Positions 1-44,153 of a stretch of DNA of 44,153 nucleotides are shown piece by piece. The DNA is from Promethearchaeota archaeon Loki_b31. GTDB taxonomy: Archaea > Asgardarchaeota > Lokiarchaeia > Sigyniarchaeales > SOKP01. The stretch covers positions 1 to 44,153 of the forward strand of contig NJBI01000028.1 in NCBI GenBank assembly GCA_005222975.1. Reading direction: 5' to 3'. The position numbers and the translations under genes are program-made. The notes under the pieces are model-generated. The model was not told the DNA's origin. It saw nothing but the letters and a program-made list of their open reading frames with translations, and made no database searches. Positions within the stretch are counted from its first letter, which is position 1. Every line of letters starts with the position of its first letter.

Positions 1-233
1 TGAGTGATTTTTATGATATTTTTTGTCTATTAAAAAGGAAGTGATATCCAGATATGTATCTTCATTTGAAGAACTTTTAATAAATTATACTTAATATACC
101 GAATTAAGTGAATTATGTACTAGTTATCGAAGCAATTTTAAATGTAAAAAGCTTTAATTTTTTAAATATAAACTCTATTAATTATTTAAAATATTTGAAG
201 TTAAAATTCTTAAAAAACATTTGAAGTGATTAT

Positions 234-515
234 ATGGGAGAAGAATTTGATGGAAAACGTTGTATTCAATGTGGTGGAGAGACCTTTCGATTAGTTAACG
301 ACGACTGGATGTCGAGGACATTTCGGTTTGTTGAAAAAGGGCAATTAAAGATGTGCGATGGCTGTGGAGCTAAATATTTGGTATGCCAGCAGTGTGGATC
401 ACTTTTTACGAGAGTTCATCCGGCATTAGAAGCATGGGAAGTAAACCAAAAATGTGGTGTGTGTGGATATGAGGATCCTGAAGTAAAAGCATGGGATGGC
501 GTTTCAGCCCGCTAA
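234..515 (+). CDS. Small double zinc-ribbon protein
   Basis: 93 aa with four CxxC motifs (CIQC, CDGC, CQQC, CGVC). Confidence 0.8.
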   Translation: MGEEFDGKRCIQCGGETFRLVNDDWMSRTFRFVEKGQLKMCDGCGAKYLVCQQCGSLFTRVHPALEAWEVNQKCGVCGYEDPEVKAWDGVSAR

Positions 516-672
516 TTTTTCTTATTTTGTAAAAATTAATATTAATATAAATTCATTGAATAAAATTACATATCTTTCATGATTTTTATTAATTGTAATC
601 AAGAAAATATAAATTTTGAAAAAGTAATTAATAATTGATTGTTAATAATTATGATTTTCTCGTTGATTTAAT

Positions 673-1149
673 ATGAATAATATTAGAATTGAAAATGCTA
701 CACCAGATCAAATTGATTCTTTACAAGCTTTAATGAAATTATTGATTTCAAGATTTGGAGACAAATTTGATCCCAAACGGTTTGATTGGGGCATCCGCAG
801 ACGGCTTTATGATCCTTTACAGAGACATGGTATATTGATAGCGATAGATGAAGATAAAGATAACGAAGTTATTGGGATGATAATCGCGGAGTTGCGAATC
901 GATCCATTTGGTGCTTCTGAGGGGTACATTAAACAAGTATTTCTTAAAGACGGGTACAGGGGGCAAGGCATAGGCGAATTACTTGTTAAAAAAGCTATTG
1001 AACATTTACAGAAGATAAAAGTAGAAAAAATAAAAGTAAATATTAAAGAAAAAGCGAAGGAAGCGGCTAATCTTTACGCAAAGATGCATTTTAAGAAAGT
1101 ATACGAGGTTTTAGAACTAGATCTCTCGAAAGAAAACCTTGAAGATTAA
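673..1149 (+). CDS. GNAT family N-acetyltransferase
   Basis: Acetyl-CoA binding motif A (VFLKDGYRGQGIGELL) and AANLYAKMHF motif B. Confidence 0.9.
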   Translation: MNNIRIENATPDQIDSLQALMKLLISRFGDKFDPKRFDWGIRRRLYDPLQRHGILIAIDEDKDNEVIGMIIAELRIDPFGASEGYIKQVFLKDGYRGQGIGELLVKKAIEHLQKIKVEKIKVNIKEKAKEAANLYAKMHFKKVYEVLELDLSKENLED

Positions 1150-1164
1150 AAGCATAAATATTGA

Positions 1165-2160
1165 ATGAATTGTACCTTGATCGATTTAGAAACTCCTTGG
1201 GTGGAAAAATATAGACCTAATTCGTTTGATGAAATCGTAAGCCAAAATATCGCTATTAATAACTTAAAAGATTTCGTAAAAAGCGGTAATATGCCCCACA
1301 TGATTTTTACTGGTCCTGCGGGCACGGGTAAAACAAGCACAGCATTAATTATTGCTAGAAATGTGATTAAAAAAGAGAATTATTTTGCAAATGTTTTAGA
1401 GTTGAACGCATCAGACACCGTAAGAATGGACTACGTTAGGAGCGCAATTAAAGGCTTTGTAAATCAAAATCTAGTTGTTGGGGATGATACGTTAAAAGTT
1501 ATAATTCTTGACGAAGCGGACAATATACCCAAACAAGTTCAGCAGGCACTCAGGAGAATTATAGAAAAAGCATCAAGTAGCGTGAAATTTATATTAATAT
1601 GTAATTATATCAATAGAATAATCGATCCAATTATTTCAAGGTGTGCAGTATTTAGGTTTGCTAAATTACCTGAGGAGAAAATAATAGAACGATTAAAATT
1701 TATTTCAGAACAAGAAAAATTACAAATTCCCCAAACTCAAGCAAATGAATTTTATAAAGCGTTATTTTTTATCTCAGGAGGCGATTTAAGAAAAGCTATT
1801 AATACTTTACAAATGTCTGTTGCACTTGAGTTGTTAGACAATTTAGATATAAACGAAATTTTAAAGATTTCCGGTTTTTTGGATGATTCAACGTTAGAAA
1901 AGTTAATTAAAACGCTTCAATCTAAAAATTTTGAGGTAGCGAGAAAAAATTTTCTTACAATTGAAAATTTAGACAGTAGAAATTTCCTAAGACAAATAAT
2001 GGGAAGGTTAGGTAGTCTAAATATAGAATCTAGCAATTATCACAAAATAGTTGCATTTATCGGAGATATAGATTATAGAATTAGCCAAGGAGCAGATGTG
2101 AAAATTCAATTACTTGCTTTGATTGGTGAATTGATAAGAAATATCAAAAAAGACACGTAA
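1165..2160 (+). CDS. rfcS: Replication factor C small subunit (canonical)
   Basis: PWVEKYRP, Walker A GPAGTGKT, ELNASD, Walker B IILDEAD, SRC arginine finger, GDLRKAIN. Confidence 0.96.
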   Translation: MNCTLIDLETPWVEKYRPNSFDEIVSQNIAINNLKDFVKSGNMPHMIFTGPAGTGKTSTALIIARNVIKKENYFANVLELNASDTVRMDYVRSAIKGFVNQNLVVGDDTLKVIILDEADNIPKQVQQALRRIIEKASSSVKFILICNYINRIIDPIISRCAVFRFAKLPEEKIIERLKFISEQEKLQIPQTQANEFYKALFFISGGDLRKAINTLQMSVALELLDNLDINEILKISGFLDDSTLEKLIKTLQSKNFEVARKNFLTIENLDSRNFLRQIMGRLGSLNIESSNYHKIVAFIGDIDYRISQGADVKIQLLALIGELIRNIKKDT

Positions 2161-2186
2161 TTTTTATAATAAGGGAGGAAAGGGGC

Positions 2187-3233
2187 TTGCTTTCAGAAAT
2201 TCCTATATGGCGCGTTAAGTATTTTCCTAAGAATTTAGAGGATGTATGTGGTAGAGAGAACATTAAAGAAAGATTAAAGGAATATATTAAAAGTAGAAAC
2301 TTTCCACACCTGCTATTCGTAGGAGCCGAATTTATCGGAAAAACAACATTAGCGCGCCTTTTTTCGAGAGAATTCTTGGGGGGTTATTATGATACAAATT
2401 TTAAATTAGTTTACGCAAATGTTCCGTTAACAAGCGAAGAAATGAAACAAGCTCGCTCAAATGCCCATATATCAACTAGTAGGTTAGGAAGTTTGGCAGG
2501 AAAAACAATATCTACTCCCGCATTTATACAAGTTAAAATTAAGCCGTTTGTTCAATTAAAAGTGTTAGGGGATGTTCCGTTTAAAATTCTAATTGTAAAA
2601 GATTTTGATTATTTAGGATCTAATCAACAAGCATTTCGGAGATTAATGGAAATTTATGGCACTAATTGTAGGATGATATTGATTACGACTAAAATTTCAA
2701 AAATAATTGATCCAATAATGAGTCGATGCCAAATATTTTTAGTTTCACCAATTAATTATAGCTCTTTTGAAAGTCTCATACTTGACATTGCTCAAAAAGA
2801 ATCCCTAAAAATTAAACGCGAGGTTATAGAATTTCTTTACAAAACCTCAGGAGGGAAGCTCTCGCGTGCGATAGATTTGTTACAGCTTTGCTCTATAAGT
2901 GGAGATGTTATTGACTTAGACAAATTATACGAAAATTCAATAAATTCTCAAAAGGACATGATAAGGAGCCTTCTATTAATGTGTTTCAAAGGAGACTTTC
3001 CTAAAGCGCGAGAATTATCTCGAAAAATTCAAACAAATTATAAATTTAATTCTCAAGAAATGTTTAAAATTATGCTAACCGAGCTTACAAAAATACCTTT
3101 AAGTAAGTACTCTAGAATTAAATTGATAAATTTAATAGCGGAAACTGACTTTAGAGCGATTGATGGAAGAGATGTCGATATTCAAGTTTCAAATTTACTA
3201 GCAAAAATCTGTTATTTTTCAGAATTTATTTAG
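2187..3233 (+). CDS. Second, divergent RFC small subunit (degenerate Walker B)
   Basis: WRVKYFP, FPHLLFVGAEFIGKTT, Walker B replaced by ILIVKDFD, QQAFRRLME, SRC retained; TTG start preceded by GGAGG. Confidence 0.88.
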   Translation: MLSEIPIWRVKYFPKNLEDVCGRENIKERLKEYIKSRNFPHLLFVGAEFIGKTTLARLFSREFLGGYYDTNFKLVYANVPLTSEEMKQARSNAHISTSRLGSLAGKTISTPAFIQVKIKPFVQLKVLGDVPFKILIVKDFDYLGSNQQAFRRLMEIYGTNCRMILITTKISKIIDPIMSRCQIFLVSPINYSSFESLILDIAQKESLKIKREVIEFLYKTSGGKLSRAIDLLQLCSISGDVIDLDKLYENSINSQKDMIRSLLLMCFKGDFPKARELSRKIQTNYKFNSQEMFKIMLTELTKIPLSKYSRIKLINLIAETDFRAIDGRDVDIQVSNLLAKICYFSEFI

Positions 3234-3242
3234 GTGGGTTAT

Positions 3243-4604
3243 ATGGCAATAACTACTAATTCAAATATTACATGGGTGGAAAAATACAGGCCAAAGTCAA
3301 TTAAGGAGATGGCACCACCTACTGCTAAAGTTGATGGCCACAAAGTTGATTTGACGGAAGAATTACACCGTTTTGTAGTAGACTTTTTTAAAGAAAAAAG
3401 AAAAATTAACGAATCAAATAAAAAAATTCGAGCATATAATCGAACTCACGAAGAAAAAGATCATAAAGAAGAGCTAAAATTAGCCTCTGACAAAGCAGCA
3501 GCCTTACTTGAGGGGCCTCCAGGAGTGGGGAAAACTACCATAGCATATGCTTTAGCAAATGATCTGAATATGGAGGTTGTGGAGACTAATGCCTCAGATA
3601 CTCGAACTAAAAGTGATTTAGAAGCCAAATTAAGCGAAACTACAAAATCTCGAGGGATTATGGATTTTATAGTCGAAAGTAAAAAGAAATTGATTTTAAT
3701 AGATGAAATTGACGGAATTTACGGAGTTACTGATAGAGGGGCAGTCCCAACGATATTAAAACTTATAGAAGATACGCAATTTCCTATTATTATGTGTTCT
3801 AATGAATACAAACAAAACCTTCAGTCATTATACAAGAAGGTAAGAAAATTTGAAATATATCCATTATCTAACGAAGAAGTGTCGAAAATCGCGAGAAAAA
3901 TAATTAAAAAAGAAAAGGTTTCAAACTTGAGCGAAAAAGATTTAAGCTTAATTGTTGAAAAAAATCACGGAGATTTGCGCGGAGTTATTAACGATTTGCA
4001 AGGTATAAGTCAAGGCTCTTTAGATAGGAACGCTAAAGAGTTGATTTTGAAGCTAAATAGGGATAGTACAGAAGAGATTTTTGCTTTAATTAGAGATTTA
4101 TTTCAAAAAACTAACACATTAATTGAAGCTCGAAGTTTAACGGATAAATCAGATGTAGATTATAATTTATTATATAAATGGGTAAACGAAAGCCTTCCTA
4201 CATTTATCAGAATTAACAAGGAAATCGCTCAGGCTTTAGAAAACCTATCTTTAGCAGACGAAATCTTTGGTAGAATCCGTAAAAACCAGTATTGGTCGTT
4301 ACTACCTTACTTTTACGATCTTTTTGCTGGGGGCGTTGTTTTATCAAGAAAGCGGAGAAGGGCGGATGAGGGTTTTCGTAGAATAATGTTTCCAAGGTTC
4401 ACATCTACTGGCTTTTTTTCTTTATCAGCAAATGAAAAGTTATTAGTGGAAAAAATTCAAAAGAAGTACAAAATCTCAGATATCGAAGCAGTTCAAGATT
4501 TTATCCCATTCTTAAAAATATTATGTAATTCTTCAAGGAAACAGCTGAGAGACGTAGGTGAATGGTTTGAATTGGACGCTAAAGAAAAAAAGTTTTTGAA
4601 ATAG
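3243..4604 (+). CDS. rfcL: Replication factor C large subunit
   Basis: WVEKYRP, KAALLEGPPGVGKTT, NASDTRT, LIDEIDG, GDLRGVINDLQ, C-terminal RFC-L collar (QYWSLLPY); ATG 3243 preferred over GTG 3234. Confidence 0.95.
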   Translation: MAITTNSNITWVEKYRPKSIKEMAPPTAKVDGHKVDLTEELHRFVVDFFKEKRKINESNKKIRAYNRTHEEKDHKEELKLASDKAAALLEGPPGVGKTTIAYALANDLNMEVVETNASDTRTKSDLEAKLSETTKSRGIMDFIVESKKKLILIDEIDGIYGVTDRGAVPTILKLIEDTQFPIIMCSNEYKQNLQSLYKKVRKFEIYPLSNEEVSKIARKIIKKEKVSNLSEKDLSLIVEKNHGDLRGVINDLQGISQGSLDRNAKELILKLNRDSTEEIFALIRDLFQKTNTLIEARSLTDKSDVDYNLLYKWVNESLPTFIRINKEIAQALENLSLADEIFGRIRKNQYWSLLPYFYDLFAGGVVLSRKRRRADEGFRRIMFPRFTSTGFFSLSANEKLLVEKIQKKYKISDIEAVQDFIPFLKILCNSSRKQLRDVGEWFELDAKEKKFLK

Positions 4605-4869
4605 AATAATCTTGGAATAAGAATTATCTACTCTTTTTTGGGTAGAGAAAAAATTCATTTAAACAGATGTTAGAGATAATATATAGCAAATATGGAAGTT
4701 TAAATCCATTTTCGGAAATCTATTAAAATATTTCTTAATAATAACTAAAAAGGGTTAATCTAATTTTTAATTTAATCCATAAATTTAGCGAATAAATCAT
4801 TAAATAACTCTTTTAAATATAAGTAAATTTCAATTCATAACAAATAATATTTTAATAAATTGAATTAAA

Positions 4870-5547
4870 ATGGTTGACAAAACAGAAGAACAAATATCTG
4901 AAGAAAAAGAAACTTCTATGTCAAAATCTTCTCAGCTTGTTTTACAAATATCTGGAGCTGCCCTTTTTGGAGCCCTTTCTTTAGTAGTTTCTGCATTTAC
5001 AACAGAAATTATCCCAAGGGTTCCTGGATGGGGGATTGCTATTATAGATCCCATATCAATAATATGGATAATATGTTTTCTCGTATTTGGAACTAAATCG
5101 GGAATACTTTGCTGTGTAATTGGGACACTCGGTTTAATGCCATTCGATACATCTTTCCCAATAATAGGCCCTTTAATGAAATTTTCAGCGACATTTACTC
5201 TTATCATAGTTCCCATTATGGCTTTAAAACTATATAGAAATGAGGAAGGAATTAGAAACAGCCAAAAAATTAAAAAACCGAGAAATTATGTTGTTTTTGG
5301 TCTATTTGGAGTGATTTTAAGAATATTTATAATGATGCTTTTAAATTATTTACTGTTTATAACAATATTGGCAGATTGGCTAGCGGGTGCGAGTTTGGGA
5401 TTTATAGGGCTCCCTGGCATTTCAGGTTGGACAGCAATTATTATTGGAGTAATTATTATTAATGCTTTTACAAGTATATGGGATTTACTTGTCCCTTATG
5501 TGTTCGTGTTTGGTTTAAAAATCGATAAGATTTTCTCAATTTGGTAA
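4870..5547 (+). CDS. ECF transporter S component-like membrane protein
   Basis: About 6 hydrophobic segments; GAALFGALS helix 1, IDPISI and GPLMKF patterns typical of S components. Confidence 0.7.
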   Translation: MVDKTEEQISEEKETSMSKSSQLVLQISGAALFGALSLVVSAFTTEIIPRVPGWGIAIIDPISIIWIICFLVFGTKSGILCCVIGTLGLMPFDTSFPIIGPLMKFSATFTLIIVPIMALKLYRNEEGIRNSQKIKKPRNYVVFGLFGVILRIFIMMLLNYLLFITILADWLAGASLGFIGLPGISGWTAIIIGVIIINAFTSIWDLLVPYVFVFGLKIDKIFSIW

Positions 5548-5672
5548 TTCTTTTTTTATTTCTTTTCTCTTTTTTTGAGATTTTCACAATTCTGAGAATC
5601 TTTAATGGTTGTTAAATAATAAAAATAGAAACAAGTTTTAATTTTAAATTGTATTCTAATAAGGCGATAATA

Positions 5673-6470
5673 ATGGTTCAAAAAGATTTCGAGCATGTAA
5701 TATTTAAAATCGAGGATAATATCGGAGTAATTACTTTAAATCGCCCAAAACGACTAAACGCTTTAAATTATCCCCTATTAATGGAAATCATTGATATTTT
5801 AGAATTAAATTCTAAAAACAAAATAATCCGTGTTTTTGTTATTGAAGGTAATGAGCAATCCTTCAGCTCCGGTGACGATTTAAAGAGTATGGGTCCTGAT
5901 GGTCCAAGGTTTAAGCCATTAGCTGACGGGTCAAAACTTCCACATCAGAGAGTTATTCGATTAATAAGAGAAATTCAAAAACCATTTATAGCGTTATTAC
6001 AAGGATATTGTCTAGGCGCTGGACTCGAATTAGCACTCGCTTGTGACTTTCGTTTAGCGGCAGATAATCTGAAGATCGGAGATCATCGCGTTAATCGGGC
6101 TCACTGCGTTATGAGCGGGGCAAGTTGGCTTCTTCCGAGAATAGTAGGGTTCGCACGAGCAACAGATATACTCTTAACGGGGCGTCAACTTGATGCTAAG
6201 GAAGCATTAACGATTGGTTTAGTAAATAAAGTCTTTTCATTATCAGAATTTAGTAAGGAATCTAAGGAATTTATTCAATCCATAGCCAAACTACCCACTA
6301 GATGCTTAGGTTATAACAAGACTATGCTTAATTATTCTCAATATAACGAGTTATTTCCCTCGTTAAAACACGAATTTAAATTATATTGTAAAAACATCGC
6401 AACATACGATTTTGGAGAAGGAATGAAATCATTTCAGGAAAAGCGAGAACCAAAATTTAAAGGGAAATGA
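5673..6470 (+). CDS. Enoyl-CoA hydratase/isomerase (crotonase) family protein
   Basis: ITLNRPKRLNAL, FSSGDDL, GYCLGAGLELALACDFR, EKREPKFKGK; ATG 5673 preferred over TTG 5649. Confidence 0.93.
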   Translation: MVQKDFEHVIFKIEDNIGVITLNRPKRLNALNYPLLMEIIDILELNSKNKIIRVFVIEGNEQSFSSGDDLKSMGPDGPRFKPLADGSKLPHQRVIRLIREIQKPFIALLQGYCLGAGLELALACDFRLAADNLKIGDHRVNRAHCVMSGASWLLPRIVGFARATDILLTGRQLDAKEALTIGLVNKVFSLSEFSKESKEFIQSIAKLPTRCLGYNKTMLNYSQYNELFPSLKHEFKLYCKNIATYDFGEGMKSFQEKREPKFKGK

Positions 6471-6533
6471 TTAAATAAATTTTAATATTTTAACTCTTAT
6501 TCTATTAAACATACTTGATTAAATGGGATTATT

Positions 6534-7790
6534 TTGTTATCAGAAGAAATAAAAGAATTCTTATTAAAAGAAGCAACGGATAGATTTTTCAGATATGTTC
6601 AAATATGGACTACATCTGACGAAGATTCCCAATCCAATCCATCATCTAAAAATCAATTTGAATTAGGAAATGTATTAGTTGCTGAATTGAAGGAGCTGAA
6701 TCTAGATAATATAATACACAACGAGTATGGATATGTTTACGCCGATTTACCAGCAAGTAACGGGTTAGAAAAAGTTAAAACAATTGGATTAATAGCCCAT
6801 ATGGATACTTCACAAGCAGTGAGCGGGAAAAACGTTAAACCAGTTGTCCATAAAAATTATGATGGTGGTGCGATAAAATTCGTAAGCAATAAGGAAATTG
6901 AGCTTACAGTTGAAGATTCTCCATTGTTAAAGGAATATATTGGTTTAGATATCATTACTTCAGAAGGTGATACCTTATTAGGTGCAGACGATAAAGCTGG
7001 AATCGCAGAAATTATGGCCGCGTGCGCTGCTTGGAAAAGTTTTCCAGAACTAAAACACGGACCTATTACTGTATGTTTTACGCCAGATGAGGAAATAGGA
7101 AAAGGAACGCTAAAGATTGATAAAAAAAGGTTACCCGAATTCTGTTACACCATGGATGGTTCAGAGATGGGACAATTGGAATTTGAATGTTTTGACGCAT
7201 GGAAAGCGACTATAACTTTTATAGGGCTTAGTGTGCATCCAGGTTACGCTAAAAATCTAATGGTAAACGCAATACATATAGCGTGCCGGTTTCTTAGTGA
7301 AATCCCTGAACATGAATCACCAGAACACACGGAAGACCGAGAAGGATTTTATCATATGGGAGACCTGAGAGGAACAGAAGAAGAAGCTAAAACCAAATTA
7401 ATAATCAGAGATTATGATGAAATAAATAATAAAAAAAGGATGGAATTCCTTCAAAAATTGAAAGAGATCTATGAATTTCGATATCCGGGCTTAAAAATTG
7501 AGCTAAAATTTGAACACCAATACAGGAATATGTTAAAATTTATTGAAAAGGAAATGATAGTCGTTGACTTAGCAAAAGAAGCTATTAAAATGGCAGATAT
7601 AGATATAAAAATTGAAGCTATTAGAGGCGGAACCGATGGTTCTAAACTTAGCGAAATGGGGATTCCGACACCGAATATTTTTTCTGGGGGTCTCTTATTT
7701 CATTCTAGAAAAGAACATATTCCCACTTTAGCGTTACAGAAAGCCGCAGAAGTTATTATTTATTTAGGGCAATTATGGGCTGCTTCTTAA
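6534..7790 (+). CDS. pepT: Peptidase T (M20 tripeptide aminopeptidase)
   Basis: AHMDTS, TLLGADDKAG, FTPDEEIG, VHPGYAK, IRGGTDG, PTPNIFSGG..FHS motifs. Confidence 0.96.
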   Translation: MLSEEIKEFLLKEATDRFFRYVQIWTTSDEDSQSNPSSKNQFELGNVLVAELKELNLDNIIHNEYGYVYADLPASNGLEKVKTIGLIAHMDTSQAVSGKNVKPVVHKNYDGGAIKFVSNKEIELTVEDSPLLKEYIGLDIITSEGDTLLGADDKAGIAEIMAACAAWKSFPELKHGPITVCFTPDEEIGKGTLKIDKKRLPEFCYTMDGSEMGQLEFECFDAWKATITFIGLSVHPGYAKNLMVNAIHIACRFLSEIPEHESPEHTEDREGFYHMGDLRGTEEEAKTKLIIRDYDEINNKKRMEFLQKLKEIYEFRYPGLKIELKFEHQYRNMLKFIEKEMIVVDLAKEAIKMADIDIKIEAIRGGTDGSKLSEMGIPTPNIFSGGLLFHSRKEHIPTLALQKAAEVIIYLGQLWAAS

Positions 7791-7815
7791 TTCTATTTAA
7801 AAACTCGACAATTTC

Positions 7816-7998
7816 TTAGGCTTCACTTTTTTTTATGATTTTAGAAAAGTCAGTTATCGTAAAACAAATAATACATACAGCTAATAAAATTGAAATATAA
7901 ATAAACGCCCAAGTATACGAAAACACGCTATATATATATCCAAAAACTAAGGCTTCCACCATACTTATAAATCCGACTGACAAATAATAGTATCCACA
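7816..7998 (-). pseudogene. Orphan 3'-terminal fragment of an MFS transporter gene (homologous to 13282-14538)
   Basis: Minus-strand translation GYYYLSVGFISMVEALVFGYIYSVFSYTWAFIYISILLAVCIICFTITDFSKIIKKSEA* matches the C-terminus of the MFS at 13291-13449 (45/53 aa identical by hand alignment); homology stops abruptly near 7998. Confidence 0.92.
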
Positions 7999-8081
7999 AA
8001 ATTTTGAAATATGCTCATTATATTCTTTTTATTAATTTTTTGATAATAATATTTAATCTTTTTTAAACATGTTTTATATTC

Positions 8082-10211
8082 ATGAAAGAAAAGGGTATAC
8101 CTCAGATCTCATATGAAATGATTCAAGAGATAACGAATCCAACTTATTTCAACCGGGGCGAGAGTTATTACAAGTCTGGAATGGTTAAAAAAGGTTGGAT
8201 TATTGAGGATGGTATAAAAGCAAAAATGAGAGGTAATTATAAACCTTATTATCTTGTAGAAATTTCTGTGTCTGATACTATGAAACTAAGAGGAAAATGT
8301 ACGTGTCCGATTGGATTTGGATGTAAACACAGCGTTGCAACTTGTTTACAATATCTTTATGAACCGGAATTTTTTATTAATAAAATTTGTGACCAAGAAT
8401 TATCTCATCTTAAAGGCTTAAAAGAAAAAGAAAAGAGAAATATAAAAGTTCCTAAAAACTATGAATTAAATCCGATTTCCGTACAAGAATGGGTTTCAAC
8501 ATTACCAATAGAAGTATTAAAGACAAGATTTATAGATCTTTGGAATCGTTTTGCTCCAACAATATTCAAAAATCTCCTAGATCCAGATTATCCTCATTAC
8601 TTTTGGTTTTCTCAACTTATTGATATATCAGATTTTATTGATTCTCGTGAAGAAGAAAACTCTAATAAATGGTTTAGACCTCTTGAGTTAATAGATTTTC
8701 TAAATGATTCTGATCTTTTTATTCCAATACTATATAATTGGACACAATCTTATATTGAATTAGGGAGGGAAATAAAGCAAGAATTCAATTCTATTGGAAT
8801 AACTGAAAATATGATTGATTTTGATCCAGAGTTTTATTTCATAGATGATAATAATGGGGATAACCATAATAGTTGGGATTATGATTATTACGATGAAAAT
8901 AATGCAGAATCGATAGCAGACGATTTTTTCTCTCAATATACAGAAATATTTGAGGAAATAGCGCACTTTTTTGGAATCTTAGTTCACAAGGACCTTTCGG
9001 ATTTGGCAAATAACCTATATGATTTTGGATTTAAGTGGTTTCTGGATTTAAATTTATCCGAACATAGGGATTATGGTTTAAACGAGTTATTTAAAAATCA
9101 AAGCAAATTTGGTGAAATAATCCAAAGTATACAAGCAAATAATTTGAAAGGGAAAAAGCGTATTGATTTTTTATTACAAATGTATTTAAAATTCAAATCG
9201 AAGAATATAAAAGAGAATATCATTAAGGAATTAAATCAATTATCAAATCAATCAGATTTAGACGAAAAAATTAAAGAAATTTGGCAGGAAATCCTTGCAA
9301 TATATAAAATTAAAATGATGAGTGAAGATTTTTTATTTTTACTTGGATTAGCTGAACAATTTTCTAAAGATAATTCTAAAACTCAATATTTGCTAAAAAA
9401 TACACTTCTTAACATTGAAAAGCACGCTGAAAATCCATATGATTTGATTCATTCCATTTTAACTAATTTTGGTGAAAAATCACTTGAAAACAGAGAATGG
9501 CTTTATGCTTTTATAATAAAAGGCAAATTTAACGATCAAAATATCATTGACGAGAAGTACAAGAATAATAAAGGCTTTCTCTGCTCCCATTGCTTTGAAT
9601 GGTTCTTCAAATATTATTTACCGAAGGGTGATATTGTTAAAATAATTGAACTCTGTAGATATGTTTTAAAACATAATCCTTTCTCTTTTGGATTTAATCA
9701 TTATTCCATGATGAAGAATTATTCCATACAAGATAGAGAGTTTGAAAAGGAAATTACTCCTTTTTTAAAATTAGATTTCTTGTCCGAATTAATTAAAAAG
9801 CGTCAATATAGTACTGCAAATAAAATTCTTCTTAATCAAAAGGATTATACTAAAGCAATATCTTTAACGCTTTTACATTATAGTGCAGATAAAGCGTGGG
9901 ATGTCATTAAAAAACTTCATATGGAGATCGTGATAAATAAATCTGATCAAGTTTTAAAAACTATATCTAAAGATGATTTTCTCTCATTAATTAAGCTTTT
10001 TAACAAATATTCAAGCGAATCAATGAAATTAAGATCTAAGCATAGACCAGATTTAAATATTTCTCAAGGTGTGCAATTATGTTTAAACCTCTATAAATAT
10101 TTTAAAATTCAATCCGAAGGAAATCAGTGGTTTTCACGATTTTGTAAAAAATATAAACGATTCCATAATTTAAGAAGTAGTCTTAAATCTCTGGGAATTG
10201 AAATGGTTTAA
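8082..10211 (+). CDS. SWIM zinc-finger domain protein with acidic tract and long helical C-terminus
   Basis: YFNRGESYY...CTCPIGFGCKH (CxC-x4-CxH) N-terminal SWIM signature. Confidence 0.85.
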   Translation: MKEKGIPQISYEMIQEITNPTYFNRGESYYKSGMVKKGWIIEDGIKAKMRGNYKPYYLVEISVSDTMKLRGKCTCPIGFGCKHSVATCLQYLYEPEFFINKICDQELSHLKGLKEKEKRNIKVPKNYELNPISVQEWVSTLPIEVLKTRFIDLWNRFAPTIFKNLLDPDYPHYFWFSQLIDISDFIDSREEENSNKWFRPLELIDFLNDSDLFIPILYNWTQSYIELGREIKQEFNSIGITENMIDFDPEFYFIDDNNGDNHNSWDYDYYDENNAESIADDFFSQYTEIFEEIAHFFGILVHKDLSDLANNLYDFGFKWFLDLNLSEHRDYGLNELFKNQSKFGEIIQSIQANNLKGKKRIDFLLQMYLKFKSKNIKENIIKELNQLSNQSDLDEKIKEIWQEILAIYKIKMMSEDFLFLLGLAEQFSKDNSKTQYLLKNTLLNIEKHAENPYDLIHSILTNFGEKSLENREWLYAFIIKGKFNDQNIIDEKYKNNKGFLCSHCFEWFFKYYLPKGDIVKIIELCRYVLKHNPFSFGFNHYSMMKNYSIQDREFEKEITPFLKLDFLSELIKKRQYSTANKILLNQKDYTKAISLTLLHYSADKAWDVIKKLHMEIVINKSDQVLKTISKDDFLSLIKLFNKYSSESMKLRSKHRPDLNISQGVQLCLNLYKYFKIQSEGNQWFSRFCKKYKRFHNLRSSLKSLGIEMV

Positions 10212-10405
10212 AAAATAAATAAGCAGAATTTAAATCATCATTACTAGCGTCGAATGGATTAATATCCATTATCGGTCATTTGAAAACCACCTTTATAAAA
10301 TCGTGTTCTCAAGTCCTGTATTCGGACATAAGACTTCCTTGTCGCACTTTTTCATTTAAATATAACCGTCATAATAAGGTAGTAAAAGAATTATGATAAT
10401 AAATT

Positions 10406-11017
10406 ATGACAGACTATATTGAAGATCCTTATATGGGATCTGAATACGATGAAATTTTTAATGATTGGTATGAAATTGAGGGAGAGAGAAAAATAAAAGA
10501 ACTTTCACGCCAACTCCGAACCTTTTTTAATTATAAGGCTGAAGTGATAAGATATCGATTTCGAATCAGTTCAAATCTGGCCGAAAATTTTACAAACACT
10601 AAATTTATTAGTCGAAAGAAAGAAATTGAATCATTAACTCATGATTTTATAACTTTGCTGAAGAGGTTAAAAAAACCCACCCAAACACTTGAGGAAGGGA
10701 TTCGATCTCTCTTTTTTAACAATGATAAAGCATGTTTTAATAAACTTTCAGCCATAACTGAGAAATTGTCCATGTTACTTCACTATTTTTCAGAGGAAAG
10801 CCTTCACAATCATCCAAAATTTCTCAAATTTAGCGTGATATTAGTACAACACCTTTGTTTGATGAAAAAATGCTTGAATGCACAATTTAGCGAATTTTTT
10901 GAGGAGCTTGAAATAAACTACAACAATTTAGAAGAAGAACTTGAAGATTTAATCGAAATCACGCCAATTAAGAAGAAACAATCAAAAAAACAATTTGAGG
11001 AGAGATTAACTTCATGA
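10406..11017 (+). CDS. Hypothetical helical protein with acidic N-terminus, coupled to downstream nuclease gene
   Basis: 203-aa ORF; its TGA overlaps the next ATG (ATGA at 11014-11017). Confidence 0.75.
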   Translation: MTDYIEDPYMGSEYDEIFNDWYEIEGERKIKELSRQLRTFFNYKAEVIRYRFRISSNLAENFTNTKFISRKKEIESLTHDFITLLKRLKKPTQTLEEGIRSLFFNNDKACFNKLSAITEKLSMLLHYFSEESLHNHPKFLKFSVILVQHLCLMKKCLNAQFSEFFEELEINYNNLEEELEDLIEITPIKKKQSKKQFEERLTS

Positions 11018-13170
11018 AAGCATATACTAACGTATCACGGAAAAATGTGGGAGAGGATCGAGTAGCAATCTGCCCAAATTTTGGATGTGAGTACATGACA
11101 CGAGTTAAACCTCTTAAATTTAGGTTCTTAGGTTTTGGTAAGCATCCTAAATGCAAGAAACATCGAATCCCTTTAGTTTATGTTGATAAAAGAATCGGTG
11201 ATTTCATGGATGCTGCCCTAGCGTGTTTTTTTGATAAAGCAGGACTTCCTCCAAGTGAATTACTCGAGGATGTAAAATCGAAATTCCCTGACGAATTTAA
11301 CTCGTTTGTAGAAGGATGGATGTATTGCATCACGGTTGGAAGAGGAGCGCCCATAGTTTCACGTTATATGGATACAATTTCAAATGCATATCTCAAGCAA
11401 TTGACCAAGAAACAAATTAAGGCACTTAAAAAAGGATATGATTCTAAGCCAAATCTCGTGAATAAAGCAATTAAGGATGGAATGGATGAAATTACTATCC
11501 AATATACGAGGATTCTCAAGCACTTGAGAGCTCATTCCGAGATCCTCGTTGATCATCAAAAACTTCAATCATTTTCTAGAAGCCTCCAAAATTACTTGAA
11601 GGATTGGCAAGAAATTATATTAAAGCGCAATGAGATCGTTAATTCTCCAGAAAACAAGCGCGAAATGACTTTAAAAGAGACCAAGTTTAATTATGATCAA
11701 ATCCTAAACATTGGCACATGTCGATCCCTTCTCGGATTAAATCCTGAAAGTAAAGAAGTAAAGAAAGCGGGATTAACCGCATTTGATAGATTTTCTGTAT
11801 ATCACGAATTTTATAGTGAAGGTTTAACTTCGAAATTTACTAAATCAGATATCAGTAACATAATTTCAGAAAGTAAATTAAATAATCATCACCAACCTGA
11901 TATAGATAAGGCTCAATGCGGTTTAAATAATAATAATATCTCATTTTTTGAAAAGTTTAAGGATCAAAATATATTTTTACAGAATTTACAAGAATTAAAT
12001 GGATTTTGCTTAGAAATGGATGATTTTAATAATAATAGTGAAAAAAGAATATTAACAATATCGGTCGAAGTAAAAGAAAAAATCTTTAATGAAGTTGGGA
12101 GGGAAATTGAAAAAATTAAAAAGGGATTAAAACCTAAATCGCTCGCAAAAATTTGGAGAGATTCTTTCCAAGATGTAATTAGTCAGAAACATTTATTAAA
12201 TATTGTTAAAGAAAGATTCTTCGAAATATATGAGAAAATCTGGGGTTCTAAAGCATTAAAGAAGCCATCAACTTATCGTAAGACCGATAGACTGCATATT
12301 GAAGATGTAGAAAAAATCATAACTGAAAAGAGAGGTAAGTTAATAAACACCTTCAGGAAAGAAAAGGATACAGAATTCTATCTTAGAATTTTATGTAAAA
12401 ATAAACATATATTTGAAATAGCAAAGAGTGAATTAAAAAGAGGAAGATGGTGTCCTAAAGAAAGTAAATCTTGTCCTAAAACTGATGAAGAACATAGAAA
12501 AGGTATAAGAGATATTATTTCTGCTAAAAATGGTACGATAATAGACTCATACAAAAAACAAGGAGATGGTGATTATTACTTTAAAATTCAATGTGATAAA
12601 AATCATATATTTATTAAGAGAAAAACAGCATTAGTTAGAGGTAGATGGTGTCCCTATTGTAATGAAGGAAAGTATGAAAAAATAATATTATGGTATTTTA
12701 GTAAAATTTTATCTCATATTATTGGAAAAAAAATTTGTTTTAAAAAAGTAATGCTTTGTAGTGTCCTTGACTGTTCTAATATTAAAAAAAAGATTCCAGA
12801 AAGATATAAAGATCTTACTATTTCTAATATGCATTTTGATGGATTCTTCAAGCTAGAAATAGGTAATCAAATATTTAATATAGTTATTGAATATCAAGGA
12901 TCTCAACATTATGAATTCCCAAATAGATTTAACGATAATACTAATAAAGGGAGAAGTGATTTTCTAAAAGCTCAGTTAGGAGACAATTTCAAAAGATGGT
13001 TAGATTTTGAAAAAAACATAATTTTGATTGAATTTCCTTATAACATAGATAAATCAATGAGTCATCCGAAGAGAATCAGAGATTTTATCGTATCAAGATT
13101 GAGACAAAAATTAAATATTAGTATTGGTCGAATTCCCGAATTCAATCATATAACGCAAGGAATATTTTAA
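11014..13170 (+). CDS. Multidomain protein: N-terminal Cys/His Zn motif, two Zn-ribbon repeats, C-terminal PD-(D/E)xK (Vsr/DUF559-like) endonuclease
   Basis: CPNFGC...HPKCKKH; repeats CKNKHIF..KRGRWCPK and CDKNHIF..VRGRWCPYC; HFDGFF...IVIEYQGSQHY...DNFK nuclease motif. Confidence 0.75.
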   Translation: MKAYTNVSRKNVGEDRVAICPNFGCEYMTRVKPLKFRFLGFGKHPKCKKHRIPLVYVDKRIGDFMDAALACFFDKAGLPPSELLEDVKSKFPDEFNSFVEGWMYCITVGRGAPIVSRYMDTISNAYLKQLTKKQIKALKKGYDSKPNLVNKAIKDGMDEITIQYTRILKHLRAHSEILVDHQKLQSFSRSLQNYLKDWQEIILKRNEIVNSPENKREMTLKETKFNYDQILNIGTCRSLLGLNPESKEVKKAGLTAFDRFSVYHEFYSEGLTSKFTKSDISNIISESKLNNHHQPDIDKAQCGLNNNNISFFEKFKDQNIFLQNLQELNGFCLEMDDFNNNSEKRILTISVEVKEKIFNEVGREIEKIKKGLKPKSLAKIWRDSFQDVISQKHLLNIVKERFFEIYEKIWGSKALKKPSTYRKTDRLHIEDVEKIITEKRGKLINTFRKEKDTEFYLRILCKNKHIFEIAKSELKRGRWCPKESKSCPKTDEEHRKGIRDIISAKNGTIIDSYKKQGDGDYYFKIQCDKNHIFIKRKTALVRGRWCPYCNEGKYEKIILWYFSKILSHIIGKKICFKKVMLCSVLDCSNIKKKIPERYKDLTISNMHFDGFFKLEIGNQIFNIVIEYQGSQHYEFPNRFNDNTNKGRSDFLKAQLGDNFKRWLDFEKNIILIEFPYNIDKSMSHPKRIRDFIVSRLRQKLNISIGRIPEFNHITQGIF

Positions 13171-13281
13171 AATGTTTTAAGAAAACAATGTAATTAAACT
13201 ATACTCCCCCGACAAAAAAATCTAACTAATAATTTGTTAAATTAACTTTTTTTTTCATTAATTTCAAGTACTCTTTTGGTT

Positions 13282-14538
13282 TTAAAACGATATTTTAGAA
13301 AAATCTGTAATCGCGAAGATAACAATACATACTGCTAACAGAATTGAAATGTAAATAAACGCCCAAGTAAACGAGAATGCGTCATATAAATAGCCGAAGA
13401 TCAAAGCCTCAACCATACTAATGAATCCAACCGATAAATAGTAATACCCATAAGCTCGTCCTCTTTTTTCTTCACCTGCTAGGTCAGCTATAAATGCTCT
13501 TGAGATTGGATCCACAGAGGCTAGGTAAAAGCCGTGCATGATGTAAATTACAATAATTAAAACTATTGAAAAAAGAGAGACTTCAATAGGAAAAGCTAAA
13601 ATAACACAAGATAGTAGTAATATCGATAATCCGATCACGATCATCGGTTTTCGGCCAATTTTATCGGACAAGGAGCCATTTATTGGAGAAAAAATTGTAT
13701 AAACTATGTTCAATATAAGATAAAAAACAGGTATAAGGTAAATTAAATTGGAAGGAATATAGTCTAATGCTCTAATAATTAAAAATACGACATCTAAACT
13801 GGCAAATTCAATAACTCCAAGAATAACGATTAATTTTATGAAATTTTTATCAATCTTTTCACTCTTTTCTTTTCTAATTTTTTTCCCAAGTTTTTTATCT
13901 AACTCTTCTGGAGAAACATCTTTAACTGGAAGAATTAGGGCAATTGCAATACATCCAGGAATTATTGAGAAAAATATTATTTGTGAATAGCTCCATGCGT
14001 AAAATAATAAAAGAAATGCAAGTAATGAGCCAAGAACCGCTCCTAATGTATCCATAGCACGATGCAATCCAAATGCCTTTCCTTTTTTAGTAGCGTAAAA
14101 AGAAATAAGAGCGTCTCTCGAAGATGTTCTCAATCCTTTACCTACTCGATCTGTTGCTTTTAACCCTAAAACCATTTCCCATGAAGGACTCAACCCTATT
14201 AATGGTTTTGAAAGGTTCGATAAGGAATATCCAGCTACAATAAAAGGTTTTCTTTTGTTTATTTTATCGCTCATCCAGCCGGTAATTCCTTTTAAAATGT
14301 TCGCAATAGCATTTGTAATTCCTGAAATTAGCCCTAAAATTAGCACACTTCCTCCAATTTCTAAAATAAACAAAGGTAATATGCTTTGAATGCTTTCGCT
14401 AGAAATATCTGTAAACAATGATACTAATCCCATCAAAAATACTGGAATTGAAACTCCAAATATCATTCTTCGTCTTTTTATTGATTTACCAATTGTTTGG
14501 CTATTTGTAGGTTTTTTTTCTTCTTTGCTCATAATCAA
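13282..14538 (-). CDS. MFS transporter
   Basis: About 12 TM segments; motif A twice (GWMSDKINKRK, GSLSDKIGRK); DRVGKGLRTSSRDALI, AFGLHRAMDTLGA. Confidence 0.95.
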   Translation of the reverse strand: MIMSKEEKKPTNSQTIGKSIKRRRMIFGVSIPVFLMGLVSLFTDISSESIQSILPLFILEIGGSVLILGLISGITNAIANILKGITGWMSDKINKRKPFIVAGYSLSNLSKPLIGLSPSWEMVLGLKATDRVGKGLRTSSRDALISFYATKKGKAFGLHRAMDTLGAVLGSLLAFLLLFYAWSYSQIIFFSIIPGCIAIALILPVKDVSPEELDKKLGKKIRKEKSEKIDKNFIKLIVILGVIEFASLDVVFLIIRALDYIPSNLIYLIPVFYLILNIVYTIFSPINGSLSDKIGRKPMIVIGLSILLLSCVILAFPIEVSLFSIVLIIVIYIMHGFYLASVDPISRAFIADLAGEEKRGRAYGYYYLSVGFISMVEALIFGYLYDAFSFTWAFIYISILLAVCIVIFAITDFSKISF

Positions 14539-14582
14539 ATCCTAATTTTTATTAGAATTTTAAGTTTTTTAAATTAAGTTTT

Positions 14583-14601
14583 GATATCGAATTTCGATAT
14601 C
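14583..14601. promoter_or_regulatory. Perfect 19-bp palindrome, candidate PadR operator
   Basis: GATATCGAA-T-TTCGATATC between the divergent MFS and PadR genes, about 45 bp upstream of the MFS start. Confidence 0.7.
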
Positions 14602-14791
14602 GATTATGGATAATATTAATGTATGAGAGATATATAAATATTGTGAAATCTCTATCTTTTAGTTTTTAAACACTTTAATTATGTTAACCAAATATTAATA
14701 TTTCAGTTTACCTTTAATATTAAATGTATTAAAGTTTTAATTTAATTATATCACAAAAAAATAAGAAAAAATATAAATTAATTAATTGAAT

Positions 14792-15100
14792 ATGAATCCC
14801 TTATCAAAATTTAAGAAAGGAGCGATTATCGTCCATATTTTATATCATGCTAAAAAAGAAGCCATATATGGAGCTTGGCTTAAAGAAGAATTAAGGAAAC
14901 ACGGTTATGATATTTCTTACGGAACATTATACCCATGGTTAGCTAGATTAACTAATTCTGGTTATTTGCATGTTAATGAAAAAAATATTAATGGAAAAAT
15001 TCGCAAATATTATTCAATTACTAAGGAAGGAGAAAAACATTTCCAAAAAATAAAACAGTATCTAAAAGAACTTTATAACGAAGTTATGGAAGAAAAATAA
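14792..15100 (+). CDS. PadR family transcriptional regulator
   Basis: IYGAWLKEEL..HGYDISYGTLYPWL...RKYYSITKEG wHTH signature. Confidence 0.93.
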   Translation: MNPLSKFKKGAIIVHILYHAKKEAIYGAWLKEELRKHGYDISYGTLYPWLARLTNSGYLHVNEKNINGKIRKYYSITKEGEKHFQKIKQYLKELYNEVMEEK

Positions 15101-15204
15101 ACTTAAAAATTCTAAAATTGAACGAAAAATATCTACCATAAACTTAATCTTAATATTTGAGAATTTCTTACTTTAAAAATTTACTCTAGTAATATTATAA
15201 TAAG

Positions 15205-16941
15205 TTATATATTTACGAATAAATGGAGTGCTCCACCAATTCCTATGGCGTTTGAAATTACCGCAGCGAAGAAAAGCTGTATTATGACAAACGAGCTTAA
15301 TATCACGGTACTAAATCGTTTAGTGTTTTCATAAATTAATGTATTTTGAATTATCGCGTATAAGAATATGAGATACATAAACATAACTGAAGGAAAGAAT
15401 GCCCAAGCCCATGTTAACGTCATTAAATTGATTTGAACGTAAATTGCGATAAGAATTATCCAAAGGGATTTTTTTCGCTCATCTTTTAAGAAATTTAACT
15501 GGGGATATAAAACTTTTCTATATAAAATTTCCATAGAGAAATATATTGGAAATGCTATCCATGCCGCTAGAACAGAGTTAAAAAAATTGGAAGGCCACAT
15601 AAAAGCAAAGGGGTAAGAAAAGCTTAATATTAAATATATTACTATAAAATAAACATTACTTAAAATAGCATAAATAAAATATTTTAATTGAAATTCAGAT
15701 TTAATTAACTCTTTAAATTGATGTATATCAAATTTTACTCTTTTTTCTTTTAAATCTCTAAGATAATAAATTAATTTAACGGTAAAGAAAACAATGGTTA
15801 TATTGAGCGAAGCTAAAAAAATACCCACAAGACCAAATAATCTTTCAAAAATCTCCCAATTAAGCAGAAAAATTGTAGTATATAATATTATTTTCAAAAT
15901 TTGCTTTAATTTTTTAGCCTTAACCTTAATTTTTGATATGGGAACATCATTTTTTACCGAATTTTTTTGTATAATGTCTTCCTTATCCCTGAAAAATTTT
16001 GAAGTGTAAGATATCAAAGAAAGAACAATTAAAACTAATAATAATAAAGTGACAAAAAGGACAACGTAGTTTACAAGAAAGGTAATATTTATTGGTCCGT
16101 TTATAGTTTCAGATTTAAAAAAATAATTTTCGAACCATTTAATTGACTCGATTAAAACCACATTGGAAAATAATTGGTGTCCACCACCTATCAAAGGTTC
16201 TGTTATAGGAATTACTGTACAATCTGTTAAATTTTTCGCTACTAATGCTTGACTGGTAAAATCTAGTACCTCATCATCCACATGCATTATAATTAGTAAA
16301 TTATTTGTGTTAGTTTTATTCAATAAGTTTACCGGTATATACGGATCGTAATTATCAGTATTTACGACACCTAATTGTTGAGAATCAATATTTACTAAAG
16401 GAGCCCAAGTAACTGTAACGTTAAAGCGTGGGTCTAACGCTTGGTTCATAAGTACAATCATCCCTCCTAAAGAATGGCCTATCAATCCAATCTGAGAAGA
16501 ATTGACATTTGAATAAAAAGGCAATGTTTCGAGTTTATCCAGTAGTTTAGAACAATCTTGAGCTAAAGCGGGTATGTCTGTAGTTGGATCAATATTTATA
16601 ATATTACCGCTACTTTCACCGTGACCTTGATAATCTAAAGCTACAAGAAAAAAACCCCTTTTGGTGAATTCGATTGGAATTCTCAGATCAAAATCTCGTT
16701 GACTTCCTATCCCATGACAGTAAATAATTAAAGGTCTTTGGTCTTGAAATCCTAAATTTTTTGAAGGGTAATATAGATTAGCATAAAGAGTAGCTCCAGA
16801 AGATTGGTATTCGATTCTATCATAACGGGAATAACTTATCGATTTATCATAGGCTAAATAGGAAAGAGAGATCACCAATAAAATGATTAAAATCATTATC
16901 CTTTTAAAAAATTGGGCATCCTCCCTGTCAATAATACTCAT
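15205..16941 (-). CDS. Membrane-anchored alpha/beta hydrolase with polytopic C-terminal membrane domain
   Basis: N-terminal TM, CHGIG, DYQGHGES, nucleophile GHSLGG, Asp (DDEVL) and His (GGGHQ); multiple C-terminal TMs. Confidence 0.88.
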   Translation of the reverse strand: MSIIDREDAQFFKRIMILIILLVISLSYLAYDKSISYSRYDRIEYQSSGATLYANLYYPSKNLGFQDQRPLIIYCHGIGSQRDFDLRIPIEFTKRGFFLVALDYQGHGESSGNIINIDPTTDIPALAQDCSKLLDKLETLPFYSNVNSSQIGLIGHSLGGMIVLMNQALDPRFNVTVTWAPLVNIDSQQLGVVNTDNYDPYIPVNLLNKTNTNNLLIIMHVDDEVLDFTSQALVAKNLTDCTVIPITEPLIGGGHQLFSNVVLIESIKWFENYFFKSETINGPINITFLVNYVVLFVTLLLLVLIVLSLISYTSKFFRDKEDIIQKNSVKNDVPISKIKVKAKKLKQILKIILYTTIFLLNWEIFERLFGLVGIFLASLNITIVFFTVKLIYYLRDLKEKRVKFDIHQFKELIKSEFQLKYFIYAILSNVYFIVIYLILSFSYPFAFMWPSNFFNSVLAAWIAFPIYFSMEILYRKVLYPQLNFLKDERKKSLWIILIAIYVQINLMTLTWAWAFFPSVMFMYLIFLYAIIQNTLIYENTKRFSTVILSSFVIIQLFFAAVISNAIGIGGALHLFVNI

Positions 16942-17084
16942 ATTAGAAGTTCCAGTATTTTATTTAATTTCAGAAATATAATTTTTAATTAAATTTGTTA
17001 TTGTTATAATTTATACTAGGTTTAACTTATATATTTTAATTAAATTTATAATTATTAATTAAAAAACATATATTGTGATTTCTA

Positions 17085-17798
17085 ATGTCAGAAAAAAAAA
17101 CCTTAGAGATAATTGATGGCACTCTTCGCTCTGTTTCCGAAAATTTTCAAAAATTTATAGAGGTTTTAGAAACTGCCAAAAACGAGCTAATTGTTTTAGA
17201 AAAGGATAAAGAAGAGCTTAGCCGGGAAAAAGAATTGCTTGAAGGAGAAAAGAATCAATTAGAAGAAGCTACGAAAATGTTAGAGGGCGATAAAAAACAA
17301 TTAGAAGTTGAAAAAACTAGCTTAGAAAGTGAAAAGAAAAAACTGGAAGAAGCAACTAAACAGCTTGAAAAAGAAAAACAAGAAAGAGATCAGAAAATTG
17401 GTTCATTGTCGGAAGAACAAAAGAGATTATTAAAAGAATACGCAAGCTTAAAAGTAGAATTGAAAAAATTAGCGAAAATAGCAGAAGAAAGTCAAGATTC
17501 AGAATTTGATTTTGGAAGAATCAAAGCGTTACTTTCAATAACTCAACTCTTAATCTCCGAAATATGGCAGGGACAACCCCATTATCGAATTCTTTTGACG
17601 CTCCACGGTGACAAGGAAAAAATGTCGCGCGAACAAATCAAGAATACTACCGGGATTGCCGGTGCTATGGTTTTAAGAGCCGTTCATGAATTATCTAAGA
17701 TTGGTGTACTAGAATACGACGAAGATACTGCGATGGTAACATTAAAGAAGAGATTATTCGCTAAAAAATCTTTAGAAGAGAAAAAACCAGAAAAATAA
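17085..17798 (+). CDS. Coiled-coil protein with C-terminal winged-helix domain
   Basis: Heptad repeats (LEKDKEE/LEGEKNQ/LEEATKM/LEGDKKQ...), then YRILLTLHG..MSREQIKNTTGIAGAMVLRAVHELSKIGVLEYD. Confidence 0.75.
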   Translation: MSEKKTLEIIDGTLRSVSENFQKFIEVLETAKNELIVLEKDKEELSREKELLEGEKNQLEEATKMLEGDKKQLEVEKTSLESEKKKLEEATKQLEKEKQERDQKIGSLSEEQKRLLKEYASLKVELKKLAKIAEESQDSEFDFGRIKALLSITQLLISEIWQGQPHYRILLTLHGDKEKMSREQIKNTTGIAGAMVLRAVHELSKIGVLEYDEDTAMVTLKKRLFAKKSLEEKKPEK

Positions 17799-17800
17799 CT

Positions 17801-18781
17801 CTATTTTGGAACTAATTTCTCTGGATCCTTTATTTCTAACCCCGCATTTACCCCTATATCGTCAATAATTAATTGGTTATCCTTTTTATTGTACAATTTT
17901 AATTCAATTTTAGAATTAATACTCTCTGCAATATGACCTAACATTTCTCCTGACGAAGGGGCTTTTAAATTACCAAAATCACTGCCTTTTTTGAAAATTT
18001 TAAATTCAAGTCTATACTTTTTATCTTCTATTTGAATTTGGATAGAATCTACTTCGATTTCTATTGAGCGAACTTTTGCTCTAGTATAGGTTGCAAATTT
18101 GTAAAATTTCCCCTCGTGCCAAAGAGCGCTAAGAAAACCATTAAATTGCATTCCCAAAAAGGGTATTATCGCAATTGAGAACATAAAAGAAAGATTTGGG
18201 TTTGAAAAATGATTTGATTGCGTCCATATCCATGCGCTAGGAAAGGATTTTCCCCAATCTTTTTCCATATACCCTTTACCTCCATCAAAATTTACGGACG
18301 CTCCATTAATTTCTAAAGTCCCCCTAATGTTGTGGTTCATACTAACAACACCATGATAAGTTTCCATAAATGGCATATATGAAAACCAACCCATAACTCC
18401 TGGTTGTAAAAATTTTTTAGGCCACGAAATAAGATTTATATATTCGAGATCCCCTTTAATAATATGACCTTGTTGGTCTATTTCAATATGAATTCTGTCA
18501 AGTGAGAAGTAATTTTTTCCTATACGAATCTCATATTTCTTGCTGGAAAGATTTTCAAACTCTTCTAAGGGATATTTAAAATATTCAGCAGTTGCTTTAA
18601 TGCCGTCTAAAAATTGTATAAATGCGTGTGAAGTTTTTTCTTTTTTATTCAGCGCAATTGCAGGGATAATAGCATAAATATGTTTTGCTGGACTATCAAC
18701 TAACTTATTGTACCACCCTTCAAAATAAATTTTTTTTTTCAATGAACCTTGAAAGGTTGTTGGATTTGATTTTTTTCCCAT
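17801..18781 (-). CDS. Tocopherol cyclase family protein
   Basis: YFEGWY, PGVMGWFSYMPFMETYHGVVSMNH, GKGYMEKDWGKSFPSAWIWTQSNHF. Confidence 0.88.
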   Translation of the reverse strand: MGKKSNPTTFQGSLKKKIYFEGWYNKLVDSPAKHIYAIIPAIALNKKEKTSHAFIQFLDGIKATAEYFKYPLEEFENLSSKKYEIRIGKNYFSLDRIHIEIDQQGHIIKGDLEYINLISWPKKFLQPGVMGWFSYMPFMETYHGVVSMNHNIRGTLEINGASVNFDGGKGYMEKDWGKSFPSAWIWTQSNHFSNPNLSFMFSIAIIPFLGMQFNGFLSALWHEGKFYKFATYTRAKVRSIEIEVDSIQIQIEDKKYRLEFKIFKKGSDFGNLKAPSSGEMLGHIAESINSKIELKLYNKKDNQLIIDDIGVNAGLEIKDPEKLVPK

Positions 18782-18872
18782 ATTTAAAACCTTATTATTT
18801 ACTCATTTTTCAATTAAAAATTCAATTTATTTCTATTTTAGTTTATAATATTGAATATTTTTATTAATTATC

Positions 18873-19277
18873 TTAATTCAACAATGAGAATACTTTTAAT
18901 AGAACAATTAATTTTCTAATACCTCTGATTTTTACCTTGCGCGTTAAGATTTTTTTTCCTAAGCCTATCATCGTAATTCTTTTCATGGATATAGCTAAAA
19001 ATGTCTGAGTATCCATCTCTAAATAAGCGTCCCAACCAATTATTTTCTTTTTTAAATTTTCTTTCGGCTTATTTGATATACTTTCGACTCTTAATTCGCC
19101 ACAATCAAGAATAATTAATGCCGCAAAATTTACATTAACAGCATTTAAAAGAAATTGGAGATTTGTTCCGCTAAATTTTTTTTTAAATTTTTCATTTTCG
19201 TTTAAAGGAGCTAGTGATTTTGCTATAATTCCTGCAAAACCTCTTATTTTTTTCTCCTTTAAATTTATAGCGTTCAT
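18873..19277 (-). CDS. SCP2 sterol/lipid-binding domain-like protein
   Basis: 134 aa; DAYLEMDTQTFLAI...ILTRKVKIRG..KL pattern resembles the SCP2 C-terminal half. Confidence 0.6.
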   Translation of the reverse strand: MNAINLKEKKIRGFAGIIAKSLAPLNENEKFKKKFSGTNLQFLLNAVNVNFAALIILDCGELRVESISNKPKENLKKKIIGWDAYLEMDTQTFLAISMKRITMIGLGKKILTRKVKIRGIRKLIVLLKVFSLLN

Positions 19278-19280
19278 ATT

Positions 19281-20870
19281 TTACTTTCCTCGCTTTTCTA
19301 ATTCGTTTCTATTTGGAGATATATAAAATCCTGAATCAGCAATGTTATTCGGATCAAATTCTTCTTTAATCTTTCTTAACCAAATATGATAATTCATCAT
19401 ATATGGTCCAAAAAAATCATGGTTTTTATCTCCTTCCACGAAGAATGGAGCACCAAGGTGTTTGAGCAAATCTAATTCATTACTCTTTTCCATGTATTCT
19501 GCCATTCCTTCAACGCTATTCTTATTTGTTTGATCAAACATTGTAGGCGATTCCATATGGAAAAAATGTCCTGATTCATAAGAACTCATCCATGTACCTT
19601 CCCCAAAGTCATTTGCAATTACTCCCTTTTTTATGTATTTCTTCTTTAAACGTATATTTGACTTTGTGCTTCGAAGACACATTGCTGCGGTATCACAACC
19701 TCCTTTTGTGCTCTGAAAACCCCCTGTTGTTATGAATCCGTGAAGTCCTAAGTTAGACCGTAAGGCTTCTGCGTAAAAAATCGATTCGGGAATATATTTC
19801 GTTCCAATTATGTTAGTTAATTTTAATTCTTCTAATAGCATTTTCAAGACTTTTTGCTTATAATCAAATTCACGTTTAGTTCGAGCAGCTATTAAAATAA
19901 CTATTGGAACTTTCATGATACCAATTGATGATTTGTCCATGAGATTATCAATTGAATTTGCAAAAATAGCCATGGTAGCGAACCCAGATAAATGGCTACA
20001 AATAAACGAGATTTCTTCTTCTTCCACTCGTAAAAAAACTTTTTCCAAATATTTATAACTTCCACAATCTATGATATAAAGTCTCATGAAATCTGGAACA
20101 TCAAAATTATAGTTGGGAGAATTTCCTGTCACATTAAATTTTGTATTACATGGGTATGGAAATAATTTTACTGCTACTTGGGTAAATATACCAATTCCTG
20201 ATTTTGCTCCTGCCCATCCACGCATAATTCCTCTTAAACTAGGACCTGGTCCATCCCCATTATACCAATCAGGATTATTTTTTAAACCTAAAGACCCTAA
20301 TCGTAATATATCTCCTGTTGGGAGCACCCATTCAACCGCTAAAACATTTCTTGCACTATGACCTGTGGAGGGAGATGTAAAACCTGGACCATTCATAGAA
20401 GTAGCGCTAGCAAGAGGGGATACCTGTGGTCCTGCTCCAGGCATATGACAATTTAAACCGTATTTCATTATTTCTGTTTGCAATTGAGCTCCACTTACAT
20501 AAGATTCAATTACAGCATAAAGATTTTTTTCGTCGATCTTAACAATATTATTCATTCTTCGGAGATCAACTATTATACTATTATCGGTAGATGGCTGATT
20601 CCATGGACCCAAACCGGTGCTTTGAGCTTTAAATGTTATACCATACTTATTACATAACTTCACAATCTTTTGTACTTCTTCTGTATTAGCTGGAAGAATA
20701 ACGGCTTTAGGAGTGTCAGAAAAAGGAGAGGGCTCCTTTCCTTCCATAAAATTAAAAATTTCCGTGCACCAATTATAAGCATATACGTTTGTTATTACTT
20801 CACCGTCATTGACATTGTCTGAACCAACGATGGATTCAAATTGGTTGAGAATTTCTTTTTTTAAGACCAT
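19281..20870 (-). CDS. FAD-binding oxidoreductase (VAO/PCMH, GlcD-like)
   Basis: PKAVILPANTEEVQKIVKLCN, VDLRRMN, VEWVLPTGDIL, KIKEEFDPNNI. Confidence 0.9.
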   Translation of the reverse strand: MVLKKEILNQFESIVGSDNVNDGEVITNVYAYNWCTEIFNFMEGKEPSPFSDTPKAVILPANTEEVQKIVKLCNKYGITFKAQSTGLGPWNQPSTDNSIIVDLRRMNNIVKIDEKNLYAVIESYVSGAQLQTEIMKYGLNCHMPGAGPQVSPLASATSMNGPGFTSPSTGHSARNVLAVEWVLPTGDILRLGSLGLKNNPDWYNGDGPGPSLRGIMRGWAGAKSGIGIFTQVAVKLFPYPCNTKFNVTGNSPNYNFDVPDFMRLYIIDCGSYKYLEKVFLRVEEEEISFICSHLSGFATMAIFANSIDNLMDKSSIGIMKVPIVILIAARTKREFDYKQKVLKMLLEELKLTNIIGTKYIPESIFYAEALRSNLGLHGFITTGGFQSTKGGCDTAAMCLRSTKSNIRLKKKYIKKGVIANDFGEGTWMSSYESGHFFHMESPTMFDQTNKNSVEGMAEYMEKSNELDLLKHLGAPFFVEGDKNHDFFGPYMMNYHIWLRKIKEEFDPNNIADSGFYISPNRNELEKRGK

Positions 20871-22190
20871 TTAAGCAACCTCCGGTTTTATATCTTTTAA
20901 AATGTCCAGTTTTAATCCTAAAGCCATTATTAATAATTCATTGATATCATAAAATTTTAAGCTTGAACCAGATTCTTCAATTCCATCTTGCAAATTAGTA
21001 GAACAAAAGGGACAAGCAGAAGTTAAAGTGTCTGCTCCAGTATCTTCAGCCTCTATAATTCTTGTTCTTGCCGTTTTAATAGCAAATTCTGGAAACGCTG
21101 ATTTTACTCCTGCTCCAGCCCCACAACAATAAGAATATTCTCGTATTCTTTCCATTTCAACAAATTTTAATCCAGGGATTTTCTTTAAGATATTTCTAGG
21201 TGGTTCATAAATCCCTTTTGATCCAGTTCTTTTTGGTTTAGGGGGGACATTAATAGATATTAAGGGCATTAATTCGACAACGTCACCCCCCCATTCTTCA
21301 TATCGTTCTGCATTTCTTCCTAAATGGCAAGGATCGTGATAGGTGACGGTTAATGGTACTTCATGTGTTAATTTTATTTGACCATTATCAATTAATTCAT
21401 TAAAAAATTCTACAGTATGAAGTACTCGAAATTTATACGCCTTATATAACGGATAATCTACTTTGAATGTGTCATAACATCCAGCACAAGAAAAAATAAC
21501 GGTTTCAATTCCCATAGATTCAATAATATCGATGTTTTTATTGAGGAAATCCTCGAATGTCTTAGTATCGCCAGTCCTTAATACTGGACTTCCGCAACAG
21601 AACTCTTTATCAGTTAGTATGTTAAATGGAACGCCAGCAGCATTCATTATGCGAGCGGCAGCAATTGCCATTTCTCTTCTTCTATAAGAGGAAGTACATC
21701 CAACATAATACAAAATTTTTGCTTCCGAATCGATTCTAACATTATTAGGCAACCAATCTAATCTATTTTTGTGAGGTTCACTGTATGGATTATTATTAGT
21801 TTTAACAGATTCAATATATCGTTGTTGTTCTGGCATAGGTCCATACCCAGCATCCACCAATTTCTCTCTAAGCTTCATTATTATTTCTAACGGTTCCAAA
21901 GTGTTTAAAAATTTACAAGATACATCGCATGAGCCGCATGCAGTACATTTATAAACAATATCTCTAAGTTCTTCTGAGAATTTAATTCTGCCTGTTTCTA
22001 ATGCTAGTGCCAAAATGATCTTACCTCCTCCACTATACGGATGAAAATTATACATATCTATAGCAGGACAGGCTGTTGCATATTTCTGACTTTTAATTTG
22101 AAGTTGCGGTATCCATTTACAAATAGAACAGCGTAAACATCGTTTTATCATCTGTTGATATTCATCTTCGTTCATAACTATAATCTCCAT
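20871..22190 (-). CDS. Fe-S oxidoreductase with 4Fe-4S and two CCG domains (GlpC/GlcF/HdrD-like)
   Basis: CLRCSIC, CTACGSCDVSC, YYVGC, FCCGSP, TYHDPCHLGR, CCGAGAG, SACPFC. Confidence 0.92.
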   Translation of the reverse strand: MEIIVMNEDEYQQMIKRCLRCSICKWIPQLQIKSQKYATACPAIDMYNFHPYSGGGKIILALALETGRIKFSEELRDIVYKCTACGSCDVSCKFLNTLEPLEIIMKLREKLVDAGYGPMPEQQRYIESVKTNNNPYSEPHKNRLDWLPNNVRIDSEAKILYYVGCTSSYRRREMAIAAARIMNAAGVPFNILTDKEFCCGSPVLRTGDTKTFEDFLNKNIDIIESMGIETVIFSCAGCYDTFKVDYPLYKAYKFRVLHTVEFFNELIDNGQIKLTHEVPLTVTYHDPCHLGRNAERYEEWGGDVVELMPLISINVPPKPKRTGSKGIYEPPRNILKKIPGLKFVEMERIREYSYCCGAGAGVKSAFPEFAIKTARTRIIEAEDTGADTLTSACPFCSTNLQDGIEESGSSLKFYDINELLIMALGLKLDILKDIKPEVA

Positions 22191-22225
22191 TACTATTATT
22201 TTTTTTTAATAAATCTTGAATTGAA

Positions 22226-23692
22226 TTAATCAAAACATAATACTCCTGGATTCAGAACATTATTTGGATCAAAAATCTTTTTTACTTTTTTTAGAGCCAT
22301 TATAATTGAGTCGTCTAGACTTTTATACACATCTTCTGCCCAATCACCATAGGGTCGATTGAAAAAAGCACCTAAGCCTATCAAATCTTTACTGGTATCT
22401 ATAAATAATTCTTTAAGACGCTTTATTCCCATATCATCTTGAGGATCATAAAAAAGATCAAACTCACAGTGATAAGAAGTACCTTGATTTATAGGCTGAA
22501 TATAAATTCCTAAATTTTTAGAAATCTTAGTTTCAACTAAAGAAATAAACTCTGAAATTCTCTCAAAACTAGTTAAAAAGAAAATTTCTTGATAACTACC
22601 TTTTAACTTCATTTTCCAAGGCTTTAAAGTGGGTTCACTTAAGACTCTAATAATTTCTTGATCTTCAATATTATTTTTACTCATTAAATTACTAAGATTT
22701 AGTTTATTTTTTATCTCGTTAATATCTCCTTCAAGGTAAGAGATTTTTTCATTCGCTAGCATACCTCTTCCAGTTATTATAAATATTAAATTCCATTTCT
22801 TTAACGAGTTTGAGAGTTCATATATGTCTTGTTCAGTGTTTTTAATAAGACAGGCTAAATTAAGGTTATTTAAAATTAATAACTCGTCACACAATCGATT
22901 TTTTAATAATTCGAATTGAAAATCTAATAGCTCTTGAATGTTCTGAGATTGAAGATGGAAAACCTTTTGAATAGAAGGTAGTAATTCAAGCTTTATTGTA
23001 GCCCAAGTTACAACACCTAGACTCCCCTGGGCTCCTTGAATTACTCTAAATGGACTGAATTGGGTCGGTCCCATGGGGTTAATTTGATTTTGTCCTGACC
23101 TTTTCTGTTGCTTTAACGTTCCAGGCCCCGCAGCTGTGCCAGTTCGAAACAAATCTCCCGTTCCGAAAATCACTTCTGTACATAATAAAGGATCGGAACT
23201 GTCCCAATGATATCTTGGTATTGTTATTGGTTCTCTTTCGAGTGCTGATGATAGCACTGACTTATTAGATGTGGGATGTAAAGGGATAAGCAACCTAACG
23301 CCTTTTTTTTTAAGTTTTGGTATTAGATCCTCGAAAGTAACTCCAGGTTCAACCATTACTACGCGATTTTTTCTACTTATAGAAAGGACTTTATTCATTT
23401 TAGAGAGGTTTAGTATTATGCTATTATTTTTTTTAGGGATAGTATCTCCATGATGTCTGTATCTAGAACTAGAACTTACAGGAATAACTGAAAAGTTAGA
23501 ATTATTTGCTAATTTCAAAATCGCTTCTACATGATGTGCTTTTGAAGGCCAAACAATAAGATTGGGGCGTTTGCCGCTAATAAAACTCATGTCCTCAGAG
23601 TATTCTTCTAATTCTTTCGTATCATTAGAAACATTTTTAGAACCGGAAATTTTAGCTAGTTTATTATACAATATATCTTTAGTCATACCCAT
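22226..23692 (-). CDS. FAD-binding oxidoreductase (VAO/PCMH family), second paralog
   Basis: LNLSKMNKV, VEPGVT, GAQGSLGVVT, KVKKIFDPNNVLNPG; GAGG upstream of ATG. Confidence 0.9.
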   Translation of the reverse strand: MGMTKDILYNKLAKISGSKNVSNDTKELEEYSEDMSFISGKRPNLIVWPSKAHHVEAILKLANNSNFSVIPVSSSSRYRHHGDTIPKKNNSIILNLSKMNKVLSISRKNRVVMVEPGVTFEDLIPKLKKKGVRLLIPLHPTSNKSVLSSALEREPITIPRYHWDSSDPLLCTEVIFGTGDLFRTGTAAGPGTLKQQKRSGQNQINPMGPTQFSPFRVIQGAQGSLGVVTWATIKLELLPSIQKVFHLQSQNIQELLDFQFELLKNRLCDELLILNNLNLACLIKNTEQDIYELSNSLKKWNLIFIITGRGMLANEKISYLEGDINEIKNKLNLSNLMSKNNIEDQEIIRVLSEPTLKPWKMKLKGSYQEIFFLTSFERISEFISLVETKISKNLGIYIQPINQGTSYHCEFDLFYDPQDDMGIKRLKELFIDTSKDLIGLGAFFNRPYGDWAEDVYKSLDDSIIMALKKVKKIFDPNNVLNPGVLCFD

Positions 23693-23920
23693 TTAATTCC
23701 TCATTAAACAATTACTCAATGCAATAATTTACCTAATAAAGATGTTTGGTTTCAAAACAACCAAGATAATTTTCAATTATCAAATTTATACCAAAAGGAT
23801 TGCTAATTTTAAGGCATGTTAGAATAAATTATAGATTTTTTAAACAATATTATTTTTATTTTATTAAGATATTTCTATATTAAGAACTATACGCATACTA
23901 GATTTCGAGATAGCTTTAAA

Positions 23921-24118
23921 ATGAAATGTCCAGATTGTAATAAAGAATATTCTGATCCTAATCAGCAGATCTGTGAATATTGTGGAACTGAATTAAGTAG
24001 AACTGAGCAAATATCACCAAAAGTATCACCAACAAAAACTAAGTTGGAAAAATTTATAAAAGATTCAGGGCTTAAAGAGATTTATAAAAAGATAAAGGAT
24101 AGTTTAAAGAACGTATAA
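23921..24118 (+). CDS. Small zinc-ribbon protein
   Basis: MKCPDC...ICEYCG, 65 aa. Confidence 0.7.
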   Translation: MKCPDCNKEYSDPNQQICEYCGTELSRTEQISPKVSPTKTKLEKFIKDSGLKEIYKKIKDSLKNV

Positions 24119-24165
24119 ATTTAATCTTATTTAGAATTAACAAAACATTATAAAAGTTTTAAAAA

Positions 24166-25002
24166 ATGACAATAAAATTTACTTGGCTTGGAACTGCAAG
24201 CTATATTTTAGATTTAGATGGAACAAGATTATTATTTGATCCTTTTTTTTATCGTAACTCCCAAGCAACACCAAAGTTAAAGACTAAAAAAGAACAGATA
24301 ACAAATATAGATGCTATATTTATCTCACATGGGCATTTTGATCATGTAACTGACGCAGGATGGTTTGCAGAAAATCTAAATGTTCCTGTTTATTGTTCTG
24401 AAGTTGCTAAAGAAAATATGATTAATTGGGCTGAAGGTAAAATACTTGAAGACGAATCCTATCCAATTTCAAATAATGGTAAGGATAACATAAAACCTTG
24501 CGAATATTTTGATAAAATCCAAGTTTCAGAAAAAATTGAAGTCGAGTTGATAAAATCAGAACACATTAAATTCGATTTTAATACAATCGCAAGTAGGTTA
24601 TTTTCGTGGAAAGTCTGGAAACAAATTGGGAAAATATCTAAATATGGAAAGAGATTCCCCATGGGAAATGTATTTGGATTTTGTACTCATTATAACGGAA
24701 GAAATATAGTTGCATTTGGAAGTTTGTGGCATGAATACGAAGATATTTTAAAGAAATATGAGAATTGCGATGTATTTATCGCCCCTCTCGCAGGGAATAG
24801 CAAAAAAAACATTGCCAAGAAAGGAGGAAAAATGGTTGATATACTTAAACCTAAAATAGTTATCCCAGTTCATTGGGACAATTTTTTCCCTCCAATCAGC
24901 CGAACAGAAGATTTAGGTCCATTTTTTAAATATATGGAAATAAACCATCCAAACATTGAAATTATTGTTCCTGAAATTGATAACGAGATTAAAATGATTT
25001 AA
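24166..25002 (+). CDS. MBL-fold metallo-hydrolase (UlaG-like)
   Basis: FTWLGTAS, LLFDPF, ISHGHFDH, VIPVHWDNF. Confidence 0.92.
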   Translation: MTIKFTWLGTASYILDLDGTRLLFDPFFYRNSQATPKLKTKKEQITNIDAIFISHGHFDHVTDAGWFAENLNVPVYCSEVAKENMINWAEGKILEDESYPISNNGKDNIKPCEYFDKIQVSEKIEVELIKSEHIKFDFNTIASRLFSWKVWKQIGKISKYGKRFPMGNVFGFCTHYNGRNIVAFGSLWHEYEDILKKYENCDVFIAPLAGNSKKNIAKKGGKMVDILKPKIVIPVHWDNFFPPISRTEDLGPFFKYMEINHPNIEIIVPEIDNEIKMI

Positions 25003-25007
25003 AGCAA

Positions 25008-26255
25008 TTATAATTCTAAAATTTCTGATATTTTTTTACCTTCTTCAAAAATTTCATTGGCTTTTTCCATAATATCGGGAATATCTATTTGTTGCGGACA
25101 TTTGTCAATACATTCCCCACATTTTGTGCATAAACAAGCAGCTCCATCGAATTCTTCACCTTCAGATTTTCGTTTTTCAATATCCTCTTGTGTTTTTGCC
25201 ATCCTATTATAGAAAAAAGCAATTCTAGGTTTACCTTTTTCCCCCCAATATGCGAGATCATTTACTATTCTAAGGACAAATGGGATTGAAACACCATTGG
25301 GACAGGGTATACAATATCCACAGCTCGTGCAGGATACCACTATATCTTTACTATACGCTTCGCGCAATTTTGAAATTGTCAGCAACTCGTCTTCAGATAG
25401 AGTATTGACACCTGAATTATTTGCAGATTCCAGATTCTCCTCAACATGCTGCATAGTACTCATCCCGCTTAATACAACTGAAACTTCTGGGTGGTTCCAT
25501 ACAAACTTTAGTGCCCAATCTGGCATGCTCCTCTTAATTTTTGAATTATCAAGAACCATCTTAATTTCTGGCTTTGAATCTAATTTTTCCTCTGGAATAG
25601 CTAATTGCCCGCCTCGGATTGGCTCCATAATGATTACTGCGATATTTTTGCTACCAGCATATTTTAACCCTTCAGTACCAGCTTGGTAATTGATATCAAG
25701 ATAGTTAAACTGTATCTGACAACAATCCCAGTGATAAAAATCAATTATCTCTTTAAAGACTTCACTATTATCGTGAAACGAGAATCCTATGTATTTAAAT
25801 AACCCTTTAGCTTTAGCTTGTTCCATTTTTTCGATTAAGTTAAGACTTTTAATCTTTTCCAACCGTTGCTTGTTTAGTCCGTGGAATAAGTAGATATCGG
25901 GATTAACTTGTAATCTTTCAATCTGTTGTTTGAGAAATAAGTCAAAATCCTCTGTTTTTTTAACCATCCACATTGGTAATTTCGTAGTGAGGTGAACTTT
26001 TTCGCGATATCCGTCTTTTAACGCTTTTCCTACAAGCACTTCGCTTTCACCATCGTGGTAGGGATAAGCAGTGTCAATGTAATTTACTCCGTTATCGATT
26101 GCATAACGAATCATCTTAATTGCTTCGTCTTTATCAATTTTAGACTTCAATTCTTGCGTTTTTTCATCCTTCACCTGATTAACTGGCAATCGCATCGCCC
26201 CGAAACCTAAAGCAGACACTTCCCAACCCAGAGAACCCATTTTTCTATACTTCAT
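25008..26255 (-). CDS. Aldo/keto reductase with C-terminal 4Fe-4S dicluster
   Basis: VSALGFGAMRLP, NYIDTAYPYH, IGFSFH, VLSGMS; CTSCGYCIPCP and CTKCGECIDKCPQ. Confidence 0.95.
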   Translation of the reverse strand: MKYRKMGSLGWEVSALGFGAMRLPVNQVKDEKTQELKSKIDKDEAIKMIRYAIDNGVNYIDTAYPYHDGESEVLVGKALKDGYREKVHLTTKLPMWMVKKTEDFDLFLKQQIERLQVNPDIYLFHGLNKQRLEKIKSLNLIEKMEQAKAKGLFKYIGFSFHDNSEVFKEIIDFYHWDCCQIQFNYLDINYQAGTEGLKYAGSKNIAVIIMEPIRGGQLAIPEEKLDSKPEIKMVLDNSKIKRSMPDWALKFVWNHPEVSVVLSGMSTMQHVEENLESANNSGVNTLSEDELLTISKLREAYSKDIVVSCTSCGYCIPCPNGVSIPFVLRIVNDLAYWGEKGKPRIAFFYNRMAKTQEDIEKRKSEGEEFDGAACLCTKCGECIDKCPQQIDIPDIMEKANEIFEEGKKISEILEL

Positions 26256-26477
26256 AATAACCTTAACAAATATTCCTTTTATTAGTAGGTTGGTTAAGAA
26301 ATATTAATTTTTCGTTTAAATTACATAATAAACTAGAACAAGGTTCTTTTCAAGAAATCAACTTATAATTTTTATATAAAGGTATAGTGTTGAAATAAAT
26401 TAATAGAACTTTTATGACTTTTATTATTAAGCTTTTTTTTAATATTGATTTGAATAAATATTAATTCAACCAATTTA

Positions 26478-26666
26478 TTATTCCAAAACTTCTTCTTCCG
26501 TTTGACTTTTTTCCCAATCTTCTTTTGTTGTCTCTCTGGAGGTATCTTTGGCTCCACAAACTTCACAATATTCTCTGGTCATACTAGACAGCGAACCACA
26601 CTTGGTACAAATAGCTGGAAAAGATTTTCTGAAAACTTTCCATTTAAGTTGCATCTTTTCTCTCAC
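26478..26666 (-). CDS. Small zinc-ribbon protein
   Basis: CTKCG-x9-CEVCG with acidic tail; start GTG 26666 or ATG 26654. Confidence 0.65.
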   Translation of the reverse strand: MREKMQLKWKVFRKSFPAICTKCGSLSSMTREYCEVCGAKDTSRETTKEDWEKSQTEEEVLE

Positions 26667-26847
26667 TTCTTATATCTATTTTTTTTTATTGTTTAAAACT
26701 AAATTACTAACTTTGTATTAAAATTCATTATTTATATTATTTCTTTTTATTAATGTTCAAAATATTGATTTATAATTTTTAATAATTTTTAATAATTTTT
26801 AAATTAAAAAGTAAAAATAATTTAATTATTATTTGTTTGCAATAAAT

Positions 26848-27629
26848 TTAGTCTCTAAAACCGTAATAAACATTGATAAGAAGTAATAAAGCTTCCCTCA
26901 GTGAAACTGTAAACAATGTTAAAATTTGGAATTTATAATCCAAATCAAATGTAAAAAGCAATAAGGAAGTAATAACAGTTGTTAAGGTTAATAGTGAAAG
27001 AAAATTACTACTCTTTTGTTTCAACCAGGTTGGCTCTTGGTCAATGAGTTTTTCAATTATTTCGTATTTTGAAAGAGATTGATAATTCTCTATTTCTTCT
27101 ATTTGTTTTTTAAGTCGCTTTTTCTCTCTGGATACGCTAATATTTCTAAAAAATGCACCCACTATATATGAACTAATTATTATTAAAATATCAAGCAATG
27201 TATTGGTTGATTCAAAGCTAACATTAGGACCAAAATAATTAATGATGATAATTGTTGATAAAATAATTACTAATGAGATCCTAACCGTAAATTTCGGTAA
27301 ATATAGGGGATGTTTTGGGGTTCTTCTTCTTGATCAAGTAATTTTGGGGTTTTTACATATTTAACAATACGCTTCAGTTTTTCTTTTCCACTTTTTCTTG
27401 TCTGAAAATAAAAAGCCATTAAAATAAAAATCGCGTTTGTTATCATACTGGGAATTTCTTGACTTAAAAACAAATAATTGAAAGGAATAGTGACAATTAG
27501 TAAGGTATTTAGAGCTCTAATTGTTCCTCGTGGCATGCCAAGAGGCTCTCCTTTAATCTTGCCCTCTTTGCCACATCGTTTTATAATCACCCAAATAATT
27601 AAGATTATACCTAAAATCCAAGTAATCAT
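26848..27629 (-). pseudogene. Membrane protein with internal repeat, split by a 1-nt frameshift near 27313-27320
   Basis: After EEEP the alternative frame reads KHPLYLPKFTVRISLVIILSTIIIINYFGPNVSFESTNTLLDIL and runs into ORF 26848-27198; HPLYLPKFTVR repeats EPLGMPRGTIR of the upstream ORF. Confidence 0.8.
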
Positions 27630-27805
27630 AATAAGAATAAATAATTTCTATTGAATATAATTCTATTTTTAAATTACTTTTTTTGAATTTTAATTTATAT
27701 AATAAATTGAAAAACTCTTAAAATTTAACTATTAGAAAGCCTCTACTGCTTATTTTTTAAAATCGATACCTTTAAATAGGTCAATTAATATAAGTATATT
27801 AATGA

Positions 27806-27826
27806 TTGTCAATCGATTATTGACAA
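27806..27826. promoter_or_regulatory. Inverted repeat upstream of grpE, candidate heat-shock repressor operator
   Basis: TTGTCAAT-CGATT-ATTGACAA, about 28 bp downstream of TATA-like TTTAAATA (27771-27778). Confidence 0.55.
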
Positions 27827-27860
27827 AGAAAGATTGTTTACAAAACTAAGAGATAAAAAT

Positions 27861-28523
27861 ATGGTATTTGAAGATTATTACGATGGATATTTTAACGCTC
27901 GAAGGTCGTTAGAGGACCCATATAGCAAAGTTTCGATCCCAAAAGAGAAATATAAAAAACTTATGGAGATCGCAGAAAAATACGAAATATTACTAAGAAA
28001 ATTTGATCATGAAAAAGCGAAAAAAACTGAGTTACATAAGCAGCTTGAAAACTTAAAAGAAGATGGAAGGCAATTAAAGGATTTAGAAGAGAAAACTGAG
28101 AAATACTTAAATTCATTGATACGAGTTCAAGCAGATTTTGAGAATTATAAAAAGGCAAATTATCGAGAGAACGAACGGTACAGGCTTCGAGTAAAAGAGG
28201 AAATGCTGAAAAAGTTAATTAGGCACTACGAAGATTTACATAGGGCGTTGAAAGTATTGGATTCGTTAAAAAAGGGAGAATCAGTAAAAAAAGGTTTTAA
28301 AATGATTGTTGAGAATTTTGAAAAATTTTTAGAAGATGAAGGGGTGAAACCTATGCATTCAGAAGGCGAGAAATTTGACCCTTACAAACACGAAGCCCTA
28401 TTAGTGGAAGAGAATGAAAATCACCCTGAAAATATTATTTTAGAAGAGATAGATAAAGGTTATTATTTAAATAACAAGGTATTGAAACCCGCTGGGGTTA
28501 AAATATCAAAATCAAAATTATAA
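27861..28523 (+). CDS. grpE: Nucleotide exchange factor GrpE
   Basis: RVQADFENYKK, GEKFDPYKHEAL, KGYYLNNKVLKPAGVKIS; ATG 27861 preferred. Confidence 0.95.
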   Translation: MVFEDYYDGYFNARRSLEDPYSKVSIPKEKYKKLMEIAEKYEILLRKFDHEKAKKTELHKQLENLKEDGRQLKDLEEKTEKYLNSLIRVQADFENYKKANYRENERYRLRVKEEMLKKLIRHYEDLHRALKVLDSLKKGESVKKGFKMIVENFEKFLEDEGVKPMHSEGEKFDPYKHEALLVEENENHPENIILEEIDKGYYLNNKVLKPAGVKISKSKL

Positions 28524-28559
28524 AATTAAAAAAAAATTAAAAAAAAGATGTGAAAAAAA

Positions 28560-30455
28560 ATGGCAAAAATAATTGGTATAGATTTAGGAACTTCCAATTC
28601 AGCTGCTGCCGTATTAGTTGGTGGCAAGCCTACAATTATTCCTAGTGCAGAAGGCAATACATTAGGGGGAAAAGCATTTCCCTCGGTGGTTGCATTTACG
28701 AAGGACGGACAAAGACTAGTAGGAGAACCAGCGAGAAGACAGGCAATTTCAAATCCAGATCGCACGATTACCGCGATAAAACGAAAAATGGGAACTTCTT
28801 TCAAGGTGACCATCGACAGTAAAGATTATAAGCCACAGGAAATTTCTGCAATGATCTTGAGAAAAATCAAGGAAGACGCGAGCGCTTACTTAGGAGAGGA
28901 AGTAACAGAAGTGATCATTACAGTACCAGCATATTTTAACGATAATCAAAGGCAAGCTACGAAAGATGCAGGAAAGATCGCGGGGTTGAATGTAAAACGT
29001 TTAATTAACGAACCTACTGCAGCAGCCTTAGCATATGGACTAGACAAGAAGGATGTCAGTTTAAAAATCGCTGTATTAGATCTTGGTGGTGGTACATTTG
29101 ATGTTACGGTAATGGAAATGGATAACCAAGTCTTTGAGGTAATCTCAACAGCGGGAGATACTCAATTAGGCGGTACGGATATGGATAGAATTCTTGTGAA
29201 TTACATTATCGAAGAATTTAGGAAGAATGAGGGAGTCGATTTAAAGAATGATTCCATGGCAATGCAGAGAGTAAAAGAAGCTGTTGAAAAAGCTAAAATT
29301 GAATTATCAACTTCAATTTCAACAGATATTAATTTACCATACATTACAGCAACTGATTCCGGTCCAAAACACCTTACTATGAGTATTACAAGAGCTAAAT
29401 TAGAACAGTTGATAGAACCTATTTTAAAGAGATTAGAAACTCCTATAATTAAAGCCTTAAAAGACGCAGGGTTAAACAAAGGGAAAGTTGACAAAGTTAT
29501 ATTAGTTGGCGGACCAACAAGAATGCCTAGCGTTCAGAAGATATTCGAAGACTTTTTAGGGAAAAAACCAGAAAGGAGTATAGATCCTATGGAATGCGTT
29601 GCGATGGGTGCTGCGATTCAAGGTGGCGTTTTAACGGGAGAAGTAGAAGATCTGTTGTTATTAGATGTCACTCCATTATCATTAGGAATTGAGACCTTGG
29701 GAGGCGTCTTTACAAAGCTAATAGAGCGAAATTCAACGATTCCAACTAAAAAGAAACAAATATTTAGCACTGCTGCCGATAATCAACCAGCGGTGGAAAT
29801 TCATGTATTACAAGGAGAACGACCAAAAGCTGTTGATAACATAACTTTAGGAAAGTTTCATTTAACAGGAATTCCACCAGCTCCTAGAGGATTACCTCAA
29901 ATTGAAGTATCTTTTGATATCGACCAAAACGGCATTATAAGTGTTTCTGCAAAAGACAAAGGAACCGGTAAGAGTCAATCAATAACGATCACTGCATCGA
30001 ATAAAATGGATGAAGGCGAAATCGCACAAAAAGTAAGAGAAGCTGAAAGATATGCTGAAGAGGATAAAAAATTCAAAGAATTAATTGAAGCAAAGAATCA
30101 TGCTGAGGCATTAATCTATCAAACTGAGAAATTGTTAAAAGAAAACGAAGCGATAATAGGAGATTTGAAATCGAATATTCTTGAAAAAATATCTGATCTA
30201 AAGAGAGCGATGGAATCTGAAGATGTTGTTAGCATAAAAAACTCAACAGAAACCTTACAAAATTCTTTACACGAAGTTTCATCTCGAATGTATGGACAGC
30301 AGCAAGATTCATCTCAGGGCGCTTATCAAGGGGCTCCACCTGGAGGTATGGGTGGCACTCCATATGAAGGTAAAACCCAAGATGAAATAGAACAAGAACA
30401 ATTCCGTAAAGCGACTGGACAAGACGAAGGTGTAGTTGATGCTGAATATGAGTAA
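28560..30455 (+). CDS. dnaK: Chaperone DnaK (Hsp70)
   Basis: [45 protein letters not shown]. Confidence 0.99.
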
Positions 30456-30509
30456 GTTTAAATAAAGTTTTTTTTATTTATTTTTTTTTATTATTAAATT
30501 AAGAAGAGA

Positions 30510-31532
30510 TTGAAAAATTTGACAAAAGATTATTATAAAACATTAGGATTACAAAAAAACGCTTCAAAAGAAGAAATTAAAAGAGCGTTTCGAAAATTAG
30601 CTCGAAAGTATCATCCAGATGTGAATCCCGATGAGGCAAAATCAGGAGAAAAATTCAAAGAGATTAATGAAGCTTATGGCTTATTAAGCGACGATAAAAA
30701 ACGAGAAATGTACGATAAGTTTGGAGTTGTAGAAGGAGATTCGTCTACATATCAACAATGGGGGGGATCACCTGGAGGTAGAACGGTGCATCGAAGCCCA
30801 GATGGAACTACATATTATTATTCAACCTCTGGTTCACCAGGAAATTTTGATTTTAGCGAGATATTCGGCAATGCTGGACGTTCTCGAAAAAGACAAACAT
30901 CAGGAGGTTATGATTTTTTTAACGATTTAGGAGATATTTTTGATGTTTTCTCTAATATGGGAGGGAGCACGAGGGCAAGATCTACTAGTTCAAGAAATAT
31001 CCCTAGAGAAGGCGATGACTTAAGATATGACATGGAAATTAAATTTATGGACGCATTTCTTGGAGGAAAGAGAAAGGTTCAATACAGAGACCCTCTTACG
31101 GGAGCAAATAAAACGTTAACAATTACAATTCCTCGAGGAGTTAGGGACGAACAAAAATTGCGCCTTAAAGGAAAAGGGATGCCCGGTGAAAATGGAGGTT
31201 CTCCAGGTGATTTGTATATAGCGATCCATGTAAAGAATCACAAAATATTTGAAAGAGATGGTGATGATATTTATGTAGATCAAGAAATTCCATTTACCAC
31301 AGCAGCATTAGGTGGCAAAACTCAAGTTCCCGGAATAGAAAAAACCATAAACGTATCAGTTCCCGAAGGAACTAAAGATTCAACGATATTAAGATTAAAA
31401 AATAAAGGCTTTTATAAAATGAACTCTGAAGAGAGAGGGAATCAATTAGTAAGAGTAAAAATTAAAATTCCTAAGAGAACCAGTAAGAAACAAAAAGAAT
31501 TGTTAGAACAATTAAAAGCAACAGGATTATAA
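30510..31532 (+). CDS. dnaJ: DnaJ class B chaperone (no Zn finger; CbpA-like)
   Basis: J domain with HPD, G/F-rich linker, C-terminal domain, no CxxCxGxG repeats. Confidence 0.92.
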
Positions 31533-31544
31533 AAAGGTGATTAA

Positions 31545-32432
31545 ATGAATGTTGTATCAGATTTAAATATTATATCGGATTTATGCCCTGAATGTGGAGG
31601 TAGTATAATTTCAATTACACAAATAGGAGAAAACGTTTGTTCTCAGTGTGGACTAGTAGTTTCCGAAAGAAGCGTTGATTTATCTCATAGCGATAAAAGA
31701 GCTTATACCTCCCAAGAAAAGCAATTAAGGGAGCATACAGGTGCCCCTATATCTAATCTACTTCCAGACATCGGCTTGACGACTGTAATTAACAAAAAGA
31801 ACATCAAAGATCCAGACTTAAAAAGAGCTGTAAAATGGAATACGCGAATGACATGGGAAAAAAGGAATATACTTATCGCAACAACGGAATTAAAAAGAAT
31901 TTGCAGTAATTTAAACATTCCTAATCACGTGAAGGTTGAAGCGATCCGTTTGTATAAAGAAGCGTTTAAAAAGAAATTACTTCGGGGAAGATCTATTAAT
32001 TCAATGATAGCTGCAAGCATATATCTTGCGATTAGATTAAAAAGAATACCACGAACATTCCAAGAGATCTTAGAGGAATCGTCTGAAATTTCGAAAGATA
32101 TTAGAAGATGTTATCGAGTCTTAATCAGGGAATTAAATTTAAAGGCCCCAAATACTGAACCAAGCGCTTTAATTCCGAAATATATGGCTAAATTAAATTT
32201 GAATCAAGAAATTGAAAGAATTACATCTAAAATTGTAAATACTTTTGCCCTAAACTTTCCAACTAGTGGCAAAGACCCAAAAGGAATAGTAGCTGGGGCA
32301 ATATACTTAGCAAGTAAGATAAAGGGCTTAGAATTAACACAGAAAGAAATTGCCGATAAGGTAGGAGTAACTGAAGTCACACTTCGCTCCAGATATAAAG
32401 AACTTTCAAAAAAATTAAATATTAATAAATGA
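31545..32432 (+). CDS. tfb: Transcription initiation factor IIB (TFB)
   Basis: Zn ribbon CPECGG..CSQCG, LLRGRSI, GKDPKGIVAGAIY, TQKEIADKVGVTEVTLRSRYKEL; GGTGA at 31536-31540. Confidence 0.96.
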   Translation: MNVVSDLNIISDLCPECGGSIISITQIGENVCSQCGLVVSERSVDLSHSDKRAYTSQEKQLREHTGAPISNLLPDIGLTTVINKKNIKDPDLKRAVKWNTRMTWEKRNILIATTELKRICSNLNIPNHVKVEAIRLYKEAFKKKLLRGRSINSMIAASIYLAIRLKRIPRTFQEILEESSEISKDIRRCYRVLIRELNLKAPNTEPSALIPKYMAKLNLNQEIERITSKIVNTFALNFPTSGKDPKGIVAGAIYLASKIKGLELTQKEIADKVGVTEVTLRSRYKELSKKLNINK

Positions 32433-32498
32433 TTTTTTTTTAATCGGTTTAATATTATAAAAAGAAAATAAAAGAATTGAATTGATTTTATTTTTTTA

Positions 32499-32927
32499 CT
32501 ACTTTTCTCCTGAAGACCAATTATATTCCTTCGGACCCGCAAATAATAGCATAAAAGCAGGAATTAGAACTGCAAATCCACCCCAACTCCACCATCCAAA
32601 AATGAGTAAAAGAATCCCCCAAATAACCATCCATGGAATATTAAAACCACCTAAATTTAATACCCAACCATACAATGCATCCCAATCTTTTTCTTCGCAT
32701 GGTTTCGAGAATTTAGGTTTTATAACTAGAAACGATATGACAATTCCAATTATAATTGAGATTATATTCCATATTTGAGTTCCCCAATAAGATGGAATCC
32801 ACCAAAGAATGAATGAGGAAACAACAATATATAATATTCCTATAACACCATTAAGAATTCCAATGATCCAAGCCCATTTTCCTAAAGTAGATACCCATGA
32901 GGCGTGTTGCCATTCACTTTCTCCCAT
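32499..32927 (-). CDS. Hypothetical Trp/Gly-rich membrane protein
   Basis: 142 aa with 3-4 hydrophobic segments; GAGG upstream. Confidence 0.75.
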   Translation of the reverse strand: MGESEWQHASWVSTLGKWAWIIGILNGVIGILYIVVSSFILWWIPSYWGTQIWNIISIIIGIVISFLVIKPKFSKPCEEKDWDALYGWVLNLGGFNIPWMVIWGILLLIFGWWSWGGFAVLIPAFMLLFAGPKEYNWSSGEK

Positions 32928-33112
32928 ATTTTTTCTACCTCAATCCTTAAAATCATTACTTTTTGTAAATAATTTTAAAATTACTATATTATTCATATTC
33001 ATTAAATTTAAAATTGATCATAATTAATTAATAAGTTTGGATGTAAGAATTACATAATTTAATGAAAGTAAGAAAAACGAAAAATGAATATTAAATGTTT
33101 TTTTAACTTGAA

Positions 33113-34582
33113 TTATTGATTGGTATCTGGTTCAAGTATTTCGCCAACATAGTAAAGTCCGACAAGGTTTCCCCGTCTTTGGAATTTTCTCGAGACTAAC
33201 AAAATAATAACGTGCTCATTTTCGTCGATGTGACCCGTCTTAACGCCATATCTTACTGACTGTTCGATTAAACCCTCTACATCTAAATTAAAAAAGTCAA
33301 TTTTTTCTATATGGATGGGTTGTACGCCCCAAATTAGGTTTAATTCCCTTGCGGTTTTTTTAAATGGAGTCATTGCGATAATAGGTAAGGGTGGGCGAAA
33401 TTTCGAAATCATTTTAGCACCGTAACCTTTTCTCGAAATAACTACAATTTTACCCCTAAAGTTTAATTCTTCCATTTCGTGCGCAAGAGCATGTATTGCG
33501 TGTCCAAGAGTTTGTGTATGTGTTAATCGATCAGAATCGTAATCGTCTGGAGATCTCAATGGCGCGTGTAAACTTGCAGTTGCTGCAATTTTGTTCATAA
33601 ATTCAACAGAATTCACGGGGTATTTTCCGACTGCTGTTTCAGCAGAAAGCATTACGGCGTCAGTTCCATCAATAACTGCGTTATATATATCGTTTGCTTC
33701 TGCTCTAGTTGGAACTGGCGTGTTAATCATTGATTCCAGCATTTGGGTTGCTACAATAACGGGTTTTCCTTCTCGATTGCATTTATAAATTAATTCTTTT
33801 TGCACAATTGGTACTTGATCTGGAGAAATCTCGACACCCAAATCACCTCTCGCAATCATGATACCATCGGACACTTCTAAAATTTGATCGAAATTATCTA
33901 ATGCTATAGGTCGTTCGATCTTTGAAATTAATTTTATTTCGTTATTTCCGTAATTTTCAAGGAGTTTTTTAACTGTAAGGACATCATCTCCTCCAGATAC
34001 AAATGAAATTGCTACGAATTCGGGGTTTAGATCAGCAATATATTCAAGGTCTTTAATATCTTTCTCTGTGGGAACTGATTGTTTTAATTCTCCGCTGGGG
34101 ATATTTACGCCTTTATTGTTGCTTATTAGTCCACCGGCAATGACTTCTCCTATCAAATTATTCTTTTCTTTACTTTTAACTTGAATTTTAATAATTCCGT
34201 CGTTAACATAGAACACATCTCCTTTTTTCATTGATTTCAAAAATCCTACTAAGGGGATGGAAAATTGAGTTTGGTCTCCGCCTCCAGGGATTTCACTTTC
34301 GTAGACATCTACTTGTTGTCCAACATTTAATATATATGCCTCGTCATTCTTGAATTTACCAACCCTTATTTTAGGTCCTTGAATATCTGCCATAATTCCA
34401 ACATAGTCATCTACGCTCCTAATTCTATCAACTATTTCACCCTTTTCGTCGTGTGTTCCATGAGAAAAATTCAATCTAAAAATATCAACGCCGGCATCAA
34501 TTAGACGCTTGATCATCTGTTTTGAACTCGAAGCGGGACCAAGAGTACTTACAATTTTAACAGTATTTTCTCTAAATGACAT
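33113..34582 (-). CDS. pyk: Pyruvate kinase
   Basis: KIVSTLGPAS, RLNFSHG, DIQGPKIR, ISKIE, IARGDLGVE, ATQMLESM, DAVMLSAETA. Confidence 0.98.
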   Translation of the reverse strand: MSFRENTVKIVSTLGPASSSKQMIKRLIDAGVDIFRLNFSHGTHDEKGEIVDRIRSVDDYVGIMADIQGPKIRVGKFKNDEAYILNVGQQVDVYESEIPGGGDQTQFSIPLVGFLKSMKKGDVFYVNDGIIKIQVKSKEKNNLIGEVIAGGLISNNKGVNIPSGELKQSVPTEKDIKDLEYIADLNPEFVAISFVSGGDDVLTVKKLLENYGNNEIKLISKIERPIALDNFDQILEVSDGIMIARGDLGVEISPDQVPIVQKELIYKCNREGKPVIVATQMLESMINTPVPTRAEANDIYNAVIDGTDAVMLSAETAVGKYPVNSVEFMNKIAATASLHAPLRSPDDYDSDRLTHTQTLGHAIHALAHEMEELNFRGKIVVISRKGYGAKMISKFRPPLPIIAMTPFKKTARELNLIWGVQPIHIEKIDFFNLDVEGLIEQSVRYGVKTGHIDENEHVIILLVSRKFQRRGNLVGLYYVGEILEPDTNQ

Positions 34583-34659
34583 TTTACATCAATATAAGAT
34601 TTTTGATTTAAAACCTATAATAGAATAATTAATATTAATATTGTATCCTTTGTTAAAAA

Positions 34660-35145
34660 TTATACATTTTTAATTAAATTTTTAAGGTTATCTAACTCTT
34701 TTCGATACTTGTTTCTGAATTCTTTTAATAAATTGATTGACTCTGAGAAGTTATCTGTTGTATTTAATTCTTTTAAAGAGAACAAACTAACTCTAAAGTG
34801 TTGAGGATATATTGAGAATTGGATCAATTTTAAATTATGTTCTTTACTGAATCCTTTTGCTAAGCTAACTAATAGATCGGAACTTTGAGAAGCTAACAAT
34901 ATTGCCAAAAAATGCCTATATCTTGGCTTTTTAGAGTAATTTTTTGCAATGATAAGATAAAAATTTTTATAATTTTCCTTTAACTTGTAAATCTTCTTGA
35001 TTTTTAAAGATTTAGGGACTCCTTTAATGCTTTCGGAAATCGGGGGATATTTATTTTTTAACCGCTTTGCACCAGTTAATAACTCCCTTTTAAGATAAGA
35101 ATTAAAATTCTTTTCATCATTTGAAATAACGTTCTTAGAATTCAT
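34660..35145 (-). CDS. Hypothetical basic protein
   Basis: 161-aa ORF co-oriented between aor and pyk; no motif recognised. Confidence 0.65.
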   Translation of the reverse strand: MNSKNVISNDEKNFNSYLKRELLTGAKRLKNKYPPISESIKGVPKSLKIKKIYKLKENYKNFYLIIAKNYSKKPRYRHFLAILLASQSSDLLVSLAKGFSKEHNLKLIQFSIYPQHFRVSLFSLKELNTTDNFSESINLLKEFRNKYRKELDNLKNLIKNV

Positions 35146-35198
35146 TGGAATAAATTAGTTATAGTTAATTAGTTTTCTAGGTAATTAAAGTTGTAAAT

Positions 35199-37162
35199 TT
35201 AATATAAATCTTTAATTACGAATTCAAGGTCTAAATCTTTTAAAGTCTCTTTTAATGGATAGCCATTTTCAGGATTCCATCCCATTCTGTTGCAAAATTC
35301 TTTATAAAATTCCTTATACTCTACTGTCTTACTTTTTAGCGGCCCTTTTTCAGCAGGTGGTAGTCCGATTATTCTATCAGGCAATTCGTTTTGCGCTATG
35401 TTAATACCTTCTCGTATTGTGAACGCTTGACGTAAGGTTTGGATTCTTATTCCGGTTTTGATATAATCTTCAATATTAGTATTCCAACCCGTTAAAGAAT
35501 TCAAAAGATCAATAAAAGGATAAGGACCAAAGGAAGGCGAGAACATGCACATACCGGCACAGTTTAAGATTTGATGAAATCCCGTATTGATTACCTGTGC
35601 CTTTACCTTCTTTTTTTCGTTTTTTTTCCACTTTTTGGGGAAATTTAAGCTTTTCTCAAATTTATCAAATGGGCCAATTTCAGAATAATCGATACTAGCC
35701 GCTGTATGCCTTCCGGGGGTCGGATCAAACGCGTATGTAAAAGCTAAGGATTCAAAATAGCGAGGATCGTGCATCGGAATTTCAGAGCCTAATGAAGTTA
35801 TGGCGTATTGTTTACTATTTTTCCCTATTTTTTCAGAAGCTATTTTTGCTCCATCAGCTAATATATCACCGATACCTTCTCTTAATATTATTTTGCGGAC
35901 CAATTCTACTATAGATTTACTATTACCCCACATTAAATCTAAACCGCCTGTATCGTCTAAATTTAAAAGATTATTTTCAAAACATTCAATTGCAAAAGCA
36001 ACTGTTGCACCAGTGGAAATAGTATCGATTGCCGCACGATTACAGAGGTCATTAATTTTAAATATAGAAAGCAAGTCGTTGTTGAGTAAAAGAGAACCAA
36101 ATGCGCAGCAAGTCTCGTATTCGGACTGTGCATTTCTTTAATGTCCAATTCAGGGACTTTTAAAATAGCTCCGCATTGAACAGGACAGCTAAAACATCCG
36201 TATTCTTTTACTTTATATTTGTTTATATTAATGGAGGACAATAACTTTGATTTTTCGTAAGGAAAATCATACATTCCTATTCCAGACCAATTTTTAATAG
36301 GAGAATCTCCAGTTTCCGCACAAATTGTGTTTCCACTAGTAGTACCAAAATAACGAAAAATTGTTCGCATGAGATTTGGTGGAGAAACCATTCCGACCTT
36401 GAATCTTCGTATAATTTTTACCATTCCAAACATCTTCCCTAAAAGAGCCATTTTCACAGAAGTTATTGGTTTAATCTTCATTACTTTATAATAATCCTTT
36501 ATTAAACTCAAAAAATTCTCGCGGTTACAGATTACAACTTTCTTATTTCCCTTAAGAACTATCATTTTTAGTTTTTTTGAACCCATAACGGCTCCTAAAC
36601 CAGAACGTGCAGCGATTCTTCCTCTATCATTCGCAATTCCTGATATTTTAGATAATTTTTCCCCTGCAAGGCCTATTCCTGCTGTTTTTATTAATTTTCC
36701 ATGTTTTTTTTTTAATATCTTTTCTGTTTCTATAACATCTTTCCCCCAAATATCAGAAGCATCTAAGATTTCAGCTTTGCCATCAATTATTGAAATATAT
36801 TTTGGGCTTTTAGCAGCACCTTTAACCAATATTCCATCATAACCACATTTTCTTATAGCAGGTCCAAAAGTACCTCCACTATTTGCATCACCCCACGTTC
36901 CCGTTAGCGGGGATTTCCCTACAACCATAAATCTGCCTGAGAAGGGAGCTGCAGTACCTGTTAGTAGACCAGGAAAAAATCCTATAATTGACTCGGGGCT
37001 TAAGGGTTTTACTTTTGAGTCCATTCTTTCATATAATAATCTACACCCTAACCCATATCCTCCCATGAATTGACGGTACATGTTTTCAGGAAGCTCCTCC
37101 TCCTCAAAACTATTGTTTGTTAGATCAAACCATAAAACTTTCTCAAAAAAACCATAATTCAT
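35199..37162 (-). pseudogene. aor: Aldehyde:ferredoxin oxidoreductase (W/Mo-pterin) split by a 1-nt frameshift near 36123
   Basis: KSPLTG, AARSGLGAVMGSKKLK, CFSCPVQC in the first ORF; adding one base at AGT CC GAA restores HSPEYETCCAFGSLLLNNDL, continuous with DTIS...HDPR of the second ORF. Confidence 0.9.
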
Positions 37163-37444
37163 AAATTAAACCAGATTTGCCTTGAATTAATCTATCGGAT
37201 AATTAAATAGAAGAAAATTCATATTAATATTTTAATTAATTGTTCTTTAAAGTAAAACTTCGAAACATATAAATATGTCATTTTTTTATTAATATATTAG
37301 TTGCTAAGATTGTCCAATATTGCGAGTTACATATTTCACCTTTAAATAGTTCAACAGATTAAGGGTATATCGTACAAGATTTAAGCGATAGAGCTTTTGT
37401 TGCGAAAGGTTATTCAATTTATAATAAGTTAATTGAGGTATTTT

Positions 37445-37654
37445 ATGTCGGTTATCCAATCTCTTAAAAAAGATAATATAAATATGTATATCGATTGGGA
37501 TCGGTACAAGAACATGTTTTACAACAATATTTACTTGGAAGATTATAAGTTCGTAATTAAAATGCCACTTTTACCTCAAAAGAACAGCCAAATGGATATT
37601 AAAATCAAAAAATTTAACTTAACAAAATATACATATTTAATTTCTTACGATTAG
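37445..37654 (+). CDS. Possible small hypothetical protein (69 aa)
   Basis: GAGGT just upstream of ATG 37445; no motif. Confidence 0.35.
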   Translation: MSVIQSLKKDNINMYIDWDRYKNMFYNNIYLEDYKFVIKMPLLPQKNSQMDIKIKKFNLTKYTYLISYD

Positions 37655-37687
37655 TTTTAAACTTGTGCTCAATTATTGATGAGCTTT

Positions 37688-37831
37688 TTAATTAGAGTCA
37701 GTTTTATTTGATTTATTTTTCTCTTTTAAATATCGATTCCAACATGAAAAGCAAATATAGTTAGCGTTTTCTAACTTAACAAGATCTTTATTCGAACGGA
37801 GCATTCCACATTTTGAACACTTTTTCTTCAT
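37688..37831 (-). CDS. 47-aa zinc-finger microprotein (not in ORF track)
   Basis: MKKKCSKCGMLRSNKDLVKLENANYICFSCWNRYLKEKNKSNKTDSN*; CxxCG and CxxC. Confidence 0.7.
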   Translation of the reverse strand: MKKKCSKCGMLRSNKDLVKLENANYICFSCWNRYLKEKNKSNKTDSN

Positions 37832-37899
37832 ATTTTCTTTTCTACACCAAGTTGTATTAATTTAATTTCCTTTTAATTAGTTTTAGTTTAGGCACTTCA

Positions 37900-39366
37900 C
37901 TATAAATTTATGGATTCATTTTTTGTAGGAATTATTATGTTAATGTCTGAATTTCTAAAAAATATTTCAAAAAAATGTGGTTGTTCAGTGTGAATAGGGA
38001 TTAAATGTTCAGGATTTACCGTTTTTATAAAGTTTATTAAATGGTGTGGCATCGCATGTCCTGAAGCATGTATTCTATAAGAAGGAATTCCAATTTTGCG
38101 GAAAAATCGACTTAAAGTCCTATTATTATCAATAAATTCTTCAGTATAAGGGTCAATACTAGAAGAAATAAATGCGCCCTTGAAATGTGGATTAAGTTTT
38201 TCTATAATATCTTTTCGCAATGAAGTAATGTAAAAGAAAAAACCACTATCTAACTCTTTTAAATCGTTATATTTTATTAAACGATGTCCCTTCTCTTCTT
38301 TGTATATCGCTTGTCTTATTTTTTCTTGCCAACGATACTTCACAGCTCCTATAGTTAAAATTAAAATGTGATCATCCGCGGTTATATTCGGATTTTTCAT
38401 ACTTTCGTAAATGTCATCTTTATTCAAAAGGAAATAAAAATAAGCGTCTTTTTCAGTTATGATAAATTTCCATCCAAATTTTTTTGCAATTGAAGAAAAT
38501 GTTCTAAAACGGTCCCAATCTAAACGATCAAATTTTACTAATAGAAAATCAAAAGGGTTTTTGGTAAATAACTGTTCTAAATTTTGTTCTACATTATTTT
38601 CGGACTCAATTGCTCCCTTATGGATGTGTGTACCTTCACAAATTAAGAGTTTAATCTTACCTTCACGGGGTTTTTGAATTTCTCCTTTATTATTTTCTTG
38701 TTTGTGTAGCACTTTAAGAGTGTGTTTTATCTCGTTTAGAAAATCTTGAGTCATAGAAGCTAAAGGGCCGTGCATACGAAAATCTCCAGTGTAAACAACA
38801 ATACCTCCAGAAGATTTAATGATGAAACCATAAGCGGCTGGGATTGAATGATCTACATGCACCGGTATTATTTCTAATCCCTTAATATCAAGAATATCGC
38901 CCGTACGAAACAGGTTCCAGTTTAATCCGCCATAATTATTAGTGATTGAATTTTTTGAACATTTATAATAAGCAGAAATAATTTTTTTAGTAAAAACTCC
39001 CGTATAAATTGGTATGTTTCTATTTACAAATGACAATCCAAAAAAATGATCTTTATGAGGATGACTGACAAAAATTCCATCGATATTCGTTTCCAAATCA
39101 TTATAATCTTGGTTTTTATTAGCCTTATAATCAGTATATAAATTATCGATTGAAAAGTTTTCCGCTTTAGGTAATAATCCTAACATTATTAATTCTTTGA
39201 TTGAATTTGGTGCTTCATATCTTTCGTATTGATCATTAAAATCTTTTATGTTAATTCCAAAATCAAGCAAGACTTTCACATCATATGTAAAATCTTCTAA
39301 AAGAATAATATTGCCTCCTACTTCATTTACACCCCCTAAAAATGTGAACCTTACCTTTGCTTCCAT
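37900..39366 (-). CDS. MBL/beta-CASP ribonuclease (RNase J-like)
   Basis: GGVNEVGGN, LLDFG, SHPHKDH, VDHSIP, YTGDFR, CEGT, HASGHA, IPIHTE. Confidence 0.9.
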   Translation of the reverse strand: MEAKVRFTFLGGVNEVGGNIILLEDFTYDVKVLLDFGINIKDFNDQYERYEAPNSIKELIMLGLLPKAENFSIDNLYTDYKANKNQDYNDLETNIDGIFVSHPHKDHFFGLSFVNRNIPIYTGVFTKKIISAYYKCSKNSITNNYGGLNWNLFRTGDILDIKGLEIIPVHVDHSIPAAYGFIIKSSGGIVVYTGDFRMHGPLASMTQDFLNEIKHTLKVLHKQENNKGEIQKPREGKIKLLICEGTHIHKGAIESENNVEQNLEQLFTKNPFDFLLVKFDRLDWDRFRTFSSIAKKFGWKFIITEKDAYFYFLLNKDDIYESMKNPNITADDHILILTIGAVKYRWQEKIRQAIYKEEKGHRLIKYNDLKELDSGFFFYITSLRKDIIEKLNPHFKGAFISSSIDPYTEEFIDNNRTLSRFFRKIGIPSYRIHASGHAMPHHLINFIKTVNPEHLIPIHTEQPHFFEIFFRNSDINIIIPTKNESINL

Positions 39367-39619
39367 AATATTCGTCTTTTTAGAATTATGTTAATATTTG
39401 ATAATTATCTACTCTTAAGTCAAAATCTAACAATAAAACTACCATTAATTTATATAAAAATATTTGTACAAAAAAATTAAAATTATTACAGTAATTTCAA
39501 AAGGAAAAAATCCAAGATTAAGAACTTCTGCCAAAAAAAAATGTTAAACTAAAATTAGAATGTATTTCATCTTTAAATTAATACTTTATTCAATAAAAAA
39601 AAAAAGAACAAAGATCCTC

Positions 39620-39739
39620 TAATTTGAGCCGAAATATATAGGTTAAGAGATAATTAAACTCGTGTTAGAGTTTAATAGAGGGCTTAATCAGGCGTACGAA
39701 GCGTTTTATCGCCTTGAAATCCAATGTTAGCTCAAATTA
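39620..39739. ncRNA. Candidate 120-nt structured element (three-stem junction)
   Basis: Outer stem TAATTTGAGC/GCTCAAATTA; inner stems GGTTAAG/CTTAATC, ATTAAACTC/GAGTTTAAT and AGGCG/CGCCT. Confidence 0.4.
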
Positions 39740-40020
39740 TCTGGAATCCTTAAAAATAGTTTGTTTTTAAACTATATAAAATCTATTGAAAATGATTTTT
39801 TTCTATGACGATAGAACAAATTAAATCATTTAAATAAGAGCTATTCCGACAAAAATGTTTATTTTAAAGGTTTTCTTCTATTGTGATTCAAAATCTTGAC
39901 TTTTTGGATCATATTCCAAGAATTTGTTAGCAAATTATGATCAAATTAAAACTTTTCTAAAAAAAAATAAATTGTGATTATTGCGGAGTTTGGAATTTAT
40001 TATAAAATAAAAAGAATTGC

Positions 40021-40665
40021 TTAGTCAAATTTTAGCCAAGCTTCACAAGTTCTTAACGCGCTAAATTTTTGTAGTTTTGCGTTAGCTAAATCCACAGCAT
40101 CTTGAGCGATAACGTGTTTTTTGAATCCTGCTTTTTCGAGTTCGTCTACTTTATAAGTAATTGTTGTTATGATTTTAGTTGACATTTTTTCCGTGTATTT
40201 TAAGCTTTTTTCTTTAAGGTTTTTATCGTTTACCTCTAAGGATTTTAATTCGTTAATATATCCCTTTTTATCCAGGTTGTCAAGTTTATATTGGAGGAAA
40301 TCCATAGCTTGCCTGCGCAAAAGAATGGCGTCGTAAATAATCTGCTTATGATCTTTCGAATAAGCAGCAAGAAATATCCCGTAAATAGTGATTCCTGCTA
40401 TGACGAACGCTAAAATTTCTGCTATGAAGCTAAAAACCCAAATTACAATAACAGTACCGTAAAGAATTGGAAAATAAGCAAAAATTACGATGAATAAGCT
40501 AATTATTAAAGCGAATTTTAGTAATGTATTTCTTTTTTTTTCAGTGATATCCCATAGGACGGTGTGTGTTGCTTCGGTATCAATAGAACGATTAAACGCC
40601 ACTTTTATTTTCCCAACGGCAATTTCTTTTAGATCTTCCAACTCGGTTGACTTATTTTCTACCAT
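40021..40665 (-). CDS. Hypothetical membrane protein
   Basis: 214 aa; hydrophobic block of 2-3 TMs followed by a soluble helical domain. Confidence 0.75.
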   Translation of the reverse strand: MVENKSTELEDLKEIAVGKIKVAFNRSIDTEATHTVLWDITEKKRNTLLKFALIISLFIVIFAYFPILYGTVIVIWVFSFIAEILAFVIAGITIYGIFLAAYSKDHKQIIYDAILLRRQAMDFLQYKLDNLDKKGYINELKSLEVNDKNLKEKSLKYTEKMSTKIITTITYKVDELEKAGFKKHVIAQDAVDLANAKLQKFSALRTCEAWLKFD

Positions 40666-40869
40666 TATTATTACATCGTTTTACTCTTGTAGGATTTAAA
40701 AAGATTAGAACTAATAAAGATTTGTCTAATTATTCATAATAGTCTCTAATCGTTTGAATATAGAATTAATGTGATTTCTAAGTTTAATTTATTAGATCTT
40801 CATCAAAGTATTTATATAGAAAATGTTATATAATTTGTGACGATATTTAAAGGCTTTAGAAGAGCTTTT

Positions 40870-42612
40870 ATGTCTAACAAAATTAGAGGATTTCTTATGA
40901 CAATTTTGAAAAATAATAAAAATCTTTCTATAAGCATTTTATTTGCATTATTTGCATTAAGTCTTTGTTTTACATCTTACTCATTTAAAAATAATTCAGA
41001 TACATTTATTCTTCATCCAACAATTAATACAAATGATTCTTTTGAAATTATAAGTGTGGTTGAACCAATCTCTGCTTATGATCCAATTCCCCCTTATTCT
41101 TCTCTAAATGAAACAGTTGTGTTAATAATAGAAAATTCCCTATGGGGGATTAGTGCTGTTCAAACTGCTGTGGATCAATATGAGCAAGATTTAAAGGATA
41201 CAGGTTATACAACTATAAAACACACTAATTCGATTTCAACAGTCCAAAATCTTAAAAATCTTCTTCAATCATGGTACACCAACAATAATTCTGTAGGAGT
41301 TGTCCTTATTGGTAATTTACCGTATGCTCAATATTATCATCCTCCGGGAGGTGATTTCAATGCTGAAACATTTATATGTGATTTATATCTCATGGATATG
41401 GATGGTAATTGGTGGGATCTTAATACTGATGGTGTGTATGATAAGCATAATGCCTCTATAGGAGCTAATATTTATCCTGAGATCTATGTGGGGAGAATTG
41501 ATGCTACAAATAGGGCTTTAGGAGGTCAAACTAATTCACAAAATATAATAACGCTATTAAATAGATTTCATTCCTATAGGATAGGAGGTGTTTCTCGCTC
41601 TCATAGAGCAATTACATACATCGATGATGATTGGCAAGCGTGGGCAGATGGAACTTACGATAATTGGCCTGGATGGTTAGACAATGCTTATTCAAATCGA
41701 ACTGATGTACATACTCCTACAACTGCCACAACTGCAAATGATTGGTTGAATACTAGATTATTACAAGATTATGAATTTGCTCATCTATGTGCTCATAGTG
41801 GAGCTAGTCCAGGTACACACTATTTTGGTCCAGGAGGGAGTGGTGAAGGAACAGTTACTTCAACTCAAATACACACGAAACTAAACGCTCCAGCTTTTAA
41901 CTTTTATAACCTATTTTGCTGTCATGGTGCTGATTGGATTACACAAGATTGTTTGGCAACTACATATTTATTTTCTGGTCCACGGTCTATTTCTGTTCTT
42001 GGGTCAACTAAAACAGGAGGCATGTTAGATGGTGCAGATTTTTATGATAGTTTGGGAAATAACATGACATTTGGAAAAGCACTCGATGATTGGTTTCAAT
42101 CTATGACAACTTATTCTAGTGATTATATTCAATGGTTTTATGGATTGAGTATCTTAGGAGATCCATTTTCAACAATTCATTATGATTGTACAGTTTTAAC
42201 CCCTACAATTTATTCATCTACTCATCCAGCATCTAATCTGTGGAGTTCTAATACGCTCCCCTTATTTAATTGGACTAATCCGAGTGATGTAAATGGTATC
42301 GCTGGATCTTATTATATTATTGACCAAAATCCAGCAACAATTCCTACATCATCAACAGGTAATTTTACTAAATATACAGGAGTTCAAGTTTCATCATCTC
42401 TGTCTGATGGGTCCTGGTATATTCATGTCGTAGCTAAAGACAATGTTGGAAATATTGGCAATACAGCTGATCATTATCAAGTGAATATAGACACCACAGG
42501 ACCAACTCTATCATTAATTTCATTATGGATTCCCATAATATTGTTCCTCATAGCGTTCATTGCTGCTGCTTTCGCTATTGTTTACTTAATTATTAAAAAA
42601 AGAAGATCTTAG
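40870..42612 (+). CDS. Membrane-anchored peptidase C25 (gingipain-like, clan CD) domain protein
   Basis: Signal/TM, GVVLIGNLP, CDLYLMDMDG, PEIYVGRID, His (CAHSG) and Cys (FCCHG), ILGDP; beta-rich Ig-like segment; C-terminal TM plus KKRRS; start uncertain (40837/40870/40897). Confidence 0.75.
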   Translation: MSNKIRGFLMTILKNNKNLSISILFALFALSLCFTSYSFKNNSDTFILHPTINTNDSFEIISVVEPISAYDPIPPYSSLNETVVLIIENSLWGISAVQTAVDQYEQDLKDTGYTTIKHTNSISTVQNLKNLLQSWYTNNNSVGVVLIGNLPYAQYYHPPGGDFNAETFICDLYLMDMDGNWWDLNTDGVYDKHNASIGANIYPEIYVGRIDATNRALGGQTNSQNIITLLNRFHSYRIGGVSRSHRAITYIDDDWQAWADGTYDNWPGWLDNAYSNRTDVHTPTTATTANDWLNTRLLQDYEFAHLCAHSGASPGTHYFGPGGSGEGTVTSTQIHTKLNAPAFNFYNLFCCHGADWITQDCLATTYLFSGPRSISVLGSTKTGGMLDGADFYDSLGNNMTFGKALDDWFQSMTTYSSDYIQWFYGLSILGDPFSTIHYDCTVLTPTIYSSTHPASNLWSSNTLPLFNWTNPSDVNGIAGSYYIIDQNPATIPTSSTGNFTKYTGVQVSSSLSDGSWYIHVVAKDNVGNIGNTADHYQVNIDTTGPTLSLISLWIPIILFLIAFIAAAFAIVYLIIKKRRS

Positions 42613-42789
42613 ATCTTCTATATAAGAAAAAAATTCCAAAAAACATTCCACCTAACATTGGACCTATTCCTATAGCTAAAAAATTACTATAAATACCTAA
42701 ACAATTTCCTCTATTTTTAGAATTTGAGATATCTAAGATCATATTCAATTATTCATGCTGAATATAGTCAGATATCTAATAAATTATGT

Positions 42790-43959
42790 TTACTTTGATT
42801 TCATAAATTTCGCATATTGCCACATTCGGATTAAAACTCGTACACCCTCCTCAGGAAAATAAACAGGTATGCCATGATCTTGTAAATATGCTACAAATTT
42901 CTCTTTTCTTGTATTATAGCAAGTTAATATAATCGGTTTTTTATATTTATTTTTATATTTTATCAGCTCATCAAAAATTGCGATAAAAAACTCTTCCATC
43001 ATATCACCGAAATTCCTCATTGTCTCAACACTCGGATTATTTTTCAGGTAATCTGGAACATTTAATAGATTTTTAAAATATTCAGTTCCCATAAGTCCAT
43101 AAATTATAAGGGAGTCTATCTCATCACTTTTTAATAAGATATCGGGTAACACATTCAGATAATTCTGCATGTCGTCAGAGTAGGTTAAATCAATTGGATT
43201 AATAGTAGAGGCCGTTTCAGGCATCCAAGGTTTTAATTTTTCTTGTAATTCTTCGCTTAATAATGGTACTACCATTCCATTGCTTTCAAATAAATCAGAC
43301 ATTAAGGAACCAGGACCGCCGCCTAATGTTAGAATACCTACTCGATTTCCTTTTAGGAGGGGGAGTGTATCAAAACCATTAAGAAGATTTAACATTTCAA
43401 TACTACTTTTTACTTCAATAGCCCCTGTTTGTTCACAAATTGAATCAATAACAAAACTCGGAGATATAATCGCAGCTGTATGAGATTTTGCTGATCTTGA
43501 ACCAGCTTCAGTTAGACCAATAGGAATTATTACAATAGGTTTTTTTGGATTAATACTTTCAACCATTTCAATAAACTTTTTACCTCTTCGAACAGTTTCA
43601 ATAAATAGACCGATACAGGTTGTATCTTCATCCTCTTCTAAAGCTTCTAAATAATCTACTATATCCGTATTAACCTCATTACCGACCGAAATAATTTTTG
43701 ATATACCTACACCAATTTTGTCGCTAATAGCTATTAAAGGCTGAACAGCAAATGTTCCTGACTGTGAAATTATCGAAACACCTCCTTTTCTGGGGGGCCA
43801 TGGAACATGAGTTATATTTAATAATGGAGCTACAACTTCGCCTGAACAATTTGGACCCATAATTTTAATCCCGTATTTATCAGCAATCTCTTTCATTTTT
43901 TCTTGTCCTTCTTTATTCCCAACTTCCAGGAATCCCCCTGATAAAATAATTACATGTTT
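42790..43959 (-). CDS. Acyl-CoA synthetase (NDP-forming) alpha-type subunit, 5'-truncated
   Basis: KHVIILSGGFLEVG (upstream of ATG 43896), IMGPNC, ISQSG, SVGNE, SHTAA, TLGGGPG, NPIDLT; most of the CoA-binding N-terminus is missing. Confidence 0.85.
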   Translation of the reverse strand, partial: KHVIILSGGFLEVGNKEGQEKMKEIADKYGIKIMGPNCSGEVVAPLLNITHVPWPPRKGGVSIISQSGTFAVQPLIAISDKIGVGISKIISVGNEVNTDIVDYLEALEEDEDTTCIGLFIETVRRGKKFIEMVESINPKKPIVIIPIGLTEAGSRSAKSHTAAIISPSFVIDSICEQTGAIEVKSSIEMLNLLNGFDTLPLLKGNRVGILTLGGGPGSLMSDLFESNGMVVPLLSEELQEKLKPWMPETASTINPIDLTYSDDMQNYLNVLPDILLKSDEIDSLIIYGLMGTEYFKNLLNVPDYLKNNPSVETMRNFGDMMEEFFIAIFDELIKYKNKYKKPIILTCYNTRKEKFVAYLQDHGIPVYFPEEGVRVLIRMWQYAKFMKSK

Positions 43960-43971
43960 TAGAGATAAGTG

Positions 43972-44000
43972 TTGAATAAGACAAATTATCCTGTTATACT
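43972..44000 (+). promoter_or_regulatory. Bacterial sigma70-like promoter
   Basis: TTGAAT-17 bp-TATACT, 17 bp upstream of ATG 44018. Confidence 0.55.
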
Positions 44001-44017
44001 ACTCAAAAGTACAGCCA

Positions 44018-44153
44018 ATGATACGTATTCTATTTATCGACGACGATTCCAAAGCCCACCGGATTCTCCGAATGGTCCTGCCCCGCGAATACCATCTGAT
44101 CTCTACCTATCGGGGCTCCCACGGCATCGAAGCTGTTAGACGGGAGACTCCGG
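44018..44153 (+). CDS. Response regulator receiver domain, partial (GC-rich, foreign)
   Basis: MIRILFIDDDSKAHRILRMVLPREYHLISTYRGSHGIEAVRRETP...; runs off the window end. Confidence 0.8.
   Translation, partial: MIRILFIDDDSKAHRILRMVLPREYHLISTYRGSHGIEAVRRETP

Follow-up and report, generated by a model that had tools for sequence, protein, structure and literature searches.

In the Asgard archaeon Promethearchaeota archaeon Loki_b31 (Lokiarchaeia), a nuclease-carrying element of about 5.4 kb sits inside the end of an MFS transporter gene (span about 7997–13449). A gene end of native origin and one of foreign origin lie on either side of it, the transition from native to foreign sequence is sharp, the arrangement recurs at other host genes, one island protein has a nuclease fold, and the island has no recombinase gene that our searches could find (serine recombinases were outside them). 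We read the island as an element of the homing type, which restores the gene it invades by supplying a diverged end that is probably resistant to cleavage, and we put the probability of this reading at roughly 0.6; cleavage and homing themselves are inferred and have not been demonstrated. Positions below are those of the window, the whole 44,153-nucleotide stretch that was analysed (GCA_005222975.1, NJBI01000028.1:1-44153). The genome is a MAG that is 92% complete, with 6% contamination. The features are as follows.

6534–7790, plus strand: pepT-like M20 peptidase gene (Pfam Peptidase_M20, M20_dimer); native flank, convergent with the MFS gene in all relatives
7816–7999, minus strand: orphan, the displaced native MFS 3' end (about 60 last codons and the stop) with the native downstream spacer; 93–96% nucleotide identity to the MFS 3' ends of genomes G017, G005, G021 and G009, the spacer towards pepT also being native
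7997–8081: left end of the island, upstream of the SWIM gene; similarity to native MFS sequence ends at about 7997–7999, homology to ENA contig L169 (the island at another locus) starts at 7993 and to genome G004 (contig L078) at about 8009
8082–10211, plus strand: 709-residue SWIM-zinc-finger family protein, a probable cargo or accessory gene
10279–10405: conserved upstream region of the cassette; nucleotide homology between copies starts about 127 nucleotides before the p203 start
10406–11017, plus strand: p203, a small helical partner protein whose stop overlaps the p718 start (ATGA)
11014–11883, plus strand: N-terminal domain of p718 (residues 1–290), conserved in all cassettes; a Cys/His start that resembles a zinc site leads into an all-helical domain
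12337–12657, plus strand: two tandem zinc-ribbon modules of p718 (C..H...WCP.C), the probable DNA-recognition part
12661–13122, plus strand: C-terminal Vsr-like (PD-(D/E)xK-type) nuclease domain of p718, assigned by fold match and invariant columns
13171–13281: element-borne spacer from the p718 stop to the replacement MFS stop, without a match downstream of MFS in any relative
13282–13449, minus strand: foreign replacement MFS 3' end, in frame with the native body
13450–14538, minus strand: native MFS body; the hybrid gene encodes 418 residues and is intact

Native and foreign ends of the MFS gene

A preliminary description had taken the stretch after pepT for an open copy of the last ~53 MFS codons, with differences that were mostly synonymous, and both statements could be reproduced. 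Between 7837–7995 and 13291–13449 there are 37 mismatches in 159 nucleotides and 8 differences in 53 amino acids, and the longest identical run is 18 nucleotides. The copy of the last 53 codons covers 7837–7999 on the minus strand, and its frame stays open from 7999 to a stop at 7816–7818, 25 nucleotides from the pepT stop at 7790. By the Nei–Gojobori method, the two ends have 27.0 synonymous differences over 33.8 sites (pS 0.80, which is saturated) as against 10.0 non-synonymous differences over 125.2 sites (pN 0.08). A search of the whole genome with the MFS protein recovered the orphan with an E-value of 1.1e-23 and 79% amino acid identity; as the next paralogue reaches only 35%, this is not chance similarity.

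The two ends have different relatives. Over the last 300 nucleotides before the junction, the MFS body is 95–97% identical to the native clade (G017, G005, G021 and G009). At the junction this identity falls to 79–81%, and identity to another genome, G043, climbs from 80% to 93%. The attached end (13282–13449) is 93% identical at the nucleotide level to G043, 89% to G015 and 87% to G014; its identity to the native clade is 79–81% and that to the orphan 77%. The switch from native to foreign sequence lies within about 10 nucleotides of the orphan start, which places the crossover there. Judged by these similarities, the orphan is the native MFS end and the attached end is foreign, as the preliminary description had inferred. 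The hybrid gene is open over its 418 residues and matches Pfam MFS_1 (4.2e-42) as far as residue 409.

The empty site that had been predicted for relatives, with an abhydrolase gene, MFS convergent on pepT and nothing between the two, is present in 20 of 20 same-genus genomes examined. None of the relatives has two MFS copies at this locus, so tandem paralogues reduced to a deletion remnant, which would have refuted the earlier account, are ruled out. A target-site duplication formed in situ is likewise ruled out, one copy being of foreign origin: such copies should be identical at birth and both native, and these are 77% identical, with one closest to a different lineage. Separately, in the MFS gene of G005, the first 20 nucleotides past the junction match the foreign type. 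This may be the footprint of a lost element, but it is no more than suggestive, given that other native genomes are also polymorphic there.

The cassette and its host genes

The island encodes three proteins. Searched against Pfam, NCBIfam, PHROGs and PDB sequences, they gave nothing above threshold save a weak Pfam SWIM match at residues 71–91 of the first protein and PHROG 559, annotated "HNH endonuclease", for p718 (8.5e-7). The SWIM protein also matches PADLOC PDC-S62 over residues 6–96 (2.3e-10), and an Atlas feature search placed it with SWIM families at 0.93. Its gene is single-copy in the genome. Across three elements the protein is 92–94% identical in amino acids, and the nuclease C-termini of the same elements are only 68–75% alike; it is probably a cargo or accessory gene.

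The other two genes form a pair. p203 always accompanies the p718 N-domain, and the two are predicted to form a complex (ipSAE 0.80, against 0.01 for the best of three controls). This model suggests binding and says nothing on function. The N-domain is conserved in alignment A2 and was modelled with a pLDDT of 83; neither Foldseek nor VIA-align found a convincing PDB fold match for it (VIA-align returned only generic helical hairpins), and no relatives emerged from the Atlas feature search. Further along p718, an internal repeat (12259–12456 and 12457–12654) has conserved Cys columns in alignment A3 and was modelled as two repeated beta-rich modules at zinc ribbons, which are probably the DNA-recognition part. 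Foldseek against the PDB found nothing with either p718 model. With VIA-align, the C-terminus matched Vsr (1cw0; Z 9.0, rmsd 2.9, 117 aligned), a RAP domain (9gek; Z 9.1) and the homing endonuclease I-Bth0305I (3r3p; Z 8.1, rmsd 2.7, 97 of 98 residues). The seven sequences of alignment A3 share invariant D, E..G..H and D..K columns in this domain. No sequence-profile match reached threshold, and assignment of the domain to the Vsr/EDxHD type is tentative, with the fold and the conserved columns in its favour.

Together, p203 and p718 make up a cassette that is present in 8 copies in Loki_b31. It occurs in 31 of 161 Lokiarchaeia genomes, patchily and in 0–9 copies per genome, and some copies are decayed and contain stops, as would be expected for the life cycle of a homing element. 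Each cassette combines the conserved N-terminal module with a nuclease C-terminus that can be swapped. In the island this C-terminus is Vsr/EDxHD-like; one paralogue has HNH (HNH_3, 8.6e-9) and another a weak LAGLIDADG_3 match. All three are homing-endonuclease families. Over residues 431–718, the C-termini cluster by locus. The window and JGI contig L168, both from the pepT/MFS locus, are 93% identical, G004 and L169 from the OFOR-beta locus 86–92%, and the two locus groups 68–75%; N-domains are about 81–89% identical in all pairs of these four elements. In these four, nuclease variant goes with locus. L172, an independent contig, contradicts the link: it has the orphan–SWIM junction of the island, but its p718 C-terminus is of another locus type (81% to the second copy on contig C46). 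Unless L172 is recombinant or a mis-join, the association of variant with locus is thus not strict. In L168 the cassette adjoins pepT, and both the SWIM gene and the orphan are missing. Part of the element-borne spacer (13171–13210), which lies in the 111 nucleotides between p718 and the hybrid MFS stop, is 97% identical in L168, beside the same nuclease variant.

Duplicated host-gene ends beside homologues of 10406–13170, which the preliminary description had proposed looking for, were found repeatedly, each time as a native and a foreign copy of a host-gene segment with sharp edges. At an HD gene, the orphan is 90.7% identical in amino acids to the empty-site relative G050 and the attached end 62%, and, as at MFS, the native-to-foreign switch coincides with the orphan start. 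At a 203-residue gene on contig C46, the cassette is flanked by a native and a foreign copy of the gene's end. At OFOR-beta it is the 5' end that is duplicated, again as native and foreign copies, beside the same three-gene island. In another genus, a fucose-isomerase-like gene has a 194-codon duplicate beside the cassette. Overall, cassettes are present at no fewer than 8 distinct loci; every locus has a duplicated segment of its own, which may lie to one side of the cassette or the other and in either orientation. In a census that counted a cassette when its flanks were similar in direct orientation and one of the similar copies lay no more than 400 nucleotides away, flank duplicates were present at 11 of 48 cassettes and at 4 of 250 random pseudo-cassettes from this genome (Fisher p 5e-7); after orthologous sites were merged, the count was 8 of 44 (p 4e-5). 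By this method about two thirds of cassettes have no flank duplicate. No host-gene remnant was found in the left flank of the G004 island copy, where contig L078 ends 1.9 kb from the island. The HD site of G005 is empty, and its gene end is a mosaic, foreign in type for the first ~58 nucleotides and then native. Such a mosaic would fit an event in which the two copies recombined and a cassette was lost, and is a clearer case than the MFS gene of the same genome.

Proposed homing and its alternatives

Under the homing reading, the host gene would be restored by replacement, not by splicing. The mobile unit would be the p203–p718 cassette together with an element-borne, diverged end of the target gene, with the SWIM gene as cargo at this site. 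The p718 nuclease would cut the unoccupied MFS allele near codon ~363 (between ..RAY and GYYY..), and the break would be repaired with the occupied allele as template, homology being provided by the MFS body on one side and by the old MFS end beyond the element on the other. The tract copied would consist of the replacement end and the element, giving the order native body, foreign end, element and native end as orphan. Since the replacement end leaves the protein nearly unchanged and differs at most synonymous sites, the occupied allele may be shielded from re-cutting. The p203–N-domain module is common to all cassettes, and the variable part with the zinc ribbons and the nuclease would probably set the target; the conserved module could itself be mobility machinery. 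The cleavage, its site, the copying by repair and the resistance of the occupied allele are inferences only. The homology-facilitated or nuclease-driven, homing-like insertion to which the preliminary description pointed is supported by the anatomy; that a nuclease drives it remains an inference, as no cleavage or transfer has been observed. The arrangement in L168 is not predicted by a simple homing model.

Several other explanations have to be considered. A source genome that is a MAG with 6% contamination could have been assembled from two co-occurring strains, and the hybrid would then be a chimera. We see almost no room for this: the longest run shared by the two ends, 18 nucleotides, is below typical assembly k-mers, the hybrid gene is in frame and intact, and the same architecture is present in many genomes. 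In addition, the orphan–island junction recurs as an exact 28-mer in an independent assembly of a relative (contig JABUBN010001944.1, 92.7% identical over 7821–11858), which excludes an artefact of the Loki_b31 assembly at the left junction; evidence for the right junction comes from the Loki_b31 contig alone. Alternatively, the island could be a classical integrative element, inserted site-specifically in the MFS 3' end with an attP that carried the replacement end and with its integrase lost or acting in trans. Replacement by a diverged 3' end, with the crossover at the 5' edge of homology, is the typical product of such elements, and the MFS anatomy is compatible with Campbell-type insertion of a circle. 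We nevertheless think it improbable. Pfam, NCBIfam and PHROGs revealed no integrase among the three island proteins, the only tyrosine recombinase in the MAG (the sole PF00589 match) is on contig C63 and not on the island contig, and ORF lists and Pfam scans of a few other cassette loci contained no integrase (serine recombinases again being outside the search). Nor was an identical core found at the two junctions when the MFS copies were compared: they share a run of at most about 5 nucleotides there, and the 18-nucleotide run is about 85 nucleotides inside the repeat. The earlier observation that recombinase and identical junction core are both missing is upheld within these limits. Moreover, one integrase and one att site would not yield at least 8 loci with differing segments, orientations and sides.

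The island could also have been acquired passively, by homology-facilitated illegitimate recombination without involvement of the nuclease, the cassette being a defence or conflict system along for the ride. One homologous anchor and one illegitimate joint can duplicate a gene end, the SWIM protein is similar at its N-terminus to a candidate defence protein of PADLOC, and a conserved N-module with variable nuclease C-termini recalls polymorphic conflict systems. Random anchoring, however, would put the crossover anywhere upstream, whereas at MFS it falls within about 10 nucleotides of the orphan start, likewise at the HD site, and flank duplicates are enriched at cassettes relative to random positions. 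Passive acquisition is in our view unlikely, without being negligible. Another possibility is that p203 and the p718 N-domain form a new recombinase or transposase that inserts the element, with the variable C-terminus serving only for targeting. They are the sole part common to all cassettes, with a zinc-site-like Cys/His start, no known fold and a predicted heteromeric complex. We give this idea little credence, as in the all-helical domain neither a catalytic fold nor a conserved acidic triad can be recognised, the duplicates differ from each other, unlike target-site duplications, and copying by repair would explain an element-borne target copy more simply than transposition does.

If homing in these archaea is real, the strategy arose independently in prokaryotes, where it has many targets and relies on an unrelated nuclease family of modular build. 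Mosaic gene ends in Asgard genomes would then have an explanation, as would conflicts between the relationships of gene ends and gene bodies, and related Lokiarchaeia would have to exchange DNA and repair it by recombination frequently. The cassettes would be natural, retargetable site-specific nucleases, each accompanied by its likely target, which is the native junction, and by the replacement end as a variant that is likely to be resistant; this pairing makes the homing hypothesis directly testable.

Relation to known systems

Element-borne, diverged 3' ends that restore a target gene are familiar from e14 and phage 21 in icd of E. coli, which need an integrase and an identical core. The diverged 3' end is common to those elements and the island; the integrase and the identical core were not found in the island. 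The free-standing seg and mob nucleases of phage T4 (e.g., mobE, PMC2790892) resemble our reading of the island in another way, in that they cut a nearby gene in genomes that lack them, with co-conversion of flanking markers. However, this intronless homing leaves no displaced duplicate of the target end and brings no replacement copy of its own (PMC2790892). The C-terminal domain of p718 matches the fold of I-Bth0305I, an EDxHD/Vsr-like enzyme (PMC3239194; Z 8.1 over 97 of 98 residues), but that enzyme is intron-encoded, sequence similarity is about 9%, and the p718 motif is E-Y-x-G-x-x-H instead of EDxHD.

The preliminary description had suggested a possibly undescribed mobility mode. The mode as such matches WHO elements of yeasts (PMC7282813) and mitochondrial mobile ORFs (mORFs) of fungi (PMC3630166); its occurrence in archaea and the carrier protein family do look undescribed, and we found no report of a gene-end-replacing layout in archaea. 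The structural criteria for elements of this type are fulfilled: the MFS locus has a gene with a nuclease fold beside a host gene, a diverged contiguous end, an intact gene and a displaced native end, and the arrangement recurs at other loci; cutting of the empty allele and resistance of the occupied one are inferred. p718 does not belong to the WHO protein family, as profile searches gave no intein or LAGLIDADG match and its nuclease is Vsr-like. Mitochondrial mORFs are found in atp6 of Allomyces macrogynus and in atp6, atp9, cox2 and nad3 of Glomus sp. (Beaudet et al. 2013, PMC3630166). They combine an endonuclease ORF with a foreign C-terminal coding segment and leave the native C-terminus downstream; the native copy groups with close relatives and the inserted copy elsewhere, and the differences are largely synonymous, all as in the island. 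In contrast to the island, they reside in organelle genomes and consist of one ORF, of LAGLIDADG or GIY-YIG type, which is often continuous in frame with the host gene; they have neither a partner protein nor cargo genes.

WHO elements are known from FBA1 of Torulaspora and Lachancea yeasts (Coughlan et al. 2020, PMC7282813; Osborne et al. 2026 preprint, doi 10.64898/2026.08.13.744650), and the 2026 preprint (doi 10.64898/2026.08.13.744650) describes them as a rare third category, next to introns and inteins. We tentatively propose, at slightly worse than even odds, that Lokiarchaeia carry a family of prokaryotic elements of this third category, with a two-protein chassis of p203 bound to the N-domain, interchangeable nuclease and DNA-recognition modules that would let it retarget to many host genes, recoded resistant gene ends and, in some, cargo (the SWIM protein, perhaps a transporter). 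If such a family is real, its members would be natural vehicles resembling gene drives, and would give rise to mosaic gene ends among Asgard populations. As in the island, a free-standing WHO endonuclease gene adjoins the host gene, the element owns a diverged 3' end, and the old end is displaced as a fragment. Identity falls sharply at the cut site (85% versus 99% in FBA1; about 80% versus 95–97% at the island's junction), and decayed copies occur, as they do among the cassettes. The WHO protein, however, joins an intein-like LAGLIDADG domain to a zinc finger, whereas the cassette of the island encodes two proteins, with an N-domain that is novel and C-termini, Vsr-like or HNH, that can be exchanged. 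WHO elements inhabit a meiotic eukaryote and mainly one target gene; the cassettes inhabit an archaeon and many targets, they also replace 5' ends and intergenic segments, and the island carries SWIM cargo.

The MFS 3' end and its displaced copy

The window is the entire 44-kb contig C72 of a MAG with 92% completeness and 6% contamination. The genes around the island, which interrupts the 3' end of an MFS transporter gene, are arranged as follows.

Features of the locus, in contig order
preceding the pepT-like gene: enoyl-CoA hydratase gene
6534-7790, + strand: pepT-like M20 peptidase gene
7816-7999, - strand: short open frame (the orphan)
8082-10211, + strand: gene for a 709-aa protein
10406-11017, + strand: p203 gene (203 aa)
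11014-13170, + strand: p718 gene (718 aa)
13282-14538, - strand: MFS transporter gene
beyond the MFS gene: PadR gene, then alpha/beta hydrolase gene

The preliminary description had read the orphan as a diverged copy of the MFS end, and our ungapped comparison reproduced its figures: 7837-7995 against 13291-13449 gives 37 mismatches in 159 nt, 8 changes in 53 amino acids, and no identical run beyond 18 nt. The differences are, as proposed, mostly synonymous (pS 0.80, which is saturated, vs. pN 0.08). The orphan frame is open up to its own stop, separated by 25 nt from that of pepT. When the genome was searched with the MFS protein, the orphan fragment was matched at E 1e-23, and the next-best paralogue in the genome is 35% identical.

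A search of the MAG and 40 relatives (41 genomes) detected the MFS gene in 29, and the locus was retrieved from 20 genomes of the same genus. The order abhydrolase, MFS, convergent pepT, with nothing between the last two, was present in all 20; consequently, the empty site that had been proposed as a check exists, and no relative carries tandem MFS paralogues. A deletion remnant of such a tandem was rejected, as none was found at the locus in these 20 genomes. A PadR gene (14786-15100) lies between the hydrolase and MFS genes only here and in relative G005; other relatives have a gap of ~120 nt without it, a separate presence/absence difference adjoining the island.

The suggestion that the orphan is the native end was borne out by nucleotide alignment, in which the orphan and its spacer to pepT are near-identical to the 3' end in the nearest relatives, while the attached end is not. 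Over its last 300 nt, the MFS body matches G017, G005, G021, and G009 at 95-97% identity, and the orphan is 93-96% identical to this native clade, compared with 79-81% for the attached end. The attached end is instead 93% identical to G043, 89% to G015, and 87% to G014, whose MFS bodies are only 77-80% identical to that of the window. The switch from native to foreign sequence falls between ..GGACGAGC and TATGGG.., at most ~10 nt from the orphan start. Judged from these comparisons, the foreign MFS end and ~5.3 kb were placed, as one tract, exactly in front of the native end.

Ends and bodies also disagree in three island-free relatives (G008, G002, and G051), in which the MFS body shares 76-78% identity with that of the window and the last 158 nt share 89-92% with the window's orphan; these are possibly past end replacements. 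A 611-bp contig of G015 (C127) carries a second, diverged MFS 3' end although the main G015 locus is empty, and this could be an orphan at another site or contamination.

Related elements at other loci

The preliminary description had asked whether homologues of 10406-13170, the p203-p718 cassette, are repeatedly flanked by duplicated host-gene ends. This held at several loci. On contig C46 of this genome, and likewise in G017 and G021, the last 56 codons of an HD-domain gene are followed by the cassette, and a second open copy of these codons comes directly after the stop of the p718 paralogue. The HD orphan is 90.7% identical in amino acids to the end in G050, where the site is empty; the attached end is only 62% identical. 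The HD site of G005 is empty with a mosaic end (foreign type over the first ~58 nt, native thereafter), which is what recombination between the two copies would leave on deleting the cassette.

Also on C46, a ~125-nt segment (the end of a 203-aa gene and 38 nt of spacer) stands on both sides of a cassette. The copy on the left is native and the same as in G021, where the site is empty; the one on the right, past p718, is of the G011/G056 type. In the same intergenic region, G017 and G041 have other cassette variants with other junctions. C46 and G017 contig C78 each hold three cassettes at syntenic positions; at the 203-aa-gene site, identity between the copies is just ~60-72% and the junctions differ, which suggests that this one region was invaded repeatedly. 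Within C46 19001-38000, an 86-nt direct repeat (80%; 5802-5888 and 10383-10469 of that segment) brackets an SBF/Acr3-type transporter gene together with a cassette, as in G017; the transporter may be cargo.

Both G004 and an ENA contig carry the same SWIM-p203-p718 island (87-88% nucleotide identity, from window ~7993-8009 to ~13160-13172), there preceding an oxoacid:ferredoxin-oxidoreductase beta gene; in the ENA contig, the island lies between direct repeats of 60 nt from the 5' codons of that gene. Just left of the G004 island (contig C94, 1334-1645 of the retrieved segment) is a separate 103-aa ORF whose zinc-ribbon module resembles those within p718 paralogues. In G106, from another genus, p718 and a fucose-isomerase-like gene are convergent, and a 182-aa orphan copy of the latter's C-terminal domain lies beyond p203.

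Among 48 cassettes with enough flank, 15 have flank similarity in direct orientation, and 11 have one of the copies within 400 nt of the cassette. As a control, 250 random 3.2-kb pseudo-cassettes in this genome gave 10 and 4, respectively. The near class is enriched (11/48 vs. 4/250, Fisher p 5e-7; 8/44 with orthologous sites merged, p 4e-5). Flank duplicates are an enrichment, not a rule, since related genomes are not independent and most cassettes have no duplicate.

Island proteins and their modules

With Pfam, NCBIfam, and PHROGs, all three island proteins stayed below curated thresholds. An N-terminal SWIM-type zinc finger is present in the 709-aa protein, and p718 has three parts.

Parts of p718
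residues 1-290: N-domain of 290 aa; its start resembles a Cys/His zinc site, and its body is helical
middle: two tandem zinc-ribbon modules
C-terminal domain: model aligns with nucleases

The N-domain model is confident (pLDDT 83) and found no fold match in the PDB. Structural alignment of the C-terminal model gave Vsr endonuclease at Z 9.0, RAP domains at Z 9.1, and homing endonuclease I-Bth0305I at Z 8.1, the last over 97 of its 98 residues; the D, E..G..H, and D..K columns of this p718 domain are invariant. The zinc-ribbon part is an internal tandem repeat (window 12259-12654) of a ~66-codon module with 39% amino acid identity; a relative has additional copies of this module, so the number of recognition modules varies. 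Structure prediction placed p203 against the N-domain with ipSAE 0.80 in three runs that share at least 85% of contacts (partner pLDDT 76-77), the best of three controls reaching 0.01; 58 of 80 solved complexes and 2 of 110 mismatched pairs attained that ipSAE mark. Binding of p203 to the N-domain is thus predicted, with model support only.

This genome has eight copies of p203 with the N-domain. Within the genus, 22 of 42 genomes have the pair (at most 12 matches in any one), and it is spread patchily through the class (31/161). Some cassette copies contain stop codons. The C-terminal half of p718 varies from copy to copy, with two HNH_3 motifs (8.6e-9) in one paralogue and a weak LAGLIDADG_3 match in another. 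Over residues 431-718, identity is 93% between the window's p718 and that of a JGI contig covering the pepT locus and 86-92% between the two oxidoreductase-locus elements, compared with 68-75% between these locus groups; N-domains are ~81-89% identical across all pairs and SWIM proteins 92-94%. This pattern fits a C-terminus that would set the target, with modules being shuffled.

A counter-case is metagenome contig JABUBN010001944.1, which has the same orphan-SWIM junction and a C-terminus typical of another locus. Its 53-2548 (- strand) carry the orphan, SWIM gene, p203, and N-domain as in the window; downstream of residue ~285, p718 there shares 81% identity with the C-terminus of the C46 copy 2 paralogue, through either a module swap or a mis-join at the shared repeat. 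The JGI contig (3300040952), whose nuclease is more closely related to the window's than any other (93% amino acid identity), has at 380-660 the pepT end and spacer, then 73 unmatched nt and directly the cassette, without the SWIM gene or MFS orphan. Both cases remain unexplained.

Proposed homing, its alternatives, and known systems

The only genes common to all flanked elements are p203 and p718, host-gene breakpoints match the edges of the duplicates, one copy is always foreign, and p718 nuclease domains appear to belong to homing-endonuclease families. Given these features and a layout with known counterparts, we interpret the island as a homing-type, gene-end-replacing element, with a probability of roughly 0.6. 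The nuclease would cleave the target at a specific site (cleavage and site are both inferred), repair would copy in the element tract, and the replacement end would presumably be resistant.

Several alternatives bear on the same observations. Passive, homology-facilitated illegitimate recombination is unlikely in our view. The conserved module of p203 and the p718 N-domain might itself be a new recombinase, an idea to which we give little credence. An integrase element, decayed or acting in trans, also seems improbable: the island has no recombinase among its Pfam, NCBIfam, and PHROGs matches, in line with the original claim, and a MAG-wide search for tyrosine recombinases alone gave a single gene, on a different contig. 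Hardest to credit is an assembly chimera. A 28-mer across 7985-8012 recovered the same orphan-island junction from public metagenome contigs, in the independent JABUBN010001944.1 (92.7% identical to window 7821-11858); the right junction is supported by the window contig alone, where the hybrid MFS gene is intact.

The homing-type reading has precedents. The unit of WHO elements is an endonuclease gene joined by a copy of the FBA1 3' end that is resistant, and the displaced old end serves as a second homology arm (PMC7282813); they have been called a rare third category of homing element (2026 preprint, doi 10.64898/2026.08.13.744650). In fungal mitochondrial mobile ORFs, the incoming endonuclease ORF supplies a foreign C-terminus, and the native one is left on its downstream side (PMC3630166). 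Full-text searches of incomplete coverage, on free-standing homing endonucleases of Asgard or other archaea and on such gene-end replacement, turned up no archaeal account. The proposal of a possibly undescribed mobility mode in Asgard archaea therefore stands as to the archaea and not as to its logic, which was already known. The island has the layout of WHO elements (PMC7282813) and fungal mitochondrial mobile ORFs (PMC3630166); what looks new is the domain of life, the protein family, the two-protein chassis, the many targets, and the cargo.

Follow-up and report, generated by a model that had tools for sequence, protein, structure and literature searches.

A constant two-protein module with exchangeable nuclease tails as the probable core of a site-specific selfish element in an Asgard archaeon

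The coupled genes for a 203-aa partner and a 718-aa nuclease fusion probably make up the core of a selfish element that is site-specific and of the free-standing homing-endonuclease type. They lie in the window (the whole 44,153-nt stretch of Promethearchaeota archaeon Loki_b31 DNA that was analysed), and this reading is built on established properties, namely modularity, copy number, insertion polymorphism, replacement of a host gene end, a nuclease fold in structure models and purifying selection; that the tail cleaves DNA, how the element homes and what the constant module does are inferred. Among the selfish, defence and toxin-antitoxin roles offered by an earlier sequence-only reading, the selfish one is favoured, because the element is precisely present or absent in 5 of 5 members tested and a host gene end has been replaced. 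The mobile unit is bigger than the gene pair, since the gene for a 709-aa SWIM protein and a substitute 3' end of an MFS gene are also included (Table 1).

Table 1. Features of the element and its surroundings (positions in the window)
Feature	Position	Strand	Remark
Displaced native MFS 3' end (copy A)	7838..7999	-	Cut off from gene body by insertion
Mobile element, ~5.45 kb	7996..13453	+	Inserted in 3' end of MFS gene
709-aa SWIM zinc-finger protein	8082..10211	+	Carried within element lineage
Conserved block 5' of cassette	10279..10405	+	TATA-like box TTTAAATA at 10355-10362; from alignment of 8 upstream regions
Partner ORF, 203 aa	10406..11017	+	No known family
Nuclease-fusion ORF, 718 aa	11014..13170	+	Overlaps 203-aa ORF by ATGA
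Constant N-domain, aa 1-285	11014..11868	+	C-x4-C...C-x2-H zinc ribbon, then all-alpha domain; from family alignments
Asn-rich low-complexity linker	11869..12048	+	Module boundary, recombination breakpoint
Helical module, ~66 aa, aa 347-415	12052..12258	+	Matches repeats of a 671-aa protein
Two Zn-ribbon (treble-clef-like) repeats, aa 455-497 and 521-552	12376..12669	+	Motif positions
Vsr-like PD-(D/E)xK nuclease domain (modelled), aa 551-703	12664..13122	+	E555, D609, E626, H632, D657
Element-borne substitute MFS 3' end (copy A')	13282..13453	-	In-frame fusion to native gene body

The gene pair and its constant module

The coupling of the two ORFs through ATGA, noted in the sequence-only reading, was confirmed. 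Neither the 203-aa nor the 718-aa protein has a significant match in Pfam or NCBIfam, or a match in PADLOC or in a sequence search of PDB. Homologues were found for both, with 189 matches for the N-domain query (aa 1–300) and 225 for the partner, and dN/dS is 0.16–0.6 across all modules, indicating purifying selection. With more than 100 homologues each and these dN/dS values, sequence comparison excludes the explanation of the gene pair as chance ORFs. All sources are metagenome-assembled genomes, and the genome under study is 92% complete with 6% contamination.

In the 718-aa protein, the CPNFGC (from aa 20) and HPKCKKH (from aa 44) motifs are present as claimed, and C20, C25, C47 and H50 are invariant in the 68 family members aligned. 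The AF2 model of the N-domain has a pLDDT of 90.8 and a pTM of 0.87. The N-domain is N-terminal in all 189 proteins matched by the aa 1–300 query; a profile search against 1.84 billion proteins returned only 103 matches, in which it is N-terminal wherever the N-terminus of the protein is present. No sequence relatives outside its own family were found. Foldseek against PDB and BFVD gave nothing below E 0.2, VIA-align wide found generic helical bundles only (best Z 6.4), and in the ESM Atlas the shape search stayed at TM ≤0.29 and the feature search gave no usable match. A TniQ row from the ESM Atlas (TM 0.22/0.33) was too weak for use. A guess of a TFIIB-like Zn-ribbon plus cyclin fold is unsupported by any fold search, and the TFIIB-repeat match is sub-threshold and occurs in one unrelated tail only. 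Scanning IMG/VR with the N-domain revealed no viral copy, and the ESM Atlas feature search with the partner gave no match.

The partner homologues are nearly all 198–204 aa long, and a partner lies upstream of 17 of 17 cassette copies examined. Modelled as a complex, partner and N-domain reached an ipSAE of 0.80 in three runs (best control 0.00), a value attained by 58 of 80 solved complexes and by 2 of 110 mismatched pairs. At least 80% of contacts agree between runs, and the pLDDT of the partner is 74. These models support binding of the partner to the N-domain. The predicted interface comprises N-domain residues 160–172 and partner residues 33–48 and 163–171; the conserved D74, K224, Y227-D228 and Y263 of the N-domain lie elsewhere. 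Conservation within the cassette is highest in the constant module (dN/dS 0.16), and DNA similarity between paralogues starts 58–127 nt 5' of the partner ATG.

Exchangeable tails and the modelled nuclease fold

A conserved N-terminal carrier with a partner and an exchangeable C-terminal module had been proposed, and the aa 1–300 search bears this out: among the 120 of 189 homologues listed, there are at least 12 (12–17) unrelated tail classes. They comprise HNH_3, LAGLIDADG_3 with or without intein, DUF4379 Zn-ribbons, Vsr-like and PDDEXK_5 PD-(D/E)xK nucleases, RNase_T and wHTH, and several classes contain no recognisable nuclease domain. The genome itself contains 8 non-syntenic paralogues of the cassette, each with the partner directly upstream, in which aa 1–285 are 37–83% identical, similarity stops at about aa 285 and the tails differ, most of them being unrelated. 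A modular family of one constant module and interchangeable tails is supported by these alignments.

Tails have also been reshuffled. On the N-domain tree, 35 changes of tail class are counted (minimum 16, shuffled mean 79), and sister N-domains can bear different tails. For example, between the window cassette and the one at locus L046, dS is 0.057 in the tail and 0.478 in the N-domain, with a 90-nt indel at the linker and identity rising from 88% to 97% across it. The stretch past aa 285 is indeed Asn-rich, and the step in AT-richness judged by eye was recovered in numbers, with GC 0.357 and GC3 0.305 in the N-domain vs GC 0.261 and GC3 0.178 in the tail (genome mean GC 0.315). Tail GC is below N-domain GC in 7 of the 8 paralogues and GC3 is clearly lower in 5, while the step is little or absent in the three most distant ones.

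Members of the cassette family turned up in 4 of the 121 genomes searched for this phylum, with 0–8 copies per genome, and in one archaeal family only, in which many complete congeners have no copy. No description of such elements in Asgard archaea or Lokiarchaeota was found in the literature. Aloposons and the HeimM/HeimV elements are unrelated.

Behind the linker, the helical module matches four tandem 66–67-aa repeats of the 671-aa protein, encoded on contig C97, and is inferred to be probably DNA-binding. The two Zn-ribbon repeats (C461-x3-H...RGRWC480 and C527-x3-H...RGRWC546-x2-C549) are real, and both were modelled as three-stranded units; from start to start they recur every 66 aa rather than every ~53 aa as first estimated, and the first repeat has C-x6-C where the second has C-x2-C. 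Pfam DUF4379 is matched by related tails. The predicted nuclease motif (FDG at aa 608, EYQG at aa 626) was located inside a domain in which D609, E626, H632 and D657 do not vary among 14 relatives and E555 is nearly invariant, in the order expected for an E, D, H, D active site as in Vsr with its D51, H69 and D97 (order only, without superposition).

The AF2 model of this domain has a pLDDT of 84.6. VIA-align scored the FASTKD4 RAP module at Z 9.0, Vsr 1cw0 at Z 8.7 (rmsd 3.3 over 116 aligned residues) and I-Bth0305I 3r3p at Z 8.0 (rmsd 2.8, 98 of 98 residues aligned), and the other matches are mainly, but not exclusively, PD-(D/E)xK nucleases. These Z values are moderate, and the Vsr-like fold was recovered only by the exhaustive aligner; Foldseek against PDB found no match for the C-terminal model. 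In the models, then, the C-terminal domain has a Vsr-like nuclease fold, and its cleavage activity is inferred. The 718-aa protein also matches PHROG homing endonucleases (1e-11 and 3e-9), and a dedicated search found only 3 proteins that are stand-alone short relatives of the tail. Single-copy, syntenic homologues of invariant domain content, or a C-terminal domain without a PD-(D/E)xK fold, would have refuted the sequence-only reading; neither holds, given the non-syntenic, tail-variable paralogues and the Vsr-like model.

Insertions at the MFS gene and at other loci

None of the 12 congeners compared has an insert at the MFS site, where in all 12 the MFS gene and orf6534 are convergent and ~50 nt apart with nothing between them (junction ...ATAATATCCA/TAGGCTCGTCC..., the slash marking the point of insertion). 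In the window the left junction reads TATCCA/CAAAATTTTG, and on the right side the element merges into the MFS body near 13440–13453. A 162-nt direct repeat (7838–7999 vs 13292–13453) has 77% nucleotide identity, and copy A' is 85% identical to copy A in amino acids but only 77% in nucleotides. Congeners have one copy at their empty sites, from which copy A scarcely differs; copy A' departs from all congeners at many synonymous sites, and the MFS ORF is full length despite the insertion. These alignments mark copy A as native and copy A' as foreign, i.e., the element brings a recoded MFS end.

The insertion contains only the genes for the SWIM protein, the partner and the nuclease fusion. The SWIM match is weak (under the Pfam cut-off), only the first ~95 residues of the 709-aa protein resemble PADLOC PDC-S62 and DpdE, and its gene is single-copy in the genome. 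Pfam, NCBIfam and PHROGs identified no recombinase in the element, and no terminal inverted repeats or shared end motifs beyond the promoter block were seen.

Similar insertions exist elsewhere. On an independent metagenome contig (locus L045), the element of window positions 7993–13172 is found at a different site with 88.5% nucleotide identity and the same three genes, and L046 is without the SWIM gene. The left end is identical at the two unrelated sites (window and L045), and the right end is often the nuclease stop codon. The elements at L009, L010, L011 and L013 are present in some congeners and precisely absent from others; in 5 of 5 members tested, the flanks are >90% identical between species with and without the element. 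Moreover, different species have the same tail at the same chromosomal site. At L009 the inserted unit consists of the two cassette genes alone, with no other mobility gene, and a foreign copy is present without fusion to the gene; at L010 the native end is displaced and a foreign end is fused, as at the MFS gene. A flanking target duplication exists at 4 of the 8 copies in the genome; it was not detected at L012–L015 and not clearly seen at 9 copies from three other genomes (G054, G007 and G016). Genome G017 has an internally deleted cassette copy. Genes 3' of the cassette differ at all 8 loci, save for weak similarity between two, and a 322-aa gene beside the L011 cassette was rejected as cargo, being a native neighbour. 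That the cassette is mobile, which is new in this analysis, is read from these comparisons of occupied and empty sites.

Mechanism, alternatives and known systems

In the mechanism that we propose, the variable tail (helical module, two Zn-ribbons, Vsr-like nuclease) would recognise and cut one chromosomal site, and host double-strand-break repair would copy the cassette from an occupied into the cut allele, together with the donor-lineage target sequence that adjoins it. At the MFS locus this tract would give the gene a recoded, presumably uncleavable 3' end, so that MFS stays intact and the native end is left stranded beyond the element. The partner would bind the constant 285-aa N-domain, forming a heteromeric module common to all members whatever their nuclease type. 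This module is inferred to be an accessory scaffold and is not considered the catalytic part; it may, for example, assemble single-active-site nucleases for two-strand cuts, restrain toxicity or engage host repair. Reshuffling of tails and constant modules at the low-complexity linker could create new target specificities.

Several points count against this homing mechanism. Neither cleavage nor homing has been observed, the target site is inferred from junctions alone, the target duplication is limited to half of the genome's copies, and several tail classes are without a recognisable nuclease domain. The identical left end at two unrelated sites also counts against it, because one would typically expect a defined terminus from insertion by a transposase or recombinase, and less so from capture during repair. 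To our knowledge, the conserved 285-aa domain and its partner have no counterpart in known homing endonucleases, and their strong conservation suggests a role more central than that of a scaffold.

In an unlikely alternative, partner and N-domain are a new integration or recombination machinery, the tails are mainly interchangeable target-recognition modules, and insertion is site-specific and integrase-like with the element-borne target copy as an attP arm. It would account for a constant module that is the most conserved part and occurs in every copy, for the defined left terminus and a right end often at the nuclease stop codon, and for the conserved N-domain residues off the predicted partner interface; no recognisable integrase lies within the insertion, and the order of native copy, element, foreign copy and flank is that of integrases targeting gene 3' ends, such as those of phage 21 and e14 in icd. 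However, the N-domain (Zn-ribbon plus all-alpha bundle) is unlike tyrosine or serine recombinases and DDE or HUH enzymes, which does not rule out a recombinase of a novel type. The junction pair shares only ~3–10 nt without a consistent core, and the side of the cassette on which the foreign copy is found differs between loci. The tail nucleases retain catalytic residues that targeting alone would not need, and a copy without the N-domain still has an open tail frame. We likewise see only a small chance that the heterocomplex is an unknown mobility module, acting as a novel strand-transfer enzyme or as an adaptor through which archaeal break repair is hijacked; if so, any tail with a sequence-specific nuclease or DNA-binding function would become a device for targeted insertion, and the archaeal lineage closest to eukaryotes would have a natural plug-and-play system for inserting genes at specific sites.

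A conflict system is quite improbable, be it defence, toxin-antitoxin or polymorphic-toxin-like, in which swappable nuclease effectors with the partner as inhibitor or antitoxin would not move by themselves but ride islands mobilised otherwise. In polymorphic toxins such as LXG/Lap, Rhs and CDI, the N-terminal part is constant, the C-terminal nucleases vary and helper proteins accompany them, and the cassette with its small helical partner resembles them; the SWIM protein's likeness to PDC-S62 and DpdE and the patchy distribution fit as well. However, nothing specific for defence or toxin-antitoxin function was found, since PADLOC has no match for either protein of the pair and no immunity gene is conserved downstream (at the MFS locus the neighbour is the opposite-strand MFS gene). 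No signal, secretion or trafficking domain was detected, the insert at L009 is just the two genes without any further mobility gene, the tails (LAGLIDADG, intein, HNH_3, Zn-ribbon plus Vsr-like, wHTH) are of the sequence-specific homing type rather than unspecific toxins, and the match of tail to site is kept across different species. It is harder still to uphold a lineage-specific expansion of domesticated DNA-binding regulators, in which tails derived from nucleases would serve for DNA binding, a cofactor would be recruited by the constant module, and the insertions would be old and no longer able to move. Purifying selection on all modules, tails with wHTH or without recognisable nuclease, and the cassette's own conserved promoter would suit it, but the precise absences between highly similar flanks, the many complete congeners without any copy, the conserved catalytic residues and the foreign target copies, which point to recent horizontal arrival, do not.

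Most known homing endonuclease genes come from introns, inteins, phages and organelles, and each nuclease family has an architecture of its own. As a homing element, the present cassette would be different in that one constant two-protein module is common to elements with at least 5 different nuclease families, which are multi-copy in Asgard chromosomes and, by comparison of congeneric species, recently gained and lost. Solving the role of the module would reveal either a common helper that harnesses unrelated nucleases or a new insertion mechanism, and the linker boundary, at which tails can be swapped, offers a natural design for retargeting. In addition, host gene ends are rewritten by the elements with alleles of other lineages, a route of fine-scale horizontal transfer; the replaced ends give rise to artefacts in the annotation and phylogeny of Asgard genomes, and precise presence or absence of elements provides useful strain markers.

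Compared with known systems, the cassette is like LXG/Lap, Rhs and CDI in its constant N-terminal region, exchangeable C-terminal nucleases and small helical partner (binding predicted). Unlike them, it has no secretion signal or apparatus and no cognate downstream immunity gene, its tails are of the sequence-specific homing type, and the unit itself is the inserted DNA.

For the nuclease, the nearest comparison is with the EDxHD (Vsr-like) homing endonucleases, whose prototype is I-Bth0305I (PDB 3r3p; motif definition in PMC3239194). The C-terminal catalytic fold is Vsr-like in both (Z 8.0); in the cassette, conserved residues of E...D...H...D type come after separate modular DNA-binding elements, and their equivalence to those of I-Bth0305I is putative, being without superposition. 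Sequence similarity is only to two PHROG families annotated as HNH/homing endonucleases, whose EDxHD membership is unchecked. In contrast to the cassette, I-Bth0305I is intron- or intein-encoded with NUMOD/HTH modules, and it is without the Zn-ribbon repeats, the 285-aa N-domain and the partner.

T4 Seg and Mob enzymes are free-standing phage homing endonucleases. As in that group (see PMC10055350), the nuclease genes stand alone between or beside host genes, combine nuclease and DNA-binding modules, and spread via break repair with co-conversion of flanking markers, which for the cassette is proposed. The phage enzymes differ in being phage-borne single genes with no accessory module common to nuclease families.

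The gene-end replacement has its parallel in the mobile endonuclease ORFs (mORFs) of fungal mitochondria, which make hybrids of foreign C-terminus, ORF and displaced native C-terminus, as in atp6 of Allomyces macrogynus and atp6, atp9, cox2 and nad3 of Glomus (PMC3630166). Unlike mORFs, the cassette is archaeal and chromosomal, has two or three genes instead of one, always contains the constant partner and N-domain module that mORFs lack, extends past LAGLIDADG and GIY-YIG in its nuclease families, and sometimes leaves the foreign copy unfused to the gene (L009). In common with mORFs, a free-standing endonuclease ORF sits within or next to a host gene's 3' end, the gene is joined in frame to a diverged C-terminus acquired horizontally, and the displaced native C-terminus, nearly identical to that of close relatives, remains beyond the ORF.

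A shared module joined to interchangeable tails

A query with aa 1–300 of the 718-aa protein returned 189 proteins; wherever a source is named, it is a Promethearchaeota, Lokiarchaeota or Helarchaeota assembly. The 120 matches listed share 58–86% identity across the N-terminal domain (N-domain; aa 1–285), range from 404 to 1154 aa in length, and carry differing precomputed Pfam domains beyond it. Their tails (the remainder of each protein) form 12 single-linkage clusters, or 17 if a 50% coverage rule is applied, which bears out the modularity claimed by the sequence-only reading, a conserved N-terminus carrying an exchangeable nuclease. The tail domains recognised are HNH_3, LAGLIDADG_3 (found once within an intein splicing domain), four DUF4379 Zn-ribbons, PDDEXK_5, RNase_T and tandem wHTH, and some tails without a Pfam domain match PHROG HNH or homing-endonuclease families.

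The window's genome holds eight copies of the cassette (partner gene plus N-domain/nuclease fusion gene) on six contigs, and similarity among them ends at about aa 285, save in two pairs with related tails. A 203–219-aa homologue of the partner lies directly upstream of every copy (8 of 8), overlapping or abutting, and likewise of 9 of 9 further copies from three other genomes. Nearly all of the 225 partner homologues are 198–204 aa long, and none contains a Pfam domain. When 1.84 billion representatives were searched with an N-domain profile, just 103 proteins were recovered, with no distant relatives among them, and the domain is always N-terminal where the N-terminus of the protein is present. 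It occurs in 4 of 121 sampled genomes of the phylum, the window's included (two genera, one family); cassette copy number runs from 0, in several complete congeners, up to 8, and a scan of IMG/VR found no copy.

Two kinds of metagenome homologue stand apart. In the class with LAGLIDADG_3 inside an intein domain (P0033, P0037, P0051, P0100), about 19 residues lie between the end of the splicing domain and the C-terminus; a protein of a mobile element would here itself contain an intein or Hint module. P0187 (1919 aa), the most divergent full-length member, has its N-domain on a 1650-aa tail without clear domains, a size far above that of other members.

Placing the 17 tail classes on a tree of 114 N-domains requires 35 changes (minimum possible 16; shuffled mean 79), and strongly supported sister N-domains bear different tails, for example an intein/LAGLIDADG tail beside an RNase_T tail. 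Synonymous divergence is a mosaic across modules. Compared with the metagenome contig L046, the window has a dS of 0.057 in the tail and 0.478 in the N-domain, and the switch sits in the low-complexity linker, at a 90-nt indel; compared with L045, an independent metagenome contig, dS is 0.105 for the SWIM gene, 0.171 for the partner, 0.523 for the N-domain and 0.72 for the tail. In every part dN/dS is 0.16–0.6, indicating that all parts are under purifying selection.

A drop in GC content after the N-domain, previously noticed by eye, is genuine and does not stem from amino-acid usage alone: GC and GC3 are 0.357 and 0.305 in the N-domain, and 0.261 and 0.178 in the tail (genome mean 0.315). 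Tail GC is below that of the N-domain in 7 of 8 paralogues and GC3 is clearly lower in 5 of 8, while the step is small or absent in the three most distant copies.

Insertion sites and their empty counterparts

The window's insertion site is empty in all of the congeneric genomes examined (12 of 12): there the convergent MFS gene and orf6534 are separated by about 50 nt, and nothing lies in the gap. In the window, a 162-nt direct repeat (copies A and A'; identity 77% in nucleotides, 85% at protein level) flanks the SWIM, partner and nuclease genes on both sides. Copy A' is joined in frame to the MFS body and differs from every congener at many synonymous positions in the empty-site alignment; copy A is, by the same alignment, the native MFS 3' end, now severed from its gene. 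No recognisable recombinase is encoded in this mobile insertion.

Features of the window and of related loci (G000, the window's genome; G017, a congeneric genome)
Feature	Location	Strand	Remark
Copy A, native MFS 3' end	window 7838-7999		
Insertion	window, about 7996-13453		left junction between TATCCA and CAAAATTTTG
SWIM zinc-finger gene, 709 aa	window 8082-10211		
Partner ORF, 203 aa	window 10406..11017	+	overlaps 718-aa ORF by ATGA
718-aa ORF (N-domain and tail)	window 11014..13170	+	overlaps 203-aa ORF by ATGA
Copy A', joined to MFS body	window 13292-13453		
692-aa ORF	L010:12412-14490		G000 contig C46
85-nt repeat	L011:3478-3562 and 8059-8143		G000 contig C46
Deleted copy L058	C46:50500-59500		G017
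Tail relatives	C94:26194-27549, C92:858-2342, C75:125731-127746, C8:23914-24516		G000; C8 a 200-aa fragment
Helical-repeat protein, 671 aa	C97:2784-4799		G000

The three-gene element recurs in L045 at another site (88.5% nucleotide identity), with the same left terminus and its right end at the nuclease stop codon, and in L046 a two-gene version adjoins orf6534. The SWIM gene, present in the window and L045 and missing from L046, travels with this element lineage; it is single-copy in the genome (dN/dS 0.24), and its product resembles PADLOC PDC-S62 and DpdE over the first ~95 residues only.

Presence and absence were also compared for paralogues in the window's genome. The unit inserted at L009 (3320 nt) comprises just the two genes and a diverged copy of the neighbouring gene's end, which resembles alleles from other species of the genus; congeners G017 and G043 carry it, and its absence is precise in at least 10 others. 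G017 and G021 carry the L010 element, which G005 and G043 lack; at this locus a foreign substitute end is fused to a 199-aa gene lying upstream, with the native end shifted downstream. The L011 element is present in G005 and G017 and absent in many others. L013, a distant-subfamily member (N-domain identity ~38%), is absent in G005, G009, G043, G011 and others, and the copy of this type in G017 (L058) has a 1990-nt internal deletion that takes out the partner, the N-domain and ~120 aa of the tail. The remaining tail frame is still open (aa 409–955, 93% identical); L058 is a copy in decay or else a derivative reduced to its tail. The genomes were all assembled from metagenomes, and only around half of the copies in the window's genome have the flanking duplication, which is not clearly seen elsewhere.

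Two further repeats were observed. At L010, two 83-nt copies (94% identical) of a target-gene end, the one also flanking the neighbouring cassette, stand on either side of an ORF whose N-terminus has a membrane-like segment. The ORF is missing here in G021 and occurs at other places in several congeners; it is apparently a second insertion, unrelated to the first, at the same spot. At L011, the two copies of an 85-nt repeat (80% identical; 20-nt identical core, TCAAATCGACAACCTTAAAT) are found upstream of the cassette and upstream of a neighbouring 322-aa gene, respectively. The repeat is apparently non-coding and contains a TATA-like stretch; it may stem from duplication of a promoter, not of the end of a gene.

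Motifs and predicted structures

Neither protein had a significant match in Pfam or NCBIfam, or any match in PADLOC or PDB sequences; residues 440–718 of the larger one are hit by two PHROG families with an HNH or homing-endonuclease annotation (E 1.4e-11 and 3.1e-9). The motifs picked out by the sequence-only reading were all located: CPNFGC from aa 20, HPKCKKH from aa 44, an Asn-rich linker beyond aa 285, two Zn-ribbon repeats starting at C461 and C527, FDG at 608 and EYQG at 626. Its repeat period of ~53 aa was wrong, the actual period being 66 aa.

The N-domain was confidently modelled (pLDDT 90.8, pTM 0.87) as a small zinc ribbon followed by ~11 helices, and C20, C25, C47 and H50 are invariant. 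The model has no convincing counterpart among known structures: Foldseek searches of PDB and BFVD came back empty, an exhaustive structural aligner gave only generic helical bundles (best Z 6.4), and TM was at most 0.29 in the ESM Atlas. For the partner/N-domain complex, ipSAE was 0.79–0.80 in three runs (best control 0.00) that share at least 80% of contacts, with a partner pLDDT of 74, and many of the residues most conserved in either protein fall within the predicted interface. This ipSAE mark is reached in 58 of 80 solved complexes versus 2 of 110 mismatched pairs, counts only roughly valid here because our own alignments were used. The models support binding of the partner to the N-domain without demonstrating it.

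The C-terminal 279 residues (pLDDT 84.6) are predicted to form two three-stranded Zn-ribbon units and an alpha/beta domain. The latter was not recovered by Foldseek. With the exhaustive aligner, Vsr-type PD-(D/E)xK domains rank first, in agreement with the fold originally suggested, though Z values are only moderate: 9.0 for the FASTKD4 FAST1-FAST2-RAP module, 8.7 for Vsr (1cw0; rmsd 3.3, 116 residues aligned) and 8.0 for the homing endonuclease I-Bth0305I (3r3p; rmsd 2.8, 98 residues). The other matches are mostly, not all, PD-(D/E)xK nucleases. Among 14 relatives (21–93% identical), D609, E626, H632 and D657 show no variation and E555 is nearly invariant. They come in an order consistent with the EDxHD motif described for I-Bth0305I and its family (PMC3239194); any residue-by-residue equivalence is putative.

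Four tail relatives in the window's genome lack the constant N-domain and the partner; they combine helical repeats with a Zn-ribbon and an EY(D/N)GxxH nuclease of Vsr-like type. Another protein there consists largely of tandem ~66-aa helical repeats, the same module as aa 347–415 of the 718-aa protein. This module is probably a DNA-binding repeat that the genome's endonuclease-like proteins have in common.

Reading of the family and comparison with known elements

We read the family as free-standing homing-endonuclease elements, on the grounds of the homing-type tail repertoire, the conservation of catalytic residues, the recurrence of one tail at one site across species, the patchy copy number and a degenerate copy; cleavage, target recognition and insertion route are inferred. 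The main rival holds that the constant module (partner and N-domain) is itself a new insertion machinery, for which the tails provide only targeting. A defined left terminus at two sites and the strong conservation of the module would suit it, but the predicted N-domain fold is all-alpha, the junctions have no common core, and the tails retain nuclease active sites. A selfish element, defence and a toxin-antitoxin-like pair had all been proposed from the sequence; the empty-site comparisons favour the first, whereas defence, toxin-antitoxin and polymorphic-toxin readings lack their defining features.

What is new in these proposed homing-endonuclease elements is a partner/N-domain module common to different nuclease families. 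For its role we favour an accessory scaffold or regulator, which might assemble single-site nucleases, control toxicity, or engage host repair.

In fungal mitochondria, mobile endonuclease ORFs have as their signature a foreign gene end, the endonuclease ORF and a displaced native end, for example in Allomyces atp6 and in Glomus atp6, atp9, cox2 and nad3; for Allomyces, mobility driven by the endonuclease has been demonstrated (PMC3630166). The insertion in the window has this signature, including a displaced native end nearly identical to that of close relatives.
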